Part shown: one piece after another, positions 1 to 64,000 of the stretch
Layout of the letters: each line of letters opens with the position of its first letter
How positions within the stretch are numbered: position 1 is the stretch's first letter
IMG/VR virus record: IMGVR_UViG_3300045256_000653
Location: 14,356 to 78,355 of that record
DNA from: a virus
Direction: 5' to 3' (one strand)
DNA: 64,000 nt
Translations under genes and position numbers: made by a program
The notes under the pieces: model-generated
What the model was told of the DNA's origin: nothing
The model's database searches: none
What the model saw: the letters and a program-made list of their open reading frames with translations, nothing else

Positions 1-805
1 CAGCGGAGACCCCTGTTGCAGCGACGGCATTGACGCACGCAATCTGGGCGTTCGTCTGAAAGCTGGCCGTGTTACCAAACCACGAATCGACGGTCGTAGA
101 CCCGCCCGTGCCGCGAACGGCGATGGCCTTTGGTGACGTGGCGAGCGTGTTCCCAGTTCCGCCACCCCACGGCGGAACCGACGCAGTACAACCAGCGGAC
201 GCAGCCATCGTCGTAAAGAGCTGGGCGGACTCTCCCGACACATCGAAGACGCCGTAGAAGATTTGGCCGTTGACCGTGCTGCCTGCCGTGCTCTTGGAAA
301 ACACGACCTCGCGGACGAACGTAACGATCGTGCCCGTTGGGACCATCGTGGCTCCCGAGGTTGCGCCGGTGATCGTGTGGCTGTTGTCGAACGTCCCCGT
401 GCGAGGGAGGACCACTGCCCAGCCTGAAAGGCCAACGGAGTCCCAGATGAATCCGACCAGCTCACCCTCGGCCGCCGATGTTGCCTGTGTGATCGTTTCG
501 CCACGAACCGGAACGCCGGTGGGGGCCGCGTTCAGAGGGATCTTCAAGACCGAAGGACCCCTAAGAACAATCCAGCCGTTCGACGAATCGCTGAGAGAGT
601 TCACGGGATAGGCGTCGGCCGTGGGGTCGGCGTTGCCACCCCACTTGTCGTTCGATTGCGTGCCGGTCGTATCCTTCGTGGTCCCGTCCGAGCTGGCCAT
701 CGTGGTCCAACCGGCCGCCTTCATGATTCGCGAGAGCTTCCAGACGCACTGGAAGACGTTCGTTGCCGAAGGGATGGGGAAATTGGTTGCGAATTTGTTG
801 GCCAT
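1..805 (-). CDS. Putative virion structural/tail-associated protein (partial, runs off window)
   Basis: Open frame from ATG 805 (MANKFATNFPIPSATNVFQCVWKLSRIMKAAGWT...) to window edge; Gly/Thr/Ala-rich, co-oriented with tail-fibre array. Confidence 0.7.
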   Translation of the reverse strand, partial: MANKFATNFPIPSATNVFQCVWKLSRIMKAAGWTTMASSDGTTKDTTGTQSNDKWGGNADPTADAYPVNSLSDSSNGWIVLRGPSVLKIPLNAAPTGVPVRGETITQATSAAEGELVGFIWDSVGLSGWAVVLPRTGTFDNSHTITGATSGATMVPTGTIVTFVREVVFSKSTAGSTVNGQIFYGVFDVSGESAQLFTTMAASAGCTASVPPWGGGTGNTLATSPKAIAVRGTGGSTTVDSWFGNTASFQTNAQIACVNAVAATGVSA

Positions 806-810
806 GGGGA

Positions 811-3267
811 TTACTCGTAGGTGACTTCGAGGCGTGCGTTGCTGAGGGTGGCAGCATCGGTCCCGCCGCCACCGGTAATCCAAACGCGGACCGAGTACAT
901 CTTGTTGTCTTTCAGATTGCCGGCGGCAGCGCCGAGCGTGAGCGTCGCGCTGACCTCCGAAGGGCCAGCGTTCGTTGTTGTGAGGCTCGTGCCGGTCACG
1001 GTCTCAGCATCCGTCTCGTTGTACAGATCGACGTGCGCCGTACCGGCCGTAGTTTCGAGCGTTGCCTTGAAACGCACTGTCCTGTTGAGCGCGCCGAGCG
1101 TCGAGGCGTAGCGGGATGTGAGAACAATCCTGGACGCGGCCCGTTGGGGCGTCGTCGTGGTGTTGCTCACTGCATTCGCGTCGAGGACCAGCTCGTTGTA
1201 GACGAACGGCGCCGTGTTCGGGAACGACGTCGGTGTCCACGCCGAACCGTTCCATCGGAGCAAGTCTCCAGTTGACGGGACACCCGCACCCACCGCGTGC
1301 GTCTGCAAAGCTACGACGGTAGCGTTGTTCGTGGTGCCGGTGAGGTCACCCCCGACGACGGTGGGCCCGCCGCTTCCGCCAACGGGCTGGCGAGCGTAGT
1401 GGCGGTACTTCGCCCGGAGGTACGCTTCGACGCGCGAGCACTCCTCGGTCGTGAGAGCACGATTGAAGACGATCACCTCGGCCCAAGAGAAGGCGCCTGC
1501 TGTAGCGCCCGCGCTGTCCGCGCCGATGGCGAAGATGTCGTTCGTGGTTCCGGTTCCCGGATCACCCGTCGAAACGCCGTTGGTCGTAGCGAACTGCGTT
1601 CCGTTCATGAACGCAACGTGACCCGCGTGCGTGCCGTCCATCGAGACGCGGATCGTCTTGGGAGTGCTACCGAAGGCGCCCCACGTGCCGTTTTCGTTCC
1701 AGGTGGAGGAACCCGTTCCGTTTCGGTTGCCCGCGAAGATTGCTGGGGTTGCTCCGAAGAGGTAGTCCTGCACGGCTCCGCGCGTCCAGAAGTATTTGCC
1801 GGCGACCGACAGGCCAGTGGACACCATGAAGACCGTGAACGTCCCCAGGGTAAAGGCCGTGGTGGCCAAGAAATCGTCAACGCCGTCGTGCGTGATCGCC
1901 GGATAGCCAGAGAAGGCGGCCGAGTTCAGAGTGAGCGACGGTTGTTTTGTTGTGGTGAGCTGGTTCAGGTGGTGGCCATTACCGCTCTGGTCGGCTACCT
2001 GCGAGAGGTTGCCCGTCGTGATGTCGCGCGTGAGCCCGGTGTCACTCTTCCACCATGCCGTGAGCCCCGTGATGTTCGAGGGCATCTCGACACGTTCGCC
2101 TTCGATCGTGATGAAGCCCTGGACTGGAATCGAGCCAGCCGCCGAGGTGTCGAGTGCGAACGTCTGTCCGAGATAATTCGATGGCCCTTGGCACTCGATC
2201 ATCTCGAAGAGGAGCGGTGCCGTTGTGAAGACGATCGATTTCGGGGTCGCCGAGATGGATGTCGTGTCCCATCCTTGGGCGTGGCAACGTTCGAGCTTGA
2301 GGTGATCGACCTGGGCCGCCAGGCGCATCGCGCGAACGCCACCGAAGGCCGCCTGGTATGTGAAGGTGACTTCTTCTAGGACCAGCGAACGGACAGGGCT
2401 GTCCACTCGAATGCCGTCGCCGCTTCCTGGAGTCGGGCAGTTGAAGTAGCAGCGTTCGAGCTTGATGTGATCGAACGAGGGTTGATGGAACCCCGCCGCT
2501 TTGATCCACACCTGACCTTGGAGGGCCACCTCATCGAAGAAGCAGTCGCGGATGATCGTGCTTCCGACCGGGTGCTGTCCCGGGAGAGGATCTGCGACAT
2601 GCCCACTGAGGAGGATCCACGCCTTGTTGGCACCAATCGTCTTCGAATACGAGACGCCAAGAAACGAATCGAAGTCGTCGAAGCGGACATTCTCAATGAC
2701 CGATTCTTGTGCACCGACGACGAGCACGCCGCAGTCACTCACAGCCGCAGCGCAGCAACCGTGAAACTGCATGTTGCTGACGCGTGCGTGAACGGCGTCA
2801 ATCCCGAGTGCTCCGGTGTCGAGAGACTCGGTTCGGATGCCCCAGAACGACATGTTCTCGGCTTCCCAAGATTTTCCGCTCAGGTAGAAGGCCGAGGCCG
2901 CATCGAGACCCGAACCGGACGGAGGGTCGCCGATGACAGTGAGATTGCAGATCCGTCCACGTGCGTTCTCGTTCTGGAGAAGGCACATGTGGTGCCCCTT
3001 GTCCAGACTCGGAAGCTGCATCTTGATGACTGCCCCGTTTCCTTCGAGGCTGATGTATGCCGGGCCGTTCGAAGCGAGGAAGTCCGTCGAGACAAAGGAT
3101 ACCCAATTCCAAACGCCGCCATCCCTGGGGAAGGGGATGTGTACCGTTGATCCGCCGACCGTCGTCGCAGAAGAGAGCGCAGCACCAACACCGATGCCGA
3201 TGTCCGCTTGGGTCCCCCCAAATTTGCGAACGTCAAAGACCTCGATGCTGTTCGACTTGTTGCTCAT
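811..3267 (-). CDS. Tail fibre/spike-like protein: pectin-lyase-like beta-helix N-terminus, LamG-like lectin domain, fibre repeat
   Basis: VFDVRKFG start; LTAWWKSD..ADQSGNGHHL..EVIVFNRALT..VEAYLRAKY LamG-like signature; GGDLTGT..LLRWNGSAWTP fibre motif. Confidence 0.7.
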   Translation of the reverse strand: MSNKSNSIEVFDVRKFGGTQADIGIGVGAALSSATTVGGSTVHIPFPRDGGVWNWVSFVSTDFLASNGPAYISLEGNGAVIKMQLPSLDKGHHMCLLQNENARGRICNLTVIGDPPSGSGLDAASAFYLSGKSWEAENMSFWGIRTESLDTGALGIDAVHARVSNMQFHGCCAAAVSDCGVLVVGAQESVIENVRFDDFDSFLGVSYSKTIGANKAWILLSGHVADPLPGQHPVGSTIIRDCFFDEVALQGQVWIKAAGFHQPSFDHIKLERCYFNCPTPGSGDGIRVDSPVRSLVLEEVTFTYQAAFGGVRAMRLAAQVDHLKLERCHAQGWDTTSISATPKSIVFTTAPLLFEMIECQGPSNYLGQTFALDTSAAGSIPVQGFITIEGERVEMPSNITGLTAWWKSDTGLTRDITTGNLSQVADQSGNGHHLNQLTTTKQPSLTLNSAAFSGYPAITHDGVDDFLATTAFTLGTFTVFMVSTGLSVAGKYFWTRGAVQDYLFGATPAIFAGNRNGTGSSTWNENGTWGAFGSTPKTIRVSMDGTHAGHVAFMNGTQFATTNGVSTGDPGTGTTNDIFAIGADSAGATAGAFSWAEVIVFNRALTTEECSRVEAYLRAKYRHYARQPVGGSGGPTVVGGDLTGTTNNATVVALQTHAVGAGVPSTGDLLRWNGSAWTPTSFPNTAPFVYNELVLDANAVSNTTTTPQRAASRIVLTSRYASTLGALNRTVRFKATLETTAGTAHVDLYNETDAETVTGTSLTTTNAGPSEVSATLTLGAAAGNLKDNKMYSVRVWITGGGGTDAATLSNARLEVTYE

Positions 3268-4382
3268 GGATAGATCACGCTCGTGTAGCCGTTGACCTTC
3301 TCGATGCCATAGGAGGGCGTTGCCAAGGAGGTGTCGAGCGTGTAGCCCTCACACTCGTTGATCTCGACGTATGTCGGTGCCGGCGACGTCCACTGAATCT
3401 TCTTGCCCCCCGTCTTGAACTTGAGCAGGCGCGCGATGAACCGGTCGCAATCGCCCACCTTGATGACGACATCTCCAGCAGGAGAATTGCCGAAGTCACA
3501 GTTGTCCACTTCGAGGTTGCGGCAGAAGTCTGCGACGATGCAGGGGTTACCCGAACCCGGATTGAACGCGCAACCGGTGACCTGACCGTGATCGATGACG
3601 AAGCTTCCAGTAGGAAGAATGCCGATACATCCAGCAGGGACGCTCGATTCGAAATAGCACTGCTCAACCTTCACACCACCGTACGCCGTGACAGCGCCGT
3701 CGAGACCCTGGTTGGCCAACCAGAGCCACATGTTACCCGAGCTTCCAGACTTCGAAGTGAGAGACACTCCAGCGATGACCGCTTCTCCGATTTGGAAACG
3801 GCAGCCCTTGACGACGCAGGAGTCACGGAGCCCGCTGATAGAGAGAACGCCGCCTTGAAGGGCGGTCCCCGCGTAGTCGCAGCCTTTGAAAAGACAGCCC
3901 TCCACTAGAGCGGTGTCCGCAACGATTCGGGCGATCCCGTAGTTCGTTGCGTTGCAACTGAGTCCCAAGAACTGGCAGTCCCTCAAGATGCCTGTACGAG
4001 CTTGATTGATCGTCACGACGTTCGGCACATTCACGCCGGGCGCCGGGTTGCCGGTGAAGATCAAATCTTCGACGACGATCATCGCGTTCGAGTTTCCGAC
4101 TTGTAGAAGGGAGACTCCCGCGAGGGGCGCTTGAATGATCGTCCGACCTCGCATCCCACAAACCGTGATGCTCTTGTCGTTGTTGCAGTCGATGTTGACG
4201 AAGGTGGTCCACCCCCATTGGAGGGCGTCTGCACGAGGCGGGATGTAGATGACCCCGCCACCGTCCGCAATCGCAGCATTTCCGGCTGCCTGGACGGCCG
4301 GTCCGATGTCGGTCGGCGAAGAAAGCGCCCCGAATTTACGAATGTCGAATACCTCGACACTGTGGCTGGTCAGGACGCTCAT
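3264..4382 (-). CDS. Pectin-lyase-like beta-helix protein (tailspike/depolymerase-like)
   Basis: VFDIRKFGA..DIGPAVQAA..GGGVIYIP motif; paralog of neighbours; start chosen by alignment to paralogs. Confidence 0.7.
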   Translation of the reverse strand: MSVLTSHSVEVFDIRKFGALSSPTDIGPAVQAAGNAAIADGGGVIYIPPRADALQWGWTTFVNIDCNNDKSITVCGMRGRTIIQAPLAGVSLLQVGNSNAMIVVEDLIFTGNPAPGVNVPNVVTINQARTGILRDCQFLGLSCNATNYGIARIVADTALVEGCLFKGCDYAGTALQGGVLSISGLRDSCVVKGCRFQIGEAVIAGVSLTSKSGSSGNMWLWLANQGLDGAVTAYGGVKVEQCYFESSVPAGCIGILPTGSFVIDHGQVTGCAFNPGSGNPCIVADFCRNLEVDNCDFGNSPAGDVVIKVGDCDRFIARLLKFKTGGKKIQWTSPAPTYVEINECEGYTLDTSLATPSYGIEKVNGYTSVIYP

Positions 4383-4421
4383 GGGCTCGTCCATGCCCGC
4401 CGATAAGAGGGCTATCCGGCG

Positions 4422-4643
4422 TCAGTCGGATGAGTCGCAGTCGCTGCACACGGGGGAGCCATCGACAGGCTGCGGCACGGGACGTCCACCAATGAGGGAC
4501 CCGCATTTCGTCCGCTTGAGTCCGCGCAGTAGGGGATGCCAGGGTCGTCCAGCGGCCCGTACCTCCTGCTCGATCTCTTCAAAGGTGGGCTGGTCGGGGT
4601 GCAGTTTGCACCACTCCTCATCGTTTTTGATGTAGTTGCTCAT
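4422..4643 (-). CDS. Small Cys/His protein (73 aa), possible Zn-binding
   Basis: ATGA overlap with upstream gene; WH..KCG..VCSDC. Confidence 0.55.
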   Translation of the reverse strand: MSNYIKNDEEWCKLHPDQPTFEEIEQEVRAAGRPWHPLLRGLKRTKCGSLIGGRPVPQPVDGSPVCSDCDSSD

Positions 4644-6145
4644 CCGATGTTGAATTCCTTGTAGACGTGCGCGTCGTGCGGCCAGTCGTGCATGTTGTCT
4701 TTGCCGGCACCCGATAGAGCTGCCCAAGAAGTTGGAACGCCCTCTGTGTTGAGGCCGGTAGCGGTGTCGTAGGCGGCAGCGGTCGTCCGGCCACAAAGCT
4801 GGTAGCCGCCGCCAGCCGGATCGGTTGCGCCCTTGATGTAGAATTTGGTCGAGTCCGAATAGGCGAGGCGAGAGCGATCGGTGATCTGGGCTCCGGTCGT
4901 ATTCGCGACGGATGACGATCCCCAAAGTCCTTGCAACCCATAGAAGGCAGACGCCACGCGCGCCCTGGCCTCTCGCTCAACGATCAAACCCCCGTTGAAG
5001 AAGCTGCTTGCGGGCCAGTCGAAGACCCCACAATCCTCGATGGTCAACATCGAGCCGTGTTGATGGGCGAACACGGCCGCGTCCGCAACACCCGTCGATT
5101 GGACGATCGTTTCACCAGCTAGGACGAGTATCCCGCCAAAGTCGCACGCGAGCCCTGCGAGAAAAAGACAGGCATCCGCAAAGTCCCCGTTCGGAGGCAT
5201 CTCGCGCCAGAAGGTGAGATTCGTGAAAATGCAGCTCTGTTGATACCCGAACGTGTTGTACGCATCGATGGAGAACGGCAAGCCGGTGAAGACCCACGTC
5301 CTTGTAAAGCCTGCCGGGACCGAATCGGAGAAGCGGCAGTTCGTGAAGACAGCATTGAGTCCTTCACGATGGAAGTGCCCGGCAAACGCCGAAGAGGATT
5401 GGCTGGCCACCGCAAAGTCGTAGTCACGGAACGCAACAAAGTCGTACGGCGGGGCGCTTGCCAAAGACCCGATAGCCTGCCCGCGACACCGAACGTAATC
5501 GATCTCCAGTTGTCCAGGAGCTTGCAACACCTGGTAGGGATCCCCGGCTTGCGGAGTGGTGAACGTGTTGATGAGGTTTGTTGTGTCGGGAACGGCCCAT
5601 CCACTGGTTCGAACGTTCGTCGCAGACAGAATCTTCGCCACAGCGGATCGCGAGCCCGCACGGGCGCCCGAGGGAATGAAGAGACGCAACCCCACGTCTG
5701 TGGAATCGAAGTCCTGAGTTCCGGGATTGTTCTTGGTAACGTTCCAAGGCGTGTTCGTTGAGCGGACGCGCGTCGTGATAGCTCCAAGCGTGCCGCTCTT
5801 CTTCACGGTGAGCGCTGGCGCCTGGAAGACGATTTGCAGAGGTCCCGAGGGATTCATCTGCTGGAGATCCAAGTCCAGGCGCAGCGGGTCGGCGCCGATT
5901 GGCGGATAGACCTGGTGCGTGATCGTCAGGTTGCTCGTAATCGGATTGTGCGAGATGCGACGTGCAAGCTCCTTGTGTGATTTGATTGGCGCGAGCGCCG
6001 TGCCGGAGTTCTTATCGTCGCCGGTGTTCCAGTTGATGTAGATCGAAGACGTTGCAAGGGAAGCAATGCCGACGGTCGCATCCCAACACTTCCGGTTGTC
6101 CACCGAAAGGTCGTGCATCAGATTTTTGTTGGGGATGCTCGGCAT
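4640..6145 (-). CDS. Virion fibre/adhesin-like protein
   Basis: 501 aa; YINWNTGDDKNSG..PIKS..ELARR module shared with paralogs. Confidence 0.65.
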   Translation of the reverse strand: MPSIPNKNLMHDLSVDNRKCWDATVGIASLATSSIYINWNTGDDKNSGTALAPIKSHKELARRISHNPITSNLTITHQVYPPIGADPLRLDLDLQQMNPSGPLQIVFQAPALTVKKSGTLGAITTRVRSTNTPWNVTKNNPGTQDFDSTDVGLRLFIPSGARAGSRSAVAKILSATNVRTSGWAVPDTTNLINTFTTPQAGDPYQVLQAPGQLEIDYVRCRGQAIGSLASAPPYDFVAFRDYDFAVASQSSSAFAGHFHREGLNAVFTNCRFSDSVPAGFTRTWVFTGLPFSIDAYNTFGYQQSCIFTNLTFWREMPPNGDFADACLFLAGLACDFGGILVLAGETIVQSTGVADAAVFAHQHGSMLTIEDCGVFDWPASSFFNGGLIVEREARARVASAFYGLQGLWGSSSVANTTGAQITDRSRLAYSDSTKFYIKGATDPAGGGYQLCGRTTAAAYDTATGLNTEGVPTSWAALSGAGKDNMHDWPHDAHVYKEFNIG

Positions 6146-6151
6146 GACTTC

Positions 6152-7918
6152 TCAAGTTTGCGAGAGGATGTGGCAGATCTTGGAGCCCGTCTCCAAGTCG
6201 ATGATGTGACCGTCGCCAGGGCCGCCGAAGCCGCCCTGTGCCAACGTCTTGTTGAAGAAGTTGTCGTACGTCAGGTCGAGCAGGATGCTCATGGCGCCCG
6301 ACACCGGATCCAGCGTCACAGCCTTTTCGCCGAAATCATCGGAGTGCCCAATGCTGATGTCCTTCACGACACCAGAAAGCGAGATCATCGACGAGGTGTA
6401 GGCCGTCTCGAAGCGGAGATGTCCGTTGTCGATCGCAGCGATGCCGTACTTGCGCTGATTCGTCTGGTCCGACCCCCAAGCGCGACCAGCTCCGTAAAAG
6501 CCGGACGTGAAGAAGAAAACGAAGCCGCTGTATTGTGCGACGACGCCAGCTTTGATTGCGTGGCCGGGGTAGTCCCACACCTGAGCGCGTGTCAGCCAAA
6601 TCTGGCCGCCTTTTTGCGCCATGATGATTCCGGTTTGAACGAGTGTGTCTGCATCGAGCGGCATGACAGCACCGTCGCTCGCAATGATGCCAAGGTGGCA
6701 GGCCCCGCTTTCGACGTAGAGGAATCCCGGTCCGACACCAATCCAACTGTCAACGCAGTCGCAATTGAGGATGTAGCCGAAGGAGTCCGGATTGGGGCTG
6801 GCGCCCGCAGCAATTTCTGTAACGAAGTCGAACCCACAGGCAACAAAGGCTACGGAGCCCCCGTCGTGAACGATAACGGGTTGGGTGGCAGGGCTCTGGC
6901 TGTCGCCACCCATGATGGTGCGGATCCTGAATCCGTTGAATGCGATACCCGAGCCGTTGTAGTCGCCGTTGCCACGGCTGATGATGTGATCGACGAAGAG
7001 GAGTTGGAGATCCTCAACGACGTAGGGGTCTCCAATCTGCGGAATGACGTCCGTCACTCCGACTTGAGCGAAGTTCGCAGTATAGGCGAACGGCACGGGG
7101 ATGGCCGGATTGCTTGTACGGATGATGCCGTTGGCACCGCTGCCCGGCACGTTGAACGATCCAAGGTTGCCTGGCACTGTCCAGCAAATCGCTCCCGCTC
7201 GCGGTCCACCGGTGATGCGAATGCGCTGCTCAGAATGGTTTCCCTGGCGAACGTTGCCATTCCAGTCGAGCGTCTGGTTGTACCAATAGTCAACATCGTG
7301 CGGCGGGGCCACGGGCGGTGTTTGGTTCGCACCGAGCATGTTGGTGTCGGTAAGCAGCCACGGCGTGTCGTTCGGATAGTTCCGGACGGGCTGCGTGACA
7401 CCAGTGAGCGTGCCCGAGTAATAGACACGTGGAGTCATCGCGTGGACGCGAATCTGCGTCAGCGGGTAGTTCGTTGGTTGCGGCGCCGGAGCGGGATTGG
7501 GGATCCTATGAACCGGGCAGTAAAACTCGGACCGCCACGGGTCGTTCGGGTCATTGCTCCCGTACAGGTAGATGTCGGCTCCGCCTACGGGAGGCTCCCA
7601 GCGCACGCCGACTCGGCGACGATGCTCGCGGAGAGTCTTGAGAGCGGTTCCCTGGAGGAGTCCGTCATTCTCATCGTTGCCGTTGACGAAATCGATGTGC
7701 CACGTCGTTTGCGCAGTGAACTTGGCGTGTGGGATCTCTTTGCGGACCCACCGGGTATTCCCTCCCACGCTGGTGGCCTCCACGGCAATGTGATCGACCG
7801 TGTACGCGGATCCGTTGACGACATACACGAAGTCTGAGGCAACGGAGTCAACGAAGATGGCGTCGCCATCGAAGGAGCCGTATCGCGTCGTCAGGTTGTT
7901 GATTGTTGCTACGCTCAT
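6152..7918 (-). CDS. Virion fibre/adhesin-like protein
   Basis: 588 aa; TVDHIAVEATSVGGNTRWVR and HIDFVNGNDENDG modules shared with paralogs. Confidence 0.65.
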   Translation of the reverse strand: MSVATINNLTTRYGSFDGDAIFVDSVASDFVYVVNGSAYTVDHIAVEATSVGGNTRWVRKEIPHAKFTAQTTWHIDFVNGNDENDGLLQGTALKTLREHRRRVGVRWEPPVGGADIYLYGSNDPNDPWRSEFYCPVHRIPNPAPAPQPTNYPLTQIRVHAMTPRVYYSGTLTGVTQPVRNYPNDTPWLLTDTNMLGANQTPPVAPPHDVDYWYNQTLDWNGNVRQGNHSEQRIRITGGPRAGAICWTVPGNLGSFNVPGSGANGIIRTSNPAIPVPFAYTANFAQVGVTDVIPQIGDPYVVEDLQLLFVDHIISRGNGDYNGSGIAFNGFRIRTIMGGDSQSPATQPVIVHDGGSVAFVACGFDFVTEIAAGASPNPDSFGYILNCDCVDSWIGVGPGFLYVESGACHLGIIASDGAVMPLDADTLVQTGIIMAQKGGQIWLTRAQVWDYPGHAIKAGVVAQYSGFVFFFTSGFYGAGRAWGSDQTNQRKYGIAAIDNGHLRFETAYTSSMISLSGVVKDISIGHSDDFGEKAVTLDPVSGAMSILLDLTYDNFFNKTLAQGGFGGPGDGHIIDLETGSKICHILSQT

Positions 7919-7921
7919 GCA

Positions 7922-10609
7922 TCACCCATCGAACGCTTGGATGAGGAAGGACTGCTCGCTGAGATTGTGCGCGCCGCCGCCGAACCCTCCTGGTTGGGCA
8001 GCGGACAAGTTCGCGTACGTCTCGGCGAGAGGGTTGGAATACGACCCAGCGCCCTCGTTGAAGAATCGCGCTTTCCCTCCGGAGCCAAGTTTGAATTGGC
8101 CCAGGGTCCCGTAGATGTTGGGGAGGTGTTCCCAAGAGCCTTGCGTAGAGCCTCCGACCCAGAGGCCGACCCCCGCCGCTCCGCTTCCAAAGATTGGGAA
8201 GTTGCCTCTGTCCCCGAGTTTCACAAGACCCGCTGTCGAGTGGTGTCCGGGTGTGCCTAGAAGGAGTGCGTGGCCATGCGGGTTATCGCCGAAGGCAACG
8301 GCGTCCCAGATGGAGATCGAACGAATCTGAGTGCCGCCGTGAACAATGACGTACCCGGTCTGGATGGTGGTGTGGTAATCGAGAACGCCCGCATCCCCCA
8401 ACCCACCAGAGACTCGCGCGATGGCGATCCCAAAGTTATCCGTGCGAATGAGAGCGCCGCCGCAATATCCCATACCACCCGAGGGCGATTGCGAGATGCT
8501 GATCTCGTTAAGGCCCCAGGTCCTGCAATTGCCGAAGAGCGTCGTTCCATTGCTAGGGTCATTGAGGAAGTAGCCCTCAATGAGGCACCGGTAGAAGAAG
8601 GCCGGGTTTCCGGTTGAGGTTGTAACCGCGAAGCTTCGATCGTTCGGATTCGTCTGGATCGTAAGGTCCGCGATGTTGGTGTTGCTGGCCGAACCAAATG
8701 TGCCGGACACGTCGAGTACGGAGTCCAGGTAGATGTGGCCGAAGTTCACGGACACGGGATCTTGGATTTGGTACGCGTCGCCGTTCCCCGGGAAGCTGTT
8801 CGTCGGAATCGGGTTGAAGTTCGGCTCGTCCACCGTTTGGGGGACAGAGATCCGCGCCTGGTGCCCGCCGAGGTCTTTCAGGATGTAGGCCCAAGAGTTG
8901 GCAACGGGGAAGAAGATCCGCTTGCCGATGTAGGGCGTCCAGTTGGCGAGGTTGCTGTCCCGAATGATCGTCGGAGAGCCCCCGTTCGCTCCGGTCGGAT
9001 TCCAGGGCGTGAAACCGCCGAGCGCATCCAGAGAGCCCGAGTGGAGGGTGGTCGTGTTCTCTCCGAGGATGCGGATGAACGTGTCCTTCGCGGCGATGAC
9101 GTCCAACTCGAAGCTGTCGGGTGCGTTGATCGGATTCAGAATGTGAATGTTGGTTTCGAGCGAGATGGGTTCCGCAGACAGAACGTTTCGCCTACCCCAC
9201 CGGCGCAGAAGCTCTTGAGCCGTCCTGAGCGGTGCAGGAGATCCGGGCGTGTTCGTGTAGATCCCTTGGTTCTCGTCGTTGCCGTTAACCGAATCGATGT
9301 AGACGTTCGCGATCTTCGTGCGCCAATCGGCGTGGTTGAACGTCGTGCGGATCCAACGGGTGTTTCCGCCGAACGCGGTGGCTTCCACTGTGATGTGATC
9401 GACGGTCTCGGACGAGTTGCTTGCGAAGACGAAGTACGACTTGAGCGTCTGCACGTACGCCTGGTCGCCATCGTGCCCGTACATCGAGGTCAACGCTGCG
9501 ACGTTGGCTGCGAGAAGTTCTCGTCCGCTCGTCTTGACGGTAAGGCTGGCCGGCGTGCCGCCCGAGAAGTTGAGCGAATACCCGGTCGCTTCATCGAAGG
9601 ACACGTAGCCAACGCTCGCCCCGAACTTGATCCGGTTGCCGCTCTGGTAGAAGCCCGTGCGTGCGACTCGGAGAACGTCGGTGCTATCAACGTCGATCGC
9701 ATTGGAGGGGCTTGCCGGACCGGCGAAGGTTCCGCGCTCGACATCCAGCGAGGTGACGTTGCGGACGTAGATGCCGGCGCCGTTCGGAATGAGATCGGAG
9801 GTAGGAACCGTCCATCCACAGCCCGTGAAGGCAACCCGATGGATCCGGAAGCCACCCGTTTGCGGGGCGAGAGCGACGGAATACTTCGCACCGCTGTCGA
9901 ACGTGCAGTTTCGGAACTCGACTTCACCGAGCCCGGACGTCGGTGGGTTGGCCGCCTGGTTTCCGATCCAGATCCAGCCTTTGCCGTTTCCCTTCCCGTG
10001 TGCGGTTCCGTTGAGCGTGCCGCTGTTCTCGAATCGAACGCTGTCGAAGAGAGCGCCCTTCACGGGCAGCGAGTAGCTGATGCAGGCTCCGAGAGCGTCG
10101 GTGCCGCCGAAGTAGCAGCCGCAGAAGTAGAGGTCGCGTGCGTAGACCTTTCCGGCCAAACGAACGATGCCGGAGGCGTCCGTGTCCACTCGGACGCCGT
10201 AGAAGGACAGACCTTCGAGGGCCGCTTGGCTTGCGCCAGCGAGATCGAGAAGGTTCGTGCAGTCGGCGGTGATGATCGGGTTGCCGGCAAAAACAAGCTT
10301 CCGGACAGCCACCATCCCGATCGCGTTTTGAATGACGAGGCGACCGAGTTGCTGGTTGGCCTCTCCGACCTTGATGATGCTCGCCGAGCCCTCCCCAAAA
10401 ATCTCGACGTTGTTGGCGAGGCCGGCAAAGTCCTTCGAGGCCAGAGTGCTCCAAAGCCAAACGCCCGGAGGAATGTAGACACGTCCGCCGCCCGCAAGCG
10501 CGACTTGATTCAGTGCGCTTTGGACTGCCGGTCCGATGTCTTGGTTTTCGATTGCTCCGAACGTTCGGATGTCGAAGACCTCTTCGGAATGTCGGAAGAG
10601 GACATTCAC
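7922..10609 (-). CDS. Mosaic tailspike/fibre protein (beta-helix N-terminus plus shared C-terminal module)
   Basis: GTG start with GTGA overlap; VFDIRTFGA..DIGPAVQSAL; YIDSVNGNDENQG module. Confidence 0.7.
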   Translation of the reverse strand: MNVLFRHSEEVFDIRTFGAIENQDIGPAVQSALNQVALAGGGRVYIPPGVWLWSTLASKDFAGLANNVEIFGEGSASIIKVGEANQQLGRLVIQNAIGMVAVRKLVFAGNPIITADCTNLLDLAGASQAALEGLSFYGVRVDTDASGIVRLAGKVYARDLYFCGCYFGGTDALGACISYSLPVKGALFDSVRFENSGTLNGTAHGKGNGKGWIWIGNQAANPPTSGLGEVEFRNCTFDSGAKYSVALAPQTGGFRIHRVAFTGCGWTVPTSDLIPNGAGIYVRNVTSLDVERGTFAGPASPSNAIDVDSTDVLRVARTGFYQSGNRIKFGASVGYVSFDEATGYSLNFSGGTPASLTVKTSGRELLAANVAALTSMYGHDGDQAYVQTLKSYFVFASNSSETVDHITVEATAFGGNTRWIRTTFNHADWRTKIANVYIDSVNGNDENQGIYTNTPGSPAPLRTAQELLRRWGRRNVLSAEPISLETNIHILNPINAPDSFELDVIAAKDTFIRILGENTTTLHSGSLDALGGFTPWNPTGANGGSPTIIRDSNLANWTPYIGKRIFFPVANSWAYILKDLGGHQARISVPQTVDEPNFNPIPTNSFPGNGDAYQIQDPVSVNFGHIYLDSVLDVSGTFGSASNTNIADLTIQTNPNDRSFAVTTSTGNPAFFYRCLIEGYFLNDPSNGTTLFGNCRTWGLNEISISQSPSGGMGYCGGALIRTDNFGIAIARVSGGLGDAGVLDYHTTIQTGYVIVHGGTQIRSISIWDAVAFGDNPHGHALLLGTPGHHSTAGLVKLGDRGNFPIFGSGAAGVGLWVGGSTQGSWEHLPNIYGTLGQFKLGSGGKARFFNEGAGSYSNPLAETYANLSAAQPGGFGGGAHNLSEQSFLIQAFDG

Positions 10610-10824
10610 GTACCAGCTCCCTTGGCAATGCAGTGCGGGCACTTGCCGTCAGGGTCGAAAGCGCGCTCCGATGCACCGCGAAGATCTTTGCCGCACATGG
10701 CGACGATGGACCTATCCGACTTGTACCGGGCGATGTCCGCGCAGTGGTACGTGGTCTCAAGTTCGAACTTGATCCAGAGCGGACCGGTGAACGGGCTGTT
10801 GTTGTCGAAAGGCATCATCGGCAT
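10606..10824 (-). CDS. Small Cys/His protein (72 aa), possible Zn-binding
   Basis: YH..MCGK..KCPHC; similar layout to 4422-4643. Confidence 0.55.
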   Translation of the reverse strand: MPMMPFDNNSPFTGPLWIKFELETTYHCADIARYKSDRSIVAMCGKDLRGASERAFDPDGKCPHCIAKGAGT

Positions 10825-10831
10825 GGGGACC

Positions 10832-12916
10832 TCACGTCACCGAGCCCAGCACCACGGAGGCGCGCTGCTGGAAGTTGTGAGCCGAACCTCCAAAGCCTCC
10901 GGATGCAATGGCGAGAGCGAGATTCGCCCACGTGCACGTGATCACGCCCGTGGGGGCGCCCACGGCTTCGTCCCACGCACGAGCGGTCGCCGCATCGGCA
11001 AGGATGAAGTCGCCGCCGGTCCCCGTGATTGTCGTGATCGAATTCCTGTGAATGCTGAGCGAAGAGCCGGCGGACATTCGGATGCCCGCCCCAGCATTCC
11101 CCGATCCCCAGATCGAACCGACAACGCCCAAGCTGGCCGCCTGTTCGAGGAACACGTCTTTCGCGAAGCCGACGTTGATTCCGTGTCCCCCAGGATTGGC
11201 GAAGGAGATTGGGACATCGAACACGGCAACACTGCCGGCGTTGATTGCGTTGGACCCCACAAACAGAAGGGGGACCCCCTGGAGGTACGTGGTGACGTTG
11301 CCAAAACTGCCGCGCCAATTCGAAACGAGGAAGAATGGGTTTTGCGCGTTGATGTACTTGAAGAGGCAGCCGGAAAACCCGATGTTGTTGAAGAACGTCG
11401 TGCCCAGCACGCCATCGCTCAAGAACGAATTGATGTAATATTCCGAGCGGAGATAGAGCGGCTGACGGACGCGGCATCCGTAATACGAGATGGAGAGGTT
11501 GTGACCATCCGCGTGATCAGAGATGGCGAACCCAGGGCCGGGGTTCTGGATGTCCAGGTTCGCGACGTTGACGATGAGTGCGAACCCGAAAGCCGAGGTG
11601 GTGCGCCTAACACGAATCTCACCCAGGTTGATCTTCGTAAGGCGCTCGACCGCGTAAGTATTGCCGTTGGCGGGGGTCACGGCGTTGGCCGTATTGAAGA
11701 AGTCCGGCTCGTCCCAAGTGCAGGGAGGCGAGACCCTCAAAGAACCGCTTCCCAAATCCTTCGCGGGCCAGCACGTGCCGTTGTTTGCCGGGCCGTTGGT
11801 GAAGCGGATACGCGCGTCCGTTTCCCACGTGACAACGCCCGTGTCTTTGATCACCCAGGGCTGGTTGGTGTTCGGGTTTTCGACGATGACGCCACCGGAG
11901 TTCGCAAGTGTGCCCGTCCGCAACGTCGCCGTGTTCTCTCCGAGAATTCGGAAGTACGTGTCCACGTCGGCGGTGACATCCAGCTCGAAGTAGTCGGGCG
12001 CCAGGAGGTCGTTCTTGATGTGGTAGCGGATCGACAGGTCCACGCTCGTGCTGCGGACCAAGTTGCCGTGACCGTAGCGGCGCGAGAGTTCCGCACCCGT
12101 CCTGAGCGCGGTGAGCGCCGTCGCGCCGTTGTTTTCGTCGTTGCCGGCGATGCTGTCGATGTACCAGTCGTCGTGTTCGAGGCGCCACGAGGGGTGGCTG
12201 AACGAGGTTCGTAGCCAACGCGTGGCCCCGCCGCTTTGGGTGGTTTGGACAGTGATACCGTCCGCAGCCAACGTAGAACTCGACGTGTAGATGAAGAACG
12301 TCTTCAGCGTCTTGACGAAGACGAGTTCTCCCTCGACGCCGGGCAGGAGCGCGAGTTCCGCCATGTTGTTGGCGATCGTGACGCCGCTTGCGCCCTGCTC
12401 TTTGAGGAAGTCGATGACCCCCTGAACGGTGTTGAACCCAAGGTGCGGCGTGTTGAGAGAATCGTCGTAGAAGAGAGCGGCGGCGCCCGTTCGGAGGATC
12501 GGGTTGAGGAGTGTCGCCCAACCAAAGGACGTGTTGCCTTCTCGCTGTTCGCCGGTGGACGCGACGCGCTTTCCAAACGACGTCAACGTGTAGATCGCAA
12601 AGGTCGAGATGAGGGGACCCCCAGGTCCGGTCACCGTGCTCATGAAGAGCAGCGCTCGTCCTTGCGCGTTGGGGTAGGTGAAAGTGACAGTCGCGTTCGG
12701 CGTCGTCACCTGGTTCGTCGAGGGATTGACGTTCGTGAGGGACGGAGCGGTCGAAAGCTCGTCCGTACCGATGACCTGGAGGTACCACTTGTCCACCCCA
12801 GTGGCATCGACGAGCTTGATGCTGATCGTGTGGTTCTGGCCAACGTTCACGCCGTTTGCGGGCGGATTGAACGGGCCAGCGCCATCGGCGACAAGACACA
12901 ACGGGGAAATCAGCAT
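10832..12916 (-). CDS. Virion fibre protein
   Basis: 694 aa; N-terminal ~170 aa paralogous to 13807-19032; YIDSIAGNDENNG module. Confidence 0.7.
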   Translation of the reverse strand: MLISPLCLVADGAGPFNPPANGVNVGQNHTISIKLVDATGVDKWYLQVIGTDELSTAPSLTNVNPSTNQVTTPNATVTFTYPNAQGRALLFMSTVTGPGGPLISTFAIYTLTSFGKRVASTGEQREGNTSFGWATLLNPILRTGAAALFYDDSLNTPHLGFNTVQGVIDFLKEQGASGVTIANNMAELALLPGVEGELVFVKTLKTFFIYTSSSTLAADGITVQTTQSGGATRWLRTSFSHPSWRLEHDDWYIDSIAGNDENNGATALTALRTGAELSRRYGHGNLVRSTSVDLSIRYHIKNDLLAPDYFELDVTADVDTYFRILGENTATLRTGTLANSGGVIVENPNTNQPWVIKDTGVVTWETDARIRFTNGPANNGTCWPAKDLGSGSLRVSPPCTWDEPDFFNTANAVTPANGNTYAVERLTKINLGEIRVRRTTSAFGFALIVNVANLDIQNPGPGFAISDHADGHNLSISYYGCRVRQPLYLRSEYYINSFLSDGVLGTTFFNNIGFSGCLFKYINAQNPFFLVSNWRGSFGNVTTYLQGVPLLFVGSNAINAGSVAVFDVPISFANPGGHGINVGFAKDVFLEQAASLGVVGSIWGSGNAGAGIRMSAGSSLSIHRNSITTITGTGGDFILADAATARAWDEAVGAPTGVITCTWANLALAIASGGFGGSAHNFQQRASVVLGSVT

Positions 12917-12980
12917 GCCGGGCTCTGCTCAAGCCCGAGGCATAAGAACTGTATCTTCCAGGACTACGGCCACACTAGAG

Positions 12981-13805
12981 TCACCATTCGATGATGATGA
13001 TCCCGGACCCGCCGTTACCCCCACGACCCGGTGTCCCAGAGGTTGCGTTGCCGCCGCCTGATCCGCCACCGCCACCGCCGCCAATGCCGGTGTTCGCCGT
13101 CGCGTCGGTTCCTTGGGTAGCGTTGCTCGACGGAGCGCCGCTGTTTCCGTTGGACGCGGCGCCGCCGCTGACTCCGATTGCGATCTGATTTCCAGCCGAG
13201 ACGCCACCCCCACCACCGCCGTGATACGTGCTTTGGTTGGTTCCTGCCGAACCGACAGTTGGGTACGTGCTAGTCGTTCCTGCCCAGCCGCCGGGACCCG
13301 GCAAGTTTCCGGGTCCGCTACCACCGGCCGCACCACCGTCACCCGACTTGAAGACGGTGGTTGAGCCCACGTTTGCGTTGAGAGTGCCACCCAAACCGCC
13401 AGCACCATCCGAGGCGCCAGAGCCATCGGATCCTTTGGCACCCCTGCCAGATCCTTTGAATGCGGCTAGGACAGTCCCACCTGCGTGAGTCTGGAAGAGG
13501 GAGTCGTTCCCATCGGTTCCGTTTTGGGGTGAGGGCGCAGTGCCGCCTCCGGACCCTCCAGAGCCGCACGTCCCGTCGTAAACAGTGCCCGGGGTGACGG
13601 TTACCGGAATGGGACCGCCCCATTCCGCAGACCCTCCGGCGCCGCCGCCCCCACCGCCGCCCGCAGACCCAGCTCCGGATCCCGTGCCCTTGCCACCCGC
13701 ACCACCGCCCGCTCCACCCCCACAACCGGAGACGAAGACCCTGGTCACACCATTGGGGCATGTCCAAGACGTGGCGACTGTCGCAGTGAAAACAAACCTG
13801 GGCAT
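12981..13805 (-). CDS. Glycine-rich phage tail protein
   Basis: WTCPNGVTRVFVSGCGGGAGG...GGNGGSGIIIIEW, typical glycine-rich domain of tail proteins. Confidence 0.75.
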   Translation of the reverse strand: MPRFVFTATVATSWTCPNGVTRVFVSGCGGGAGGGAGGKGTGSGAGSAGGGGGGGAGGSAEWGGPIPVTVTPGTVYDGTCGSGGSGGGTAPSPQNGTDGNDSLFQTHAGGTVLAAFKGSGRGAKGSDGSGASDGAGGLGGTLNANVGSTTVFKSGDGGAAGGSGPGNLPGPGGWAGTTSTYPTVGSAGTNQSTYHGGGGGGVSAGNQIAIGVSGGAASNGNSGAPSSNATQGTDATANTGIGGGGGGGSGGGNATSGTPGRGGNGGSGIIIIEW

Positions 13806-13806
13806 G

Positions 13807-16800
13807 TTAGCAATTGAACCTTCTGACGATCCACCAATCGGTGCCGTCCGAGAGCAGCTCAAGGGTTGCGTACGGACCCCCGCTCACAACCATGTCGCCA
13901 GCCGTTCCTTCGATCTTTCCAGAACCAGTTCGAACTAGCGTGAAAAGGTTCGTCGAGTCTGCGGTGCCCGTCGTCGATTTGGCGATCACCTTGCGGCCGG
14001 CCCACAAGCTCGGATCCGGCAGCGTGAGATTCTTGCCGTCCGCCGTTGCGAGGAGGTACGTGTCCGGTCCGGTGGTATCGACCGTGTAGTTGTTCGAGAA
14101 CGCTCGCTGCTGGCTGCTCTCCGTTCCGCTGATGATGGAGGAGAGGATGGCGTTGAGGTATTTGATTTCGAGAACGGTGGTGCCGTCACCGGTTCGCAGG
14201 CGCACGCCGCCGTCAACGCCGCCCGTTGCTTTTGCTCCACCTTGGAGGAGGAGGTACGCGCCGTTGCGATTCGTACCTGTCGCCGATGCGAAGGCGCTCT
14301 GCGCGTGAAACAGGAAGTCGTGGACGGCGGCGTCGCTCGTTCTGGATTCCTGGTAGATCTGCTCGGTGAAGCCCTGATCGAAAATCAGGTTGTTGCCGTT
14401 CCAGTAGAGCAACGAGCCGCCGGCGTTCCAATTGATGCTCGTGTTCGCGACTTCGTAGATCGAAGCCGGGAATCCGGCGCCAGTCGAATAGCTGCCGATG
14501 TAGACGTTGTTCGAAGTGAAGTAGATACCGCCGATATCCGCGCCATTCGACGAGTTGCGGAATCGGATCTCGGAATCGTACGGGAGGAGAATGGAGACAC
14601 CGGTCGCAGTGCCGATCGTCGCGAAGTTCGACTGCCCCATCTGAATGGCGCCGTCCAAACCAGCGCCATCATGAAGGCCGGGGCGAAGCCACAGGTTTCC
14701 TCCATTTCGGTTCGCGCCGGTCGAACCCGTGAAGGCATCTTGGCCAGCGATCTGCAACGTGTGCGTCGCCGCATCACTGGTCATCTTGTCGTAGATGATC
14801 GTCGCGCTTGTCGCATCGACACCGAAGCGGAACTTCGCTGTCGCGGACATATTGAAAAGGTACGAAGGCGTCGCGTAGGACTGCCCCAGTTGGAACGTCG
14901 AGGGCGATCCGTTGACGTACGCCATCTGGTACGTCCCGCTGATGCCGAAGTACATGTTGACGGACGGCGCGTTGAAGTACGTGCTCGATCCGTCTCCGAG
15001 GAAGGACCAATTCGTGCTGCTCGGAGCTGTGGCTGCGTTGCCGAACCACATTGCGCCGTACGTTGTTCCGCCGTCAACGTACTCGCCCATCGTGATGATG
15101 TTCGTGCCGCTGTAGCGGATGTTGAAACCACCGCTGTGTCCCGGGGACCCAACCTTCGCCGGAATGTCGATCGCCACGTTGCCTGGATTGCGATTCGCTC
15201 CCGTCGCAGATCCAAATGGCGCCATTCCTCGAATGATGAGATCTTTGGTCGCAACGTTAGAGACTTGGCCACGCTTCTCGATGACTTGATCGATGGTGAC
15301 GTTGTACGCTTGCATCACCCCCGTGTTGAGGATGTACCAGTGCGTGAGACCGGAGAAGCACGCGATGTTGACGGCGTTGACGGCGTTGAGCGTCAAGGAG
15401 CCGACTGGCGCCGTGAAGTCTTTCTTCGCTCCGAGGATGAGTCCTCCCGAATCCCAAGAGACCAACCCGTAGTCGGTCGCCGAGTAGTTTCCGGCGAGGA
15501 TGTTCTCGCTGTCTTTGCTTCGGATGTTTCCGAAGGCCGGGAAGGTCCCGCTGGCTGAATTCAGTCGAAGCGGCAGGTAGAAGTCGAACGTGCTGGCGTT
15601 GAAGTCGCCCGTGAGTACCGCGCCAATGCCCGTGTAGATGTGGCCTGCACCGCCAGGCGCGTTGACGTAGGTGTTAGTGCCATCACCCTCGATGGTGAAA
15701 TTCGTCGAGCTATTTGCCGTGGCGTTGTTCAGGATGTAGAGCATCCCGTAGTTGGCAGGGGCGCCTGCGTTTGGGCCGATTCGAACTTGGAAAGTGCTGC
15801 TCGTGCCGACAGACAACGACGGCGCAGCCGTCCCGCTCAATTGTGCGATGGCCGTAGTCGCGACGCTCCAGTAGTGCGTCCCCGAGCCTCCGGGCGTGTT
15901 CCAATACGAATTTGCCCCGTCGCCAAGAATCGTATAGTTGGTCGCGCTGCTCGCTGTTCCGTTGCTGAGAATGTAGAGAGAACCGAACAACGTGGGCGTA
16001 CCGACAGTCGGAGCAAGCCGAATTTGCATCTCTGTCGCTTTTCCAACGGAGAGCTGGCTGCCTGTTTCGGTGAACGTTGCGTACTCGGTGTGCGTCGAAC
16101 CTCGAATGTGGTGTGCAAGCGCGTCGAGGTACATGTTCCCCGGCGTCTCGATCGCGATCACACCATTCGAGAGGACGTCAACTTCGCTTGCACCTTGAAG
16201 AGACAGGTTGCTGACTTGGGAGACGTCACCCACCTGCACGTTGTTGGTGCCGTCAACGGAAAGGACATTTAGGTTGCCGGTGTTGCCGGAGTTCCTGGCC
16301 TTGATGTTGAAAGTCTTGGGCCAACGGAGGTAGCCGGCCGTCGCAAAGGTGTCCCCGTTGACACCCATCTCGATGTAGCCAAACGACGAGGTGTAGCCGC
16401 CCGTGTTTGCACCGATCAGAAGAGCAAGGGCTCCACCTTCACGATTGGCCCCGGTGGCGGTCCCCGACGCATCTTGGGCTTGATACGTGGTCTTCTTCGT
16501 CGCGTTGTCGCCAGAGCGCTGGGATTGACGGAAGAGGGGGTTGACGTCTTCGGCGTAGTCCCAGCTTCCGTAGGGGTAGAGCAGCGATTGGCTATGCCCG
16601 CTGGAGAAGACCGCAATGACACCGCAGTTATAGAGGTACCAGGTGTATGGCGGGCTGTTGTACCCGAAGTACATCAGCGACGAGGTATCGAGGAACGTGA
16701 TGTCGTTGCTATCGCCAAATCGCTTCCCGCCGAGGACAGGATCGATCTTGGCGATCAACGAATCGGCGGTTCCGCCGACGTTGCGACCGTAGAGCGAGAA

Positions 16801-19032
16801 GTCCTTCGCGACCCGCATGGTTCCGGTCGTCGCGACCGTGGTATCTCCAGTCGCAAAGAACCGGACGTGATAGTTGCCGGCTGCGTCGCAGATGTTGAAC
16901 GACGCGCCCTGCGTGTACATCGCGGACGGACCATTCAGGATCAACGACCCCGTTTGGGTAACATCACCGAGCGTGATGTTGTCGGCGCTGTCAAGGGACA
17001 GCAGGTTCGCGTCTCCAGAGTTGATGGAGTTGCGATTCTTGAGCGAGAAGTCTTTCGCCGCTCGCATCGTGCCTGCCGATGCAATGGCTGTCCCGCCGCC
17101 CGGAGAGAAACGGAGGAATTCCGTCGCCGCCGCCAAGAGTTCGATGTGGCCGGCCGCCGACGTGTTGATCGCGACCAGCGTGGGTTGAGCGGAAACGTAC
17201 GGGAAGGTCGAATTCGGAACGGGGCCGTTGACGCCCGTTTGGACCGCAGAGGCAATCCCCACGAACTGGCCTACGACCGTCGTGTAGTTGTGAACGTTGT
17301 CACCGATCTGAAGCGAGGTATTGTTGAGCGCCTGCTCGATGGTCGAGAGAACGTTGATGTTGCCCGCACCGGGACCCTGACCGGGAACCGTGTGCGTTTC
17401 GATCATGACGTAGCGATTGCCAAGACCGGACCCCGCTGTCGGGAACCGTAGAGCGCCCGTGTTCGGCGCGTTGTTGGCGCCGTCCGTCCACTTGATCGCA
17501 GCCGACGAAGACACAACGCCGGCGGTTCCCGTCATCGCAACGAGCGTGTTCGCTGAGGTCGTTCCGGTGACATCCCCGGTGAGCGTCTGCGCCGCTTGGT
17601 TGCCGCTGGGGAGGACCCCCGTGACGTAGTTCGCCCCGCCGCCAAGGTTCACCGGGCCGTAAGTCAGCGCCGAAACACCGCTGACTTGTAGGACGTTGCC
17701 CGTCGTGAGGGCGCCGGCAGCGGGGACCGATGCGCCGTTGATCTTCGCGACGGTCGGGTTGGGATAGGTACCCGAGAGATCTCCACCAGCGGCGCCCGTG
17801 GTACCAGAACCGAGCGCGAACCACGTGCCGCCTTCACGGACGTAAACGCCGGTCGCTCCGTCCGAACCGTCCGTGCGGAGATAGATCGAACCGTTCGCCG
17901 GAGTGGACGCCGGAACGCCCGTGCCGCTCGTCACGGTCGGTTGCGGATTCGCGAATCCGCCGACACCGAGCGTCGTGACATTCAGTTGGGCTCCGACCGC
18001 ACGAGCCGCTTCCGTCGATCCGGTCTTGAGCGAGACGTTGCCGTCCGTGCCGCTTCCGTCCTTGGGACCGCCAGCGATGACGACATCTGCGCCGGCTGCG
18101 TTGCTCCCGACCGCTGCCGCTTGGCCGATGAATGACATCGTGTGGCCGGCACCGGCCACCGCTTGAAGCTGTGTGAGGACGATGGTCGCAGCGGCAACCC
18201 AGCGAAGCGTGCCCGGAGTGATCGGGAACGGAGAACCGCCCGAGATCCCGGCGACCGTTGCCGAAGACGTCGTTCCAGAGAGATCTCCGGCGAGGTTTTG
18301 CGCCGCTTGGTTGCCGGCAGGAAGGACACCAGTGACGTAGTTGGCTCCGCCCGCGAGATTGACGGGTCCGTACGCTAGTGCGGATGCGCCGCTGACCTGG
18401 AGAACGTTTCCGGGAGTGAGAGCGCCCGCGACCGGAACCGTGGCTCCGTTGATCTTGATGACGGAGTTCGCGTTGAGGGCTCCGGTGACGTCCCCGTTGA
18501 GGGAAGGCGTTGCGCCCTTCAAGTAGTCGATTGCGCCTTGAATCGTGTTGGCGCCGGTCGGAGGACCAAGGAGGCTGTCGTTGTAGTAGAGGACCGACGC
18601 GCCCGATCGGATGAGCGGGTTGAAGATCGCGAGCCAACCCGAGACGGTGTTCCCTTCGAGGGTCTCGCCGAATGCGCCGACTCGTCGATTGTGCGCCGTC
18701 AGAGTGTAGAACTCGAACGTTGTTGCGTTCGGGCCGCCCGTTCCCTGGACGGTGCTTCGGAGAATGACAGCGCGTCCGGTCGCGTTCGGGAATGTGAATG
18801 TGACGACCGTCGAAGGCGTCGCCACCTGGTGCGTGATCGGGTTGACCCCCGTGAGCGTCGGAGCCGACGAAAGTTCGTCGATGCCGAAGACTTCCAGGAA
18901 CCACGTAGTGACACCCGTGGTGTCCGCCAGCTTGACACTGATGGTGTCATTCGCAGCGACGTTGATTCCGTTCGTCGTCGAGATGAACGGTCCAGCGTTG
19001 ATCGCTGCAAGGCAGACGGGGGAGACCGGCAT
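13807..19032 (-). CDS. Long tail fibre protein (1741 aa) with internal repeats
   Basis: Repeated GD(L/V)SGT..KINGA.VP.AGALT.GNVLQVSG..ALxYGPVNL.GGANYVTGVLP units; fibre-like C-terminus. Confidence 0.75.
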   Translation of the reverse strand: MPVSPVCLAAINAGPFISTTNGINVAANDTISVKLADTTGVTTWFLEVFGIDELSSAPTLTGVNPITHQVATPSTVVTFTFPNATGRAVILRSTVQGTGGPNATTFEFYTLTAHNRRVGAFGETLEGNTVSGWLAIFNPLIRSGASVLYYNDSLLGPPTGANTIQGAIDYLKGATPSLNGDVTGALNANSVIKINGATVPVAGALTPGNVLQVSGASALAYGPVNLAGGANYVTGVLPAGNQAAQNLAGDLSGTTSSATVAGISGGSPFPITPGTLRWVAAATIVLTQLQAVAGAGHTMSFIGQAAAVGSNAAGADVVIAGGPKDGSGTDGNVSLKTGSTEAARAVGAQLNVTTLGVGGFANPQPTVTSGTGVPASTPANGSIYLRTDGSDGATGVYVREGGTWFALGSGTTGAAGGDLSGTYPNPTVAKINGASVPAAGALTTGNVLQVSGVSALTYGPVNLGGGANYVTGVLPSGNQAAQTLTGDVTGTTSANTLVAMTGTAGVVSSSAAIKWTDGANNAPNTGALRFPTAGSGLGNRYVMIETHTVPGQGPGAGNINVLSTIEQALNNTSLQIGDNVHNYTTVVGQFVGIASAVQTGVNGPVPNSTFPYVSAQPTLVAINTSAAGHIELLAAATEFLRFSPGGGTAIASAGTMRAAKDFSLKNRNSINSGDANLLSLDSADNITLGDVTQTGSLILNGPSAMYTQGASFNICDAAGNYHVRFFATGDTTVATTGTMRVAKDFSLYGRNVGGTADSLIAKIDPVLGGKRFGDSNDITFLDTSSLMYFGYNSPPYTWYLYNCGVIAVFSSGHSQSLLYPYGSWDYAEDVNPLFRQSQRSGDNATKKTTYQAQDASGTATGANREGGALALLIGANTGGYTSSFGYIEMGVNGDTFATAGYLRWPKTFNIKARNSGNTGNLNVLSVDGTNNVQVGDVSQVSNLSLQGASEVDVLSNGVIAIETPGNMYLDALAHHIRGSTHTEYATFTETGSQLSVGKATEMQIRLAPTVGTPTLFGSLYILSNGTASSATNYTILGDGANSYWNTPGGSGTHYWSVATTAIAQLSGTAAPSLSVGTSSTFQVRIGPNAGAPANYGMLYILNNATANSSTNFTIEGDGTNTYVNAPGGAGHIYTGIGAVLTGDFNASTFDFYLPLRLNSASGTFPAFGNIRSKDSENILAGNYSATDYGLVSWDSGGLILGAKKDFTAPVGSLTLNAVNAVNIACFSGLTHWYILNTGVMQAYNVTIDQVIEKRGQVSNVATKDLIIRGMAPFGSATGANRNPGNVAIDIPAKVGSPGHSGGFNIRYSGTNIITMGEYVDGGTTYGAMWFGNAATAPSSTNWSFLGDGSSTYFNAPSVNMYFGISGTYQMAYVNGSPSTFQLGQSYATPSYLFNMSATAKFRFGVDATSATIIYDKMTSDAATHTLQIAGQDAFTGSTGANRNGGNLWLRPGLHDGAGLDGAIQMGQSNFATIGTATGVSILLPYDSEIRFRNSSNGADIGGIYFTSNNVYIGSYSTGAGFPASIYEVANTSINWNAGGSLLYWNGNNLIFDQGFTEQIYQESRTSDAAVHDFLFHAQSAFASATGTNRNGAYLLLQGGAKATGGVDGGVRLRTGDGTTVLEIKYLNAILSSIISGTESSQQRAFSNNYTVDTTGPDTYLLATADGKNLTLPDPSLWAGRKVIAKSTTGTADSTNLFTLVRTGSGKIEGTAGDMVVSGGPYATLELLSDGTDWWIVRRFNC

Positions 19033-19046
19033 CCGTCACTCCCCCT

Positions 19047-19382
19047 TCACGGACAGGTTTTCTGGCGCGCCGTTTCGATCTCGTCACACGACTTGATTTG
19101 CAGCAAGCAGCGCGGGTTCAGGTAGAGCCCGTTGTTCTGTTGGTCCTTGCAGAAGTCCGTGCACGACTTGTTGGGGACGTCCACCGGGCCGGGAAGATCC
19201 GAGTCGTAGACCGGAGCACCCTCTGCGCATCCGAGACCCCCAGCTTCGACCGGGCCGATGTGCTGGCACATGGCAGCGCACAACTCCGAATCGACTGGGT
19301 GCGGCGGCCGAGGAGGATTCGGCGTCGAGGGCGGGCAGGCGATCAGCCCGATTGCGAGGATCGCGAGTAGTTGTAGGCGCAT
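19047..19382 (-). CDS. Cys-rich putative lipoprotein
   Basis: MRLQLLAILAIGLIAC lipobox, Pro-rich linker, multiple Cys. Confidence 0.65.
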   Translation of the reverse strand: MRLQLLAILAIGLIACPPSTPNPPRPPHPVDSELCAAMCQHIGPVEAGGLGCAEGAPVYDSDLPGPVDVPNKSCTDFCKDQQNNGLYLNPRCLLQIKSCDEIETARQKTCP

Positions 19383-20527
19383 GGCTCTCGAAGAGAGGGC
19401 GCCATAAGGAGAACTTCGGATGCGAGAACCGCTCGAAACGATTCGATTTGGTCCCGGTTCATGTCGCGACCGACGCAGTACCACATGAAGGCCTCAGCGA
19501 ACGCTTCGACCGCGTTCGTCTTGCCGTACTCCGAGACAGGCAAAACGCCCTCTTGAAGGTAACCCTCAAACCGCGCTCGCTGCTCGCTGCTCATCCGTTT
19601 GAACCAGTAGCGGTGCCCAAGCTCGTGTATGACCGTACCGATGAGCCTATCGTCAGCCGGAGCGGTGATCGAAACAACATCACGTCCGCTGTGAAACATG
19701 CCGGCGGTGGATTGCAGATCCTTGTACCCGGCCTTCTCGTAGTTGGCCTTGTCCCAATCCGAGAGGTTGTTGAAGTCTGTCGATTGGATGAGAAGGACAC
19801 CGTACCAAAGATTGCCGAATCCCTTCTTGGTGGTCAGCGTGTGGGCGATGTCGAGCATGCGGATGTAGGGCCGGATGCGGTGACCGTTCCCTTTGGGGTC
19901 GGTCACGACGATCTTCATGTTGCCTAGCGAGAACTCCTTGAACGCGGGCTCTTCGAAGACTTGTTTCGTTACGTCGAGGCCCATCCCCTTTTCTGTCTGG
20001 ATTGTCTGTTCGAGACGTGCAGCATCCGCTCGCAGGATCTCTAGAAGCTTGTCGAGGAGTTCGGTGATGTTGGCTTCACGGTGTTGATTGAGCCCGCGTG
20101 TAGGGACGTACGTCGTGAGGAGATCCCCAAACTTCTCCTCGTAGAGCTTGCGCATCTTGGCGCCTTCCTCTACCGAGAATGTTCCTCGGCCGATGAACTT
20201 CGGATCGAGTTCGGCCTCCATCCAATGTCTGGCTCGACGCGTGGCATCGGAGATAGCTTCGCGGACGGCCTTGAATGCGTCCTTTGCCTTCTGGCTTTCT
20301 GTCATCGAGGGGACCGAAGTGTACGGGCCCCTGCGAACGTAGAAGACCTGATCCTCAAGGTTGTCCACGAACGACCGCAGGTGGTCGAACGCTTTCATGA
20401 TGCCGTCCCACCCGTGGGGCTTGACCTTCAAGAGCGAGAGCCACCCCCGGCGAACCCCCATGAGCCATTGCTTCGTGAGGAGTTCGGCCTTGAATCGCCG
20501 GGCAATGCGCTCTTCGATCGTGTTCAC
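19343..20527 (-). CDS. Zinc metallopeptidase-domain protein (lethal-factor-like HExxH)
   Basis: HELGH...VSEYGKTNAVEAFAEAF; GTG start inferred. Confidence 0.7.
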   Translation of the reverse strand: MNTIEERIARRFKAELLTKQWLMGVRRGWLSLLKVKPHGWDGIMKAFDHLRSFVDNLEDQVFYVRRGPYTSVPSMTESQKAKDAFKAVREAISDATRRARHWMEAELDPKFIGRGTFSVEEGAKMRKLYEEKFGDLLTTYVPTRGLNQHREANITELLDKLLEILRADAARLEQTIQTEKGMGLDVTKQVFEEPAFKEFSLGNMKIVVTDPKGNGHRIRPYIRMLDIAHTLTTKKGFGNLWYGVLLIQSTDFNNLSDWDKANYEKAGYKDLQSTAGMFHSGRDVVSITAPADDRLIGTVIHELGHRYWFKRMSSEQRARFEGYLQEGVLPVSEYGKTNAVEAFAEAFMWYCVGRDMNRDQIESFRAVLASEVLLMAPSLREPCAYNYSRSSQSG

Positions 20528-20529
20528 GG

Positions 20530-20820
20530 TCAGTGGGGTTCGTGGGTCTTCATGAGGAATTCGGCGAGCTGCTCGACCCCCGAAACATCCTTCATGTGCT
20601 TTTCGAGCATCTTGAGGAGCTGCTCGTTCTTCAACTCGTCCATCGCCTCGGGATCGTGGTGCTCGAACTTCTCCACAAGGTCGAGGTAGTGGTTCGCAGC
20701 CAACCTCATCTGTTGCGCAGCCTTGTGCAGCGGCACCGCGAGCTGCTTCACCTTGTGTAGGGATTCGCTCACGGGTTTGGTGTCGCTGAAAGCCCGGCGA
20801 TCGTAGGAGAAAGCGCCCAT
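20530..20820 (-). CDS. Hypothetical protein
   Basis: 96 aa; divergent from 20868; FSYDRR motif. Confidence 0.65.
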   Translation of the reverse strand: MGAFSYDRRAFSDTKPVSESLHKVKQLAVPLHKAAQQMRLAANHYLDLVEKFEHHDPEAMDELKNEQLLKMLEKHMKDVSGVEQLAEFLMKTHEPH

Positions 20821-20834
20821 CGTCGATCGCGGCC

Positions 20835-20854
20835 GATAAGAAGAACTTCTTATC
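20835..20854. promoter_or_regulatory. Palindromic pair of CTTCTTATC motifs serving divergent genes (candidate late promoters)
   Basis: gataagaag-aa-cttcttatc; each half 13-14 nt upstream of an ATG. Confidence 0.5.
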
Positions 20855-20867
20855 AGACCTCATCGGC

Positions 20868-21473
20868 ATGGACAGCCTTGCCCAGCGCGTCGCTCGACGC
20901 TTCTTGGCGGACACCCCCGAGGGGGCCGAGATCCGCAAGCGTATCGAGCAGATCCCGAACTGGGCGTCCTCGGAGTTCCTCCGGAAGATGCACAACATGG
21001 CGGGCCGCTACACGCTCTCGCCCAAGCAGATCGCTGTCATCGAGAGGATCGAGAAAGAACGGGCGGTCAAAAGCCAGCCGGCACCCACAAACGCGGACGT
21101 GGTTCTTCACCCGAAGAAGCAATGGGTCGAGCATCACGAGATCGAGTCGATCATCCAAGCCCTCAGGCAGAAAGCCGTTGTCCGTGTCTTCGACCCCCGC
21201 AGCCTCGTGGTCGAGAACACCACCATGCAGGGGTTCTTCATCAAGGAGCTGGCGAACGACTTCTACGGCGCCGCCGAGGACTACGCGGAGCGAAACGCCG
21301 ACGAGGATGACGAAGAGAAACGCGAGCGCAATCGCATGGGCCAGGACGCGGCGGACGCGGCGGCCCACGAGATGTCTCGCGCCAAGCTCCACGTGAAGAG
21401 GGACGGTCAGGTGACCGTGCTCACTTTGACCCCCTCCTACCAAGAAGTGCTGCACAAGCACCCGTTCCGCTGA
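20868..21473 (+). CDS. Hypothetical protein with RVARRF N-terminal motif
   Basis: 201 aa ORF. Confidence 0.7.
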   Translation: MDSLAQRVARRFLADTPEGAEIRKRIEQIPNWASSEFLRKMHNMAGRYTLSPKQIAVIERIEKERAVKSQPAPTNADVVLHPKKQWVEHHEIESIIQALRQKAVVRVFDPRSLVVENTTMQGFFIKELANDFYGAAEDYAERNADEDDEEKRERNRMGQDAADAAAHEMSRAKLHVKRDGQVTVLTLTPSYQEVLHKHPFR

Positions 21474-21479
21474 GGTACC

Positions 21480-22250
21480 ATGGCTTCGGTTTACGGATAC
21501 GTTCCCACTCCCAGCTCCGTCAGCTTCAAGACCTACGGAGCGGCCATGCCGATGTTCAAGCCCGCGCTCAGCGGCGACATCGACCTCTCGCAATACTGCG
21601 TCGCCATGGACCAGTACGAGCTTTCGTCCTGCGTCGGCAACGGCACGTGTGAAGCCTTGGAGATGCTCGAATCGATGGCGCACGAGGGGATTCAGGGCTA
21701 CTCGCCCGTCCTTCTCTCGCGTCTCTTCATCTACAACGCCGCCCGCGAGAAGGAAGGCATTCTCGACCAGGATGCTGGCACGACAATCAGCACGGCCTTC
21801 GACGTGCTCGCGACGCTCGGCGTCTGCCGCGAAACCCTCTGGCCCTACCAGACATCGCTCGTCTTCCGGAGCCCGTCGATCCTTGCTCAACGCGAAGCCG
21901 TTGGGCACAAGATTCACTCGGCCTACAAGATCACTTCGACCGGCCAAAGCCGCATCGACGACATCATCAGCGCGCTCAGCTCGCGACACCCTGTCGTCTT
22001 CGGTACGCAGGTGACGAAGGCTTTCGAGCAGCTCAAAGGCCTCGGGCCGATGACGACACCCGGACCGAAGGACGTGATTGTCGGCGGTCACTGCATGGTG
22101 ATCGTCGGCTACCTCGGAGGGAACTTCCTCATCAAGAATTCTTGGGGGACGAGCTGGGGCCAAGGTGGCCTCTGCATGTTCACGCCCGACTATCTCGCAG
22201 ACAGCGTGACCCAGGACATCTGGGTTCCCACGCTCGGACCTGTTTTCTGA
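21480..22250 (+). CDS. Papain-like C1 cysteine peptidase
   Basis: DQ..LSSCVG catalytic Cys; GGHCMVIVGY; IKNSWGTSWG. Confidence 0.9.
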   Translation: MASVYGYVPTPSSVSFKTYGAAMPMFKPALSGDIDLSQYCVAMDQYELSSCVGNGTCEALEMLESMAHEGIQGYSPVLLSRLFIYNAAREKEGILDQDAGTTISTAFDVLATLGVCRETLWPYQTSLVFRSPSILAQREAVGHKIHSAYKITSTGQSRIDDIISALSSRHPVVFGTQVTKAFEQLKGLGPMTTPGPKDVIVGGHCMVIVGYLGGNFLIKNSWGTSWGQGGLCMFTPDYLADSVTQDIWVPTLGPVF

Positions 22251-22260
22251 CCGGAGAGCC

Positions 22261-22932
22261 ATGAGCACGATCGCTGAAAAGGTTGCCAAGAGGTTTGCGG
22301 ACGAGAAGCTTGTTGCGCGTGTGGCGACTCGCTATCGCGTGGCTCTCGAAGTAGGCCAGGGTGTCTTCACCCAGCATCTCAAGCTCCACCACTTCCACGG
22401 CAGTCTCCGCATCACCGACATGACGAATGCCGGCAAGCGGGGCAAGAAGGTCCGTGAGCTGACCGTCATCCCGAAAACCTTCGCGGACGATCTCTCGGAC
22501 AAGATCATCAAGCAAGCCGTCTCGGCGATCCTCCACATGACGTACGACCAGGCGAAAGATCACCTGGAAGACATCCTCACCCGCGAGGGCCACGAGAATC
22601 TCTACTCGCTCGAAGAGCGCGAGCTTCGTGGGATCGACGTCGAGCCGATGGGCACCAAGATCAACCTGGAGAAGAAATTCCCCAACGGAGAGATCGTCAC
22701 CATCGAGTCCTCGCCGCACGACTTTCTCGTGGTGGACAGCGTGCTCATCGAGGCGCCCGGGAAAGCCGCACACGGTCACCGCCAGGACACGTCGTACTGG
22801 CCCGTCGCCAAGAAAGACGGCATCACGTTCTACGGCTGGCTCAAGGACAATTTGAGCAAGGCCGCGAACATGAAGATGATGGAGCTACTCAAGGTTTTCG
22901 AGCAGCTCGGCATCCGCTACAACTCTCACTGA
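22261..22932 (+). CDS. Hypothetical protein with doubled KVAKRF/RVATRY motif
   Basis: 223 aa ORF. Confidence 0.7.
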   Translation: MSTIAEKVAKRFADEKLVARVATRYRVALEVGQGVFTQHLKLHHFHGSLRITDMTNAGKRGKKVRELTVIPKTFADDLSDKIIKQAVSAILHMTYDQAKDHLEDILTREGHENLYSLEERELRGIDVEPMGTKINLEKKFPNGEIVTIESSPHDFLVVDSVLIEAPGKAAHGHRQDTSYWPVAKKDGITFYGWLKDNLSKAANMKMMELLKVFEQLGIRYNSH

Positions 22933-23429
22933 CGGCGTAGTTTCTTCAACGCCATCTTCCTCGCCAACGCTCCCATGCGGTCGAGGGTGAGAATCCCGTC
23001 CAAGTGGTCGTACTCGTGTTGGATCGCCCGCGCGAGGAATTCGTCCGCTTCGATTTCGAAGGTTTCGCCCTTCACGTTCTTCGCCTGAATCTTGACCGTC
23101 TGAGCGCGATCGACGTACTCGTAGAGGCCCGGTAGCGAGAGGCATCCCTCCTGGCCCCGCTGCTTTCCCTGCATCATGAGGATGGTTGGGTTGATGAAGA
23201 CGAGAGCGCCGCTCGCATCCTTCGTGTCGGGCCACCAGATGTCCACGACGAAGAGCCGGATGTTTTGACCGATCTGCGGCGCCGCAAGGCCGACGCCGTT
23301 CGAGGCCACCATCGTCTCGATCATGTCGGCGGCGAGCGCCTCGATTTGCCCATCGATGACCGGAACAGCGTCGCACACCTCGTTCAGGCGATCGTCCGGA
23401 TACTTTACGAGACCGAGCTTGCTCACCAT
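22926..23429 (-). CDS. def: Peptide deformylase
   Basis: GVGLAAPQIG, EGCLS, QHEYDHLDG motifs. Confidence 0.95.
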   Translation of the reverse strand: MVSKLGLVKYPDDRLNEVCDAVPVIDGQIEALAADMIETMVASNGVGLAAPQIGQNIRLFVVDIWWPDTKDASGALVFINPTILMMQGKQRGQEGCLSLPGLYEYVDRAQTVKIQAKNVKGETFEIEADEFLARAIQHEYDHLDGILTLDRMGALARKMALKKLRRQ

Positions 23430-23654
23430 GGATATTACACCGGTTCTCCGCCGAGTTCCCGGGCGATACGCATGATGACGGCTTCCTCGTTTGGGGAGGC
23501 GACGATCACGTGGACCTTGTTTCCGTCTCGGAGGCAAGGCGCACCATAGGTGAATGCGGCCCTGCGAATGAAGAGTTTCACCTGCTTGGCCGAGCCGAAG
23601 AGTACAGCGAAGGAACGAGCCCGGCCCACAACAAGCCGGTGTAACAAGTGCACG

Positions 23655-24281
23655 ATGACCGCTCAAGGGATCCTCAGCGATCTGGCTATTTGCAGGGCTA
23701 TCGAACTCGGACACATCCGTATCGATCCCTTCAAGCCGGAGCACGTGAACCCCGCGAGCTACGACCTCACGTTGGGCAAGCACGTCGGCACGTACGATCG
23801 GTGGGTATCGCAAGTCCCGTTTTACCAACACGATCCCATGGATGGGAACACGTTTCTCTTGCGTAAAGACATGGTGCTCGATGTCCGCGACAAGCCCACG
23901 TTCTCAACGCAAGAGATCGATCCAGAAGTGGGGTGGGTCCTCAAACCGGGCATCGGTTACTTGATGCACACGGAGGAGAGGATCTGGACCGAACGCTACG
24001 TCCCCATCGTGGACGGCAAGTCGAGCATCGGACGCCTCTTCATCCAGATCCACGCAACGGCAGGCTACGGGGACCCGGGCTTCGATGGCCAGTACACGCT
24101 CGAAGTTCTCGTTGCACATCCCGTCCGCGTCTACCCGGGCATGCGAATCGGGCAGATCCGATTTCACACGCTCGCGGGGGAAGTAGGTACCAACTACAAG
24201 GCGACCGGCAACTACAAGAACCACGACGCCATCGGGCCGGTCCCCTCCAAGGCGTACAAGCAATTCGAGAAGAAGACATGA
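23655..24281 (+). CDS. dcd: dCTP deaminase
   Basis: ILSD..VNPASYDLTLG; DGKSSIGRL; DPGFDGQYTLE; GMRIGQ. Confidence 0.9.
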   Translation: MTAQGILSDLAICRAIELGHIRIDPFKPEHVNPASYDLTLGKHVGTYDRWVSQVPFYQHDPMDGNTFLLRKDMVLDVRDKPTFSTQEIDPEVGWVLKPGIGYLMHTEERIWTERYVPIVDGKSSIGRLFIQIHATAGYGDPGFDGQYTLEVLVAHPVRVYPGMRIGQIRFHTLAGEVGTNYKATGNYKNHDAIGPVPSKAYKQFEKKT

Positions 24282-24553
24282 TCGACCCGTTCGTCATTGC
24301 CATCCTTTTCCTTGCGATCTTGGGAGTCGCCCTGTGTCTGGAATGGGTCATCCACCAGATCACCAAGTTCGTCTTCCGCAGGGTCATGAAGGGCTATCCC
24401 CACAAGACCATGAAGAAGGCTGACGTGGACGCAGTGCTCCGGGAACACTGGGAGAAGCAAGGTCTCAAGATCGAGATCATGGAGCGCGTCGGAACCGAGA
24501 TCCTCATTTGGGGCGAAAGGCCCGACGAAGACGAGGAAAAGTCAACCGACTAG
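24278..24553 (+). CDS. Small membrane protein
   Basis: ATGA overlap; N-terminal hydrophobic helix. Confidence 0.6.
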   Translation: MIDPFVIAILFLAILGVALCLEWVIHQITKFVFRRVMKGYPHKTMKKADVDAVLREHWEKQGLKIEIMERVGTEILIWGERPDEDEEKSTD

Positions 24554-24615
24554 CATAGTTACAGGATCCGGTGTATGTACCATTTGATCCGGCCCTCCCC
24601 GGTTGTACATCCACC

Positions 24616-25311
24616 ATGGACGCTATCAAAGTCGGTGTTGGCACCAGGTTCCACTCGATCCTCATGGACGGAAACCCTCTCTGGGAGGTGACCCGTCCCC
24701 GAGGGAAAGGCGTCTGGGAAGCCAAGGTCGTCGAATCGCTCGACCATCTCGGAACGAAAAAGGTCTTCACCACGGAGGGAATTCGCCGATCCGTGGGCAT
24801 GGAACGAATGTTCGTGGCGAGCGCGAGGGACTCCAACAAGTTCTACGCGGACAACCTCGGCAAGGTCATTCACTACCACAACTCCTTTGGCCAGTTCGTC
24901 CGCTGCCTCGTCGTCATGGGGACGACGGTCCACAACAAGGAGCCGCACCCGTGCGCGAAACCGATCGCGCTCGTCGGCAAGTGGGGCCCCAACGATCTTC
25001 CGAAACGCCTTCCGAATGGCGAGGTTCGCCTCGGTTATCATGCCGAAAGCATCGCGAAGGGTGAATGCTTCGAGCCCCATTCTTCCTGCATCTACGAAGC
25101 TGGCGGTAGGAGCGCTCAGGGTCACGGTGACCCGGCCGGGATGCCCGAGATCGATCTCAGCGTCCCGCCGATCACGTCGGAGCAAGAGAAGCAAGCGCGC
25201 CTGTGGAAGGCCACGGAGGCCGCCCGCGCTGCACTCGACGACTACAAGGAAGAGGATCCGGCCGCGCGTCTTGCGAAGGCGCTCGACATTATCAAAGGAG
25301 CCCTCTCGTGA
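24616..25311 (+). CDS. Hypothetical protein
   Basis: Long ORF in co-directional run. Confidence 0.65.
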   Translation: MDAIKVGVGTRFHSILMDGNPLWEVTRPRGKGVWEAKVVESLDHLGTKKVFTTEGIRRSVGMERMFVASARDSNKFYADNLGKVIHYHNSFGQFVRCLVVMGTTVHNKEPHPCAKPIALVGKWGPNDLPKRLPNGEVRLGYHAESIAKGECFEPHSSCIYEAGGRSAQGHGDPAGMPEIDLSVPPITSEQEKQARLWKATEAARAALDDYKEEDPAARLAKALDIIKGALS

Positions 25312-25682
25312 AGACCATCCTCATCATCGATGACGAGCCCATGATTCGAAGGGGGCTGGTACGTCTCTTCTTCAGGGAGGGTATGGCCGGCCTTCTCACG
25401 ATTCGGGAGGCGTCCAACGGCGCCGAGGCCCTCAAGATGCTGGAGGACGGTCTTGTGCCCTCCCTGATCATCTGCGATCTCGACATGCCCGTGATGAACG
25501 GCGCCGAGTTCATGCGTCGCCGGGCCAAGACGGCCTTCGCGACCATCCCCCTCATCCTCCACTCGGGAAACCCCGACGTTTTCGTGCTCGCTGATGAATT
25601 CGGGGTCGGCGCCTTCCACAAGGGCGACCCCATCCCGGAACTCAAAGAGCAGATCGCTGCGGCCCTCGAAAAGGTCGTTTGA
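25308..25682 (+). CDS. Single-domain response regulator (receiver)
   Basis: ILIIDDEP..ASNGAEAL..CDLDMPVMNG..K motifs. Confidence 0.9.
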   Translation: MKTILIIDDEPMIRRGLVRLFFREGMAGLLTIREASNGAEALKMLEDGLVPSLIICDLDMPVMNGAEFMRRRAKTAFATIPLILHSGNPDVFVLADEFGVGAFHKGDPIPELKEQIAAALEKVV

Positions 25683-25710
25683 TCACAACCCCCAAACTTG
25701 TATGTGAGAC

Positions 25711-26082
25711 ATGCTCAGGAAATTTCGCTACGAGGCAAAAGCAGTCTTGAAGCTCACGCGAGCGGCCCATGCCCATCTCATGGACATGTCCCAGCGTCAC
25801 TACGACATGAAGTGCAAGGGAATCAGCTCGCCCGGCATCGGCAGCTTCCTCTACGGGTGGGGCGCCGAGTTTCGTGACGTAAGTACGGAGTCGGACACCA
25901 TCGAGGTCTTCGCGAGGGCGCACGAGTTGGACACCCTCTGCAAGATCATGGAGCTTCCGCCTGCGGACCCGGATCTCCGCAAGGCTCTACAGACCGCGCT
26001 CGAAGAGACGATCGCCGAAAACCTTCGCGTGAACGGCGGACCGCCGTTCCCCACGCTCAAGATCAAGAAAGGGGACGAGTGA
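25711..26082 (+). CDS. Hypothetical protein
   Basis: 123 aa, coupled to next gene. Confidence 0.6.
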   Translation: MLRKFRYEAKAVLKLTRAAHAHLMDMSQRHYDMKCKGISSPGIGSFLYGWGAEFRDVSTESDTIEVFARAHELDTLCKIMELPPADPDLRKALQTALEETIAENLRVNGGPPFPTLKIKKGDE

Positions 26083-26711
26083 TGTTCCCCGAAATGTACA
26101 CCAAGGTCCCGGCTGGCAAGCTCAACACCGCCGAGGTCACGCACACCGTCGTGACGAAGGAAGACTCGGACTTCACGAGCATCCGCGCCGTCATGGGTCG
26201 AGACGAATACGTGCCGCCCGGCACGATCACGCGCCTCCTCATCAACGGCGAGATCATGATGTCGGACACGCCGATGGAGAAGAACTCGAACTTCCACGTC
26301 GTCCGCCGCGCGAAGGGTCACGTGTTCATCGCGGGTCTCGGACTCGGCATGATTCTCTGGCCCATTCTCGCGAAGCCCGAAGTGCTCCGGGTCGTCGTGG
26401 TGGAGATGAACCCCGACGTGATCAACCTCGTGGGCCCGCACACCCCAAAGGATCCCCGGCTCACGATCGTCCAGGCGGACGCGTTTGCGTACAAGCCGAC
26501 GACGAAGTTCGACGTCATCTACTTCGACATCTGGCCGAGCACCACGACGGACAACCTTCCCGAGATGGCGAAGCTTCACCGCCGCTACGGCCGCTTTCTC
26601 CAAACCGGTGGCTGGATGGAGTCGTGGCAGCGCGGCTTGCTCCGGGCCCGCCGTCGCCGCGAGCAGCGGGAAGAGCGCGAGTACCAATCGTTCGCCCGAG
26701 TGTTCCGCTAA
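26082..26711 (+). CDS. Class I SAM-dependent methyltransferase-fold protein (spermidine-synthase-like)
   Basis: VFIAGLGLGM, VVVEMNPDVI, ADAF, FDVIYFDIW. Confidence 0.8.
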   Translation: MFPEMYTKVPAGKLNTAEVTHTVVTKEDSDFTSIRAVMGRDEYVPPGTITRLLINGEIMMSDTPMEKNSNFHVVRRAKGHVFIAGLGLGMILWPILAKPEVLRVVVVEMNPDVINLVGPHTPKDPRLTIVQADAFAYKPTTKFDVIYFDIWPSTTTDNLPEMAKLHRRYGRFLQTGGWMESWQRGLLRARRRREQREEREYQSFARVFR

Positions 26712-27100
26712 TGCCGGGGCACCGCGCAGTCGAGACCATGCTCGTCGTCTTCAACGAGCAGACGGTTGATGCCTGCTTTGCCCGCGCGAAGAACTACTTC
26801 GAGCAGCGGGTTGACCATCCGGGCGATGCGTTACTGCGGGATGGGATTCATCGCTGCGAGCGAGACCTAGGGCGGCTTCCGACCACCAAAGAGGTGATGG
26901 CAGCCTGTTGCCTTACGAAGGAGCAGAAGCATCGGACGGTCGAGTTGCTTTCCGCTATCCGAGAGTACCGCGCTGTCGATTACGACGACTTTGAGCACGT
27001 GGGAGGGTACCGGGAAGGGGCAAGGCCGAAGGCCGCTTCTAGGAGCCGCCCAGACAGGCTGGCGCGCCTTTACGAGCGCATCCGAGGCTTGTTCTCTTAG
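26711..27100 (+). CDS. Hypothetical protein
   Basis: TAATG coupling. Confidence 0.5.
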   Translation: MPGHRAVETMLVVFNEQTVDACFARAKNYFEQRVDHPGDALLRDGIHRCERDLGRLPTTKEVMAACCLTKEQKHRTVELLSAIREYRAVDYDDFEHVGGYREGARPKAASRSRPDRLARLYERIRGLFS

Positions 27101-27384
27101 GCTTTCGCCATCGGGTGACACACGCCGTGCGTGATGAGGGCGAAGAGGAAGATCCCGGCGCGAATGTCTTCGGGCGGATCTCCGACGATGCGGATCCGGA
27201 TGTGCTGGTGCTCGGCGAGCGCGTTGAGAATCGTCTCCATCGCTTCGCCGGGCGTGACTTCCGGTCCGATCTCGGCCGCCATTTGTTGAACCATCTCTAG
27301 AGGGCTGCCGCGATAAATCAGCGGACCCTCTTTTGAATACGTCCAGACGGCCAAGGGAAGATCTTCGAGGAACTTCAGATTCAC
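27097..27384 (-). CDS. Hypothetical protein
   Basis: GTGA coupling to upstream gene. Confidence 0.55.
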   Translation of the reverse strand: MNLKFLEDLPLAVWTYSKEGPLIYRGSPLEMVQQMAAEIGPEVTPGEAMETILNALAEHQHIRIRIVGDPPEDIRAGIFLFALITHGVCHPMAKA

Positions 27385-27695
27385 TCGATGACCTGAGGAG
27401 CGTGCCGCGCCGGAGAGAGCTTTCGGCGAACGCCGCCAGTCTTCTTCACGGCTTTCCACACGGGAGCGGCGTCCATCGATTCCACAGAGAGAATTTGACG
27501 CGTCGAGTCGAAGCTCACAACTTTGATTCGGAACTCCCCAACAACGTCGAGGATTTCATTCCGTCCGCCCTTTTGACGCGCGATGCGGAGCCGCAGTTGA
27601 AGACGGTCCCCCACACGAAGAGGAGAGGGAAGATCCATCTTCGCTTTCGGCTTGTCGAGGACATCTTCGAACTGCACGATCGTGGCGGGGTTCAT
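27381..27695 (-). CDS. Hypothetical protein
   Basis: MNPATIVQF..., 104 aa. Confidence 0.55.
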   Translation of the reverse strand: MNPATIVQFEDVLDKPKAKMDLPSPLRVGDRLQLRLRIARQKGGRNEILDVVGEFRIKVVSFDSTRQILSVESMDAAPVWKAVKKTGGVRRKLSPARHAPQVIE

Positions 27696-28399
27696 GCCTT
27701 GTCGATCGCATCGAAGCTTTGATTGACGAAATCCTTCATACCTACACGTTGGCCAATGGCCGAGCGTCGCATCAACAAACAAACGCGAATGAAACCTTGC
27801 GCGTGTCTCGTTTGAAGGTGTAGACCTGTTCCGATCGAGCGGTTCTCGATTTCGGTTCCCAGGTTCCGTACCTCCTTCGAGGGGTCGGGGTGCCATCATG
27901 CTCGGATGGGCAACACCTCGAAAAACCAACTGCCTCAGTTCAGGACGAACCGTAGCTCGTAAGAGTTAGCTCCTGAAGTGGACCTCGGAAGCCGTTACGA
28001 TTGGGTTGGGCAACCTTACAGGCTTCCGAAGGAGAGATGGACAGGGAATCGGAATTCCCGGAAACAGTCCGTCTTGGTCGAAGTAGCGTGACCGAGGTCG
28101 ATTCCGAGAGCTTCAAGCTCAAGACCTCACGTTCGGACAAGTAGGATCAAATTAAAATACCTACTGTCCGAAGCGAAGCTGAGGACTCCAAAACAAACCG
28201 AACAAATGCAGCGATCGAAACAGCAACACGAAGTGATGAAACGGTCAGCAGTCGTACAACGACACGTCTAGAGGAAGCACCCGATGAACATGCGATGCGC
28301 TTTTCGCTTGCTTGATTCGAGTTGATGCGATAACTTCGGTCCTAAGCTCGTAGACTTCCCAGCCCGAAATTCGGGCGGGCTGTCTCCTTGCAGGAGAAA

Positions 28400-28840
28400 G
28401 TGATGCTGAAGAAGGCTCAGGAGGTGATCGCCTCCGGCAACGTCCGTTCTGTCGTGGATTACGGGATCGAACTCGATCGCGGAATAAAGGACGAACGGAG
28501 AGAGCTGGAAGTGATCAAGGATTTTCTGCGGAAGATTGGAGAGACCAGCCTCGCCGATCGGAGAACGGAGAAGACCGTGGACGTCCAAGGCAACCTCGGA
28601 AGTGTCTCGATCACGTACCCAGCGGATCGACCGAGGGTGAAGTCGAATGTGGACATCCTCGCTGCGGAACCGGGAATCCCGGAAGCGGTCTTCAAGGTTC
28701 TCTTCACGAAGAGGGTCGTCGTCGATCTCGCCGAAGGGTTCCTAGAGAAGCTGGAAAACCTCTCGGACGAAGATCGGGAAATGATCTTGAACCTCGTGGA
28801 GATCGAATCTTCGACGCCCCGTGTGAGTTGGCCGAAATGA
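28400..28840 (+). CDS. Hypothetical protein
   Basis: AGGAG SD before GTG. Confidence 0.65.
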   Translation: MMLKKAQEVIASGNVRSVVDYGIELDRGIKDERRELEVIKDFLRKIGETSLADRRTEKTVDVQGNLGSVSITYPADRPRVKSNVDILAAEPGIPEAVFKVLFTKRVVVDLAEGFLEKLENLSDEDREMILNLVEIESSTPRVSWPK

Positions 28841-28847
28841 AGGCGAA

Positions 28848-29537
28848 CTACTTTTTGAACTGCGCGCCGTCCGAGAAGAACGTGGCGGCATACGTCCAGG
28901 AGATGACCGGGTGACTTTCGGTTCCGAACTGCGATCCAAGCTCCAGGGCACGCCGGTAGAACTTGTGTGCCGACTTCCGGTTCTCGGAAGAGAGTTGCAA
29001 GATCGCCTCGCCCCAGAAGTACAAGGCGAGGAGATGGATCGCTCCGGAACGGGACGCAGCCGGTTCTCGGGGAATGGGACGCTTTCGGAGGCGGCGGATC
29101 TCTCTTGCAGCAAGCGCAGTTTTTCCGCGCGCCAAATCGACCCACGCACAACCGGTGGCGTCGCTTACGTACGCTTCCCACGGGCGCCGGAGGAGCGGTT
29201 CGTCAAGGGCAACGATGTCCTCTCCAACAATGAGCTGCATCGCGGCCTCGATGACCTCTTCGCTGTACGTCCTCGGTTCGTACATCGAGAGGAAATCTCG
29301 AACGAGTTCGCGGGTTGCATTCGGGTGCGCGCCGGTGTCGGCAGCGAGAGTGGCCGCTCGGAGAACACGCATCTCTCGGACGGTCCAATTCGTGGATCGC
29401 TCGTCCGGCTCGGTGACACTTACCGAGGAATCTCGGCGCGTCCGTTCCGACTCTTCGAAAACATCCCGCATGGCCTCGGTGGACTTCGACGCAAAGGTCG
29501 AGCCAACCGCTCGGAGCAGGTTTCGAGATGAGTTCAC
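28848..29537 (-). CDS. Hypothetical protein
   Basis: Preceded by CGGTGTA motif; start uncertain. Confidence 0.55.
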   Translation of the reverse strand: MNSSRNLLRAVGSTFASKSTEAMRDVFEESERTRRDSSVSVTEPDERSTNWTVREMRVLRAATLAADTGAHPNATRELVRDFLSMYEPRTYSEEVIEAAMQLIVGEDIVALDEPLLRRPWEAYVSDATGCAWVDLARGKTALAAREIRRLRKRPIPREPAASRSGAIHLLALYFWGEAILQLSSENRKSAHKFYRRALELGSQFGTESHPVISWTYAATFFSDGAQFKK

Positions 29538-29832
29538 ATTCCTCTTATACACCGTCCACACCCTTCTTGAATAGGGCCGCGTGTGTAAAAGCAGAACACG
29601 GCCCATCCTCCCCGTTTAACGGAAAGAATACAACGACTTTCGCGATGGGCGCAACATTTTCATTTACGACGTCGGGCAAAGTCTGTAGAAGGGAAAATTC
29701 CTACTCTGGCCGGCTACTTCATCTTCGCTTGAAAAAGGTGGTGGGCAGAACCGAGGCTTTTGATCGGGTTCGAGTTCGCTTGTACGAAACGTACGGGACC
29801 CTAGGAGAGGGTTCCAGTCGAGAGGGGTCCTC

Positions 29833-30825
29833 ATGGGTAACGTGACGATGGTGCAGTCGCAGTCTTTGGCGTCCGAATCGATGATCGAGGCTTGCTGGCC
29901 CGAGGACATCCCTAGGAATTACAAGGAGATGGAAAAGCAGTACGGCGGCTTCGTCGCTGCGACCTTGCGCAAGTACAACAAGGTCAATCGGAATTTCTCG
30001 GAGCTTCTCGCGCACATCTGGATGCGCTTGATCCACGTGGACGTGATCGGCAAATTCATGGCCTCCGTCGCGGAAAAGATGCCGCGCACGATGACGGCCA
30101 CGGAAGCGTGCCACCTCTTGGGGGTCACCTTCGGACAGTGGCGCACGAAGATGTGGGCGTACCACGTCGGCGATCCCGTCATCCGCAACGGCCGCATGGT
30201 GTGCCGCAAACAGGGCGGCTGGATGCCGACGCCGATCAACGCCGAGATCTTCCTCAAGAAGACGAACGGCAAGTCGAACGGCTACTCCTCGAAGAATGCG
30301 ATCTTCGCCTCCGAGGACATCATGAAGCTCGCCTCCGACGAGCACGAATTGAAGAACGGCGGCGTTCGCGGCCCGTTCGCCAAGCAGGGACCGCTCAACC
30401 TCCCGCAGCTCAAGGCGACGAAGGGCCATTTCCAGGCGTACCTGGCACGCACGATCCACTCGAACTTCGCGAACTGGTGCCGCACCGACGAGCGCAAGTA
30501 CAGCAAAGATCGCCCGATGTTCCTCCGTACGGACGAAGAGGGCGAGGAGAGCAACTGGGAGGCGAATCTCGCCGACCCGCGTAGCTCGGGCCAAGAGACG
30601 ACGGCCATGGTCAGCGAGGCGTGCAAGCGCCTCTCGACGACGCTCTACTCCGCGATGGAGGGCGTTCCCTCGTGCAAGCCCGTCGAGGAGCACGAGACCG
30701 AGATGTTCGAGCTTCTGGAGGACGGCTACACGCTGCCCGAGGTCGTCCGCAAGATGGACATCCCGGAGAAGGCCAAGAAGGCCATTCTCCGCTCCGTCGC
30801 CGATCTTCGCTCGCACGCTGCCTGA
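29833..30825 (+). CDS. Divergent ECF-type sigma-factor-like protein with large insertion
   Basis: ELLAHIWMRL...FQAYLARTIHSNFANWCR (region 2-like), LLEDGYTLPEVVRKMDI (region 4-like HTH). Confidence 0.55.
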   Translation: MGNVTMVQSQSLASESMIEACWPEDIPRNYKEMEKQYGGFVAATLRKYNKVNRNFSELLAHIWMRLIHVDVIGKFMASVAEKMPRTMTATEACHLLGVTFGQWRTKMWAYHVGDPVIRNGRMVCRKQGGWMPTPINAEIFLKKTNGKSNGYSSKNAIFASEDIMKLASDEHELKNGGVRGPFAKQGPLNLPQLKATKGHFQAYLARTIHSNFANWCRTDERKYSKDRPMFLRTDEEGEESNWEANLADPRSSGQETTAMVSEACKRLSTTLYSAMEGVPSCKPVEEHETEMFELLEDGYTLPEVVRKMDIPEKAKKAILRSVADLRSHAA

Positions 30826-30860
30826 TCGGGTAATCCTCTTGTCCGGCGTCTTCGGACAGG

Positions 30861-31802
30861 ATGGATCCCGTCTCTAAGCTCATCCTTGCCTCGTCGGAAG
30901 TGCGGCGCCGTCTTTGGGCGTCGCTTTCGTGGAACGAACGGTTTGCTGAGGTTTTCACGGTTCTTGCCGAGGCGACCCACGAGCCGTTCAGCCGGGCAAT
31001 GGCCGCGATGTTCTTGCTTGCCGGGGTTCGCGGGATGCCCCCGATCAAGGGCCAGAGCCCCGAAGAGTTCATGGCCGCTTTCAAGGGCGGAAAGCATGGA
31101 CAGGGTTCGTGGCACTCCCAAGTCAACGCGCTCACGGCCATGCTTCCGCGTGGGTATGCGGGCGTCATTGGGGGTGCCGCCTTCAAGCAGGCGCTTGCCG
31201 TTTCCCGCAACAACATCGACACGGCCGAAGACATCCTGTCGATGGTCCTCACGACGTTTCTCGGCGGGGCGGGTCAGAACATCAAGCCGGTTAGCTTCGG
31301 CGAGGCGATCAAGCTCGTTCAGACGTCGGCGCACAACACTGGAATCAACCTCGGAAAGAAGCGCCAGCGCGAGGTGATGCCGGGTGCGGGGGAAGAAGAT
31401 GACGAGCGTTCGGGCGTTCCCGAGGGGATCGCTCCGGGCGTTCACAACCTCGACGAGCTTGCGCACAAGCACGTGAAGCTCCTGCTCGAAGCGATGCATT
31501 CGAGCGCCCTCAAGAGCGAGCTGGAACACATCCATCCGAGCGCGGTCCAGTACGTCGAGCTTCTCCTGGAAGGCTACGACAAGTCCGAGATCCTCGGCAT
31601 GACGCCGCGCGGGCAGGCGCTCCCGGGCGGGTCGAAGTTGAAGCACCCGGTCACGAAGAGCGGACAGCCGCTCACGCCGCAAAACTGGTCCCCGTACGAG
31701 AAGAAGATCTTCGACACCATCCGTGGCTTCGCTGCAAAACACCACATTCACGAGCAGCGCGAGCACATGATGGAGCCGGTCTACGCGTACAGCAGGGCCT
31801 AA
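30861..31802 (+). CDS. Second divergent sigma-factor-like protein
   Basis: DTAEDILSMVL..AHNTGINLGKKRQRE..LLLEGYDKSEILGM. Confidence 0.45.
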   Translation: MDPVSKLILASSEVRRRLWASLSWNERFAEVFTVLAEATHEPFSRAMAAMFLLAGVRGMPPIKGQSPEEFMAAFKGGKHGQGSWHSQVNALTAMLPRGYAGVIGGAAFKQALAVSRNNIDTAEDILSMVLTTFLGGAGQNIKPVSFGEAIKLVQTSAHNTGINLGKKRQREVMPGAGEEDDERSGVPEGIAPGVHNLDELAHKHVKLLLEAMHSSALKSELEHIHPSAVQYVELLLEGYDKSEILGMTPRGQALPGGSKLKHPVTKSGQPLTPQNWSPYEKKIFDTIRGFAAKHHIHEQREHMMEPVYAYSRA

Positions 31803-31821
31803 CCCGGTGTAACCCGGGTGA

Positions 31822-33477
31822 ATGGCTGATCTCCCGAAGAACATCATCCTGCTCGGCGACTGCGAAGAGGTCCTCAAGACCCTGCCGTCGAACTACTTCG
31901 ATGCCGTGATTTCCGACCCACCGTACGGACTGGGAACGAAAGAGCCCACGGCGCGAGACATCGAGCTGTACCTCGAAGGAAAGCCGCTCGACACGGGCGG
32001 AGACTTCATGGGCAAGCCTTGGGAGATCCCGAGCGTCGGCGTCTGGAAAGAGGTCTTCCGCGTCCTCAAGCCGGGCGGCCATGTTCTGAGCTTCGCGGGC
32101 ACGCGCACATGGGACATCATGTCGATCGGCATCCGAGCCGCTGGGTTCGAGAACCGAGACACGATCTCCAGCCTGTTTTCGTCCCCCTGTCTCCAGTGGC
32201 TTCATGGACAGGGGTTCCCCAAGTCGCTCAACATCTCCGACGCCCTTCGGAAGATGGCCGATCGCGAGAAGGACCCCGAGAAGAAAGAGCGGCTCCTCGT
32301 GGCGTCGAAGGAACTCGAAGGCTACGGGACGGCGCTCAAGCCCGCATGGGAGCCCATCCTCTGTTTCCGCAAGCCGATCGAGACGACGAGCCTTTCCCTT
32401 CAAGCGGCCGAGACCCGAACGGGCGGGATGAACATCGACGGCACGCGCGTCAAACATTCGAGCCCCGAGGACTTCGCCAAGCACAAGGAGCACGTCGATC
32501 GTATCAAGGCCGAGGGAGGCCAGTGGGGTGACTCGTGGAAGAACAGCTCGGATCTCTCGGGCGCCAACGAGGTCACGACGGCCGGCCGCTGGCCCGCGAA
32601 TGTCGTCCTCACGCATTCGCCCGGTTGCACCAAAGTCGGCACGCAGGAAGTCGCCGCTCCCGTCATCAACCGCTTCACGGACGGGATGAAACCCTTCGGC
32701 GACGGCGCCGGACACCCCTACGAACAGAGCGGCGGGGGAACCGAGGCCGTTGCGGTATACGAGTGCGTTGAGGGTTGTCCCGTGAAGACCCTCAACGAAC
32801 AGAGCGGACGTCTCACCACGAATTCAGGCACCGTCACTCCTGACATGGCGTCGATGGGGTACCACGGAGGGCAGGGCAGCTCTCGGGTCGTGACTGCTTC
32901 AACGGGCGGAGCCGATCGCTTCTTCGCGCAGTTCATTCCGGAAGCGCCGTTCTTCTACACGGGGAAGGCCTCGAAGAAGGAGAAGAACGAAGGTTTCGAA
33001 AAGGGTCCTGCGAAGGTGTCCAAGAAGAAGGGACAGCGCCTCGTCGTTCTCCGCGAAAAGCTCGACGAGCCCGAAATGGCACTCTTCGTCAAGCACTGGC
33101 CGGACGACTTCCCCGATCCGCGTACGACCCCGCTCCCCGAGTCTCTGATCGCAGAGATCACCCCGGAGATCGTTTCCTTGTTCACGGTGGCCAAGCCGAA
33201 CGACAACGTGCACCCCACGGTCAAGCCGGTCGAACTCATGCGATGGCTGGTTCGGCTCGTCACGCCGGCGGGAGGCATCGTTCTCGACCCCTACTGCGGA
33301 TCGGGCACGACCTGCATCGGCGCCTTGGAAGAGGACAAGGACTTCGTGGCGATCGAGAAGGATCCCCTCTACTTCAAGATCGGGAGCAAGCGCATCGAGA
33401 AGAAGCTCGGCGCCGTCCTCGACAACCGATCGGCCTCCCTCACGGCGAGCGCGATCTACGATCTCCCCGACGACTAG
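31822..33477 (+). CDS. N6-adenine/N4-cytosine DNA methyltransferase (beta class)
   Basis: DPPY; HPTVKP; VLDPYCGSGTT. Confidence 0.92.
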   Translation: MADLPKNIILLGDCEEVLKTLPSNYFDAVISDPPYGLGTKEPTARDIELYLEGKPLDTGGDFMGKPWEIPSVGVWKEVFRVLKPGGHVLSFAGTRTWDIMSIGIRAAGFENRDTISSLFSSPCLQWLHGQGFPKSLNISDALRKMADREKDPEKKERLLVASKELEGYGTALKPAWEPILCFRKPIETTSLSLQAAETRTGGMNIDGTRVKHSSPEDFAKHKEHVDRIKAEGGQWGDSWKNSSDLSGANEVTTAGRWPANVVLTHSPGCTKVGTQEVAAPVINRFTDGMKPFGDGAGHPYEQSGGGTEAVAVYECVEGCPVKTLNEQSGRLTTNSGTVTPDMASMGYHGGQGSSRVVTASTGGADRFFAQFIPEAPFFYTGKASKKEKNEGFEKGPAKVSKKKGQRLVVLREKLDEPEMALFVKHWPDDFPDPRTTPLPESLIAEITPEIVSLFTVAKPNDNVHPTVKPVELMRWLVRLVTPAGGIVLDPYCGSGTTCIGALEEDKDFVAIEKDPLYFKIGSKRIEKKLGAVLDNRSASLTASAIYDLPDD

Positions 33478-33737
33478 GCGGCGAGGCCGACGAGCACGAG
33501 CTTGGCGGGCCGACCGAGCTTCTTGATCTCGTGCTCACGCTTCAAGGCGGCGCTCTTCGAGCGGACTTCTTCTACTCGAACGAGCTTCCAAGGACGTCCG
33601 GCCCTCGTGGACTTCGCGCCCCGCTTCCCTTTGCCGTTGTGCTCTTCGCATCGACGAGAGGGTGACGTGGAAACGCCCGTGTAAAGCCTTCCGGTCGTCA
33701 GGCTGTAGAGCACGTAGACGTACCAGCGGTGCTTCAC
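33474..33737 (-). CDS. GIY-YIG nuclease (YhbQ-like)
   Basis: WYVYVL..LYTGVS..RR..EHN..GAKSTR..ALKREHEIK. Confidence 0.9.
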   Translation of the reverse strand: MKHRWYVYVLYSLTTGRLYTGVSTSPSRRCEEHNGKGKRGAKSTRAGRPWKLVRVEEVRSKSAALKREHEIKKLGRPAKLVLVGLAA

Positions 33738-33739
33738 GA

Positions 33740-33973
33740 TTACCCGCGACGGTCGTAGGAGAAAGCCGCCGTCTTCAAACCGGCGATCTCTTTGGCCTTC
33801 TGCTCCGCCTTGTGGAGATCGGGGAAGTTGAACCCGTGGGGCACCATCAAACCGGAGTCGAGATCCTTGAGCGTGACGTTGTACCCGCCCCGTGTGCTTT
33901 CGAAGACGTAGGCCTCCATGCCGTCTTCCTTGTTCGTGAACGTTTTGAGGGGCTTGGGGTGCATCGTACTCAC
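33740..33973 (-). CDS. Hypothetical protein
   Basis: 77 aa; C-terminal FSYDRR. Confidence 0.6.
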   Translation of the reverse strand: MSTMHPKPLKTFTNKEDGMEAYVFESTRGGYNVTLKDLDSGLMVPHGFNFPDLHKAEQKAKEIAGLKTAAFSYDRRG

Positions 33974-34638
33974 CAGGTGAAGTTGTTCTCGGCTTTGCGG
34001 TGACGGAGCGAGGAGATGATGAAGGGCCCTCGGCTGAGGGAGGCGTAGAGACCTCCCGCCCAGCGTTTGCGGTCCCAGTCCGAGAGATCGAGCATGGCAC
34101 GTTCTCGGCGCGTCTTGATGTTGAACGCGGCGGCCTCGATCATCTCCTGGCGGTAAGGCTCCCAGACGGGCGCGTGGGCCATGACCCAGACGCTGTAATC
34201 GACGAAGCCTTCCTCGTAAAAGGGGTCACCTTCCGGGAACTTGGCGAGCGATCCATGGGTGAACTCGTGGGTGAGCTTCTCCAGCGTCTGGCCGGCCTTG
34301 CCACCCACGGAGGACGACAGACGAACCTGTCCGGTCCCAGGGTCGAAGCTTGCCGTGGCGCCGGCGGTGTGCTGGCCGTCCGGCATCGGTAGGATCTCGG
34401 GCAAGGGATCCATTCCGTACGGGCCGAGAGCGTGACCCACGAAATCGTAGATCTTGGGCGCCCATTGCTCGACGAACTGGTCCCATTCATTGCCGAAAAT
34501 GTGGCACGTGAAACGGCGAGAAGCCGAATCCTCGTCCCAGTTGATGAAGCCCGAGGGCGGCCCCTGCAAGGTGTCGTCCGAGGCTTTCTTGAGCATTGCC
34601 TGGACCTTCGGGTCGATGGGGTCGCGGGAGGGATACAT
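33970..34638 (-). CDS. Putative zinc metallopeptidase
   Basis: LTHEFTH...YEEGFVDY; start uncertain. Confidence 0.6.
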   Translation of the reverse strand: MYPSRDPIDPKVQAMLKKASDDTLQGPPSGFINWDEDSASRRFTCHIFGNEWDQFVEQWAPKIYDFVGHALGPYGMDPLPEILPMPDGQHTAGATASFDPGTGQVRLSSSVGGKAGQTLEKLTHEFTHGSLAKFPEGDPFYEEGFVDYSVWVMAHAPVWEPYRQEMIEAAAFNIKTRRERAMLDLSDWDRKRWAGGLYASLSRGPFIISSLRHRKAENNFTW

Positions 34639-34690
34639 TCCGACAGGAGGCGACGCAAAAGAGCTTTTGCGGTTTGGACTTAGGAGCACC

Positions 34691-35458
34691 ATGGGCGACT
34701 CGTTCAGCATTCTCTACCCCACCGGCCTTGTGATGGACGTTGGAGTCCAATCCCCCGTCAATGGCCAGGGAAATTACGGCTCAGTCGTAGTCTCCCAACC
34801 CATCCCGGGCCTGGGATTCCAATCGCAGAGCTTCGGGACGTTCGCGCTCGCTCAAGGGCAGCTCAGCGGTCACCAAGGGACCATCGAGGCTCAGATCGTC
34901 ACCGGCGTGCAGGGAAGTGCGAGAACCATCCTCGTACTCTCGACATCGGATCCGGCAACGACGAACTCGAACATCGCGGTCGCCCTGGACAGCTTGAACC
35001 GACCCTACGCGATGGTCTACAGCGCTCTCGGAACGCAGATCGCTCTCTCGCAGGTTCAGGCGCGACCCCAAGATTCTAACGTCCCCATGACGATTCGTCT
35101 CGTGTGGAACACGCTCTCGCCCGTTCTTGGGGGTGATTACATCGCGTTGGAGATCAACAACACGCTCTTCCTCACGTGGGCCACGGGGCTCACCGCTGCG
35201 TGGACTCCGATTGTCCCCTCCGTCGCCATCGTCGGCGACGCGATCTCGGGACTATCTCTATCGGGATTCAACGGCACCCTCAAGAAAGTACAGGTGTCGA
35301 ACACGCCGGTGCTCTCCACGCAAGCATCAACGACATCGCTCGTTCTCGGACGCAGCCAGGCGACGATCGTCGGAACGGGCAGCGTGACAGCGACCGCGAA
35401 GGCGGTTCACAAGGCCACAGCCGTCCTCGTCGGTCAGGCTACGGTCTCGACTCGGTGA
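34691..35458 (+). CDS. Hypothetical beta-rich (possibly structural) protein
   Basis: AGGAG SD; MGDSFSILYP... Confidence 0.6.
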   Translation: MGDSFSILYPTGLVMDVGVQSPVNGQGNYGSVVVSQPIPGLGFQSQSFGTFALAQGQLSGHQGTIEAQIVTGVQGSARTILVLSTSDPATTNSNIAVALDSLNRPYAMVYSALGTQIALSQVQARPQDSNVPMTIRLVWNTLSPVLGGDYIALEINNTLFLTWATGLTAAWTPIVPSVAIVGDAISGLSLSGFNGTLKKVQVSNTPVLSTQASTTSLVLGRSQATIVGTGSVTATAKAVHKATAVLVGQATVSTR

Positions 35459-35487
35459 CGGTGTAGGAGAAATCTGTAAAAAAACTC

Positions 35488-35516
35488 TTGACCCGTCAAA
35501 AATCCACTTGTGCACT
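35488..35516 (+). promoter_or_regulatory. Possible sigma70-type promoter ahead of tRNA array
   Basis: TTGACC-N17-TGCACT after A-rich tract. Confidence 0.4.
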
Positions 35517-35585
35517 CGTCTAAGGGAGTGTACAGATAGTCGGGCGCCAGACTTGTTCTCTGGCACCTAAAACGAAGCAAACGAC

Positions 35586-35738
35586 ATGACTACCAGGCTC
35601 TTGCAAACCACCACAACCAAGCGGGCGAAAAGCCTCGCGGCGGTGTGGTGCATGCTGAGCCTCGGTTATGATCACGTCGCCACGCCCGCAGAACCCTCCG
35701 AATTTTCGCGCATTCAGCAAAATCCGGAGGGACCCTAG
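35586..35738 (+). CDS. Possible leader peptide (50 aa)
   Basis: MTTRLLQTTTTKRAKS...; followed by strong hairpin. Confidence 0.35.
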   Translation: MTTRLLQTTTTKRAKSLAAVWCMLSLGYDHVATPAEPSEFSRIQQNPEGP

Positions 35739-35771
35739 AGGCGGCACTTCGATCGCGCACTGAGCGCACTT

Positions 35772-35812
35772 GAAGGCCGCCTCCGGGAAACTGGATGCGG
35801 CCTTCGGCGTTT
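35772..35812 (+). terminator. Hairpin, attenuator/terminator-like
   Basis: gaaggccgc...gcggccttc followed by gttt. Confidence 0.5.
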
Positions 35813-35954
35813 CAGGCCCTCAAAAAATCGACCCCCAAGAATCTGACGCTACCGATCTGCCCAATGGTTTGGGCGGATCCACAGGAGACGTGTAACCAAT
35901 GACCCCCAAGACGACAATGCGAGAGAGCTATCCCAGCTCAGTCCCATATTTTCT

Positions 35955-36038
35955 GCCGGGGCTGAGCATGAGTGGGCTCACCTGACTGTAAATCAGGCGT
36001 CTCTGACCGTGGGGGTGCGAATCCCTCCCCCGGCACCA
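35955..36038 (+). tRNA. tRNA-Tyr(GTA)
   Basis: cctga-ctGTAaa-tcagg; CCA; atypical T loop. Confidence 0.85.
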
Positions 36039-36122
36039 TCAAGAAAGTTCGATTGTTCGAGGAAAGAAGGACCCAATGAAACGTAAGAGCGAGCCCGGGA
36101 AAGCCGGGCCAAAAGAAAGCGA

Positions 36123-36196
36123 GGGACGTTAGCTCAGTTGGTAGCAGCAGCGGACTTTTAATCCGTAGGTCGTGAGTTCGAGCCTCACACGTCCCA
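36123..36196 (+). tRNA. tRNA-Lys(TTT)
   Basis: Cloverleaf. Confidence 0.92.
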
Positions 36197-36216
36197 CTCG
36201 GTCGCAAGGCCGAAAC

Positions 36217-36291
36217 GGACTCGTAGCTCAATCAGGCAGAGCAGGCGACTCTTACTCGCAAGGTTGGTGGGTTCAATTCCCCCCGGGTCCA
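36217..36291 (+). tRNA. tRNA-Lys(CTT)
   Basis: Cloverleaf. Confidence 0.88.
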
Positions 36292-36331
36292 CTGGGAAAA
36301 CAAAACGTTCGATCACATAGCAGTCACACCA

Positions 36332-36405
36332 TTCCGGGTTCGCCTAATTGGTAAGGCAGCGGTTTCTGATGCCGCCCAACGAGGTTCGAATCCTCTACCC
36401 GGAAC
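36332..36405 (+). tRNA. tRNA-Gln(CTG)
   Basis: Cloverleaf. Confidence 0.9.
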
Positions 36406-36670
36406 TGATTGGGGTCCCTTCGGGGACTCCCGGTCTTTGAAAATCTGCCAGGACTTGAGACAACTCTTTCACCGGGACGTTCTCTTCGGAGTGCTTCTCG
36501 GAAAAGCGTGCGCCATCGTGATCGACCCACGAGTATAGTGTGGGGCTACAGCGGGTGCGAAGAATGCGGGAGATCCCCGCATCACGCAGCAAGAGACTCT
36601 CTCCTGTTCGTTCGTGGAAGGGGCGGGGGCTCAAAAGCTCTCAAGCCGTTGGGCCCTCGCCTTTTCGTTT

Positions 36671-36745
36671 TGCTCGGTAGCCAAGCAGGCAAGGCAGTGA
36701 GCTGTTAACTCACCTATCGCTGGTTCGAATCCAGCCCGAGCAGCC
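36671..36745 (+). tRNA. tRNA-Asn(GTT)
   Basis: Cloverleaf. Confidence 0.92.
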
Positions 36746-36765
36746 GATCCCCAACGGGATCATTT

Positions 36766-36791
36766 GTGGCCGAAGCTCAAGTGGTAGAGCA
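36766..36791 (+). pseudogene. Truncated tRNA 5' fragment (acceptor strand plus D arm)
   Basis: gtggccgaagctcaagtggtagagca with no anticodon or T arm following. Confidence 0.55.
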
Positions 36792-36812
36792 GACACGGCG
36801 GGCTTCGGGCGC

Positions 36813-37151
36813 ATGCGCTTCGGTGCTCTCTGGGTCCCCACCTGGCCGTGGGCGCTCACACTGGGTGGGACGGTCGAAGTGAACAATCTCCCGGTGGGGA
36901 TCGGCGGCGTGCAAGCCGAGGCTCTTCACCTTGGAAGCGGGCTTTGGGTCAGGGCGGGCGCCGGAATGGATCCCTTCGCCAGGCCGCACATGAATGCAGC
37001 CGCTGGCTGGTCGATCTTCGGTCTGGAGGTCTCGGGGTTCCCGCGCAACTCCGTGGTGACCAACGGCCAAGACCCGCGAGAAGCGGTGTCACTCTTCGCG
37101 ACGATTCGAATCCCGCTCGGCTACGTCTTCTACGTGTTCGCCAAACACTAA
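36813..37151 (+). CDS. Hypothetical (possibly 5'-truncated) beta-strand protein
   Basis: 112 aa ORF directly after tRNA fragment. Confidence 0.45.
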   Translation: MRFGALWVPTWPWALTLGGTVEVNNLPVGIGGVQAEALHLGSGLWVRAGAGMDPFARPHMNAAAGWSIFGLEVSGFPRNSVVTNGQDPREAVSLFATIRIPLGYVFYVFAKH

Positions 37152-37756
37152 CGCGAGCACCAGCGCATCCCTCGTAGATCGAGCTGTCGGTAGGCAGCAA
37201 CCGCACGCACGGCGGTCTCGTCGATGCAGTCGTAGTTGTTGCCGATGATCGACGGGCTCATGAGAACGTCCTTGCCGATGTGCCCCGAGCCGAGCATGTG
37301 CCCGATCTCGTGCATCGCGATCCGTTGAAGCTCGTTCAGAGGGAAACGGTCCCGCACGAAGTAGACTCGATTCCCGGCAAGGCCTCCTCCCGGCCCCTGC
37401 GCCCAAGCGTTGCTGAGAAGGTGCTCGGGCTCTCGCGTCAGCGGATTCGTGGTGTCCGTCCGAATGAGGATGTACCCGAAGTCGTCCGCTTGATCGTGCT
37501 TCGGCGGAACGTGAAAACTGTAGCTCATCACGCGCAGCACGATCTGCCCGTTGAGCGTCTTGTTCCACTCCGTGATGGCCTCCTGGAGTAGAGCTTTCTC
37601 CTCAGCTTCCCACCGCTCATCGATGTACATCGGCATGATGCGTACATCGGGACCCTCTCCCGACCGCGCGATGTAGGTGTAGTCACGCGGAACGGGGACG
37701 CAGTTTGCACACAACGTAAGCGCCAGAAAAACAGCGCGCAGCTTCACCTTAATCAT
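37148..37756 (-). CDS. Matrixin (M10) family metalloprotease, secreted or lipoprotein
   Basis: HEIGHMLGSGH...VLMSP Met-turn; signal-like N-terminus. Confidence 0.8.
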   Translation of the reverse strand: MIKVKLRAVFLALTLCANCVPVPRDYTYIARSGEGPDVRIMPMYIDERWEAEEKALLQEAITEWNKTLNGQIVLRVMSYSFHVPPKHDQADDFGYILIRTDTTNPLTREPEHLLSNAWAQGPGGGLAGNRVYFVRDRFPLNELQRIAMHEIGHMLGSGHIGKDVLMSPSIIGNNYDCIDETAVRAVAAYRQLDLRGMRWCSR

Positions 37757-37778
37757 CCCCAACGGGATGATTAACGAC

Positions 37779-37854
37779 GGCCCCATCGTCTAACGGTTCA
37801 GGATGCCGGCCTTTCAAGCCGAGAATACGGGTTCGATTCCCGTTGGGGTCACCA
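37779..37854 (+). tRNA. tRNA-Glu(TTC)
   Basis: Cloverleaf, CCA. Confidence 0.92.
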
Positions 37855-37858
37855 CTTT

Positions 37859-37931
37859 GCTCCCATCTCACTAACGGTCAGGTGGCTGGATTCTCAATCC
37901 AGAGGTGCGGGTTCGATTCCCGCTGGGAGTG
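37859..37931 (+). tRNA. tRNA-Glu(CTC)
   Basis: Cloverleaf. Confidence 0.88.
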
Positions 37932-37936
37932 CTACT

Positions 37937-38012
37937 GTCCCCATCGTCTAGCGGCCTAGGACGTGACCCTCTCAAGGTCAAAACACGAGTTCAAGTCTCG
38001 TTGGGGACACCA
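37937..38012 (+). tRNA. tRNA-Glu(CTC)
   Basis: Cloverleaf, CCA. Confidence 0.92.
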
Positions 38013-38070
38013 CGTGCTATCAACGGCTCGTTGATTATCAACGATCTTGATTGATACCGGTTGATAGAGC

Positions 38071-38394
38071 TTACGGCATCGCGAAGATTCGCAGAAGCGT
38101 GTCGGCGCGATCCATCTTACGGAGGGCGACGGCTTCGATCTGGCGGACACGTTCTCGGGTGAGACCCAAGAGCGCGCCCAACTCTTCGAGCGTCATTCCT
38201 CCTTGGTCAGCAACGTCGAGGGTGCACGTCGGTGCGCCTTCGGAAAGAGGGACCAGGTAATACTTGCACGTGATCCACTGGCACGGTCGGACGGCATTCT
38301 TTCCGCCCGGCAGGCAGTCACTCCTCACACGAGGACGCTTCGACGAGTCGTAGAGCGGGAGGCGAGTCTTCTCGTTGGACGAACCGTCAGCCAT
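38071..38394 (-). CDS. Stand-alone sigma70 region 4 HTH protein with Cys-rich N-terminus
   Basis: MTLEELGALLGLTRERVRQIEAVALRKM. Confidence 0.85.
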   Translation of the reverse strand: MADGSSNEKTRLPLYDSSKRPRVRSDCLPGGKNAVRPCQWITCKYYLVPLSEGAPTCTLDVADQGGMTLEELGALLGLTRERVRQIEAVALRKMDRADTLLRIFAMP

Positions 38395-38411
38395 GGATCT
38401 AGATACACCAG

Positions 38412-38486
38412 GGCCACTTAGCTCAGTTGGTAGAGCGGCTGGCTGAAGTCCAGCGCGTCGGGAGTTCGATTCTCTCAGTGGCCACC
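38412..38486 (+). tRNA. tRNA-Phe(GAA)
   Basis: Cloverleaf. Confidence 0.92.
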
Positions 38487-38506
38487 GAAATTGGTTTGTC
38501 TTTAGC

Positions 38507-38584
38507 TGTGCGCGGCTCGGCCGGGGATGGCCGGTGGGTCTCATACGCCCGCTAAATTCCGTTCGACTCGGAAGCGCGCAACCA
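38507..38584 (+). tRNA. Divergent tRNA(CAT), Met or Ile2
   Basis: gtgggt-ctCATac-gcccgc; CCA; atypical D arm. Confidence 0.7.
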
Positions 38585-38603
38585 GGGTCTTCGGACCCTT
38601 TAC

Positions 38604-38677
38604 GTCGGGGTGGAGCAGTCAGGTAGCTTGTCGGGCTCATAACCCGAAGGTCGATGGTTCAAATCCATCCCCCGACC
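38604..38677 (+). tRNA. Initiator-type tRNA-Met(CAT)
   Basis: tggagcag..tcgggctCATaacccga with 3 G-C pairs. Confidence 0.9.
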
Positions 38678-38686
38678 CAAATCTTA

Positions 38687-38763
38687 TTCCGGAGACGCCT
38701 CACATGGAAGGGCACCCGCCTTTGAAGCGGTCTTTTTGGGGGTTCGAATCCCTCCTCCGGAAC
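38687..38763 (+). tRNA. tRNA-Gln(TTG)
   Basis: Cloverleaf. Confidence 0.8.
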
Positions 38764-38806
38764 TCGGCTTAGATTCGGGAAAGACCTTATACCGTCCCGA
38801 ATCTAG

Positions 38807-39238
38807 ATGACGGACAAAATTTGCGTCAAATGCAAGGGAAAACCGCAACCGATCGAAAACTTCAATCGGGGACCTAAAGGGTTCCACTCGTACTGCCGTC
38901 TCTGTCAGAAAGAGTACGACCGAGCGCGCTACAAACGACGCCACAAAGAGGAGCTGGCTCGGCAGAAGCAAAAACGATCAGCGTCGTACAGGCAGAAACA
39001 AGAGGTACTGCGACACGCAAAACAAGGTCCGTGTTCGGATTGTGGTGGTCACTTTCACTTCGCCGCGATGGACTTCGATCATCGCGACCCGTCAACAAAG
39101 ATAGACAATGTTGGCAGCCTCGTGGGCTCCGGTTGTCGCCTCGAAACCTTTTTGGCCGAGATCGCAAAATGTGATCTTCTTTGTGCCAACTGTCATCGCA
39201 TCAGAACGTATGAAGCAACCCATCGGAGTGTAGCTTAG
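38807..39238 (+). CDS. HNH (homing-type) endonuclease with Zn finger
   Basis: CxxC pairs; MDFDHRDP..EIAKCDLLCANCHRIRT; stop lies inside tRNA-Pro. Confidence 0.85.
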   Translation: MTDKICVKCKGKPQPIENFNRGPKGFHSYCRLCQKEYDRARYKRRHKEELARQKQKRSASYRQKQEVLRHAKQGPCSDCGGHFHFAAMDFDHRDPSTKIDNVGSLVGSGCRLETFLAEIAKCDLLCANCHRIRTYEATHRSVA

Positions 39239-39298
39239 TCTGGCTAAAGCGCGTGCTTCGGGAGCACGAGACCGCCGGTTCGAGTCCGGCCACTCCGA
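39224..39298 (+). tRNA. tRNA-Pro(CGG)
   Basis: Cloverleaf. Confidence 0.92.
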
Positions 39299-39338
39299 CT
39301 ACTCTTTTCCTACTCTTCACGCGGTGTAACCTGCCGGC

Positions 39339-39695
39339 ATGGCTGATCTCTTGTGCCAGAAGTGCCGGAACTGGAAAGAGCTGGACGACTTCCGTCACCT
39401 CATTCAGCCCGATCCCCACGAGCAGCCGGAACACTCCAACGTGTGCCGGCAATGCGAGGACCCGCTCGATCACGATCTCTACGGGTTGCCGAAGGAAGAC
39501 CTCCTTCAAGAGGTGAAGAAGCTTCGTGCGGCCATTCGGGAGCACCGAGACGCTTCGGGACATGACCTCTGCTGGTACCAGCCGGAGCTTTGGAACTTGC
39601 TCCCCGAAAAGACGGAGCCGAAGCCGAAGGTGCCGCCGACGAAGGAGTTCCTCGATGCGTGCGCCCTCTACCGCAAGTCGCTCGACACGCGCTAG
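39339..39695 (+). CDS. Hypothetical protein (Cys-rich)
   Basis: CGGTGTA upstream; 118 aa. Confidence 0.7.
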   Translation: MADLLCQKCRNWKELDDFRHLIQPDPHEQPEHSNVCRQCEDPLDHDLYGLPKEDLLQEVKKLRAAIREHRDASGHDLCWYQPELWNLLPEKTEPKPKVPPTKEFLDACALYRKSLDTR

Positions 39696-39892
39696 TTGAC
39701 GTAGACGAAGTACGCCCAGGTCGAGCCCTGGTCGTGCTCCCAGACGCGGCTCTTGCCGAACTCACCCCAATCGAGAATGAGCTTCACGCGGCCGTCGTGC
39801 TCTTTCTCGATGCGCTCGATGACGACCTTCTCGGGTCGGTCACAGACGACAAGGCGGTCTCCAACTTTCGGCTTGCGAGGGGCAAAGAACAT
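39692..39892 (-). CDS. Hypothetical protein
   Basis: 66 aa, downstream of desaturase. Confidence 0.55.
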   Translation of the reverse strand: MFFAPRKPKVGDRLVVCDRPEKVVIERIEKEHDGRVKLILDWGEFGKSRVWEHDQGSTWAYFVYVN

Positions 39893-39895
39893 CGG

Positions 39896-40384
39896 TCACT
39901 CCGCCTCTCGGAAAGTTCGGAACAGCCGGTCCCAGCCGAAGAAGAGGATGCCGAAGTTGCGGTTCGTGCGCTTGTGATGCACGAAGTGCAAATCCCGCAG
40001 CGGCGAGAAGATCTTCCAGCGTGCCCAGACCGACTTCTTCACGTGGAAGCCTGTGTGGAGCGAATCGTGCAGGATGCCGAGGGCCAACGTTTCGAGCGCG
40101 GCGCCGCCGATGACGTAGACGTCAGTGCCCAACGCGTAGAGGACGGCGGCGTAGAGAAAGAAGGCGAGGGTGACCGCCGGCGTGAAGATCAGCGTCGAAT
40201 CTGCGGTGCCGGATGTGCGATAGACGCCCGAGACGAGATCGTCGGGCGGGTACTGGAAGATGTGGTGGTTCATGTGGGCGCGGTAAAGCGGCCCGGACCA
40301 TCGCTGGTGGAGCACCCAGTGAACGAACCAGCCGATGAGGCTTCCGTACACGAAGGTGATGGCCGCCGCGACTACTGCGCCCAT
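39896..40384 (-). CDS. Fatty acid hydroxylase/sterol desaturase family membrane protein
   Basis: HWVLH, HMNHH, HTGFH, HFVHH histidine boxes; NFG..WDRLFRT. Confidence 0.85.
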   Translation of the reverse strand: MGAVVAAAITFVYGSLIGWFVHWVLHQRWSGPLYRAHMNHHIFQYPPDDLVSGVYRTSGTADSTLIFTPAVTLAFFLYAAVLYALGTDVYVIGGAALETLALGILHDSLHTGFHVKKSVWARWKIFSPLRDLHFVHHKRTNRNFGILFFGWDRLFRTFREAE

Positions 40385-40417
40385 ACCCAAGAAGACTCAG
40401 AACAGGTTTAACAATGC

Positions 40418-40492
40418 GGGCCCGTAGCTCAGTGGCAGAGCACCGTCTTCACACGGCGGGTGTCGGAGGTTCGATTCCTCTCGGGCCTACCA
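40418..40492 (+). tRNA. tRNA-Val(CAC)
   Basis: Cloverleaf, CCA. Confidence 0.92.
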
Positions 40493-40500
40493 AACATCCC

Positions 40501-40574
40501 GGGCTGATAGCTCAATGGCAGAGTGCCGGTATTACACGCCGGAAGTTGCCGGTTCAAGTCCGGCTCGGCCCACC
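40501..40574 (+). tRNA. tRNA-Val(TAC)
   Basis: Cloverleaf. Confidence 0.9.
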
Positions 40575-40596
40575 CCGTTCGTCACCAAGTTTCCGA

Positions 40597-40668
40597 TGGC
40601 CCGTAGCTCAGTGGTAGAGCGCTTCCTTGACACGGAAGAGATCGGAGGTTCGATTCCTCTCGGGCCAA
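40597..40668 (+). tRNA. tRNA-Val(GAC)
   Basis: Cloverleaf. Confidence 0.92.
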
Positions 40669-40695
40669 CTGCACTTCACTTATTTCAAGAGATAC

Positions 40696-40770
40696 AGGCA
40701 CGTAGCTCAACCTGGTTAGAGCACCATCCTGATAAGGTGGGGGTTGGAGGTTCAAATCCTCTCGTGCCTA
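40696..40770 (+). tRNA. tRNA-Ile(GAT)
   Basis: Cloverleaf. Confidence 0.92.
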
Positions 40771-40772
40771 CT

Positions 40773-40934
40773 GATCGCGCCCAGCAACCCGTGAAGCACA
40801 CAAGCATCCCGCAAGGGATATGCAGGTTCGAATCCTGCTCCCCTCACTTCTACGAGGGGATGGCGGAATTGGAAGACGCACTGGTATAAGGGACCAGCCG
40901 AAAGGCAGACTGCTACACACCCTCGGGCGCGATC
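40773..40934 (+). ncRNA. Circularly permuted tRNA-Leu-like ncRNA (Y-RNA-like)
   Basis: Outer stem gatcgcgccc/gggcgcgatc; T arm (40822-40838) and acceptor 3' strand precede acceptor 5' strand, D arm and anticodon arm. Confidence 0.8.
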
Positions 40935-40964
40935 TATTTTTCCTTTGAACGGACAAGGTAGGTG

Positions 40965-41309
40965 ATGGACTCCCTCGCCAGCCGCGTCGTTCAACGTTAC
41001 ATGACGGCCGCCGACCCCGGCGCCATCCGGATCAAAGAGATTCGGCCGGGAAAGACGGACAAGTCCTACATGGTGACCGTCTACGTTGAAGGCGACTGGG
41101 ACGAGCCGAAGGGCTACGAAGCCAAGCATGCCTTGGCCAAGGCCATCGCGGCGAAGGTCCTCGCCGACTCGCACTTCAAGTCGAAGATGAACGAGTTCAA
41201 GTCGAAGAAGCTGCCGTTTCCCATCCCCAAGAGCCCAAGCGACTTCACCGACTGGGACGTGTGGGCGGGCGAAGCGCAGCTTTCGTACGCCGTCGAAATC
41301 GACGACTAA
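40965..41309 (+). CDS. Hypothetical protein with RVVQRY N-terminal motif
   Basis: 114 aa. Confidence 0.7.
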   Translation: MDSLASRVVQRYMTAADPGAIRIKEIRPGKTDKSYMVTVYVEGDWDEPKGYEAKHALAKAIAAKVLADSHFKSKMNEFKSKKLPFPIPKSPSDFTDWDVWAGEAQLSYAVEIDD

Positions 41310-41557
41310 TCGCCGAGGGATGCAAGGTCCAGGGCTCCGGAAGGTCCCTGGATTTGGCCGTTCGAGATCGGCCAGTTCTTCTGCAATGCGAGGCGCTCGA
41401 CCTCTCGTCCTCGGACGAAGGCATCGGCGATGGCCTCGCTCATGCTCTTCGAGAGCCCGGTCGCATCGCGGATCACCTTGGTCATGCGTTCGACCTTGTG
41501 CTCTTTGGTCTCTTTCGGGACGTATTTGAACGCGACCCGCTTGGCGAGAGGATCCAT
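41306..41557 (-). CDS. Hypothetical protein with RVAFKY N-terminal motif
   Basis: MDPLAKRVAFKY..., 83 aa. Confidence 0.65.
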   Translation of the reverse strand: MDPLAKRVAFKYVPKETKEHKVERMTKVIRDATGLSKSMSEAIADAFVRGREVERLALQKNWPISNGQIQGPSGALDLASLGD

Positions 41558-41587
41558 CAAGCGGTGTATCTGAATAGGTAGAAATTC

Positions 41588-41661
41588 CGGGGTGTCGCAT
41601 AGTGGCAATTGCACGTGCTTTGGGTGCACGTATTACGCGGGTTCGAGTCCCGCCACCCCGA
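41588..41661 (+). tRNA. tRNA-Pro(TGG)
   Basis: Cloverleaf. Confidence 0.9.
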
Positions 41662-41779
41662 CCGGGCTGCTGTTCCGCAGCCCAACACACTTCCCACCTC
41701 GACTCTCTTCGGGGAGTCCGCACAGGGCGGTGTATTCACTTAATTCGGCGACGTGCGAAGCCGAGATCGGATCGGAACA

Positions 41780-43657
41780 ATGGCAAACGAGAATCTTGGA
41801 CCCGCCGAGCGGATCATCAACTCTCTGCTCGCGTACACGGACCACATGGTCCACAACCGCCCGGGCGTGGTCATCCCGGATCGCCGCTTCAACACCGGCG
41901 TGCGCTGGCAATTCGTCACGCACAAGGAGGAAGGCGGCCAAAAGGTCGTCTACGCCCTCACGAAGGTGGGCAAGAAGACGACGAGGACCCGCCTTGGTGT
42001 GATGCAGCCGGATCGTAGCGTCGTCGAGAACGGCGCGAAGATCGGCGATTACCGCCCGGCCGGATACAACCGCGAGGCGGCTGCCTGGATGTACCGACAG
42101 GTCGCCGAGGTGTGGAAGCTCGACAACGAGTTCGCGGCCCGCTGGGCCTCGTACGCGTTCAAGAACGACAAGAACCGCGACCTCAAGGTCATTCTCTGCG
42201 CGTTCATGCTCGTTCAGAGCCGCCAAGGTGATCCGGTCAAGGGCGCCGATGGCAAGGTCGAATTCTTCGACGACGACTTCCGTGAGGTCGGTGAGGCGAT
42301 GATCCTCAGCGACGAGAAGGGTGTCGAGCACTTCGACGCCAAGCTCCTCATCCGGGTGCGCGAGATCCTCTCGCTTCCGGAGATCGCGACCATCAACCGG
42401 GAACTCGGCTTCGGGCGCTCGACGCGCAAGGCGCCGCTCGGTCGTTGGGAGAAGGCGGTCACGCGGTGGCTCCAATACCGGGAGCGCAACCCGAAGATGC
42501 TCGAAGGTCTCGTCAAGGCGGGCCTTCGGAACAAGGTCGTGTCGCTCGCTCAGCAGGTCGGCTACAAGCCGGACTCGCCGAACTTCTACCGGATCCTCCG
42601 GTGGGAGCAAAACCAGGCGAAGGACGGTCACCGCCAGCTCGCGATCGGCGAGGCAGTCGCTGCCGGGGAAACCTGGGAGGGCCTCACCGAGGAGCAGGTC
42701 TGCCAGCGCATCATGAAGGACAAGCCGAAGTGGAACCGTCTCGCGGTCATGCTCCCCAAGAGCACCGGGTTGACGAGGGCCATCATGGCAGCGGCGATCG
42801 AGGCGGGTTCCGTCTCGAACAAGGAACTCATCATCCTTTCGCCGACGCTCGAAGAGCTTGGCCTTCTCCAAGTTCAGAACATCCGAGAGCGTTGGGAGCG
42901 TGCGCAGCGTGAGGCGGAAGACACTCGCGCGGCCAACGTCGCTCAACGCATGAAGTCGAAGGAGGCGCAAGAGAAGCTCCAAGAGGCAGCCGACGTCGCG
43001 GTCCAAAAGGCCGTGGCCGAGGTCGTCAAGGGGATGCTCGTCTACGTCTGCATCGACATCTCGGGATCGATGACGAACTCGATTCCGACCGCGAAGCAGT
43101 ACATCGCGCAGTTCCTCCAGGGTTTCCCCCCGGAGCAGCTCGTCGTGTGCGTCTTCAACACGGTCGGACGCATCGTCACCATCAAGAGCCCGTCGAAGGC
43201 GGGCGTGGAGAATGCGTTCGCCGGCATTCAGGCGGGTGGTGGCACCGATCACGGATCGGCCATTCGCACGATTGCCAAGCACCGCATGCCCACGGCGGAC
43301 GAGGATGTCGTGATGATCTTCATCGGTGACGGTGGAGAGATCAAGACGTTCGACTCCTCTCTGGCGGTCGATCACATCAAGCCGATGGCCTTCGGGTTCC
43401 TCCAGCTTCCTGGAGACAACTCGGGGTGCATCACCAACACGGCGGCTCGGCTGGGTATCCCGTGCTTCAACATCGACGAGGGAATCTTCGCGGACCCGTA
43501 TGCGATTCCGCGTACGCTCCGTGCCCTCATCGCTGCAACCCCGGTGGGCCAAGCTCCCCGGACGCAGGCAGCTCCGCGCGTGTCTCTCGTGGACACGATT
43601 CAAAAGACGGCGCTACTCAAGAAGCCGGCATGGGCAACCGTGGTCGCAACAGCGTAA
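41780..43657 (+). CDS. Ro60/Rsr-like TROVE-domain protein with C-terminal vWA domain
   Basis: Helical N-terminal part with ETWE motif; VCIDISGSM MIDAS, GGGTDHG, IFIGDG; flanked by tRNA-like ncRNAs. Confidence 0.7.
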   Translation: MANENLGPAERIINSLLAYTDHMVHNRPGVVIPDRRFNTGVRWQFVTHKEEGGQKVVYALTKVGKKTTRTRLGVMQPDRSVVENGAKIGDYRPAGYNREAAAWMYRQVAEVWKLDNEFAARWASYAFKNDKNRDLKVILCAFMLVQSRQGDPVKGADGKVEFFDDDFREVGEAMILSDEKGVEHFDAKLLIRVREILSLPEIATINRELGFGRSTRKAPLGRWEKAVTRWLQYRERNPKMLEGLVKAGLRNKVVSLAQQVGYKPDSPNFYRILRWEQNQAKDGHRQLAIGEAVAAGETWEGLTEEQVCQRIMKDKPKWNRLAVMLPKSTGLTRAIMAAAIEAGSVSNKELIILSPTLEELGLLQVQNIRERWERAQREAEDTRAANVAQRMKSKEAQEKLQEAADVAVQKAVAEVVKGMLVYVCIDISGSMTNSIPTAKQYIAQFLQGFPPEQLVVCVFNTVGRIVTIKSPSKAGVENAFAGIQAGGGTDHGSAIRTIAKHRMPTADEDVVMIFIGDGGEIKTFDSSLAVDHIKPMAFGFLQLPGDNSGCITNTAARLGIPCFNIDEGIFADPYAIPRTLRALIAATPVGQAPRTQAAPRVSLVDTIQKTALLKKPAWATVVATA

Positions 43658-43669
43658 GGAGCAAATCAG

Positions 43670-44641
43670 ATGGGATGGAGGGACCTACTTCAAACAGGCG
43701 ACGAGACCCTCGTCTCGCCGTGGGTTGGAGGCAGGTCCCTTCGTTCCGGTCCTCGCACCTGGACGATCGACGGCCGACTCCCTCGGGAGATGGGCTGGTA
43801 CTCGTTCAAGCTCAACGGACGCCGGGCCACACTAAATGGTTCGGCCGATCCGGCGAGCGAGGGTTTCAGAGACGTGGTGCGGGGTTACCTGGTCGGCGAC
43901 CGGCTCGTTCCGGACGGCGCTCGGGTCAACCCCGATCCCACCAAGATCGCAGAGGCGACGGAGACCGTTCTCCTCGTTGACCGTGGGCTCGATCGATTCG
44001 TGCGGATTGCGGCGGGACGCCTCTTTGATGAGGGCCCGCTCATCTTCATGAACCAGGAGATGCCCGTTGGCCCCGAGGATGCGGTCAGCAACGCCTACCT
44101 TCGCCGGCTTCCTTCAGTGAGTGACATCGCCGGAGTGACCCCGGCCCTCGAAGCCGCCTTCCGCATGGAAGTGTGGCAGCGAGAAGAAGCCGAACGTCGG
44201 CGCCTCGAATTGGAGCGCCAGCGTCGGGAAGAAGAGGAACGCAGGCAGCGTGAGGAACGGCGCGAGCAGATGGCGCGCCAGCTCGGAACCGGTACCGGAC
44301 GGCGGGAGATGGCCCTCGTGGACTTCGCCGAAGCCGCTCGTGCTGCGCTCCGGGTTGGAGGTGCCGAGTATCTCGACCACCGGGCATCGTACCGGCCGGG
44401 CGAGATGGTCGTCACCTTCCGGATGCTCAACCGAGCCTTCATGTGCACGTGCGACGAGAAGACGCTTCGCATCATCGATGCTGGCGTTTGCCTCGGGCAC
44501 GGGGACGAGAGAGGGGACACGCGGTTCACTCTCGAATCCTTGCCGGCGGTGATCAACGAAGCTCACCGCACGCATCGATTGGTCGTTCTTCGTCACGTCG
44601 GCGATCAGGACGAACCTGATTGGAGGAACGATGACGATTGA
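43670..44641 (+). CDS. Hypothetical protein, candidate E2-like conjugating component
   Basis: Coiled coil then IIDAGVCL (resembles the G-x-CL catalytic Cys context of E2s); operon context. Confidence 0.45.
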   Translation: MGWRDLLQTGDETLVSPWVGGRSLRSGPRTWTIDGRLPREMGWYSFKLNGRRATLNGSADPASEGFRDVVRGYLVGDRLVPDGARVNPDPTKIAEATETVLLVDRGLDRFVRIAAGRLFDEGPLIFMNQEMPVGPEDAVSNAYLRRLPSVSDIAGVTPALEAAFRMEVWQREEAERRRLELERQRREEEERRQREERREQMARQLGTGTGRREMALVDFAEAARAALRVGGAEYLDHRASYRPGEMVVTFRMLNRAFMCTCDEKTLRIIDAGVCLGHGDERGDTRFTLESLPAVINEAHRTHRLVVLRHVGDQDEPDWRNDDD

Positions 44642-45038
44642 AGCTGGAGTTGTTGTGGGGCGCGACGGCGAGGAGGCTGTCTACTGGCATCTTCCTCCCA
44701 ACAGGAACGTCGTCGCGCTCCCCGACAGCCGAGATCTTTGGGACGTCTTCTGGGAGAACAGGGATCGCATCTCTGGGTTCGCGCACAGCCATCCCGGGCT
44801 CGGCGTTCCCGGCCCCTCCTGGGAAGACCTCACGACATTCGCCGCCGTCGAAGGCGGTCTGGGTCGTCGCCTCAAGTGGTGGATCACGAGCATGAATGCC
44901 GTCTCGGTCCTCACGTGGAAGGGCCCGGGCAAGTACGACTACGAGCTGACCGTGCTCGACAAGGAACCGTCATGGATTCCGGAGCTACGGCGTCTCTCGC
45001 AGAACGAATCAACACCAAACGAGGAGCAGATACGATGA
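44631..45038 (+). CDS. JAB/MPN+ (JAMM) metalloprotease
   Basis: N-terminal E; HSHP...PSWED JAMM motif. Confidence 0.88.
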   Translation: MTIEAGVVVGRDGEEAVYWHLPPNRNVVALPDSRDLWDVFWENRDRISGFAHSHPGLGVPGPSWEDLTTFAAVEGGLGRRLKWWITSMNAVSVLTWKGPGKYDYELTVLDKEPSWIPELRRLSQNESTPNEEQIR

Positions 45039-45310
45039 CGATTCAGGAAAACGAGGCCCAGGTGAACATCACCTGGAACGGAACGAACTTCGAGCTTCCG
45101 GACCCGGTTCTCTTCGAGGCCGCAGACGGAGACCTCAAGCAGTGGGCGGCGGAAGCGATTCGCACGGGCTCGATCCCGGGCTTCGCGGCCGATCCGGCCG
45201 TGGACCTCCGGAATCACATCGTGGACCGCTTCCCGGCGCCGGCTCAGGCCGCGCCCGGCCAGCGTACCCACAACCTCATCCAGATTCGCCCGAAGACGGC
45301 ATTCGGATGA
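45035..45310 (+). CDS. Putative ubiquitin-like protein (91 aa)
   Basis: Between JAB and E1, ATGA-coupled on both sides; beta-grasp-like pattern; ends RPKTAFG. Confidence 0.6.
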   Translation: MTIQENEAQVNITWNGTNFELPDPVLFEAADGDLKQWAAEAIRTGSIPGFAADPAVDLRNHIVDRFPAPAQAAPGQRTHNLIQIRPKTAFG

Positions 45311-45882
45311 AGACCGTGGTCATCGTCGGAGTCGGGGCGCTGGGTTCACACCTCGTGCCCTTGCTCCGGAACGTGGACGCCTCCGTCAAGGTGATCGACT
45401 TCGATCGCGTCGAGGCGAAGAACGTCCTCAGCCAGTTTCACGGCAAGCCGAATGTCGGGAAGCCCAAGGTGCTCTCTCTTCAGAGCACGATGAACTTCCT
45501 CTTCGGCAAGAAGATCGAGACCGTTCCCCACAAGCTCGTGGAGAACAACGCCACCGAGCTTCTCGGCAAGGCTGATCTCGTCATCGACTGCCTCGACAAC
45601 GGGGCAGCTCGCAGGATCGTCCAGGGCTTCGTTCGCAAGAACAACACCCCCTGTTTGCATGGGGCTGTCGATGCGAACGGCAGCTTCGGACGCATCGTTT
45701 GGGACGAGACGTTCGCAATCGACGACGAAGACAAGGCCGGTGCGCCCACCTGCGAAAACGGCGAGCACCTCACGTTCTTGTCGATCGTCGCTTCCTACCT
45801 GGCGCACGCGGCCAGGGAATTTCTCGTGAAGAATCGCAAGCTCGGGTATCAGGTGAGCCCGGGTGGGACTATTCTAACGTGA
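45307..45882 (+). CDS. ThiF/E1-like adenylyltransferase
   Basis: VGVGALGS, IDFDRVEAKN..Q, KPKV, DCLDN..AR; APTCE candidate catalytic Cys. Confidence 0.9.
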   Translation: MKTVVIVGVGALGSHLVPLLRNVDASVKVIDFDRVEAKNVLSQFHGKPNVGKPKVLSLQSTMNFLFGKKIETVPHKLVENNATELLGKADLVIDCLDNGAARRIVQGFVRKNNTPCLHGAVDANGSFGRIVWDETFAIDDEDKAGAPTCENGEHLTFLSIVASYLAHAAREFLVKNRKLGYQVSPGGTILT

Positions 45883-45943
45883 CCGCGCTTTTTTCTTAGC
45901 ACCACGACCGGCGTCGGTGTAAACCAACGCCGGAAGTAACTCT

Positions 45944-46084
45944 GAGGGATATTGGCCGATGGCAGGCCGCGTGACGGTAACTCACGTGCATACGCACAAT
46001 CAGGATTGCACTCTCGGACCTCGCAAGGGGCCCAGCTCCTCGTAGTCCTTACAAGCTTTCTAGGTTCGAATCCTAGGTCCCTCA
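45944..46084 (+). ncRNA. tRNA-like ncRNA with conserved module in the variable loop (GTA at anticodon position)
   Basis: gagggat/gtccctc acceptor; ~75-nt insert; ctaggttcgaatcctag T arm. Confidence 0.78.
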
Positions 46085-46087
46085 CTA

Positions 46088-46255
46088 CTTCGCGCCCAGC
46101 AAAACCCGAAAGACCTTACAAGCAAAGTATGCAGGTTCGAATCCTGCTGAGCCCACCAACGGAGGGTCAAACCTCCGGGGCCCATCGTCTAACGGATAGG
46201 ACACTCGTTATTCAAACGAGCAATCGCAAACAGGTTTCTCAACTCGGGCGCGAAG
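46088..46255 (+). ncRNA. Circularly permuted tRNA-Glu-like ncRNA (Y-RNA-like)
   Basis: cttcgcgccc/gggcgcgaag outer stem; T arm, tgagccc-ACCA, linker hairpin, gggccca, Glu-type D arm, TTC loop. Confidence 0.82.
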
Positions 46256-46307
46256 GAATTTTTTTCTGTCAGACCCATCTCGGGTCGTCGTCTCTGGAAA
46301 CATCAAT

Positions 46308-46440
46308 GCCGATCAAGGGCCGTGGGGCCCACCTCTTTGTTAAAGAGCAACAAATCCTGCATTCACCCCTCGGACCTCGAAAGTGGTCCAGCCCCAACGA
46401 GTGCATACAAGCTTGCCAGGTTCGACTCCTGGGATCGGCG
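46308..46440 (+). ncRNA. tRNA-like ncRNA with module insert (GTT at anticodon position)
   Basis: gccgatc/gatcggc acceptor; insert; ccaggttcgactcctgg. Confidence 0.8.
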
Positions 46441-46470
46441 CTGAGGCACCCAGCCTCCCGTAGTGCTCAC

Positions 46471-46546
46471 ACGCGAATAGCTCACTCTGGTAGAGCATCT
46501 GTTTCGAACACAGAAGGTCACGGGTTCAAATCCCGTTTCGTAACCA
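46471..46546 (+). tRNA. Atypical tRNA (CGA loop, short variable region, weak acceptor stem)
   Basis: tctgt-ttCGAac-acaga; only 5 acceptor pairs. Confidence 0.6.
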
Positions 46547-46580
46547 ACCAGCATTACAATCTCGGGTGTCTCTAATTTTT

Positions 46581-46708
46581 GCGGGTCAGGGCCGTGGGGC
46601 CCACTTTCCTCTCCAAGGAACAAACCAGCATGCGCCCTCGGGCCTCGAAAGGGGCTCAGCTCTCAAGCGTGCTCACAAGCTCGTCAGGTTCGACTCCTGA
46701 GACCCGCT
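46581..46708 (+). ncRNA. tRNA-like ncRNA with module insert (TCC at anticodon position)
   Basis: gcgggtc/gacccgc acceptor; insert; tcaggttcgactcctga. Confidence 0.8.
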
Positions 46709-46771
46709 CTAACCCGTCATCGAGGCCGGCTGTCCCGCAAGGGCCTACCGACCTCGAGGCGCGTAAATTAT

Positions 46772-46918
46772 GGGGATGTTACAGAGGGATGGACCCTCGC
46801 CTGCCCACGAAGCAGGAGCGAAAGCTCAACCCAGGATCAAACCTCGGATCTCTTCACCGGGATCCAGCCCCCTCTCGGTCCTTACAAGCCCTCGGTTCGA
46901 ATCCGAGACATCCCCCCA
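46772..46918 (+). ncRNA. tRNA-like ncRNA with module insert (ACG at anticodon position)
   Basis: ggggatgt/acatcccc acceptor; insert; ctcggttcgaatccgag. Confidence 0.8.
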
Positions 46919-46969
46919 TCTTCTTCCCTCGCAGCTAGCCACCGCGAGGTGATCGTTTCGCACCGTTAT

Positions 46970-47045
46970 GGTGGGCGTAGCCTAGTGGTAAAGGCGGCGG
47001 GTTGTGGCCCCGCAGACGCGAGTTCAATTCTCGTCGCTCACCCCA
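46970..47045 (+). tRNA. tRNA-His(GTG)
   Basis: Cloverleaf with G-1, CCA. Confidence 0.92.
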
Positions 47046-47071
47046 ATTTTTCTCCGGTGTAGGCGCCGCGC

Positions 47072-47434
47072 ATGCCGGAGAATTGCCCGAAATGCGGATT
47101 CTATCTTGGCGTCGAGCCAAACGTGGAGCTGGAGTGCGACACGCTCTATCAGCTCGTCACCAACGTGATCCGTCACGTCCGCATGACCGGCAGCAAGATC
47201 GTCTCCTCGGATGATCCGATGCGTCTTCGCATCGGTTTCGAGACCCTTCTTCTGACCGGTCCTCACGCCGCTCGGTGGTCGATCGGTATCGCTAAAGTGC
47301 GGGAGGTCAACTTGGCAGCGGCCGAAAGTGCGCAGCTCGCAGCTTACATCCCCTTGCTTGCGACGGCCCAAGGAAGGCAACAGATCGCCGACCTTTGGAG
47401 TCTCGGTCAAGAGCCCTTTCTTGTTCGTGAATGA
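47072..47434 (+). CDS. Hypothetical protein
   Basis: CGGTGTA upstream; CPKC. Confidence 0.65.
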   Translation: MPENCPKCGFYLGVEPNVELECDTLYQLVTNVIRHVRMTGSKIVSSDDPMRLRIGFETLLLTGPHAARWSIGIAKVREVNLAAAESAQLAAYIPLLATAQGRQQIADLWSLGQEPFLVRE

Positions 47435-47510
47435 GCCCTCGTGGCGCAATGGATAGCGCGAGTCTTTCCTAAAGACGAGGTTGCAGGTTCAAGTCCTGCC
47501 GGGGGCACCA
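47435..47510 (+). tRNA. tRNA-Arg(CCT)
   Basis: Cloverleaf, CCA. Confidence 0.92.
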
Positions 47511-47525
47511 GTGTAGACCGGGATC

Positions 47526-48041
47526 ATGCCTGGCCTCACCGCAGAAGATCGTGACTGGCTCTGCTCGCTTGACGTGGAGCTTCATCCCCCGAGAGACACT
47601 CGCTCGGCCGGCCGCAAGCTTGCGGACAAGTTTCGAGGGTCCGAGCCGAAGTTCGCCAAGCCGCGAGCCAAGCTCACTCGGCAAGAGGTTCTACGGATCT
47701 TCCAGCTCGTCGAAGAGGCGGACCTCTTCACGATGCTCTACTCGTCCGGGACGATCTGCGGGGTCGGGATCATCATCTTCGAGCACGAGCAGTTCCCCGG
47801 CACGGGCCCGGAGGAGCTTCTTCACTTCTCGGAAGAACACCTTCCGGAATCGGGCGTGCCGAGCGTCTACGATCGGTTGAAGGGCAAGAAGCCGCCGAAG
47901 AAGAAAGCACGCGCTCCGGGAGACTGCGATCCCGACGCCTGGGAGCTGTTCACCAAGTTCACGCACACCGAGAAGAACCGTCGCTGGATCGACCAGTACG
48001 GTCTCGAAATGCACTTCGACAAACAACACTACGACTACTGA
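47526..48041 (+). CDS. Hypothetical protein
   Basis: 171 aa. Confidence 0.65.
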   Translation: MPGLTAEDRDWLCSLDVELHPPRDTRSAGRKLADKFRGSEPKFAKPRAKLTRQEVLRIFQLVEEADLFTMLYSSGTICGVGIIIFEHEQFPGTGPEELLHFSEEHLPESGVPSVYDRLKGKKPPKKKARAPGDCDPDAWELFTKFTHTEKNRRWIDQYGLEMHFDKQHYDY

Positions 48042-48088
48042 AAGGAGGTTACCGCTATGGATGCACCAGATGATTGCGACGATCGTAC

Positions 48089-48164
48089 GGCCTCATGGTC
48101 CAGTGGTTAAGGACACCCGCCTGTCACGCGGGAGGCACGGGTTCAATTCCCGTTGGGGCCGCCA
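48089..48164 (+). tRNA. tRNA-Asp(GTC)
   Basis: Cloverleaf, CCA. Confidence 0.93.
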
Positions 48165-48186
48165 GTGTACAGTGTAGACACGTTGA

Positions 48187-48537
48187 ATGCCGCACCGCGA
48201 TGTAATCAAAAAGCGGGCCACTTGGCGCCGCTGGTACCAGCGGAATAAGCAGACCCACATCAGACGGGTTCGAGCTTGCGACGCAAGAGTGGAGAAGTCG
48301 GTGCGTGAGTTTCTCCTGTCTGAAAGGAAGAAGGGTTGCTCACGATGCGCAATGAAGCATCCAGCGACCATCGACTTTCACCATGTCTCAGGGACCAAAG
48401 AATCCTCCCTTGGGCAGGTGGTCTACGCGAAGTGGTCTCTCAAGAGAGTTCAGGCGGAAGTCCAGAAGTGTGTGCGCCTTTGCGCTAACTGTCACCGCAT
48501 CCACCACTGGGAAGAGCGGCAGAGGCTGAAAAAGTAA
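48187..48537 (+). CDS. HNH (homing-type) endonuclease
   Basis: CSRC..IDFHH..EVQKCVRLCANCHRIHH. Confidence 0.85.
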   Translation: MPHRDVIKKRATWRRWYQRNKQTHIRRVRACDARVEKSVREFLLSERKKGCSRCAMKHPATIDFHHVSGTKESSLGQVVYAKWSLKRVQAEVQKCVRLCANCHRIHHWEERQRLKK

Positions 48538-48542
48538 AGTTT

Positions 48543-48619
48543 GGGGTTGTTGAGGAATTGGTTCCCTCGCTTCCTTGTCAAGGAAGAGCATGCGGGTTCG
48601 AGCCCCGTCAGCCCCGCCA
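48543..48619 (+). tRNA. tRNA-Asp(GTC)
   Basis: Cloverleaf, CCA. Confidence 0.88.
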
Positions 48620-48697
48620 GGGAAAGAGCAGTGCGCCGCTTAACGGTGGCGTTCGCCGGAGTAGAAGCGCTTCACGGCAGCTCGGACCCTGACCAAT

Positions 48698-48772
48698 ACG
48701 GACGTGATCTAGCGGCAAAGATGCTGGTTTCCAACTCCAGTCACACAGGTTCGAGTCCTGTCGTCCGTGCCA
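48698..48772 (+). tRNA. tRNA-Trp(CCA)
   Basis: ctggt-ttCCAac-tccag; G73; CCA. Confidence 0.82.
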
Positions 48773-48779
48773 CTTTTCT

Positions 48780-48855
48780 GCGGTCGCATGATCCATGGAG
48801 GCGACAGGGATTCCAAATCCCCGTGTGGTGGGTTCAATTCCCTCAGGCCGCGCCA
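48780..48855 (+). tRNA. tRNA-Trp(CCA), divergent
   Basis: ggga-ttCCAaa-tccc; G73; CCA. Confidence 0.75.
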
Positions 48856-48866
48856 CCTTATCGTTT

Positions 48867-48941
48867 GGGGATGTAGCTCAGTTGGGAGAGCGCCGCGTTC
48901 GCAATGCGGAGGCCGAGAGTTCGATCCTCTCCATCTCCACC
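48867..48941 (+). tRNA. tRNA-Ala(CGC)
   Basis: Cloverleaf, G3:U70. Confidence 0.93.
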
Positions 48942-49225
48942 CAAGTTCTCTTTTATGCGGTGTATCTATTGGGGGTCCGACCGTGGACCAAGAGGTACCT
49001 CACAACCTACTGCGAATCGTCAGTGCGGTGGTGATCCTCGTCCTCAGCTTGCTTCCACACTGCTAGCTTGACGACGTGTCCGGCAACGGTCACGATCATC
49101 GTCTAGTACAACCCACGGGGGAACGGCGCGGACCTCGATTGTCCGCGTCCGCCCGTCAATCATCGATGAAGAAGATTCACGCGCCTCCCTAGCGACTCCT
49201 TGTTCAACAACAAGGAGGTGGCATC

Positions 49226-49318
49226 ATGTGCAAGTGGTGTCTGATCGCTTCCGCCATTCTCGGCCGGCCCTACATGTGCCGTCCGTGCTGGCGAAAAGCG
49301 TATCGCAACAAGAGGTAG
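49226..49318 (+). CDS. 30-aa CxxC...CxxC micro-protein
   Basis: AAGGAGGT SD; MCKWCLIASAILGRPYMCRPCWRKAYRNKR. Confidence 0.5.
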   Translation: MCKWCLIASAILGRPYMCRPCWRKAYRNKR

Positions 49319-49404
49319 CGAAAAGACGTCCTGGCTGCTACGGTGGCCAGGAACTAAACTCCCCCGGGGTCGCCCGCGAGAGCGGTAACCACGCCGGGGC
49401 ATTT

Positions 49405-49477
49405 GGGGCTGTAGCTCATCTGGGAGAGCGCATCGATGGCATCGATGAGGTAACCGGTTCGATCCCGGTCAGCTCCA
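49405..49477 (+). tRNA. tRNA-Ala(GGC)
   Basis: Cloverleaf. Confidence 0.92.
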
Positions 49478-49503
49478 CAAAAGTTCTTGTGGACTCTGTA
49501 GGC

Positions 49504-50040
49504 ATGTCTCACGAGGAGATGGTCACCCGTGTGGCCAAACGGGCCGCCGTAAAGTCACCCAAACAGGTGGCCGACGAGCTTTTTCGCCTCACCGAGGAGA
49601 CCTTCACGATGGGCAACACGGCCGCGTCGATGGTCCTGGACAAGCCCGCACAGATCGAGATGTCCCGGCTCGTGCTCCAAGCGCACCGTGTGTTGTGGGA
49701 AGTGCAGCGAAGCTTCCGAGAGCACCTCAAGAACGGCCAGGTTGGCGAGTACGATCGTCGAATGGCAGCGCAAGATCCCGATCCGACGAAGCCGCTCGAA
49801 AGCAACGCCGTCGCGTACTTCACCGTTGGTGGGGACGAGGACGAGGGGGACCCCGAATCGATCTCCCTCTCGAAGGGACACGTTCCCGTACAGGAAGTGA
49901 TCAAGTACCTCCACAAGCGGGAGCCCAGCGCGAAGGCCCAACCCGGACAGCATCCGGGCGAGATTCAGGTCCACGCCATCGATTGGCAAAAGAAGCCGTA
50001 CTCGTACGTCACCAAGGTCAAGGTCAAGTCGCGGAAGTAA
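49504..50040 (+). CDS. Hypothetical protein with RVAKR N-terminal motif
   Basis: MSHEEMVTRVAKRAAVK... Confidence 0.7.
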   Translation: MSHEEMVTRVAKRAAVKSPKQVADELFRLTEETFTMGNTAASMVLDKPAQIEMSRLVLQAHRVLWEVQRSFREHLKNGQVGEYDRRMAAQDPDPTKPLESNAVAYFTVGGDEDEGDPESISLSKGHVPVQEVIKYLHKREPSAKAQPGQHPGEIQVHAIDWQKKPYSYVTKVKVKSRK

Positions 50041-50044
50041 CTTT

Positions 50045-50118
50045 TGGCGGATCGTCTAATGGCAGGACGTCAGATTCTGGCTCTGACTATCTAGGTTCGA
50101 GTCCTAGTCCGCCAGCCA
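50045..50118 (+). tRNA. tRNA-Gln(CTG)
   Basis: Cloverleaf, CCA. Confidence 0.93.
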
Positions 50119-50146
50119 ACTTTTCTTTCGGTGTACGCGCCCTGTC

Positions 50147-50434
50147 ATGAACAAGGCGAGTGCAGCGAAGGTCGCAAACGTTCTCTTCTGGCATGCCGTG
50201 GACATCCTGTTCTACGGCGTCGCGCTCAAGCTTCTCTGGGAGTGGTTCGGTCAGCCGACCTTTCACACGGCGCCGGTTCAATGGATCACGTCATTTGGCC
50301 TCGTGATCATCGTCCGTCTGCTCTTCCCGCCGAAGGAAGAGGAGAAAGCCATCACACTTCAAAACCTCGTCATCGAGGCTCTCGTTCCGGCCCTCCTCAC
50401 CGAGGCCGGTCACTTGATTCACAAGCTTCTCTGA
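50147..50434 (+). CDS. Small membrane protein
   Basis: Hydrophobic segments; CGGTGTA upstream. Confidence 0.65.
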   Translation: MNKASAAKVANVLFWHAVDILFYGVALKLLWEWFGQPTFHTAPVQWITSFGLVIIVRLLFPPKEEEKAITLQNLVIEALVPALLTEAGHLIHKLL

Positions 50435-50440
50435 AAGTCT

Positions 50441-50515
50441 GGGGATGTGGCGCAATGGGAGCGCAACGCCTTTGCAAGGCGAAGGTTGTCGGTTCGAGTC
50501 CGACCATCTCCACCA
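50441..50515 (+). tRNA. tRNA-Ala(TGC)
   Basis: Cloverleaf, CCA. Confidence 0.93.
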
Positions 50516-50516
50516 T

Positions 50517-50593
50517 GCTGGTTTAGCCCTCGTGGGAAGGCACTTTCTTGGTAAGAAAGACTGAGGCGGGTTCGACTCCCGCAACCAGCTCCA
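50517..50593 (+). tRNA. tRNA-Thr(GGT)
   Basis: Cloverleaf, CCA. Confidence 0.9.
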
Positions 50594-50648
50594 ATTCTAC
50601 AAGCATCGCTTACCCATAGCGATAGTTCTCCTATCGACTTCCTTTGGC

Positions 50649-51050
50649 ATGGCAGAGACCAAGCGAAAAGGGGACATTGCGGAAGCCATGATCATGGCTG
50701 AAGCTCTGCGTCGCGGATACAAGGTCGCGATGCCGGTGGGTGAAGACTGGCGCTACGATCTCATCGTTCTCCGAAACGACCGACTCGAACGCGTTCAGTG
50801 TAAGTACACCGAGTCGGACGGCAAAGTCGTGCTCGTGCGTTGCGCCTCGTCAAACAACTGGGGCATCATCAAGTACACGAGTAAGGATGTGGATTGGTTG
50901 GCCGTCTATGATGCGATTTCTTCCAAGTTCTACTTTCTGCCGTCGCACATGTTAGGGGACGGGCGGCGGATGATCAGTCTTCGGCTCGTTCCTGCCGACA
51001 ACGGGCAAACAAAGAACGTGTTGTGGGCAAAAGATTTTGAGACGTGGTAG
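50649..51050 (+). CDS. PD-(D/E)XK endonuclease (I-Ssp6803I-like homing family)
   Basis: TKRKGDIAE..PVGEDWRYDLIV..RVQCK..Y...VDWLAVY. Confidence 0.85.
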   Translation: MAETKRKGDIAEAMIMAEALRRGYKVAMPVGEDWRYDLIVLRNDRLERVQCKYTESDGKVVLVRCASSNNWGIIKYTSKDVDWLAVYDAISSKFYFLPSHMLGDGRRMISLRLVPADNGQTKNVLWAKDFETW

Positions 51051-51056
51051 TTTTTC

Positions 51057-51131
51057 GCCGTCGTAGCTCAATGGCAGAGCAGTTCTTTTGTAAAGAACTG
51101 GTTGGGGGTTCAAGTCCCTTCGACGGCTCCA
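51057..51131 (+). tRNA. tRNA-Thr(TGT)
   Basis: Cloverleaf, CCA. Confidence 0.93.
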
Positions 51132-51138
51132 AAGTTTT

Positions 51139-51210
51139 GCGGGTGTGGCCGACAGGCAAGGCAACTGCCTTCCAAGCAGTATCATGGGAGTTCGAATCTC
51201 CTCGCCCGCT
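51139..51210 (+). tRNA. tRNA-Gly(TCC)
   Basis: Cloverleaf. Confidence 0.9.
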
Positions 51211-51214
51211 CAAT

Positions 51215-51307
51215 GGATTCGATGCCACAGGAGGCGCAAGGGATCCCAAGTCGTATGGGATGTTACGAACCCCTTGAAGTGCGAGGTTCGATCCCTCGCC
51301 GAGTCCA
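51215..51307 (+). tRNA. tRNA-Gly-like gene with ~21-nt insertion in the anticodon loop
   Basis: ggattcg/cgagtcc acceptor; caaggg-atCCCa-[insert]-c-cccttg; T arm; lies among Gly tRNAs. Confidence 0.65.
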
Positions 51308-51316
51308 GGTTTGTTT

Positions 51317-51388
51317 GCGGACGTGGGTCAATGGTTGATCACCTGGTTGCCAGCCAGGGTCATGCGGGTTCGATTCCCGTCGTCCGCT
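51317..51388 (+). tRNA. tRNA-Gly(GCC)
   Basis: Cloverleaf. Confidence 0.9.
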
Positions 51389-51502
51389 CAGAGAGGTAGC
51401 GTGAAATGGGCTGGACGGTTGTTGCCGTGAAGATCCCATGCCAGGTTGGTGGTTCCGCCTGCACGTGAACCGGAGCATGCCCGGAAAACCACACCAATTT
51501 TT

Positions 51503-51576
51503 GCAGGTGTAATTCAGCGGTAGAATGCTTCGTTGCCAACGAAGATGTCGAGGGTTCGAGTCCCTCCACCTGCTCC
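51503..51576 (+). tRNA. tRNA-Gly(GCC)
   Basis: Cloverleaf. Confidence 0.93.
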
Positions 51577-51669
51577 GATGATGCGTCAGTGGCCCGGAGC
51601 AACCCACATGCAAAAGGGGTAGGGTCGAGGGAGATTGTGGGCCCTCAGACCTCGGCGCGTCATCTTCTT

Positions 51670-51742
51670 GCGGATGAAGCCGACGTGGTGAGGCATCTGC
51701 TTCCCAAGCAGACTTAGGCGGGTTCGACTCCCGTCATCCGCT
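51670..51742 (+). tRNA. tRNA-Gly(CCC)
   Basis: Cloverleaf. Confidence 0.9.
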
Positions 51743-51758
51743 CTGTCACAAAAACCCT

Positions 51759-51847
51759 GGCGGGGTGTCCGAATGGTAAGGAGCCGGATTGCAATTCCGC
51801 GTGTGGGACGCAAGTCCTTGCAGGTTCAAGTCCTGTCCTCGCCTCCA
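51759..51847 (+). tRNA. tRNA-Cys(GCA) with long variable arm
   Basis: cgga-ttGCAat-tccg; ggac-gcaa-gtcc extra arm; U73; CCA. Confidence 0.85.
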
Positions 51848-51900
51848 TTTCAGGTTCGCGCTTGATCGAGCGTCCGTCCGCGCATGAACGGAGGACTCAC

Positions 51901-52119
51901 GTGAAAGCAAAGCCGTGTCACTGCGGTGCGAACTGCGACTTTTCAGGAAGAAACGACGAGCCGTGCTGGGGCATCGTCAGCTCGGCAGACGAGCGTGTCA
52001 GTGAAGACGGCGATCAAACGTACGTCCATTGTTGCTCGGGTCACGATGCGTTCGGCAACTACACGCCGAGGCCGTTGACGATGAGCTGTTCCGAGTTCGC
52101 TTACGAAGCCCATTTTTAG
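51901..52119 (+). CDS. Small Cys-rich hypothetical protein
   Basis: GGAGG SD, GTG start. Confidence 0.55.
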   Translation: MKAKPCHCGANCDFSGRNDEPCWGIVSSADERVSEDGDQTYVHCCSGHDAFGNYTPRPLTMSCSEFAYEAHF

Positions 52120-52127
52120 GAGCGACC

Positions 52128-52997
52128 ATGGCGACGAAGAATCTCGCGCGTACGGTGATCGAAGGCGGCCGAACCGGTTACTACAAATCGAGCGTCGAGA
52201 CTCTCACCAGCGAAGAGCGCGCCGCCACCAAAGAATTTCTTCGGACCGTTCGAAACGATCCGGAGCGCGCCGATGAAATCGTGAATCCGGTGCGCAAGCC
52301 CGTGAGCGTCAGCTTCGCCGACAAGCTCCGGCCGATGTATCGCTTCATGGATAGCAAGCTCGGGCAGAACTGGTCCAAAGTTCGCTCGGAGCTGTTCCGC
52401 AGGTTCGATACTCGCACGACGCCCGGAAGGCACGTGCTTTTCGACCACCTCCTTCGCGATGTCACCGAAGGCCCGCTCCCCGAGAAGGGAACGACGAGGC
52501 TGTTTCGCTTCTTCACGTACTACCTCGATCGCCAAGGACGTCTCTGCAAAAACCCGGAGTCACGTCGTCACCGATACCGTTCGGCCGAGGCGCCGTGCGA
52601 CTATCAAGAACTCGTCGAGTTCCTCGGCAACCGCAAGGTCGGCCAAATGGGCGAACGCCTCGTTTGGTTTTTGCCGACGAGAGACGCAGACAACATTCGC
52701 GCCGTGTGGGATCGACGTGAGTATCTCGTCTACGCGGTGCACGATGCGAAGGGCAACCCGATTCGTGACTTGATCGTGTACCCCGGGGGCACGCGCTACT
52801 ACACGTCGCCGAAGGACCAACTTCGCCCAACGATGGTGCCTTACCGCCAAGGTCGTTTGCTCGACGAGGCAGACGAGAAGTACGTCCGAGGGCTTCCTCA
52901 ACGCATCCAAGATGTCGTCTTCTCGAAAGCGCCGTCGAACGTGGGTGCGGACGGCAAGAAGATCGCTCCAAAACGCAAAGGGTTCCCTTACTACTGA
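52128..52997 (+). CDS. Hypothetical basic protein
   Basis: AGGAG SD; 289 aa. Confidence 0.7.
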   Translation: MATKNLARTVIEGGRTGYYKSSVETLTSEERAATKEFLRTVRNDPERADEIVNPVRKPVSVSFADKLRPMYRFMDSKLGQNWSKVRSELFRRFDTRTTPGRHVLFDHLLRDVTEGPLPEKGTTRLFRFFTYYLDRQGRLCKNPESRRHRYRSAEAPCDYQELVEFLGNRKVGQMGERLVWFLPTRDADNIRAVWDRREYLVYAVHDAKGNPIRDLIVYPGGTRYYTSPKDQLRPTMVPYRQGRLLDEADEKYVRGLPQRIQDVVFSKAPSNVGADGKKIAPKRKGFPYY

Positions 52998-53045
52998 CTT
53001 AGGTCATTCTCCCCGGCGTTCCACGTGGATGTCGGGAGTTCATCT

Positions 53046-53118
53046 GCCCCTGTAGCCTAGCGGACGAGGCGCGGGCCTTCTAAGCCTGACAACGCGGGTT
53101 CGAATCCTGCCAGGGGTG
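53046..53118 (+). tRNA. tRNA-Arg(TCT)
   Basis: Cloverleaf. Confidence 0.9.
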
Positions 53119-53119
53119 C

Positions 53120-53287
53120 TCAGTCTTCTTCGTTCAGACGTTCGAGGTACTCTTCCTCTTCGTCGCACCACGTGGTGAGAGCTTTCTTCGTCTCCTTCGA
53201 AACCTTCGTCGTTCGCAGGCCGGCCCTGATCACCTTGATGACCTCTTCGAGCTTGTCCTCGGGGACGTTCAGAACTTCGGTTGCCAT
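53120..53287 (-). CDS. Small acidic hypothetical protein (55 aa)
   Basis: GGTGTA motif upstream; fills inter-tRNA gap. Confidence 0.55.
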   Translation of the reverse strand: MATEVLNVPEDKLEEVIKVIRAGLRTTKVSKETKKALTTWCDEEEEYLERLNEED

Positions 53288-53305
53288 GCCGTGAATGTAC
53301 ACCAT

Positions 53306-53381
53306 GTCCTCGTAGCCCAATGGATAAGGCACCACCCTCCGAAGGTGGCGATTGCTGGTTCGAGTCCAGCCGGGGACACCA
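53306..53381 (+). tRNA. tRNA-Arg(CCG)
   Basis: Cloverleaf, CCA. Confidence 0.93.
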
Positions 53382-53505
53382 GATTCGTGAGGCGGTTCAA
53401 GTCCGTTCCACGAGCTGTAAAGGCTTTGGTCGGCTCCCCTGACAAGGAGCCCGCGAGTGGGCCTTCTCGCGAGGTAGTCTCAAATACCCTGAGCCATGCC
53501 ACAAT

Positions 53506-53582
<77 letters not shown>

Positions 53583-53763
53583 GGGCGGCAGTCGCCGTCA
53601 TCCCGCGTTCTTTAAGGACGGACGAGGGTTGGACTCCACACGCAAAGCGAGCGTGTGACGCGTTCGTACGCAGAGACCAGGTATCAGGAATCACCTCGCT
53701 GAGTGAACGCCTGGACCAAAGACCGCGCTCGGTCGGGGACTGATCCCCTCGTTCGAGCGATGT

Positions 53764-53836
53764 GTGCCCGTAGCTCAATGGATAGAGCACTTGGCTACGA
53801 ACCAAGAAGTTGCAGGTTCGACTCCTGCCGGGCACT
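53764..53836 (+). tRNA. tRNA-Arg(ACG)
   Basis: Cloverleaf. Confidence 0.93.
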
Positions 53837-53869
53837 CTGATTACGAAACACCTTATGGCTTTCGTAGGC

Positions 53870-54301
53870 ATGGCTGAGAAAGTCTGTCCAAAGTGCACAC
53901 AACCCAAAGACCTCAACGAGTTCCCCAAGAACAAATCCAAGGCGGATGGTCGTGGTGTTTACTGCAAGGAGTGCCACCGGCGATACACAGGACGGCACTA
54001 CGCTCAAAACAAGGCGTACTACATCGACAAGGCCCTGCGGCGGAACAAGACCCACGCTGCGGCTCTTCGAACGTTAATTGCCACAGCCAAGGACAAGCCC
54101 TGTGTGGATTGCGGCCGAAAGTTCCCGCCATGTGCGATGGACTTCGATCACGTCCGAGGTAAGAAGGTCCGTAGTATTTCCCAAATGCGGTGGATGAGGG
54201 AAACGATCGAGAGAGTACGAGTCGAAATCTCGAAGTGCGAGGTTCGGTGCGCAGTTTGTCATCGACTCCGAACGCATGGGATTCAGATCACGCCTTCCTA
54301 A
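53870..54301 (+). CDS. HNH (homing-type) endonuclease with Zn finger
   Basis: CPKC..YCKEC..CVDC..MDFDHV..EISKCEVRCAVCHRLRT; paralog of 38807. Confidence 0.85.
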   Translation: MAEKVCPKCTQPKDLNEFPKNKSKADGRGVYCKECHRRYTGRHYAQNKAYYIDKALRRNKTHAAALRTLIATAKDKPCVDCGRKFPPCAMDFDHVRGKKVRSISQMRWMRETIERVRVEISKCEVRCAVCHRLRTHGIQITPS

Positions 54302-54340
54302 AATGTCCCTTTTGACTTTCGGGTCAGAAGGGACATTTTA
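54300..54340. terminator. Long inverted repeat hairpin
   Basis: aaatgtcccttttgac-tttcgg-gtcagaagggacattt. Confidence 0.6.
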
Positions 54341-54352
54341 GGCAGGTCATTT

Positions 54353-54425
54353 GCCTTCGTAGCTCAATGGATAGAGCGTCCGCCTTCGAAGCGGAATGTT
54401 GGGGGTTCAAGTCCCTCCGGAGGCG
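54353..54425 (+). tRNA. tRNA-Arg(TCG)
   Basis: Cloverleaf. Confidence 0.92.
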
Positions 54426-54426
54426 C

Positions 54427-54996
54427 TCAGAACGGATTGGAATGTGCCCAGTGGACGTTCCAGTCGGCTTCGTACGCTTGCGCGAGAGCCGTGTTGTGCT
54501 CGATGAGGCAGTTCTCGGCGTTCGCGTTCTCTGCGGCTGTCGTGAAGTTGTAGGAACCGTTCTCCACCGCGACGCCATCGACGACGATGTACTTGTTGTG
54601 CATGATCGTGTGCTTCGCATCGAGACGGAGCGCGACGCCGGCGGCGTTGAGAGCGGGCGCCTTCGTTCCTGGTTCCGAGCGATCGGTCCTATCGAGGACG
54701 AGCTGAACATCGACGCCCGCATTCTTTCGCTCGATGAGGGCATCGGCGATTGGCTGCGACGTGAACCCGTACGCAGCGAGTCGGACGGTCTTCTTCGCGC
54801 TCTTGATGTGGGCGATGATCGCGTCTTGGCAACCGCCCTTCGGCGAGAAGTGGACGCTCCACGTGGGAGCGTGAGTCGCCGCGAGAGCAGCCGCCTCTTG
54901 GGTGCCGGCATCGACGGCGGCATCGCTGACCGGGGGCACGGACTTCCCGCAGGACAGCAGGAAGAGGGTGAGGAACAAAATCTTGAGAGCGTTCAT
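54427..54996 (-). CDS. Phospholipase D/Nuc-family protein, putative lipoprotein
   Basis: LFLLSC lipobox; FSP; MHNKYIVVDG..GSYNFT..NAEN. Confidence 0.9.
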   Translation of the reverse strand: MNALKILFLTLFLLSCGKSVPPVSDAAVDAGTQEAAALAATHAPTWSVHFSPKGGCQDAIIAHIKSAKKTVRLAAYGFTSQPIADALIERKNAGVDVQLVLDRTDRSEPGTKAPALNAAGVALRLDAKHTIMHNKYIVVDGVAVENGSYNFTTAAENANAENCLIEHNTALAQAYEADWNVHWAHSNPF

Positions 54997-55025
54997 GTGA
55001 GGGCTCATCTTATCAAACGATTTCT

Positions 55026-55099
55026 GCCTGGGTAGCTCAATCGGCAAGAGCAAGCGTTTCATACGCGCGAGGTTGGGGGTTCAATTCCCTCTCCAGGCA
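55026..55099 (+). tRNA. tRNA-Met(CAT), elongator
   Basis: Cloverleaf. Confidence 0.88.
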
Positions 55100-55100
55100 C

Positions 55101-55175
55101 TGGGGTGTCGTCTAAATGGCAGGACAGCGGATTTTGGTTCCGCTTATCGGAGTTCGAGTCTCTGCACCCCAACCA
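55101..55175 (+). tRNA. tRNA-Gln(TTG)
   Basis: Cloverleaf, CCA. Confidence 0.92.
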
Positions 55176-55221
55176 GGTCGATTTTCTGCAACAACGGGCA
55201 GGCTCGCGCACATAACGGAGT

Positions 55222-55506
55222 ATGCACGAAAGACTCAGCGAATCGGCTGTCAAAGCGCTTCTTCAACACGAGCCCAAAATCTCGGCGATCATCGCTGAAA
55301 TCCTTCGGGCTTTGGACGAAAGCTCACACGAGTGCGAGTGCTGCCACCTCACGGTCAAGCACAACCACCGGGAGTGCCAGCTTGGTGAGAATCTTCGAGG
55401 GATCCGTCGCAAGCTGGCGCGATGGGCGAAGGAAGCACACGAACAACAAACATGCTCACGTGGCGGAATGGCAGACGCGGTAGATTCAGGTTCTACTGTC
55501 CTTTGA
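55222..55506 (+). CDS. Hypothetical protein (3' end reads into tRNA-Leu)
   Basis: GGAG SD; 94 aa. Confidence 0.5.
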   Translation: MHERLSESAVKALLQHEPKISAIIAEILRALDESSHECECCHLTVKHNHRECQLGENLRGIRRKLARWAKEAHEQQTCSRGGMADAVDSGSTVL

Positions 55507-55539
55507 GACGTGGGGGTTCAAGTCCCTCCGTGAGCACCA
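55454..55539 (+). tRNA. tRNA-Leu(CAG)
   Basis: Cloverleaf, CCA. Confidence 0.93.
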
Positions 55540-55561
55540 GGGTCGCCTCGTCCCTGAGCCA

Positions 55562-55661
55562 GCCCTCCTCTCAGAGGAGTCAACCTGGCTATTTGTCCGA
55601 AGAGCGTGGTGCTCCCCTGAAGCGAAAGCTCAGGGGGTCAGGTTCGAATCCTGATGAGGGC
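55562..55661 (+). ncRNA. Aberrant tRNA-like element
   Basis: gccctc/gagggc ends, canonical T arm tcaggttcgaatcctga, no standard anticodon loop. Confidence 0.45.
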
Positions 55662-55682
55662 GGATATTTACGAGGCAGCTAA

Positions 55683-55770
55683 GCCGCTGTGGTGGAAGTT
55701 TGGTAGGCACGCTGGTTTGAGAGACCAGTGCCCAGAGATGGGCGTGCAGGTTCGAATCCTGTCGGCGGCA
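55683..55770 (+). tRNA. tRNA-Leu(GAG)
   Basis: Cloverleaf. Confidence 0.9.
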
Positions 55771-55823
55771 CGAAGGGAGATCAGCGATGTTCAAGTTCAG
55801 GATATGCGGCGACCCGCGTCTAT

Positions 55824-55904
55824 GGGCCGTCGCCTAAGCCGGACGGTATGCCGGCGCACGTCTTATCAACGTGTGGCCTAGGGGTTCAACTCCTCGGCGG
55901 CCTA
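55824..55904 (+). tRNA. tRNA-Ile(TAT), divergent
   Basis: gcacgt-ctTATca-acgtgt. Confidence 0.72.
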
Positions 55905-55933
55905 CTCGGTGTAATAGAGAACAGGAGCGGACG

Positions 55934-56440
55934 ATGAAGGTCTCAGGGTACGCGTTGCGTGAAGCGATCAAGCAGCAAGAACTCCGAAAGGAGACGGCTG
56001 CCGGGGCATTCAACGGGTCTCTCAAGGCCTTCCCCAACGAGGAGAAGGAAGCCCCGGCGAACGTCATGGCGGTCTTCAACGACGCCGAGAACGCTCTCGT
56101 GAAGCTTCAAGTGGCGCAGATGCGCTACAACCTCATGGTGACCGTCGATGTCGGCGGCGCCTCGATGACCCTCGCCGAAGCCATCAAGAGGCTCGGCCCG
56201 GTCGGCCGCATCGAGAAGATGTGGAAGAGCGCGATTGCCGATCCCCAGCGCGCGTACGGATACGAAGAGCCGACGCTCGACGCGTCAAAGGTCTATCAGC
56301 AGCGAACCATCCCGTCGAAAGACGCGATGAAGTTCACATCGGACGCCGGCAAGCAAGCCAGCGCACTCCGGGCCGCCATCGCCGTGGCGAATGGCAAGGA
56401 GGTCGAGATCGAAGACTTGGATCCGTCGCTTTTCAAGTGA
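55934..56440 (+). CDS. Coiled-coil hypothetical protein (possibly DIP1984-like)
   Basis: AGGAG SD; MTLAEAI motif. Confidence 0.7.
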   Translation: MKVSGYALREAIKQQELRKETAAGAFNGSLKAFPNEEKEAPANVMAVFNDAENALVKLQVAQMRYNLMVTVDVGGASMTLAEAIKRLGPVGRIEKMWKSAIADPQRAYGYEEPTLDASKVYQQRTIPSKDAMKFTSDAGKQASALRAAIAVANGKEVEIEDLDPSLFK

Positions 56441-56643
56441 CGGATTTGGGGCGAGGTCTTCGGACCTCGCGTCGGGAAGACATAACCGATGCCAGCGAAA
56501 GTTGGTACGTCATACTCGATCATTTCCCTTTCGGAGCGGCCAACTCAACCCTCATCTTGTCCCCGGGGTCTCTCGGGCAATTTGGTGGATGCGGCCAGTG
56601 AAGAGGATGTCGTAGTTTCTTGCTCCTGTACCTTCCCGACTTT

Positions 56644-56728
56644 GCACACGTGGCGAAATGGCAGACGCAGTGGATTTAGGTTCCGCCGTCCCTGAGACGT
56701 GGGGGTTCGAGTCCCTCCGTGTGCACCA
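56644..56728 (+). tRNA. tRNA-Leu(TAG)
   Basis: Cloverleaf, CCA. Confidence 0.93.
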
Positions 56729-56788
56729 AAAAGATCGTTCTCTCGCGCCTGTTCGTTCTGTCAGGTGTGCGGTGTAGGGCGACGACAA

Positions 56789-57013
56789 ATGGCTAACGAA
56801 TACGCAGGTCCGGGCGAAGTTTTCGTATGTGCGTGCTGCGGCAGGCGCTCGAAGGATCGCTATGGCGAAATGAAGATCCACTCGGGGTGGGACACGAGCT
56901 GCATGACGCATGCAGTCAAATACCGCGAGGACGATCTCGTCATCGACACGCGTACGGGCGTAGTGAAGGCAGTACGAGATGGCGCCCAACCGGTGACGGA
57001 GGTGCTCAATTGA
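56789..57013 (+). CDS. Small Cys-containing hypothetical protein
   Basis: CGGTGTA upstream. Confidence 0.6.
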   Translation: MANEYAGPGEVFVCACCGRRSKDRYGEMKIHSGWDTSCMTHAVKYREDDLVIDTRTGVVKAVRDGAQPVTEVLN

Positions 57014-57288
57014 AGAAGCTCGTCGTCCACTGCAAGCGTGAGCCCTACGACGTGCTCATCGATCGGACGACGATCTACGGCAACCCGTTCTCCCACAAGG
57101 AAGGGACGCGGGCGAAGTTCTTGGTGGAGACCCGCGAGGAGGCGATCGTTCGCTTCGAGGCTTGGCTTCTGAGTCAGCCCTCGCTCCTTTCGCTCGTCAA
57201 GAGAGAGCTGAAAGGGAAGGTTCTTGGGTGTTGGTGCGATCCCAAGCCGTGCCATGGGCACGTCCTGGCTCGCATCGCGAATGAGTAA
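57010..57288 (+). CDS. DUF4326-like protein
   Basis: YDVLIDR..YGNPF..LKGKVLGCWCDPKPCHGHVL. Confidence 0.85.
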   Translation: MKKLVVHCKREPYDVLIDRTTIYGNPFSHKEGTRAKFLVETREEAIVRFEAWLLSQPSLLSLVKRELKGKVLGCWCDPKPCHGHVLARIANE

Positions 57289-57289
57289 C

Positions 57290-57371
57290 GCACAGGTGGC
57301 GGAATGGCAGACGCACTAGCTTGAGGTGCTAGCGGCTAACAACCGTGAGGGTTCGAGTCCCTCCCTGTGCA
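57290..57371 (+). tRNA. tRNA-Leu(GAG)
   Basis: Cloverleaf. Confidence 0.93.
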
Positions 57372-57423
57372 CAAACGCTTCGGTGTATCTTAACAGCTAG
57401 AACGCGAAAGTAGCTAACAACAG

Positions 57424-57769
57424 GGGGCTGACCAAGTTTCGACGGAGAGCAAGAAGGATAGTTTGCGGGAAACGGCGCTCGACCCGTTCAATCGAGCATC
57501 GCATCAGTCGCCAACGACAATGCATATGCAATCACGGCCAAGGCCGCATGATTGCCGATTCTTAGCTGGGTCGTCCTAGCGGCAAAAGAATCGCCAACCA
57601 ACCAGGGCTGGTCGAAGAGCCGGGCTACCGGGCACGAGACGAGAGGAACAGGATAGCTAGGACGCAGCCGAATCTGCGCACCCAGTCGCCGGGGATACGG
57701 CGTCCAGCCCGTGGATGAAGACGTTCGGACGGCTTTTCGGACCCGGGGGCAGTACCCGGCAGCTCCACC
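57424..57769 (+). ncRNA. ssrA: tmRNA; tag ANDNAYAITAKAA* at 57510-57551
   Basis: ggggctg..ttcgac 5' end, cagctcc-a 3' end with G3:U70, resume-codon ORF ending AA-stop. Confidence 0.93.
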
Positions 57770-57785
57770 CCAAAATGAGATGAAC

Positions 57786-58379
57786 ATGACGAAGCTCAAA
57801 GACATCGACATCTACAAGATCGGCAACACGATCCAGATGGTCGGCGCCGTGTACGCAGGCGAGGGGCGCACCCTCGTGTGCTTCTTCCCCGAGGACCGCC
57901 CGAGCGACGGCGCGCTTCCCTCCGATGTCGAGACGCTCGACATGGATCAGGACGACTGGGCGCGGTTTCTTCGCCAGACCGATCTCATGGAGGTCGAGAT
58001 TCTCGCCAAGGCATCGGACGGAACGCTCGCGAAAGCGATCATCCGAAAGAGCGCACGGCAGATCGAGCAGGGGGTCTCCTGGAACGTTTTCCGGCGTGAT
58101 GGATACCGCTGTCGGTACTGCGGCAACGACAAGGTGCCGCTCACGGTCGATCATCTCGTTCGCTGGGAGGACCACGGTCCGAGCATCGAGGAGAACCTCG
58201 TCGCCGCTTGCCGCAAGTGCAACAAGGTTCGTGGCGACACGGACTACGCCGACTGGCTCAAACACCCCCACTACTTGAGGGTGTCGGCCGGTATCGACGA
58301 AGCAACGAAGCGAGCCAATGAAGCCCTTGTTGGAACGCTCGATAGGATTCCGCGCGTCAAGAATCTCAAGTCGCGCTGA
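57786..58379 (+). CDS. HNH endonuclease domain protein
   Basis: VFRRDGYRCRYCG..LTVDH..NLVAACRKCN. Confidence 0.85.
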   Translation: MTKLKDIDIYKIGNTIQMVGAVYAGEGRTLVCFFPEDRPSDGALPSDVETLDMDQDDWARFLRQTDLMEVEILAKASDGTLAKAIIRKSARQIEQGVSWNVFRRDGYRCRYCGNDKVPLTVDHLVRWEDHGPSIEENLVAACRKCNKVRGDTDYADWLKHPHYLRVSAGIDEATKRANEALVGTLDRIPRVKNLKSR

Positions 58380-58513
58380 TAGTCTTCGCGGTGTAAGCCG
58401 TGGAGTGGTGGAGGCTAGTGGCAACCGCCGCGCGCCCCCGAGGAGCTGAGATGGAACCGCCGTCTCGGCTCTTCGTTTTTAAGCCCGCGTAGAGTAGATG
58501 GGATGTCGCGCAT

Positions 58514-59059
58514 ATGTCACAATACTCTATGCCTGCTCGTAGGACGTGGAGTGACGATCATCTTCGGAGAGCTGTTGCAGAAAGCCGCTCGGTTTCCGAA
58601 GTGATCGCGAAGTTAGGTCTAACGGTTGCGGGTGGAACGTTTGTGCACGTGCAAAGACACGTGGAACGTCTGGGTCTATCGGTCGATCACTTCATGGGGC
58701 AAGGGTGGGCGAAGGGTCAGCAAGGAAGAGCCCAGGAGACCAAATTGCCGTGGAAGGCTATTCTCGTATTCAATCGGAAAGGTCGTAAGGAAGCCCCTAC
58801 GGTCCTTCGGCGAGCCTTGATCGAGTCTGGCGTCGAAGAGGTGTGCGAGCAGTGTGGGCAAGGCTCAACATGGAATGGCAAACCCTTACGACTTCCAGTC
58901 GATCACCGGAACGGAAATGCATTGGATAACCGACCGGAGAACGTCAGGTTTTTATGTCCTAACTGCCATTCTCAGACACCTACGTATTGTGCAAAGAACA
59001 TCGGTTGGAAAGAACGGCATTCAGTGGGTATGGCGGAACGGTATACGCGGCCGATTTAA
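58514..59059 (+). CDS. HNH homing-type endonuclease
   Basis: CEQCG..LPVDHRNG..DNRPENVRFLCPNCHSQT; ends inside tRNA-Leu. Confidence 0.88.
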   Translation: MSQYSMPARRTWSDDHLRRAVAESRSVSEVIAKLGLTVAGGTFVHVQRHVERLGLSVDHFMGQGWAKGQQGRAQETKLPWKAILVFNRKGRKEAPTVLRRALIESGVEEVCEQCGQGSTWNGKPLRLPVDHRNGNALDNRPENVRFLCPNCHSQTPTYCAKNIGWKERHSVGMAERYTRPI

Positions 59060-59099
59060 GCCCGGCATCAATGGGGGTTCGAGTCCCTCTACCCACACC
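59024..59099 (+). tRNA. tRNA-Leu(TAA), short variable region
   Basis: Cloverleaf. Confidence 0.88.
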
Positions 59100-59192
59100 G
59101 AGGGAGAAACCGCGTCGAATCCCTCCGTGGGCACGAGAAAAAACTTGTCAGTCGTGGGTGTAGATCCCCGACTGTGCGTGACGTTACTTTAT

Positions 59193-59292
59193 CCCAGGGT
59201 GGTGGAACAGGAAGACACACGCCCGATTCGTTTGCTCCCGCATTCGATCGTGCGCTCCGGGAGGAATGTGAGTTCGATTCTCACCCCTGGGA
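59193..59292 (+). pseudogene. Leu-type tRNA-like element lacking a recognisable anticodon arm
   Basis: cccaggg/ccctggg acceptor, Leu-type D arm and T arm intact. Confidence 0.55.
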
Positions 59293-59304
59293 CGAATTTT
59301 GATT

Positions 59305-59379
59305 GCCAACGTAGCCCAATCGGCAGGAGGCGGCTGCTTCAAACCCAGCACAGTGGTGGTTCGAATCCACTCGTTGGCA
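59305..59379 (+). tRNA. tRNA-Leu(CAA), short variable region
   Basis: gctgc-ttCAAac-ccagc. Confidence 0.85.
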
Positions 59380-59465
59380 CTAACGCTGCAATTGTTGCAG
59401 CGGTTTGCAACTAAACCCAACATTAGGAGACGCCAATGAAGCGGAAACGCAGGCGGAGATAGGCA

Positions 59466-59999
59466 ATGGAATCCCACACTCTCATCTTGACCCCGTGGAT
59501 GTCACCGCACAGGATCGTGCCCTGGCAGCACGCGGCCTTCTTGTTCGTGCAGAACAAGATCGACGTGCTGGAGTCGTACGACGAGGTGATTCGGTCCCCG
59601 TCGATCGAGTTCTTGCTTCCGTCCGTGGCGCGTCTCAAGCGCCCGGTTGCCGCCTTCAAGAAGGGCGTGAAGTTCTCGCGCATCAACGTCATGACGCGCG
59701 ACCATTTCACATGCCAGTATTGCGGTCGGCAGCTCGCGATGAAGGAGCTGAACTACGATCACGTGGTGCCGCGAATTCAAGGTGGAAAGACCGTGTGGGA
59801 GAACATCGTGACGTCCTGCTACCCCTGCAACGACAGGAAGGCGGGGCGCACGCCGGAGCAAGCCGGAATGAGGCTCCTCAAGCAGCCATACCGGCCGAAA
59901 ACGCTCCCCATGACCTCTCCGCTCTGGCCGCTCAACCGCGTGCCCGAGGCCTGGATCCCCTACCTGGATCCGACCGCAGCGCTCATCGCTACGGGTTGA
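59466..59999 (+). CDS. HNH endonuclease (McrA-like family)
   Basis: FSRINVMTRD.FTCQYCG..YDHVVPR..WENIVTSC..CN..K. Confidence 0.9.
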   Translation: MESHTLILTPWMSPHRIVPWQHAAFLFVQNKIDVLESYDEVIRSPSIEFLLPSVARLKRPVAAFKKGVKFSRINVMTRDHFTCQYCGRQLAMKELNYDHVVPRIQGGKTVWENIVTSCYPCNDRKAGRTPEQAGMRLLKQPYRPKTLPMTSPLWPLNRVPEAWIPYLDPTAALIATG

Positions 60000-60099
60000 A
60001 CCATCGAGGGGCTCGGTGTAAACCATCGAGCCCCTCGAATTCTCGCGCATGAAACATTTCATGCACATGAAATAACCAACATCGAATCGGAGAACCGCC

Positions 60100-60480
60100 A
60101 TGAGCCTCACCAACGATCAGATCGTGGAAGCCCTCAACGACATGCCCATCATCAAGCTCGTCGAGCTGACCAAGACGCTCGAAGAGAAATGGGGCGTGAA
60201 GGCGGCACCTCAGGTCGTGCAGCAAGGACCGGGGCCGGCTCCGGTTCCGACCGTCATCGCCGAGCAGACGGAATTCAACGTCATTCTCGTCGCGGTCGGC
60301 GAGAAAAAGATCGATGCCATCAAGGCCGTTCGCACGGTCCTCGGCCTCGGTCTGGCGGAAGCCAAGACGTTCGTCGAATCCGGACTCCCCAAGGTCGTGA
60401 AGGAAGGCGTCACCAAAGAGGACGCAGCCTTCATCAAGGGCGAGTTCGAGAAGGCGGGCGCTCAGGTCGAAGTCAAATGA
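60100..60480 (+). CDS. rplL: 50S ribosomal protein L7/L12
   Basis: EL.K.LEEKWGV.AA; EQTEFNVIL..KIDAIKAVR...GLGLAEAK..VE; AGAQVEVK. Confidence 0.95.
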   Translation: MSLTNDQIVEALNDMPIIKLVELTKTLEEKWGVKAAPQVVQQGPGPAPVPTVIAEQTEFNVILVAVGEKKIDAIKAVRTVLGLGLAEAKTFVESGLPKVVKEGVTKEDAAFIKGEFEKAGAQVEVK

Positions 60481-60511
60481 TGTCGTGGCCCCGGACGTGA
60501 CGGGGCAACAA

Positions 60512-60586
60512 CGGGGCGTGGCTCAGCCTGGCTAGAGCGCTCGACTGGGGGTCGAGAGGTCGTGGGTTCAAATCCCACCGTCCCGA
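60512..60586 (+). tRNA. tRNA-Pro(GGG)
   Basis: Cloverleaf. Confidence 0.93.
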
Positions 60587-60596
60587 CAAAAGGAAC

Positions 60597-60920
60597 ATGC
60601 CGACCGCAATCAAAGCCTGCATTGCAACCGAGATCGTGCAGCACTTGCTGAAAGCGGAAAGCGAGATCCACATTGCCTCGCTTCTCGAAAAGTTGAAGAA
60701 GCTCTACCCGGCTGTCTCTTTCTCGTTCACGCCGGAGAATGGTCTTCATGTCATCCTTCCTCCGGGCGGACAAATTCCGCGTGCCATCTCGCACAGTGCG
60801 AACCGCATTGTTGAACGGGTCAAAGGGGACTCTCGGGTCATCGTGCACAAGTCGCGATGGCCGGAGCCCGAACCGCCTCTGATATCTTGGTGGTCTCGTT
60901 TGCGAGAGAAACAAACTTAG
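60597..60920 (+). CDS. Hypothetical protein
   Basis: AAGGA SD; 107 aa. Confidence 0.55.
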   Translation: MPTAIKACIATEIVQHLLKAESEIHIASLLEKLKKLYPAVSFSFTPENGLHVILPPGGQIPRAISHSANRIVERVKGDSRVIVHKSRWPEPEPPLISWWSRLREKQT

Positions 60921-60926
60921 AAAATT

Positions 60927-61010
60927 GGAAGAGTAACTGCCCGTGGGGGCAGGCTCGCTTGGAAGGCGAAGCGGCGGGTCACCGCTGGGGTTCGAGCCCT
61001 CACTCTTCCG
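60927..61010 (+). tRNA. tRNA-Ser(GGA)
   Basis: Type II cloverleaf, G73. Confidence 0.85.
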
Positions 61011-61021
61011 CGCAGCTTACT

Positions 61022-61104
61022 GGAAGGCGAAGTCTCAGTGGTGGGACACCGGCTTCGAACACCGGGGGACCGAAAGGTCAGCAGTTCGACTCTGCCGTCT
61101 TCCG
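61022..61104 (+). tRNA. tRNA-Ser(CGA)
   Basis: Type II cloverleaf, G73. Confidence 0.85.
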
Positions 61105-61110
61105 CAAATT

Positions 61111-61194
61111 GGAAACTGAACTCGTGGAGGTACGAGGCCCGATTGCTAATCGGTGCGAACCGCAAGGTTTGGTGTTCGACTCACCCGGTTTCCG
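61111..61194 (+). tRNA. tRNA-Ser(GCT)
   Basis: Type II cloverleaf, G73. Confidence 0.85.
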
Positions 61195-61320
61195 CAAATC
61201 AAGAAAAAGCCCCGACCCTCAACGAAGAGAGCCGGGGCTGTGTGTTGGCGTACCTGAAAAAACAGAGAGTGCCCTCAGGAGGGCGATTGAGTTTAAAGGT
61301 ACGCACTCGGGACACCGAGG

Positions 61321-63723
61321 TCAAATCTTGATCTCGATGTCCTTCATTTCGGCCTTGCACGCGATTTTCTGGCCGTCCACGTCGAGCGTCAACTCGTTCT
61401 CGTCGAGCGAGTTGAACTCGGAGAACCAGACCTGACCAACGACGAGGGTGAACGTGGTCTTGGCGGTGTCGAAGATGAGAGAACGGACGCGGGCTTTGGT
61501 CGCCGTCTGTTCGCCTTCGAGCCACGACTGGAGAACCTTCTCCTTCGCAGCGGCCTTCGTGTAGATGTCGGAAGCAAGAAACGCCTCGACCTTCTTGATG
61601 GTCTCGGCCATCAAGGCGCCGCCCGCGTTGAGCTTCTTTTTCGCGATCTGCTCCTTCGCCTCTTTCATGGACGGAAGCTTCGAAAGCCCCTTGAGGGAGA
61701 CCTTCAACTCCTTGCCCATGTAGAAGTCGGTCGATTCCGCCTGCTTGGTGCTCGGAGGCTGGTAGCCGTTGTAGTCGGTGATCCCTTGCTCTTTGAGCCA
61801 GGTGGCACCGGTCTCGCCGTACTTCTCGGCGAAGCTCGCGCTCTTCTTCTCGGGGAGAAGTTCCTTCGCGTAGCCGTTGAGCACCTTCTGCGCCGCCTGG
61901 GCCTTGTTCAGCTCCCATTGCGTCGTGAAGAAGTCCTTCGCGCTGACGCCCTTGATCATCTGCCGGTTGATGACGGGCAGCTTCTTGAGATCGAGGATGA
62001 CGTCTGCGGTGTCGGGGTTCGAGCCGATGTTGTCTCCGCCGGCGACAATCCCTTCGCTGAGAAGCTTTTGGAACGTCGCTGTCGAGATGCGCACCGGCAG
62101 CTTGTCGATGTTCACGAGCCCGTCCTTGATCACCGCGTAGTTGCGGTAAACGAACGTCTCGAACGTCTCCGGGATCTTCCCCTTGAACTCGGAAGTGACG
62201 CGTTTCGAGAGATCGACCTTGCCCGTCTTCTTCACGAGGAAGGAGATGTTCGGGCGGTCCTCGTTGAACGTGAGCTTGAGGATCGGGTAACCGTCCGGCG
62301 CCGCGTCCTGCACGAACTTGAGCGTCTCGCCCTTGCCCTCGGTGAAGGCGGCGATCTTCTGGTTCAGCTCCTTGATCTTGCCGACATCCTTCTCTTTGGA
62401 GAGGGCGTCGGTGAGCTTGCGAAGCTCCTCGATCTCCGTCTCGGAAAGCTGGGCGCTCGCATCGACGCGCCCACGGCCGATCTTCGAGTATTTGAACTCG
62501 GGATGGTCGAGGAGAACGCGCGCCTTGTCGTCCTGCTGGAGGAGGTCGAGAACCTGGAGAACGGTGAAGGCGTCGTCGCGCGGCACTTTGTTCGGGTCCC
62601 AGCCCTTTTCGAAGCGCTTCGTGCCGAAGGCGGCGGTCTTCGCTTCGTCCATGAACGCGCTGTACTTCTGCTTGCCGAAGCACGTGGCGAACTGCTCGAT
62701 GAGACGAACGTCACCGACGCTCTTGAGGAGCGGGTAGACGACATCCGACTTCATGCGGATCGCGAAGAGACTGACGGCAGCGTAACCGGCGCCGAGCACT
62801 TGCTCGACGGCCGCGCGCTGGTACTGCTCGCCGCTCGACACGTACTTGCTGATGTCTTGAAGCGTGGTGGGCGGGGTGTCCTTCGTGAAGCCGAAGGTGT
62901 CCGTCGTTCCGATGCTCGTCGGAGACATGTAGAACACCTCGCGAAGATCCTCGGGGACGGCGATCTTGCCGCTCGACGCAGCGAAGGTCACGAGATCCCC
63001 ATCGACCATCGCGTAGGCGAAACCGCCGATCGGGTCACCTTTGATGGTCACCTCGACGCGCTTGGCGCCGGACGCCTTCTTCGTCATTGCAGCCTCGAAC
63101 GCCGGTTGGTAGCCGTCGAAGTCCTCGGCGAAGATCAGGGTACCGCCGGCCTTCTCGGCCATCGCCGTGAGAAGGGGACGGTCCGCGTAGTAGCCGTACT
63201 CGACGAACGTCGAGCAGGAGACTTTCGGCCCGAGCTTCTCGACGACCTTGAGGATGTCGGCACGCGGCCACTGGTTGTCGCATCCGTCCGACATGAACGT
63301 GAGCGAGACGGCGCGCCCGTTCGTGCCGAGCTTGTCGGCGAGCGAGAGGGCCTTTTCCAAGGGCTCCTTGAAACCCGTGAGGCCCACCGGCTTGAGCCAG
63401 CGATCCACGGCCTTCTCGACTTCCTGGAGATCCTTGAGGGTGGCGACGGGCTCCTTTTCGAGGAGAATCCCGCACTCGCCGCGTCCCGAGAACCAGATGG
63501 CGGAGAAGGTGTCGTTCTCCTTGAGCATCTTGGGGAGCTTCTTCTTCACCTGCTCCCGGATCTTCGGCAGGTCGTAGCTCATCGAGCCCGAGCAGTCGTA
63601 GATCATGATGTGGTCGGTCGGCACTTCGACCGGCTTGGCGGGCTCCTTCTTGTCGGAGCCAATTTGGTGGCGCACAAGGTACAGCGAATCCGCGACCTTG
63701 TACGAATACGTGTTCTGAGACAT
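61321..63723 (-). CDS. Large vWA-domain protein (800 aa)
   Basis: YDCSGSMS MIDAS, FMSDG; AGGAGG SD; CGGTGTA upstream. Confidence 0.85.
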   Translation of the reverse strand: MSQNTYSYKVADSLYLVRHQIGSDKKEPAKPVEVPTDHIMIYDCSGSMSYDLPKIREQVKKKLPKMLKENDTFSAIWFSGRGECGILLEKEPVATLKDLQEVEKAVDRWLKPVGLTGFKEPLEKALSLADKLGTNGRAVSLTFMSDGCDNQWPRADILKVVEKLGPKVSCSTFVEYGYYADRPLLTAMAEKAGGTLIFAEDFDGYQPAFEAAMTKKASGAKRVEVTIKGDPIGGFAYAMVDGDLVTFAASSGKIAVPEDLREVFYMSPTSIGTTDTFGFTKDTPPTTLQDISKYVSSGEQYQRAAVEQVLGAGYAAVSLFAIRMKSDVVYPLLKSVGDVRLIEQFATCFGKQKYSAFMDEAKTAAFGTKRFEKGWDPNKVPRDDAFTVLQVLDLLQQDDKARVLLDHPEFKYSKIGRGRVDASAQLSETEIEELRKLTDALSKEKDVGKIKELNQKIAAFTEGKGETLKFVQDAAPDGYPILKLTFNEDRPNISFLVKKTGKVDLSKRVTSEFKGKIPETFETFVYRNYAVIKDGLVNIDKLPVRISTATFQKLLSEGIVAGGDNIGSNPDTADVILDLKKLPVINRQMIKGVSAKDFFTTQWELNKAQAAQKVLNGYAKELLPEKKSASFAEKYGETGATWLKEQGITDYNGYQPPSTKQAESTDFYMGKELKVSLKGLSKLPSMKEAKEQIAKKKLNAGGALMAETIKKVEAFLASDIYTKAAAKEKVLQSWLEGEQTATKARVRSLIFDTAKTTFTLVVGQVWFSEFNSLDENELTLDVDGQKIACKAEMKDIEIKI

Positions 63724-63982
63724 ACGGGCCTCCTAGATTGGCCCGCGCTTACACCGGCGAATTTTGGTGTCGATTTTTCCTGCGATCGATAATCTTGTGG
63801 TGTAAGCTCTACATCAAACGGAGGACCGCGCCTTTCCGGTTTGGGCCCTCTGTAAACTGGCTCCCGCGCCTTCGGGTTTGGGGAACCAGCGGACGCTCGC
63901 TAAGGCTGCTCGTGATTTGGGGCTTGTCCAGCCCGCATCTCGGGTGTGACCGATCCGACCGTTTTTACGGAGGAGAGACCCC

Positions 63983-64000
63983 ATGAAAGTTGACGCTAAG
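63983..64000 (+). CDS. Start of CDS (MKVDAK..., partial)
   Basis: GGAGG SD then ATG at window edge. Confidence 0.4.

What the first reader, a model, noticed from the sequence alone, without database searches (positions are those of the whole stretch)
40773..40934. Second permuted RNA (tRNA-Leu-derived) upstream of the TROVE gene
Seen: gatcgcgcccagc..gtgaagca-cacaagc, T arm, tcccctc-a-cttctac-gagggga, Leu-type D arm tggcggaattggaagacgc, anticodon arm, variable arm, tgctacac-acc-ctcgggcgcgatc. Same module and permutation as 46088 but on a different tRNA body, about 5 kb away, directly after tRNA-Ile. Implies independent module-tRNA fusions. Standard tRNA finders would probably miss it.
Basis: seen in the sequence. 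Interest (0 to 1): 0.8.

Follow-up and report, generated by a model that had tools for sequence, protein, structure and literature searches.

The report
Inside-out tRNA-Leu mimic, phage Y-like RNA
This 162-base stretch of a huge phage encodes a small structured RNA built like a leucine tRNA written in rotated order and clamped by a conserved two-helix stem; it belongs to a conserved RNA family that travels with a hidden relative of the RNA-binding ring protein Ro60, so it is most likely a new version of the known "Y RNA" tRNA mimics, not a working tRNA.

Summary
Window 40773-40934 (+) folds into a 10-bp terminal stem, a bulged C, a second 8-bp stem, then variable-arm hairpin, T arm, closed 7-bp acceptor hairpin, Leu-type D arm, anticodon arm and a mini hairpin.

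- tRNA finders and Rfam miss it. Rejoined in silico in normal order, ARAGORN calls a class II tRNA-Leu(AAG).
- A covariance model built only from other phages finds it at 64.8 bits (E about 1e-15).
- On 26 family members, 91.6% of cells pair and 35 of 39 pairs show compensatory changes.
- Two syntenic orthologues keep the Leu-type body, but their anticodon loops are AAUGGAA and AGGAAAA. Only 12 of 25 family members have U33. It is therefore not a decoding tRNA.
- The neighbouring 634-aa gene has no Pfam TROVE match. Its predicted helical domain matches only Ro60 structures well (Z 12.3, 11.2 and 9.4; next best 6.4).
- RNA and gene stay adjacent down to 35-39% protein identity, though linkage is not absolute.

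Best reading: a Y-RNA-like tRNA mimic that docks on the Ro60-like protein through its stem. It is a new variant of the YrlA kind, because the anticodon arm is retained and the stem leaves from the variable region.

Protein binding and transcript ends are untested. This scan has already noted the same family in this genome and, in its own unchecked notes, in 34 or more genomes.

The parts
40773..40782 (+). Stem 1, 5' strand (GAUCGCGCCC); pairs with 40925-40934
   Evidence: All 9 modelled pairs of this helix show compensatory changes in 26 family members.
40783..40790 (+). AG (pairs with C40922 and U40923, leaving C40924 bulged), then the internal-loop 5' side CAACCC. Family consensus here is CC-A-N-C.
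   Evidence: Read; family consensus.
40791..40798 (+). Stem 2, 5' strand (GUGAAGCA); pairs with 40911-40918, with one A.A mismatch
   Evidence: The orthologue L006 has a wholly different sequence here but keeps the pairing.
40799..40805 (+). CACAAGC: the nearly invariant junction motif (ACAaGCA) of the family
   Evidence: The pattern CCAGC..ACAAGC occurs 7 times in the window against 0.76 expected.
40806..40819 (+). Variable-arm-like hairpin AUCCC-GCAA-GGGAU (the V stem-loop, as in YrlA)
   Evidence: Identical in orthologues L006 and L196. A soil-metagenome variant has lost one C and one G of the stem and changed the loop GCAA to GAAA, which is compensatory. ARAGORN accepts it as a class II variable arm.
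40822..40838 (+). T arm GCAGG-UUCGAAU-CCUGC
   Evidence: This helix is 100% paired in the family, and 4 of its 5 pairs covary.
40839..40860 (+). Closed acceptor hairpin: 3' strand UCCCCUC, loop ACUUCUAC (A at the discriminator place, no CCA), 5' strand GAGGGGA
   Evidence: Four of the 7 pairs are changed on both sides in orthologue L006.
40861..40880 (+). U8-G9, a Leu-type D arm with a 3-bp stem (GCG-GAAUUGGAAGA-CGC) and A26
   Evidence: The 10 nearest D arms among 493 phage tRNAs are all tRNA-Leu.
40881..40897 (+). Anticodon arm CUGGU-AUAAGGG-ACCAG (loop reads U33, AAG, G37)
   Evidence: The stem covaries. The loop is not conserved in orthologues, which have AAUGGAA and AGGAAAA.
40898..40910 (+). 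Mini hairpin CC-GAAA-GG (possibly a second variable-arm relic) and linker CAGAC
   Evidence: Identical in L006 and L196. ARAGORN also accepts it as a variable arm. The equivalent family helix is only 63% paired.
40911..40934 (+). Stem 2 3' strand UGCUACAC, then ACC, then the invariant CUC-GG with bulged C40924, then the stem 1 3' strand
   Evidence: CUCG is present in at least 90% of 30 members.
40935..40943 (+). UAUUUUUCC: a U-run directly after stem 1, a possible 3'-end or terminator signal
   Evidence: A run of 4 or more U follows 11 of 33 family members. The simple terminator scan did not call it, because the loop is too long.
41753..43657 (+). Presumed protein partner: a 634-aa Ro60-like protein (N-terminal beta domain, TROVE-like helical repeats, vWA domain)
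   Evidence: By sequence only vWA is found. Foldseek's top full-length hits are TROVE/Ro60. The helical domain alone gives 1yvp Z 12.3, 2nvo Z 11.2 and 9l5y Z 9.4, the top three of 48,161 chains, with the next at 6.4.

Best explanation
This is a non-coding RNA gene of a conserved family from huge phages. I read it as a Y-RNA-like tRNA mimic.

Transcription and ends (inferred): it is transcribed with the upstream tRNA array. Its 5' end would be set by 3' processing of tRNA-Ile, which ends 1 nt before it. Its 3' end would be set by stem 1 plus the U-run.

Fold (shown by covariation): the two ends pair into a bipartite 'handle'. This consists of a 10-bp stem 1, a bulged C next to two further pairs, an internal loop, and an 8-bp stem 2. 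The handle clamps a complete tRNA-Leu-shaped body whose acceptor end is sealed by an 8-nt loop.

Handle function (inferred from conserved gene-RNA neighbourhood): the handle is the docking site for the Ro60-like ring protein encoded 820 nt downstream.

Body function (inferred by analogy with YrlA): the body keeps the D-loop and T-loop elbow nucleotides of a tRNA. It presents a tRNA look-alike to a tRNA-binding factor. Candidates are RNase P or the CCA-adding enzyme, a synthetase, a nuclease that the particle recruits, or a host anti-tRNA defence that it decoys.

The anticodon loop is not used for decoding.

Origin (inferred): it looks like the joint region of a tandem tRNA-Leu dimer captured between the two handle strands.
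For: RNA reality and family:
- MFE z = -4.3.
- The independent model R1 gives 64.8 bits, E about 1e-15.
- On 26 members, 91.6% of cells pair, 35 of 39 pairs have compensatory changes, and the covariation score is 0.709 against 0.135 or less for slid controls.
- Syntenic orthologues L006:4265-4438 and L196:2771-2943 lie about 560 nt upstream of the same gene. Four compensatory acceptor pairs differ and stem 2 is fully replaced but still paired.
- A natural variant carries a compensatory change in the V hairpin.
- All 47 and all 32 model hits lie on the gene's strand.

Not a decoding tRNA:
- Orthologue anticodon loops are AAUGGAA and AGGAAAA on the same Leu-type body.
- U33 occurs in only 12 of 25 family loops.
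- The acceptor end is sealed and has no CCA.

Ro60 link:
- The neighbouring protein's helical domain matches only the three Ro60 representatives well, at Z 12.3, 11.2 and 9.4 against 6.4 for the next chain. The full-length model aligns over about 410 residues to Ro60.
- In five near-complete genomes of 363-619 kb, the strongest hits lie mostly within about 5 kb of that gene.
- Permuted RNAs lie 0.1-1 kb from the gene, on the same strand, in contigs where the protein is only 35-39% identical.

Precedent:
- YrlA Y RNAs are circularly-permuted-tRNA-like and are encoded beside Ro60, in phages too (PMC4201824; 10.1101/312249).
- Phage phiLo Ro60 binds phage-encoded Y-like RNAs (PMC12135203).
Against: - There is no experimental or RNA-seq evidence for the transcript, its ends or protein binding. 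No RNA run was listed.
- The handle lacks YrlA's GNCGAAN0-1G motif in the 5' strand, and Rfam YrlA does not hit it.
- The protein has no detectable TROVE sequence signature in any of 33 members. It also carries an extra N-terminal beta domain.
- Linkage is not absolute. Of nine records found through an RNA motif alone, four fragments have no Ro60-like gene. One of these (G007) is 155 kb with the RNAs in its middle. In G009 and G004 some copies lie 67 kb and more than 300 kb from the gene.
- All these loci are also tRNA islands. Adjacency could therefore partly reflect co-location with tRNA genes.
Confidence: 0.62

Rival explanations
1. tRNA mimic that works without Ro60. The handle is only a structural clamp, or binds some other factor. 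The RNA would act as a decoy or sponge for host enzymes that target tRNA (anticodon nucleases, tRNA-directed toxins) or for tRNA-modifying or processing enzymes. Its position near the Ro60-like gene would only reflect the shared tRNA island.
For: - Every locus examined is a tRNA island.
- Several records carry the RNAs without a Ro60-like gene nearby.
- Extra copies lie 22 kb to more than 300 kb from the gene in G002 and G004.
- The handle shares no known Ro60-binding motif.
Against: - The handle is the most conserved non-tRNA part. It recurs in three topologies in the window, which fits a docking site better than a mere clamp.
- Adjacency and co-orientation with the Ro60-like gene persist at 35-39% protein identity.
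Confidence: 0.2
2. A genuine permuted tRNA gene. The handle would be cut and its ends ligated (for example by RtcB). RNase P and 3' processing plus CCA addition would then open the acceptor loop. The product would be a working tRNA-Leu(AAG), an anticodon missing from the phage's Leu set.
For: - After un-permutation the cloverleaf is complete: 7-bp acceptor, A73, U33 and G37.
- The window has Leu CAG, GAG, TAG, TAA and CAA but no AAG.
- 9 of 33 family members encode NCCA right after the acceptor 3' strand, against about 1/64 expected for CCA at one fixed place, which is my own estimate.
- 4 of 5 related genomes encode RtcB.
- M. smegmatis YrlA is cut by RNase P and CCA-tailed (PMC4201824).
Against: - Orthologues with the same body have non-Leu loops lacking U33, and half of the family lacks U33.
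- This copy has no CCA.
- The handle is not a bulge-helix-bulge motif.
- G002, 94% complete, has 7 model hits at E<=1e-6 but no RtcB.
- The same handle also occurs as a closed hairpin and around intact tRNA bodies, where cutting and ligating would not yield a tRNA.
Confidence: 0.07
3. Decaying relic: a rearranged tRNA-Leu pseudogene, or chance pairing between tRNA-array spacers, without function.
For: tRNA arrays generate many T-arm/D-arm junctions. These give false YrlA-like and low-scoring model hits.
Against: - Strong covariation in all helices.
- Syntenic orthologues with compensatory changes.
- A high score with an independent model.
- Strict strand bias.
Confidence: 0.03

Closest known systems
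YrlA, the tRNA-like Y RNA of bacterial and phage Ro60/Rsr (Rfam RF02553; Chen et al. 2014, PMC4201824; Wang et al. 2018 preprint 10.1101/312249)
   Same: - The order is terminal stem, V stem-loop, T arm, closed acceptor stem-loop, D arm, terminal stem. This is a circularly-permuted-tRNA look with tRNA elbow nucleotides.
- It is encoded beside a Ro60-type gene, also in phages.
- It has a 7-bp acceptor, like M. smegmatis YrlA, which RNase P cleaves.
   Different: - It keeps a complete closed anticodon arm, whereas YrlA lacks the anticodon loop and its anticodon stem runs on into the Ro60 module.
- The handle leaves from the variable region, making a five-way junction.
- The handle has its own conserved elements (CC-ANC, ACAAGC, CUCGG with a bulged C) and no GNCGAA motif in the 5' strand.
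- RF02553 does not detect it.
- The partner protein is not recognisable as TROVE by sequence.
Yrl1/Yrl2 of Thermus phage phiLo with phage Ro60 (PMC12135203; PDB 9KOP, 9L5Y)
   Same: These are phage-encoded small RNAs upstream of a phage Ro60 gene, with a stem-bulge-stem terminal module. The phiLo Ro60 structure is among the best fold matches of the neighbouring protein.
   Different: [quoted passage not shown] Here the body is a whole tRNA-Leu cloverleaf and the motif is absent from that place.
Permuted tRNA genes of Cyanidioschyzon merolae (matured through a circular intermediate; from my own knowledge of Soma et al. 2007, mentioned in PMC3400036)
   Same: The 3' half of a tRNA is encoded upstream of the 5' half, with a short linker between the acceptor strands.
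   Different: Those genes have a bulge-helix-bulge junction cut by the splicing endonuclease and yield decoding tRNAs. Here there is no such motif, the anticodon loops drift among orthologues, and the setting is bacterial and phage.
D. radiodurans Yrn1 (PMC4201824)
   Same: A Y RNA with a T arm that can be modelled with an anticodon-arm-like hairpin.
   Different: [quoted passage not shown]

Membership tests
YrlA (Rfam RF02553) | Scores at or above the family's gathering threshold (69 bits) with the Rfam covariance model | tested here: not met
   There is no RF02553 match over 40773-40934 even at E<=10. The model's weak hits in the region are tRNA-tRNA junctions.
YrlA (Rfam RF02553) | tRNA-like module in the order V stem-loop, T arm, closed acceptor stem-loop, D arm | tested here: met
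   Seen. Covariation supports the T, acceptor and D helices. ARAGORN calls a tRNA after un-permutation.
YrlA (Rfam RF02553) | GNCGAAN0-1G motif near the 5' end, in the Ro60-binding module (PMC4201824) | tested here: not met
   The 5' strand (40773-40805) has no such motif. The only match, GCCGAAAG at 40897-40904, lies in a hairpin 3' of the anticodon arm. The family consensus shows other conserved elements.
YrlA (Rfam RF02553) | No anticodon loop; the anticodon-stem equivalent continues into the Ro60-binding stem (10.1101/312249) | tested here: not met
   A closed 5-bp/7-nt anticodon arm lies at 40881-40897, and its stem covaries.
YrlA (Rfam RF02553) | Encoded next to an Rsr/Ro60 (TROVE) gene | tested here: inconclusive
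   It lies 820 nt upstream of a protein with a Ro60-like predicted fold. Pfam TROVE finds nothing in 33 family members or in six records. Linkage is frequent but not absolute.
YrlA (Rfam RF02553) | Bound by Ro60 in vivo | not testable with these tools
   Needs co-immunoprecipitation or EMSA.
Permuted tRNA gene (C. merolae type) | 3' half encoded upstream of the 5' half of one tRNA | tested here: met
   Rejoining 40854-40897 with 40806-40846 gives ARAGORN tRNA-Leu(AAG).
Permuted tRNA gene (C. merolae type) | Bulge-helix-bulge motif at the junction of leader and trailer | tested here: not met
   The handle is a 10-bp stem, a 1-nt bulge, two pairs, an asymmetric internal loop and an 8-bp stem. 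It has no pair of 3-nt bulges around a 4-bp helix.
Permuted tRNA gene (C. merolae type) | Yields a decoding tRNA: anticodon and U33 conserved among orthologues | tested here: not met
   Orthologue loops are AAUGGAA and AGGAAAA. U33 is present in 12 of 25 family loops.
Permuted tRNA gene (C. merolae type) | Circular RNA intermediate | not testable with these tools
   No RNA run holds the locus.
Canonical tRNA (Rfam RF00005 / ARAGORN) | Detected as a tRNA in native gene order | tested here: not met
   Not reported by ARAGORN or by Rfam at gathering or E<=10 thresholds.
Ro60/TROVE protein (for the neighbouring gene) | Pfam TROVE domain PF05731 by sequence | tested here: not met
   0 of 33 members match at E<=1. 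No match in the own record or in five related genomes, while the control genomes do match. PDB phmmer finds no Ro60.
Ro60/TROVE protein (for the neighbouring gene) | Helical-repeat TROVE fold followed by a vWA domain | tested here: met
   The AF2 models have pLDDT 79 and 83. Full-length Foldseek top hits are TROVE/Ro60. VIA gives Z 13 over about 410 residues. For the helical domain alone, the three Ro60 chains score Z 12.3, 11.2 and 9.4 against 6.4 for the next. The vWA domain is found by Pfam.

The most novel reading that the evidence does not exclude
The sealed acceptor hairpin may be opened in vivo by RNase P at 40853/40854, with the upstream piece trimmed and CCA-tailed, as happens to M. 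smegmatis YrlA. The result would be a two-piece tRNA-Leu look-alike held together by the handle. Because, from my own knowledge, LeuRS does not read the anticodon, this molecule could even be leucylated while riding on the Ro60-like ring. That would be a charged tRNA mimic used as a sensor, decoy or delivery device. Alternatively, handle ligation could make it the first true permuted tRNA gene of a virus of bacteria.
Probability: 0.12. Interest if true: 0.85.

Novelty: new variant of a known kind. Interest (0 to 1): 0.62.

Why it matters
Ro60/Y-RNA particles are known from animals, some bacteria and a few phages. What their tRNA-like module binds is still unknown.

This family would extend the system to a protein clade invisible to Pfam TROVE. 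That clade has more than 1,600 proteins at E<=0.001, in huge phages and in contigs binned with Myxococcota and Verrucomicrobiota. It would also extend the system to RNAs invisible to Rfam and to tRNA finders.

The Leu-type copy is instructive in three ways:
- It keeps every arm of a class II tRNA, including two candidate variable arms. This gives unusually direct support to the idea that such Y RNAs arose from tandem tRNA dimers.
- Its drifting anticodon loop shows which parts are under selection: the elbow, the acceptor and the handle.
- Practically, it warns that tRNA islands of huge phages hold structured RNA genes that current annotation pipelines skip.

Tried and rejected
- Rfam 15 at gathering and at E<=10 gave nothing at the site. 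No ribozyme or intron family appeared, and the YrlA model hit only tRNA junctions.
- Megablast of 40300-46700 against 50,697 phage records gave no match.
- PDB phmmer with the neighbouring protein found no Ro60.
- nhmmer with the single RNA found only the L006 orthologue clearly.
- MAFFT plus RNAalifold on raw sequences recovered only the T and acceptor helices. A hand-set structure and a covariance model were needed.
- The loose DNA pattern (CCAGC..ACAAGC..GGTTCRANTCC) in viral contigs was unspecific. Only 9 of the first 100 of its 116 loci held model-validated RNAs. The last 16 loci were not searched.
- The strict pattern for the Leu-type copy found only L006's record.
- Sequencing runs: no RNA holder was listed. 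Only DNA contigs could be laid, so nothing is known about transcript ends or expression.
- No RtcB and no canonical TROVE were found in the 78-kb record.
- Foldseek with the helical domain alone gave no hit below E 0.001. The Ro60 rows had high probability but weak E-values. The VIA wide search was the informative one.
- The promoter and terminator scan found no promoter-like site near the RNA and did not call its terminal stem plus U-run.
- Pairing between ACAAGC and the 3' linker was looked for by eye and no covariation was seen.

Full report
**Setting.** The window is part of a 78-kb IMG/VR virus record, estimated 17% complete, so a fragment of a huge phage. It carries 51 tRNA genes and a tmRNA, all on the + strand. 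The finding lies 1 nt after tRNA-Ile(GAU) (40696-40771). It is followed by a U-run, a 115-codon ORF, tRNA-Pro(UGG) and a 634-codon gene at 41753-43657.

**Observation.** The two ends form a 10-bp stem (40773-82 with 40925-34). Two more pairs follow (A40783-U40923 and G40784-C40922), leaving C40924 bulged. Then come an internal loop and a second 8-bp stem with one A.A mismatch (40791-98 with 40911-18).

Inside the stems lie, in order:
- the motif CACAAGC
- a 5-bp GCAA hairpin
- a canonical T arm
- a 7-bp acceptor helix closed by the 8-nt loop ACUUCUAC
- U8-G9 and a 3-bp-stem D arm of the tRNA-Leu type
- a 5-bp/7-nt anticodon arm with loop AUAAGGG
- a CC-GAAA-GG mini hairpin

The MFE fold recovers the two terminal stems, both small hairpins, the acceptor helix and most of the anticodon stem. 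It misfolds the T and D arms, which are read from the sequence and are supported by the covariation below. The MFE has z = -4.3, with 0 of 200 shuffles as stable. ARAGORN, Rfam tRNA and Rfam YrlA do not report the element. When I rejoined the pieces in normal tRNA order in a script, ARAGORN called a class II tRNA-Leu(AAG). It did so with either of the two small hairpins serving as the long variable arm. The nearest real tRNAs are tRNA-Leu, at about 68% identity. The ten most similar D arms among 493 tRNAs from related phage loci are all tRNA-Leu.

**Relatives and covariation.** The neighbouring protein has more than 1,600 relatives, many on contigs of 200-660 kb. I fetched 66 viral, 15 metagenome and 37 genome-bin loci around it.

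A simple scanner looked for ends that pair around an internal T loop next to CUCGG. It gave 51 hits, all on the gene's strand.

A covariance model (R1) was built from 12 such RNAs of other phages, with a hand-set structure. It scored the finding at 64.8 bits, E about 1e-15, and the 46088 copy at 91.9 bits. On the 26 best matches:
- 91.6% of cells are standard pairs, against 64% when shuffled.
- 35 of 39 pairs have changes on both sides.
- The covariation score is 0.709, against 0.135 or less for slid partners.
- All nine stem 1 pairs and most stem 2, T, acceptor, D and anticodon-stem pairs covary.

This alignment is fitted to the model, which inflates pairing somewhat. The size of the effect and the slid controls leave little doubt.

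Two orthologues of this particular RNA, L006:4265-4438 and L196:2771-2943, lie in the same synteny: a tRNA array, then the RNA, then tRNA-Pro(UGG), then the gene, with the RNA about 560 nt upstream of the gene. They share the two small hairpins, the T arm and the Leu-type D arm. Four acceptor pairs are changed on both sides, stem 2 has a wholly different but still paired sequence, and one anticodon-stem pair is compensated.

A close variant in a soil metagenome of another study has lost one C and one G of the 40806-19 stem and changed its loop from GCAA to GAAA. This is a compensatory change seen in nature.

**Not a working tRNA.** The three orthologues have the anticodon loops AUAAGGG, AAUGGAA and AGGAAAA on the same body. 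In the family, 25 of 33 members have 7-nt loops. Only 12 of those have U33 and the triplets are diverse, although position 37 is always a purine. This copy has no CCA, and its acceptor end is sealed.

**The neighbouring protein.** By sequence only a vWA domain is found. Pfam TROVE matches none of 33 members, nor the own record, nor five related genomes, while the control genomes do match.
- The AF2 model (pLDDT 79) gives TROVE/Ro60 structures as Foldseek's best full-length hits.
- It gives Z about 13 over about 410 residues to Xenopus and human Ro60.
- The helical part was modelled alone (pLDDT 83) and aligned to 48,161 representative chains. Its top three matches are exactly the three Ro60 representatives: 1yvp Z 12.3, 2nvo Z 11.2 and phage phiLo 9l5y Z 9.4. 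The next chain scores 6.4.

So the gene encodes a very divergent Ro60-like protein with an additional N-terminal beta domain.

**Linkage.** In five near-complete genomes (363-619 kb) the strongest model hits lie mostly within about 5 kb of the Ro60-like gene, with a few 22 kb to more than 300 kb away. In contigs binned as Verrucomicrobiota, Terriglobales or Polyangiaceae the protein is only 35-39% identical. There, permuted RNAs still lie 0.1-1 kb from the gene on the same strand.

Against this, nine records were found through an RNA motif alone. Of these, four were already known to hold the gene, one has a divergent copy 67 kb away, and four fragments have none. One of the four is 155 kb with the RNAs in its middle. 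Most loci checked are also tRNA islands; L238 has none within 6.6 kb. The partnership is therefore well supported but inferred.

**Comparison with what is known.** Chen et al. 2014 (PMC4201824) described YrlA RNAs beside Ro60 in more than 250 bacteria and phages. YrlA has a V stem-loop, T arm, acceptor-like stem-loop and D arm between the strands of a Ro60-binding module that carries GNCGAAN0-1G. M. smegmatis YrlA, with a 7-bp acceptor, is cut by RNase P and CCA-tailed.

[quoted passage not shown] It also states that YrlA lacks the anticodon loop and that its anticodon stem leads to the Ro60 module (10.1101/312249). Phage phiLo Ro60 binds two phage-encoded Y-like RNAs (PMC12135203).

The present RNA works like these but fails several membership features:
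- There is no RF02553 hit.
- There is no GNCGAA motif in the 5' strand.
- It retains a closed anticodon arm.
- Its distinct handle (CC-ANC, ACAAGC, CUCGG) leaves the body from the variable region.

I found no paper describing this family.

**Origin.** The body contains everything expected from the joint of two tandem tRNA-Leu genes. From the first copy come a variable arm, the T arm, the acceptor 3' strand and the discriminator. A spacer follows. From the second copy come the acceptor 5' strand, the D arm, the anticodon arm and a second variable-arm-like hairpin. In 9 of 33 family members the acceptor 3' strand is followed by NCCA. This fits the dimeric-tRNA origin proposed for YrlA.

However, the two window copies share an identical T arm and a nearly identical stem 1 while differing in the other arms. 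Exchange within one family explains that equally well.

**Verdict.** The RNA gene and its family are real (confidence about 0.9). The Y-RNA-like reading, with the Ro60-like protein as partner, is the best explanation (0.62). A Ro60-independent decoy role (0.2) and a true permuted tRNA (0.07) remain open. The concept is known, but the architecture and the protein clade are new: a new variant of a known kind. Earlier notes of this scan describe the same family in this genome and, by its own unchecked count, in 34 or more genomes. I re-derived the points used here independently.

Noticed in passing
window 43670-45882: Directly after the Ro60-like gene come an unassigned 323-aa ORF (43670-44641), a JAB-type peptidase (44631-45038; PF14464, E 4.7e-5) and a ThiF/E1-like enzyme (45142-45882; E 5.8e-24), with overlapping or near-abutting ends. 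Together they look like a ubiquitin-like conjugation operon coupled to the Ro60-like gene.
   Followed up: no
window 45944-46085, 46360-46440, 46640-46700, 46840-46910: The same handle occurs as a closed hairpin (CUCGG-stem-loop-stem-CCAGC...YACAAGC) in front of a T arm. At 45944-46085 it sits in the variable-arm position of a cloverleaf read by eye. That first example has a GUA (Tyr) anticodon triplet, and ARAGORN finds no tRNA-Tyr in the window.
   Followed up: partly
window 46443-46572: A third topology: handle strands (GGCACCC-AGC ... CUC-GGGUGUC) flank an entire tRNA-Ser(CGA)-like body at its acceptor ends. My end-pairing scanner found it.
   Followed up: partly
window 40897-40904: GCCGAAAG fits YrlA's GNCGAAN0-1G motif. 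It lies in the GAAA mini hairpin 3' of the anticodon arm, not in the 5' strand. It is conserved in the two orthologues but not in the family, so it is probably coincidence.
   Followed up: partly
window 41753-43657, residues about 38-101: The Ro60-like protein has an N-terminal beta-strand domain (six strands, pLDDT 80-94) that lies outside every alignment to the Ro60 structures, which begin at model residue 106. Its fold was not searched on its own.
   Followed up: no
loci L205-L230: The Ro60-like gene at 50-57% identity lies on many contigs binned as Myxococcota (Kofleriaceae, Polyangiaceae, Sandaracinaceae). It also lies on a 799-kb scaffold of the isolate Paraliomyxa miuraensis SMH-27-4. 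This is a hint at the host range, at prophages, or at mis-binned phage contigs.
   Followed up: no
L231:4678-4751: A 74-nt 'tRNA-Leu(AAG)' call lies between the Ro60-like gene and two permuted RNAs in a contig binned as Terriglobales. It is too short for a class II tRNA-Leu and may be another mimic.
   Followed up: no
window 40545-40620, 40642-40722: The Rfam YrlA model gives weak false hits across tRNA-tRNA junctions (T arm of one tRNA plus D arm of the next). Chen et al. warned of exactly this artefact.
   Followed up: yes
G001, G003, G004, G005 (records of L006, L163, L166, L130): Four of five related huge-phage genomes encode RtcB RNA ligase, 20-30 kb from the Ro60-like gene in two of them. 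This recalls the bacterial rsr-yrl-rtcBA operon. G002 has none.
   Followed up: partly

What the first reader, a model, noticed from the sequence alone, without database searches (positions are those of the whole stretch)
46088..46255. Circularly permuted tRNA-Glu-like RNA with internal ACCA: same molecule opened at a different point
Seen: order is CGCGC-CCAGC..stem..TACAAGC, T arm, tgagccc-ACCA, hairpin, gggccca, Glu-type D arm, TTC loop, CAA..stem..CTCGG-GCGCG. This is the module of the neighbouring RNAs, but with 5' and 3' ends placed in the CTCGG/CCAG helix (Y-RNA topology). Inference: RNase P and 3' trimming of the linker would give a two-piece chargeable tRNA-like RNA, analogous to two-piece tmRNA. 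Both permutations side by side suggest a snapshot of Y-RNA origin from tRNA.
Basis: partly seen in the sequence, partly recalled or inferred. Interest (0 to 1): 0.85.

Follow-up and report, generated by a model that had tools for sequence, protein, structure and literature searches.

The report
Inside-out tRNA mimic: phage Y RNA
This 168-base stretch of a huge phage encodes a small RNA built like a tRNA turned inside out; it belongs to a conserved, undescribed RNA family that sits beside a very divergent Ro60-like gene, so it is most likely a new variant of the known bacterial and phage "Y RNA" tRNA mimics rather than a new principle.

Summary
At 46088-46255 a 12-bp outer stem with one bulged C encloses, in order: T arm, acceptor 3' strand plus ACCA, a hairpin, acceptor 5' strand, a Glu-like D arm and a closed anticodon-like hairpin. 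After in-silico un-permutation ARAGORN calls it tRNA-Glu(UUC).

It is not a one-off. A covariance model finds a paralogue at 40774-40933 and about 50 distinct members in 35 of 63 related huge-phage loci. About 90% of cells are paired, and 32-34 of 38 pairs show compensatory changes.

The 634-aa gene 2.4 kb upstream (41753-43657) is seen by Pfam only as VWA. It folds as TROVE+VWA (Z 13.4 to human and Xenopus Ro60; next unrelated fold 6.3).

My best reading is a YrlA-type Y RNA partnered with this phage Ro60-like protein.

The "two-piece" idea already has a precedent: M. smegmatis YrlA is cut by RNase P and receives CCA. Here it is supported indirectly, because NCCA follows the acceptor strand in 18 of 32 members with loops of 7 nt or more. 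It has not been shown.

The "snapshot of origin" reading is not supported, because the unpermuted-permuted pair is conserved across divergent phages.

Differences from YrlA: the ends exit through the variable region, an anticodon arm is retained, and the handle motif differs.

The scan has noted similar phage Y-like RNAs on other DNA.

The parts
46088..46099 (+). P1 outer stem, 5' strand (ends in CCAG)
   Evidence: Pairs with 46243-46255 in the MFE fold. Compensatory changes at 9 of 11 pairs in the family.
46108..46116 (+). P2 inner stem, 5' strand
   Evidence: Pairs with 46232-46240. Covaries in the family: 5-6 of 6 pairs have changes on both sides.
46117..46123 (+). Single-stranded TACAAGC handle motif before the T arm
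   Evidence: A-C-A-x-G-C is invariant in the 26-sequence permuted alignment, and ACA-G is invariant in the 40-sequence unpermuted alignment. ACAAGC followed by GGTTCGA occurs 4 times in the window against 0.02 expected.
46131..46147 (+). T arm (5 bp stem, TTCGAAT loop)
   Evidence: ARAGORN cloverleaf after un-permutation. 100% of cells paired in the family.
46148..46158 (+). Acceptor 3' strand (46148-46154), discriminator A and CCA (46155-46158)
   Evidence: Pairs with 46178-46184. All 7 pairs covary in the family. NCCA is found in 18 of 32 family members with loops of 7 nt or more.
46160..46177 (+). Linker hairpin closing the acceptor stem (6 bp, 6-nt loop)
   Evidence: RNAfold gives -11.1 kcal/mol for the loop alone. 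15 of the 16 members with loops of 21-38 nt (this RNA included) fold a hairpin of different sequence 2-5 nt after the acceptor 3' strand, in most of them directly after the first four loop bases.
46178..46184 (+). Acceptor 5' strand. The predicted RNase P site lies between 46177 and 46178.
   Evidence: The cleavage site is inferred by analogy with M. smegmatis YrlA (PMC4201824).
46187..46202 (+). D arm, Glu-like, with the GG of the D loop
   Evidence: 81% and 78% identity of acceptor 5' strand plus D arm to the window's tRNA-Glu genes. G18 and G19 are nearly invariant in the family.
46204..46220 (+). Closed anticodon-like hairpin (5 bp, loop UAUUCAA)
   Evidence: The stem covaries at 5 of 5 pairs, while the loop sequence is not conserved.
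46232..46240 (+). P2 inner stem, 3' strand
46243..46255 (+). P1 outer stem, 3' strand, with invariant CUC (C46245 bulged)
   Evidence: C-T-C is invariant in both RNA alignments. MFE fold.
46259..46265 (+). Run of seven T, the likely transcript end
   Evidence: Read directly from the sequence. TTTT lies within 14 nt downstream in 18 of 50 permuted members, against 3 of 76 unpermuted members and a 2.6% background.
40774..40933 (+). Paralogue of the same permuted family (Leu-like D arm, 8-nt acceptor loop, the same P1 core sequence)
   Evidence: Model R1 scores it at 104.3 bits, E 5e-23. It and the finding are the only strong hits in the window.
45944..46083 (+). Unpermuted tRNA-like neighbour N1, carrying the handle as a hairpin in the variable region. 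It ends 4 nt before P1 of the finding.
   Evidence: Sister copies lie at 46308-46439, 46581-46707 and 46773-46914.
41753..43657 (+). Gene for the divergent Ro60-like protein (TROVE-like helical ring domain plus VWA with a DxSxS MIDAS motif), the presumed protein partner
   Evidence: Pfam reports VWA_2 only. For the full model, the Foldseek top 8 hits are all Ro60/TROVE. The N-terminal 425 aa give VIA-align Z 13.4 to Ro60, against 6.3 for the next unrelated fold. D435, S437 and S439 are invariant.

Best explanation
The element is the gene of a small non-coding RNA of the Y-RNA / YrlA kind. It is a tRNA mimic whose chain is circularly permuted, so the acceptor stem is closed by a loop.

The 5' and 3' ends pair into a terminal stem that carries a conserved handle. 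The handle consists of a helix with a bulged C (CCA opposite CU[C]GG), stem P2, and single-stranded YACAAGC.

Inferred biogenesis: the RNA is transcribed together with the unpermuted tRNA-like RNA just upstream. It is released at its 5' end by that RNA's 3' processing, and it ends at the T-run after the outer stem.

Inferred function: the handle docks the RNA on the phage's own divergent Ro60-like ring protein, encoded 2.4 kb upstream. The tRNA-shaped body is then presented to tRNA-binding factors or tethers an effector, as Y RNAs do with PNPase.

Inferred, at about 40-45%: in this member and in others with long acceptor loops that begin with NCCA, RNase P cuts between 46177 and 46178 and the linker is trimmed. 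That would give a two-piece RNA with a free CCA end, held together by the acceptor, P1 and P2 helices, as shown for M. smegmatis YrlA.
For: Structure and family:
- The seed alignment of 26 sequences has 89.9% of cells paired and 32 of 38 pairs with double changes. Slid controls give 30-44%.
- A set of 30 model-found members, about 21 of them outside the seed, has 90.2% paired and 34 of 38 pairs with double changes.
- There are 55 hits of 56 bits or more, clearly separated from tandem-tRNA artefacts at 48 bits or less.
- U8, G18, G19 and the T loop are conserved.

Protein partner:
- The 634-aa protein has TROVE+VWA architecture by fold and a conserved MIDAS motif.
- It has more than 1,600 homologues on 200-660 kb phage contigs.
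- No canonical TROVE gene was found in five relatives that are 92-100% complete.

Linkage:
- In all five of those genomes, the best genome-wide RNA match lies within about 5 kb of the Ro60-like gene on the same strand.
- GenBank record KX853510.1 also carries an unannotated member (94.9 bits) 8.6 kb downstream of its homologue.

Processing:
- The acceptor stem is 7 bp, and NCCA is enriched: 18 of 32 loops of 7 nt or more, 0 of 13 shorter loops, about 0.5 expected.
- The 3'-end trinucleotide spectrum (CCA > CTA > CCG/CTG) matches the phages' true tRNAs.
- Relatives encode CCA-adding-type nucleotidyltransferases and RtcB.
- T-runs are enriched after P1.

Precedents: PMC4201824, 10.1101/312249 and PMC12135203 (phage phiLo Ro60 binds Yrl RNAs and host PNPase).
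Against: - No binding, expression or end-mapping data exist. No RNA run was available.
- The TROVE assignment rests on a predicted fold of a helical-repeat domain, where Z around 13 is near the caution zone. Foldseek on that domain alone gave no hit at E <= 0.001. No sequence method sees TROVE.
- The YrlA Ro60 motif GNCGAAN0-1G is not conserved in this family.
- The bulged C sits on the 3' strand, opposite to animal Y RNAs.
- The Rfam YrlA model does not match the element.
- Some family members lie far from the Ro60-like gene: three of four in one genome, and one 22 kb away in another.
- For the two-piece step, the hairpin abuts position +1 with no single-stranded leader (other long-loop members have 5-9 nt). 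The acceptor stem has a C.A mismatch, and a structured 3' trailer would hinder exonucleolytic trimming.
Confidence: 0.7

Rival explanations
1. It is a tRNA-shaped processing and termination 'punctuation' element of the phage tRNA operon. The tRNA-like body recruits RNase P/Z to cut the polycistronic transcript, and the outer stem plus T-run terminates it. There is no dedicated protein partner, and the nearness to the Ro60-like gene only reflects that gene's position inside the tRNA array.
For: The element lies inside a 51-tRNA array. It starts 4 nt after the upstream tRNA-like RNA and is followed by seven T. In G002 three of the four family members, and in G004 one of three, lie 22 kb or more from the Ro60-like gene.
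Against: Invariant non-tRNA motifs (CUC bulge, ACANGC) and a covarying P2 are not needed for punctuation. The best genome-wide match lies within about 5 kb of the Ro60-like gene in 5 of 5 genomes of 450-620 kb. Ordinary tRNAs in the array manage without such elements.
Confidence: 0.12
2. It is a tRNA mimic that works with a different partner. It could be a decoy or sponge for a host tRNA-targeting nuclease or modification enzyme. Alternatively it could be a substrate or cofactor of the JAB / small protein ending in FG / ThiF-E1 genes that lie between the Ro60-like gene and the RNAs.
For: The RNAs follow the ThiF-like gene directly, both here and in KX853510.1, where the Ro60-like gene is 8.6 kb away. 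The tRNA bodies differ between members (Glu-like here, Leu-like at 40774), as if different tRNAs were being imitated.
Against: The anticodon loops, the usual target of anticodon nucleases, are not conserved or tRNA-like. The handle rather than the body is invariant. The E2 and Ubl assignments are unverified: Pfam found nothing.
Confidence: 0.12
3. It is a permuted pre-tRNA gene, as in the red alga Cyanidioschyzon merolae. The P1-P2 stem would be excised and the ends ligated (for example by RtcB), and RNase P/Z would then open the acceptor loop, yielding a decoding tRNA-Glu(UUC).
For: The un-permuted body is called tRNA-Glu(ttc), with ACCA and a Glu-like D arm. Relatives encode RtcB.
Against: The loop has A33. 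Orthologues have unrelated 'anticodons'. The same P2/bulge/ACAAGC module is conserved in unpermuted neighbours, where no excision would be needed. There is no bulge-helix-bulge motif. The window already has a normal tRNA-Glu(UUC).
Confidence: 0.04
4. It is a decayed remnant of tandem tRNA genes with no function of its own.
For: Tandem tRNAs give weak matches of about 30 bits to the same model.
Against: There is a gap of 50-60 bits between true members and tandem artefacts. Compensatory changes occur in all six helices across about 50 members. The acceptor strands pair with each other, not with flanking genes.
Confidence: 0.01

Closest known systems
YrlA, the tRNA-mimicking Y RNA of bacterial and mycobacteriophage Ro60/Rsr (Rfam RF02553; Chen et al. 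2014, PMC4201824; structure in Wang et al. 2018, 10.1101/312249)
   Same: The order is T arm, closed acceptor stem, D arm, described in print as resembling a circularly permuted tRNA. The ends pair into a terminal stem. The nucleotides for the D/T elbow are conserved. It is encoded within a few kb of a Ro60-type gene on the same strand, and several Y-like RNAs occur per locus.
   Different: In YrlA the ends leave through the anticodon stem and there is no anticodon hairpin. Here a closed anticodon arm is kept and the ends leave through the variable region. The GNCGAAN0-1G motif is not conserved; the conserved features are a CCA/CU[C]GG bulged helix and YACANGC. The Rfam model does not detect the element. 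The protein partner is not recognisable as TROVE by sequence.
Mycobacterium smegmatis YrlA, a two-piece form (PMC4201824)
   Same: [quoted passage not shown] It is cut by RNase P in vitro and in vivo, and the 5' piece gains CCA. Both halves stay bound to Rsr.
   Different: There only the first C is encoded and CA is added. Here the full ACCA is encoded, followed by a hairpin linker. Processing of the phage RNA is untested.
Yrl1/Yrl2 of Thermus phage phiLo with phage Ro60 (PMC12135203; PDB 9KOP, 9L5Y)
   Same: A phage-encoded Ro60 homologue with phage-encoded Y-like RNAs next to the gene. These structures are among the top fold matches of the window's protein.
   Different: The phiLo RNAs were picked by a CGAA motif and are not described as tRNA-like. 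The phiLo Ro60 is a recognisable Ro60.
Circularly permuted tRNA genes of Cyanidioschyzon merolae and some other algae and archaea (cited in 10.1101/312249)
   Same: The 3' half is encoded upstream of the 5' half, and the acceptor stem is initially closed by a linker that RNase P/Z removes.
   Different: Those mature into ordinary decoding tRNAs through a circular intermediate made at a bulge-helix-bulge motif. Here the terminal stem is a conserved functional module, and the anticodon loop is not conserved.
Two-piece (permuted) tmRNA of alpha-proteobacteria and some cyanobacteria (my own knowledge, not tested here)
   Same: A permuted gene gives a tRNA-like domain assembled from two RNA chains after an intervening segment is excised.
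   Different: tmRNA carries a tag reading frame, has G3.U70 alanine identity and works with SmpB. None of these is present here. The window has its own one-piece tmRNA at 57424-57770.

Membership tests
YrlA (Rfam RF02553) | Score at or above the Rfam gathering threshold (69 bits) with the curated covariance model | tested here: not met
   No YrlA match at gathering anywhere in the window. With E <= 10 on 45800-47100, the only YrlA row is 19.1 bits at 46389-46530, which is a T arm of one RNA plus the D arm of the next. Nothing matches 46088-46255.
YrlA (Rfam RF02553) | tRNA-like module in the order T arm, closed acceptor stem-loop, D arm, with conserved elbow nucleotides | tested here: met
YrlA (Rfam RF02553) | 5' and 3' ends joined to the tRNA-like module through the anticodon-stem equivalent | tested here: not met
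   A closed 5-bp anticodon-like hairpin follows the D arm. P2 and P1 leave between that hairpin and the T arm, which is the variable-arm position. The Rfam consensus structure is shown.
YrlA (Rfam RF02553) | GNCGAAN0-1G motif near the 5' end (the presumed Ro60 contact) | tested here: not met
   This RNA has CCCGAAAG at 46105-46112, a near match. The motif is absent from most of the 26 aligned members. The family's invariant motifs are CUC and ACA-GC.
YrlA (Rfam RF02553) | Encoded within about 4 kb of a Ro60 orthologue on the same strand, and the best match in the genome | tested here: met
   The element is 2.4 kb downstream of the Ro60-like gene. In 5 of 5 near-complete relatives the best genome-wide match lies within about 5 kb on the same strand. 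Caveat: the protein is Ro60-like by predicted fold only.
Ro60 / Rsr (TROVE + VWA) for the 634-aa protein | TROVE domain recognisable by sequence profile (PF05731) | tested here: not met
   PDB sequence searches also found nothing.
Ro60 / Rsr (TROVE + VWA) for the 634-aa protein | HEAT-repeat ring fold followed by a VWA domain with a MIDAS motif | tested here: met
   The N-terminal model gives Z 13.4 (288-293 residues aligned, rmsd 4.3-4.5) to human and Xenopus Ro60, 10.1 to D. radiodurans Rsr and 9.2-9.6 to phage phiLo Ro60, against 6.3 for the next fold. For the full model, the Foldseek top 8 are all Ro60/TROVE over 510-560 columns. The VWA domain gives Z about 15. DxSxS is invariant. This is a predicted structure (pLDDT 77-80), with an extra beta-rich insert at residues 38-101.
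Ro60 / Rsr (TROVE + VWA) for the 634-aa protein | Binds Y RNA through a bulged helix | not testable with these tools
   No RNA-protein prediction or assay was available.
Canonical tRNA (Rfam RF00005 / ARAGORN) | Colinear cloverleaf with a 7-nt anticodon loop and U33 | tested here: not met
   The element is not called in its native order. It is called only after in-silico permutation and removal of the insert, and then with A33.
Permuted pre-tRNA genes (C. merolae type) | Matures to a decoding tRNA, so the anticodon loop is conserved and functional | tested here: not met
   The loop sequences of orthologues are unrelated. Maturation itself is not testable here.

The most novel reading that the evidence does not exclude
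About half of this phage RNA family, including this member, is opened by RNase P and trimmed to a free, encoded CCA end. That end is then aminoacylated, here by GluRS through the Glu-type augmented D helix and the UUC triplet. The Ro60-like ring protein would thus carry a two-piece, charged tRNA mimic. That would make it a Ro60-tethered aminoacyl donor, or a decoy for EF-Tu, ribosomes or tRNA-sensing defence systems. The interchangeable tRNA bodies (Glu-like, Leu-like) mounted on one portable handle in three topologies would then mimic different tRNA species.
Probability: 0.1. Interest if true: 0.85.

Novelty: new variant of a known kind. Interest (0 to 1): 0.6.

Why it matters
Y RNAs that mimic tRNA are known. 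Their partners, the purpose of the mimicry and their evolutionary origin are still open questions.

- This huge-phage clade, known only from metagenomes, offers a large natural series: about 50 permuted and at least 76 unpermuted members in 63 loci, and more than 1,600 homologues of the protein.
- One conserved handle is attached to tRNA bodies in three different chain topologies, next to a Ro60-like protein too divergent for sequence annotation.
- The series shows which parts are under selection: the handle, the elbow and the acceptor stem, but not the anticodon loop.
- It extends Ro60-like ribonucleoproteins to a major group of huge phages, where the gene is currently labelled 'VWA' or 'hypothetical'.
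- The family contains closed-loop members and members with NCCA plus a linker. Comparing them provides a built-in test of whether opening by RNase P, so far seen only in M. smegmatis, is a regular part of Y-RNA biology.
- The side-by-side permuted and unpermuted forms make the tandem-dimer model for the origin of YrlA directly examinable.

Tried and rejected
Searches that found nothing useful:
- Rfam at gathering and at E <= 10: no family covers the element. The weak YrlA and Plastid-ycf2 rows are artefacts.
- blastn of 45880-47060 against GenBank phages: only fragments of ordinary tRNAs.
- Pfam TROVE in the window's record and in five relatives: none.
- phmmer and hmmsearch of the protein or its profile against PDB sequences: only weak VWA hits.
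- Pfam at E <= 10 on 30 N-terminal domains: no TROVE and no DUF2828.
- PHROGs: nothing for the protein.
- Foldseek with the N-terminal domain alone: no hit at E <= 0.001, although Ro60 rows had the highest probabilities.
- The VIA second look with the full-length model was swamped by VWA domains.

Signal scans:
- The sigma-70 promoter scan found none.
- The terminator scan cannot see P1 plus the T-run, because the stem encloses 143 nt.

Expression: no RNA holder was listed among public runs. The holders were DNA from hot-spring, microbial-mat, soil and wetland metagenomes, so I did not use read laying.

Tools not used or not available:
- Complex prediction was not used, because it has no RNA chains.

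Readings considered and rejected:
- The GNCGAA motif as a family feature (see the membership test).
- The UUC triplet as a conserved anticodon.
- CGAAAG and CGCAAG in the neighbours as Ro60 motifs. They are GNRA tetraloops closing hairpins.
- My first loose regular expressions for the handle mostly returned ordinary tRNAs.

Full report
**Context.** The window is part of a 78-kb IMG/VR virus record estimated to be 17% complete. It carries 51 tRNA genes and a tmRNA, all on the + strand. The same DNA occurs in hot-spring and microbial-mat metagenomes, and no RNA run was available.

**The observation.** I read 45300-47200 and located each landmark.
- A 12-bp outer stem (46088-46099 with 46243-46255, C46245 bulged) and an inner stem (46108-46116 with 46232-46240) enclose the rest.
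- Inside, in order: TACAAGC, a canonical T arm, a 7-nt acceptor 3' strand followed by ACCA, a 6-bp hairpin, the matching acceptor 5' strand, a D arm, and a closed 5-bp hairpin with loop UAUUCAA.
- Seven T follow the outer stem.
- RNAfold recovers this fold at -62 kcal/mol, z = -4.5.
- When I rejoined the halves in tRNA order and removed the variable-region insert, ARAGORN called tRNA-Glu(ttc). In its native order, neither ARAGORN nor the Rfam tRNA model sees the element.
The ends leave the tRNA body at the variable-arm position while the anticodon arm stays closed, and position 33 is A.

**It is a family, not a curiosity.** A scan for T arms outside ordinary tRNAs showed two recurrent classes in the window and in 63 related loci.
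- In one class, the acceptor 3' strand pairs with a strand about 100 nt upstream. This is normal tRNA topology, and the four neighbours belong here.
- In the other, it pairs with a strand 4-38 nt downstream. This is the permuted class.
- I aligned 26 permuted elements with defined outer stems. All six helices covary: 89.9% of cells paired and 32 of 38 pairs with changes on both sides, against 30-44% pairing when partners are slid.
- The seed was chosen by requiring pairing in P1, the T stem and the acceptor stem, so those three helices are partly circular. P2, the D stem and the anticodon-like stem were not selected for, and they covary as well.
- A covariance model (R1) finds only two strong hits in the window: the finding at 106.7 bits and a paralogue at 40774-40933 at 104.3 bits. 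Tandem tRNAs score about 30 bits.
- Across the loci it finds 55 hits of 56 bits or more, in 35 of 63 loci.
- A second alignment of 30 hits, about 21 of them new, gives 90.2% pairing and 34 of 38 compensated pairs.
- The invariant positions outside the tRNA elbow are the C-U-C of the bulged helix and A-C-A-x-G-C before the T arm.
- The anticodon-like loop is not conserved, so the UUC of this member is incidental at the family level. Its acceptor 5' strand plus D arm is nevertheless closest to the window's two tRNA-Glu genes (81% and 78%).

**The neighbours.** I collected 76 distinct unpermuted elements. RNAalifold on 40 of them predicts an acceptor stem, a D-like hairpin, P2, a hairpin that starts right after CUC, and the T arm. 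24 of its 25 predicted pairs are compensated.
- CUC and ACA-G are invariant there too. The handle is therefore shared, with the bulged helix closed by a loop in these RNAs and opened at that loop in the permuted ones.
- The tRNA bodies are not the same: the neighbours have long-stemmed, tiny-looped D arms.
- Fifteen unpermuted elements are followed 4-12 nt later by a permuted one.
- T-runs follow 36% of permuted members but only 4% of unpermuted ones.
- This suggests a conserved transcription unit: unpermuted RNA, then permuted RNA, then terminator.
- A third arrangement lies at 46443-46572, where a tRNA-like body sits between the two strands of the handle.

**The protein.** The 634-aa ORF at 41753-43657 is annotated by Pfam only as VWA.
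- It has more than 1,600 homologues at about 60% identity, many on 200-660 kb contigs. I fetched 63 IMG/VR loci.
- An AlphaFold model from 32 sequences gave Ro60/TROVE entries as the eight best Foldseek hits, aligned over 510-560 columns.
- I modelled the N-terminal 425 residues separately (pLDDT 79.7, pTM 0.67). They gave nothing significant with Foldseek.
- In VIA-align the same model gave Z 13.4, 13.4 and 13.0 to human and Xenopus Ro60, 10.1 to D. radiodurans Rsr and 9.2-9.6 to phage phiLo Ro60. The next fold scored 6.3.
- With the C-terminal VWA domain (Z about 15) and an invariant DxSxS, this is the Ro60 architecture.
- No profile method detects TROVE. Five relatives that are 92-100% complete have no canonical TROVE gene.
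- In each of those five genomes, the best RNA match genome-wide lies within about 5 kb of this gene on the same strand.
- The single GenBank relative, KX853510.1, labels the gene 'conserved hypothetical' and has an unannotated family member 8.6 kb downstream, just after a ThiF-like gene.

**Comparison with what is known.**
- Chen et al. (PMC4201824) defined YrlA by a T arm, closed acceptor stem and D arm, a GNCGAAN0-1G motif and proximity to Ro60. They showed that M. smegmatis YrlA, the one with a 7-bp acceptor stem, is cut by RNase P and gains CCA, leaving two Rsr-bound halves.
- Wang et al. (10.1101/312249) state that most YrlAs 'resemble circularly permuted tRNAs', and they discuss a tandem-tRNA origin.
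- Phage Ro60 with phage Y-like RNAs and host PNPase has been reconstituted for Thermus phage phiLo (PMC12135203).
- What differs here: the junction topology (variable-region exit, anticodon arm retained), the handle motifs, the failure of the Rfam model, the sequence-unrecognisable Ro60-like partner, and the systematic co-occurrence of unpermuted, permuted and acceptor-mounted versions.

**The two-piece question.** Among 45 distinct members, acceptor loops fall into three length classes:
- 4-6 nt: 13 members;
- 7-15 nt: 16 members, mostly NCCA followed by A/U-rich sequence;
- 21-38 nt: 16 members. In 15 of them, this RNA included, the first few loop bases are followed by a hairpin; all but this RNA then have a 5-9 nt single-stranded linker.

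CCA occupies the three positions after the discriminator in 18 of 32 loops of 7 nt or more and in none of the 13 shorter loops, where about 0.5 is expected by chance. The trinucleotide spectrum at that site (CCA, then CTA, CCG, CTG) mirrors that of the phages' genuine tRNAs and of the unpermuted RNAs. This argues that the site is, or recently was, treated as a tRNA 3' end. Relatives encode CCA-adding-type enzymes and RtcB.

Against cleavage of this particular member: the hairpin abuts +1 without a single-stranded leader, and there is a C.A mismatch in the acceptor stem. I put the two-piece outcome at about 40-45%, and aminoacylation at about 10%.

**Origin.** A permuted form arises trivially from a head-to-tail dimer of the unpermuted form, read from the middle of one variable-arm hairpin to the middle of the next. 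This is the Sim-Wolin dimer model with a different junction. However, the a-b pair is conserved across phages with 50-65% identical partner proteins, and this RNA's body is unrelated to its upstream neighbour's. The pair is therefore an old, maintained arrangement, not a snapshot.

**Verdict.** The element is a new variant of the YrlA-type Y RNA, in a large and undescribed huge-phage family. Earlier notes of this scan on the same genome reached similar readings, and similar phage Y-like RNAs were reported by the scan on other DNA. I tested the fold, family, linkage and structure claims independently here.

Noticed in passing
window 40774-40933: A second permuted family member (104.3 bits) lies right after tRNA-Ile and 0.8 kb upstream of the Ro60-like gene. 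It has a Leu-like D arm, an extra small hairpin before the T arm and an 8-nt acceptor loop without CCA. The core of its outer stem has the same sequence as in the finding, although the tRNA bodies differ.
   Followed up: partly
window 46443-46572: A third topology: a tRNA-like cloverleaf that ARAGORN calls 'Ser-cga' (short variable loop, weak acceptor stem), mounted between GGCACCCAGC and CTCGGGTGTC of the same handle and followed by a T-run. The R1 model gives it only 28 bits.
   Followed up: partly
window 43670-45882: Between the Ro60-like gene and the RNAs lie four co-directional genes with overlapping or abutting ends. They are a 323-aa protein with no Pfam hit, a Prok-JAB protein (E 5e-5), a 91-aa protein ending in FG whose stop overlaps the next start, and a ThiF/E1-like protein (E 6e-24). 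This looks like a ubiquitin-like conjugation set, but the E2 and Ubl assignments are unverified. A ThiF-like gene also directly precedes the family member in KX853510.1.
   Followed up: partly
L064:19526-19700 (KX853510.1, about 175493-175667, minus strand): The only GenBank phage record with the Ro60-like gene ('Virus Rctr197k', from an enrichment culture) has an unannotated 94.9-bit member of the RNA family in an intergenic gap. Its Ro60-like gene is annotated only as 'similar to conserved hypothetical protein'.
   Followed up: yes
window 46116-46126 and alignment A3 columns 28-38: The consensus next to the 5' side of the stem, (C)UUACAAGCA(A), recalls from memory the 11-nt motif of the Dictyostelium Class I RNAs, which also sits beside the 5' strand of a terminal stem. 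Earlier notes of the scan raised the same lead. The paper I read (PMC7919456) does not spell out the motif in its text, and Rfam gave no such hit, so this remains an untested resemblance.
   Followed up: partly
window 45915 and elsewhere: A hairpin containing CGGTGTA lies about 25 nt upstream of the first tRNA-like RNA. No sigma-70-like promoter was found in 45800-47100, so transcription of the RNA cluster may use a phage-specific signal.
   Followed up: no
five related genomes reached through loci L007, L042, L037, L020 and L025: These huge phages (450-620 kb) encode RtcB ligases (4 of 5, some with two copies) and CCA-adding/poly(A)-polymerase-family enzymes (4 of 5), all far from the Ro60-like locus. 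One genome has three further family members more than 300 kb from the Ro60-like gene.
   Followed up: partly
all loci, 3' ends of ordinary tRNAs: Only about 36% of the phages' tRNA genes encode CCA after the discriminator. CTA, CTG and CCG are the next most common, so most tRNAs and tRNA-like RNAs of this clade must depend on 3' trimming and a CCA-adding enzyme.
   Followed up: partly

Follow-up and report, generated by a model that had tools for sequence, protein, structure and literature searches.

A tRNA-shaped gene in the tRNA array of a jumbo phage, with an enlarged anticodon region that can pair with itself

Introduction

How should one read a gene that has the arms of a tRNA but carries additional sequence in its anticodon region, where that sequence can pair with the anticodon loop itself? 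The gene considered here is 93 nt long and lies in a phage tRNA array. A preliminary description labelled it a tRNA-Gly gene with a 21-nt insert at the intron position 37/38, to be either spliced out by enzymes or kept as a shield against anticodon nucleases. We analysed its fold, its closest relatives among tRNA genes, its conservation and the splicing enzymes encoded by related phages.

Results

Genomic setting

The window (the 64,000-nt stretch that was analysed) forms the final 64 kb of a linear virus record of 78,355 nt, which is about 17% complete. It is a piece of a jumbo phage with a bacterial host, because it encodes a protein matching a virion protein, HNH nucleases, a peptide deformylase, a dCTP deaminase, ribosomal protein L7/L12 and a tmRNA. 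Eight related phage records were reached via a conserved protein of the array; two of them are complete, with sizes of up to 448 and 513 kb. These relatives are distant (40–60% identity in the marker protein), and alignment of the marker protein returned no relatives among GTDB genomes. The main features of the locus are:

35955-61195, plus strand: tRNA array with 51 tRNAs called by ARAGORN
51215-51307, plus strand: tRNA-shaped gene; its anticodon region is expanded and pairs with itself, and no CCA end is encoded
57424-57770: tmRNA, inside the array

The 93-nt gene starts 3 nt after a tRNA-Gly(TCC) gene (51139) and ends 9 nt before a tRNA-Gly(GCC) gene (51317). No promoter-like site was found in 50400-52100, and the neighbouring 289-aa open reading frame has no viral relatives that we could find. 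The phage's ribosomal protein L7/L12 is encoded within the array at 60100-60480. An open reading frame for a PD-(D/E)XK endonuclease (50649-51050) lies between two tRNA-Thr genes; it is a mobile insertion, since a contig of a sister phage joins 50593 directly to 51056.

Architecture and predicted fold

The gene can be divided into the following elements:

51215-51221, plus strand: 5' strand of the acceptor stem, pairing with 51300-51306 (7 of 7 pairs, one G-U)
51223-51236, plus strand: short D arm with three firm pairs and a possible U-G
51237-51242, plus strand: 5' strand of the anticodon stem, pairing with 51271-51276 (6 of 6 Watson–Crick)
51243-51250, plus strand: first anticodon-like loop, masked by 51256-51261
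51251-51255, plus strand: hairpin-loop segment that is complementary to 51264-51268 and contains CGU, the codon for an ACG anticodon
51256-51261, plus strand: masking strand
51262-51270, plus strand: second anticodon-like loop with U32, U33, ACG, A37 and A38 and a G-C closing pair
51281-51299, plus strand: T arm, its loop canonical and its stem of 6 bp (5 bp and one extra pair)

A 94-nt stretch is predicted to fold as a cloverleaf at −37.9 kcal/mol (z = −3.30; none of 200 shuffles was as stable), with a 7-bp acceptor stem, a 3-bp D stem, a 6-bp anticodon stem and a 6-bp T stem. An eighth acceptor pair, 51214-51307, is possible and would make G51308 the discriminator. The variable loop has 4 nt, giving a 7/6 branch (or 7/5 with a bulge), and the reduced D arm resembles that of the tRNA-Trp genes of this clade.

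The anticodon stem closes a loop of 28 nt. In the predicted fold, a 6-bp hairpin stacks on this stem (pair probabilities 0.83–0.94) and is followed by a 9-nt bulge. Both anticodon-like loops would be concealed by this folding back. The complementarity between insert and anticodon loop that had been pointed out earlier is exact: 51256-51261 is the complement of 51243-51248, a match that arose in 1,271 of 100,000 shuffles of the insert in a post hoc test. The insert's own stem is likewise real as a pairing possibility (51251-51255 with 51264-51268), and it is 2.6 kcal/mol less stable alone than the first stem alone. The two stems cross in the order of an H-type pseudoknot, and such a combination of 6 and 5 bp was found in 2 of 20,000 shuffles of the 28-nt loop, again tested post hoc. 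The pseudoknot proposed earlier is thus present as an order of pairings and not as two complete helices: the linker 51262-51263, at 2 nt, is presumably too short to cross a 6-bp helix, so that both full stems cannot form together. We take it that a pseudoknot would need the first stem to be shortened to about 4 bp.

At its 3' end, the insert holds a canonical anticodon loop closed by G-C (51263-51269), which 1,041 of 100,000 shuffles, about 1%, also produced in a post hoc test. The second loop is also T-loop-like. ARAGORN missed the gene at its default and at an 85% threshold and called it only at 80%, in another intron register, and Rfam returned no significant match (best E 0.68).

Probable descent from a tRNA-Trp gene rather than a tRNA-Gly gene

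The assignment to tRNA-Gly(CCC) is poorly borne out by comparison with the glycine genes of these arrays. Among 31 Gly genes in the window and the relatives, 30 start with G-C and none with G-G-A, the start of the 93-nt gene, which lacks the Gly acceptor pairs G1-C72 and C2-G71. Its discriminator, A (or G in the 8-bp register), does not settle the matter: of the 20 Gly genes listed, 16 have U and 4 have A. Uncut, the gene has a 28-nt loop in place of a 7-nt one; cut as a glycine tRNA, it would carry A32 instead of a pyrimidine. A32 occurs in only 5 of 258 tRNAs, and A32 together with C38 in 2 of 258. An intact tRNA-Gly(CCC) gene lies nearby and would make a spliced Gly(CCC) product redundant. 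The G-G-A start, A32 and this ordinary gene together speak against the Gly(CCC) label.

51670-51743, plus strand: intact tRNA-Gly(CCC)
48780-48855, plus strand: odd tRNA-Trp(CCA), closest paralog and probable source of the tRNA body

In global alignments against 408 distinct tRNA genes, the second of these, tRNA-Trp(CCA), ranked first in each of four comparisons (z = 3.55–4.40). By its sequence, and by the reduced D arm that the two genes share, the 93-nt gene is a paralog of the phage tRNA-Trp(CCA) by descent and not a working tRNA-Trp. The first loop, 51243-51250, offers CCC in the register of the preliminary description and CCA in that of the Trp paralog, and the former amounts to a one-base mis-register. 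All 18 stem pairs that were compared are intact in the 93-nt gene, as against 15 of 18 in the paralog, and seven of the 18 differ between the two genes by two-sided changes that keep the pair. Both tRNA-Trp(CCA) genes of the window (48698-48772 and 48780-48855) are irregular, and the Trp genes of the relatives likewise have a reduced D arm. Assignment to tRNA-Sec or the allo-tRNAs, which have 8/5, 9/4, 8/4 or 9/3 branches and a long variable arm, was rejected, given the 7/6 branch, the 4-nt variable loop and a score of 15.2 bits for RF01852 against a cut-off of 47.

Origin of the insert

A 5-nt direct repeat stands before each of the two anticodon-like loops, 51257-51261 repeating 51240-51244 at a spacing of 17 nt, and MAFFT places the second loop on the anticodon loops of Trp genes. 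We infer that repeat and doubled loop are the trace expected of a tandem duplication of the anticodon arm. Because the stem–loop junction is palindromic, a direct repeat of it is bound to be complementary to the first loop. Agreement between the second repeat unit and the arm of the paralog is only loose. A fragment of a variable loop and T arm may have been the source instead and fits about as well: the top six local matches of the insert all lie in that part of tRNA genes, the best of them in a Trp gene of a relative. Shuffled inserts scored as high in 172 of 500 cases against all tRNAs and in 5 of 500 against ten Trp genes. When natural variable-plus-T-arm fragments were placed in the loop, none of 396 gave the 6+5 pairing and 12 gave a 4+4 pairing. 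The second stem is explained by neither origin.

Splicing

According to the available text of PMC4090602, archaeal tRNA introns require two 3-nt bulges at the splice sites, with a 4-bp helix separating them. A strict bulge–helix–bulge motif is absent from the region, where a search gave three weak one-pair candidates, none at position 37/38; the bulge that comes after the helix formed with the anticodon loop has 9 nt, not 3. Three different cuts yield tRNAs of equal validity. Four cuts made in silico all passed ARAGORN at its default, as Gly(CCC), Gly(CCC), Arg(ACG) and Trp(CCA), and therefore no splice register is singled out; with several clean products available, a clean product is no evidence for any one splice site.

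Introns cut by the eukaryotic TSEN endonuclease have an anticodon–intron pair in which a pyrimidine at position 32 pairs with the third-last purine of the intron, leaving a 3-nt bulge on the 3' side. Here the base at position 32 is A, and its partner lies 9 nt before the 3' junction, so a TSEN intron was rejected. A self-splicing group I or II intron was also rejected: the insert has 21 nt, compared with hundreds of bases for a ribozyme core, and gave no Rfam match.

The splicing endonuclease domain PF01974, which the same search detected in four archaea as positive controls, was found in none of the eight related phage records, two of them complete. The joining enzyme gave a mixed picture. 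RtcB is encoded by five of the eight relatives, in one directly behind the last tRNA of the array, but is missing from one complete relative and was not found in the phage's own record. That record is only 17% complete, so the absence there says little. The presence of RtcB fits tRNA repair as well as splicing, as jumbo phages use RtcB-type ligases to repair cut tRNAs (available text of PMC7824862). The intron reading of the gene is not supported.

Conservation

Contigs from two runs of the probable source sample span the gene with no differences. Over 51056-51575, a contig obtained in an independent study of soil differs by 22 letters and one gap (521 compared with 520 nt). These spanning contigs exclude an assembly artefact. 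A sister phage, about 96% identical over 51056-51575, thus carries the insert too. Among relatives, retention of the insert extends to this sister phage, and the eight more distant records gave no homolog. In those eight records blastn found only 14–22-nt matches (best E 0.038), and one short match that was examined is the T arm of a Leu-like gene. Scanning the relatives' arrays for T arms outside the ARAGORN calls gave no homolog, and at the syntenic site of a relative that shares the Thr-Thr-Gly-Gly-Gly-Gly-Cys-Arg order the sequence is unrelated.

Pattern searches were equally negative. Among viral sequences, the 5' half matched 60 loci, none with the body of the 93-nt gene; the acceptor stem and T arm matched four, none homologous; and the hairpin core with the T loop matched seven, none in a tRNA context. 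The metagenome pattern and the GTDB core pattern each gave no match. All five patterns need exact blocks, so that diverged homologs may escape them. No allele free of the insert, with which the gene was to be compared, turned up in these searches. A blastn search of annotated phages returned 71 records, and among the 30 listed all match only the ordinary tRNA-Gly(GCC) gene. The absence of the 93-nt gene from the distant relatives carries weight because other odd tRNA-like genes of the window are kept in the same relatives. The arrays of window and relatives also hold many other aberrant tRNAs that are not conserved.

Other odd tRNA-like genes of the clade

About 5 kb upstream lies a family of tRNA-like genes with large inserts, together with permuted forms, that is more striking than the 93-nt gene:

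45944-46084, 46308-46440, 46581-46708 and 46773-46915: four tRNA-like genes with an insert in the variable region
about 46090-46255 and about 40775-40932: circularly permuted tRNA-like genes
59193-59293: Leu-like tRNA body with a rebuilt anticodon arm, with counterparts at L063:13238-13327 and L095:1498-1591 (minus strand)

The large-insert genes share a module of about 60 nt (stem, internal loop and hairpin) in the variable region, which ends in ACAAGC just before the T arm. The family also occurs in the related records L067, L072, L063, L079, L090 and L103 and was found in five relatives. In an alignment of 16 copies from the window and four relatives, from which the structure was itself derived, 85.7% of the cells pair and 12 of 14 pairs change on both sides; none of 500 shuffles reached this covariation score, and slid controls gave 33–46%. 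Anticodons differ between corresponding copies. Rfam has no family for these genes, YrlA being matched only at E 0.5. A profile of the family finds its members and not the 93-nt gene, which was rejected as a member; the insert of the 93-nt gene gave no hit at E 10 when pooled and, alone, 5 bits on the wrong strand.

The permuted genes, also found in L067, L072, L079, L090 and L103, run from T arm through an acceptor stem closed by a loop to D arm and anticodon arm, and are enclosed by a terminal stem resembling the large-insert module. This layout is reminiscent of YrlA RNAs in bacteria, but searches for a TROVE/Ro60 gene were negative: TROVE is absent from five of five relatives and was not found in the phage's own record, where, at 17% completeness, absence says little. 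Genes for a vWA protein, a JAB protein and a ThiF/E1-like protein, with a further open reading frame after the vWA gene (41753-45882), make up a ubiquitin-like conjugation cluster. Its end lies 60 nt upstream of the first large-insert gene, and in L063 and L090 the sequence upstream of the family looks ThiF-like on reading.

Further oddities were noted. The Leu-like body with a variable, rebuilt anticodon arm is kept in three phages. The arrays of L062 (about 9742-9978) and L093 (about 2680-2925) contain acceptor, D-arm and T-arm closures around expansions of about 200 nt. In the related record L064 an orphan 3' half of a tRNA-Gly gene (about 3480-3515) lies beside an endonuclease-like stretch. 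An unrelated viral tRNA-like fold in L086 (2001-2096, minus strand), with a long acceptor extension and a rebuilt anticodon arm, is a chance match.

Discussion

Weighing the explanations

Our leading, and still tentative, reading is that the 93-nt gene is a tolerated, unspliced, non-decoding and lineage-restricted look-alike of tRNA-Trp. A copy of the unusual tRNA-Trp(CCA) would have gained, within its anticodon arm, an internal duplication or insertion of about 17–21 nt. The second stem strand acquired in this way is predicted to fold back over the first loop and hide it, so that no 7-nt anticodon loop is presented. With its acceptor, D and T arms intact, the RNA is probably released from the array transcript in the same way as the neighbouring tRNAs. 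It may then persist, near-neutral and taking no part in decoding, in an array whose members turn over fast. Against such a relic stands the lack of decay, all 18 stem pairs compared being intact, although the seven two-sided changes may predate the insert; so do the rarity of the crossing pairing (2 of 20,000 shuffles) and the retention of the insert in the sister phage. The same observations would suit a selected, anticodon-shielded mimic, a less probable but serious alternative. Such an RNA would stay unspliced, keep elbow and acceptor end and hide both loops in a hairpin, or in a pseudoknot formed when the CGU of the molecule pairs with the ACG loop of the same molecule. Its targets would be host anticodon nucleases, which it would bind or withstand, or else the ribosome or proteins that sense tRNAs, which it would keep occupied. 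In its favour are the complete stems, the crossing 6+5 pairing that no natural fragment reproduced, the canonical loop at the 3' end of the insert, the sister phage, and a clade that keeps RtcB and other non-decoding tRNA-like families with strong covariation. The second stem, which neither origin explains and which sets CGU opposite the ACG loop, is the main reason for keeping it in play. The shielded decoy of the preliminary description thus fits the fold and lacks covariation: there is no homolog beyond the sister phage from which covariation could come. Moreover, direct repeat and palindrome account for the first stem without selection, the second stem is the weaker one, and the shuffle tests were post hoc. 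A more specific version is improbable: pairing of the hairpin-loop CGU with the gene's own ACG loop would form a pseudoknot copying a codon–anticodon duplex, with a complete tRNA body beneath, and the RNA would serve to resist anticodon nucleases or to engage the ribosome without mRNA. Pseudoknot I of the dicistrovirus IRES does mimic a codon–anticodon duplex.

We give equally little credence to a protein-spliced mini-intron, whereby a phage or host endonuclease would remove 19–21 nt and RtcB would join the halves into Gly CCC, Trp CCA or Arg ACG. Removal of 21 nt does leave a regular 72-nt cloverleaf with a 7-nt loop, the length lies within the archaeal range of 11–129 nt (available text of PMC4090602), and RtcB occurs in most of the relatives. 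Unexplained tRNA inserts are known from Lak phages (as far as the available text of 10.1101/356790 goes), and the clade's permuted tRNA-like genes might themselves need cutting and joining. Yet there is no bulge–helix–bulge, no EndA in any of the eight relatives and a bacterial host, and one complete relative lacks RtcB. A Gly product would have A32 and a non-Gly acceptor, and a Trp product would have C33, seen in 6 of 258 tRNAs. Genes without an interruption already provide each of the three anticodons. The insert, finally, falls outside the insert family that the clade conserves. Least probable is a tRNA-Arg(ACG) that stays unspliced and uses the second loop for decoding, with 51243-51261 bulging as a 19-nt hairpin from the 5' strand of the anticodon stem. 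That loop is fully canonical, one cut product is called Arg(ACG) by ARAGORN, and the gene has an A after the D-loop GG, discriminator A, C35 and G36, which we take to be arginine identity elements. But the fold leaves a single closing pair above a three-way junction (probability 0.2), costs 3.2 kcal/mol and gives the stem one pair too many. Ordinary Arg(ACG) genes are present twice, and none of the Arg genes counted starts with G-G-A.

Comparison with known systems

The closest parallel is with the inserts in tRNA genes of Lak megaphages, to the extent covered by the available parts of 10.1101/356790 and PMC6784885. Like these, the present insert sits at or close to the anticodon loop of a tRNA gene, in a large phage of a bacterial host with no known splicing route, and is kept between close relatives. 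The Lak inserts for which Table S6 of PMC6784885 gives coordinates (14 rows) measure 23–141 nt, compared with about 21 nt here, and the present one differs in holding a second anticodon-like loop. Some Lak inserts have insert-free versions in sister genomes (10.1101/356790; PMC6784885), whereas none was found for the 93-nt gene.

Archaeal bulge–helix–bulge and eukaryotic TSEN introns are, in the available text of PMC4090602, likewise short inserts 3' of the apparent anticodon that pair with the loop. The 93-nt gene departs from them in having no 4-bp helix between 3-nt bulges, a non-Gly body and an ambiguous register, as well as a bacterial host and related phages without the endonuclease. Irregular tRNAs and allo-tRNAs outside translation share with it a tRNA shape with altered arm lengths (Mukai et al., PMC5389517; PMC7609411), and some of them are charged yet not used for decoding, as far as these sources were available. 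Their alterations are 8/4 or 9/3 branches and long variable arms (PMC5389517, in part), whereas here the anticodon arm is altered. Phage tRNAs that evade anticodon nucleases also come in arrays, with a repair enzyme nearby and changes in the anticodon loop; in the available parts of PMC10264068 and PMC11555353 they are working tRNAs with point changes, whereas the 93-nt gene presents no 7-nt loop. We found no account of a two-loop, self-masked tRNA form in a literature search whose coverage of subscription papers was limited.

Implications

The 93-nt gene is a real oddity of a single lineage, and inserts in tRNA genes of large phages were already known. If it is spliced after all, it would represent protein-dependent tRNA splicing in a bacterial cell, which is said not to occur in the available text of PMC4090602. 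If its fold is selected, it would offer a small (93 nt), easily transcribed test of non-decoding phage mimics against tRNA-targeting defences. If, as we tentatively prefer, it is a relic, then duplication of the anticodon arm in phage arrays creates convincing false 'intron' calls, and a single gene can yield three different tRNAs by cutting.
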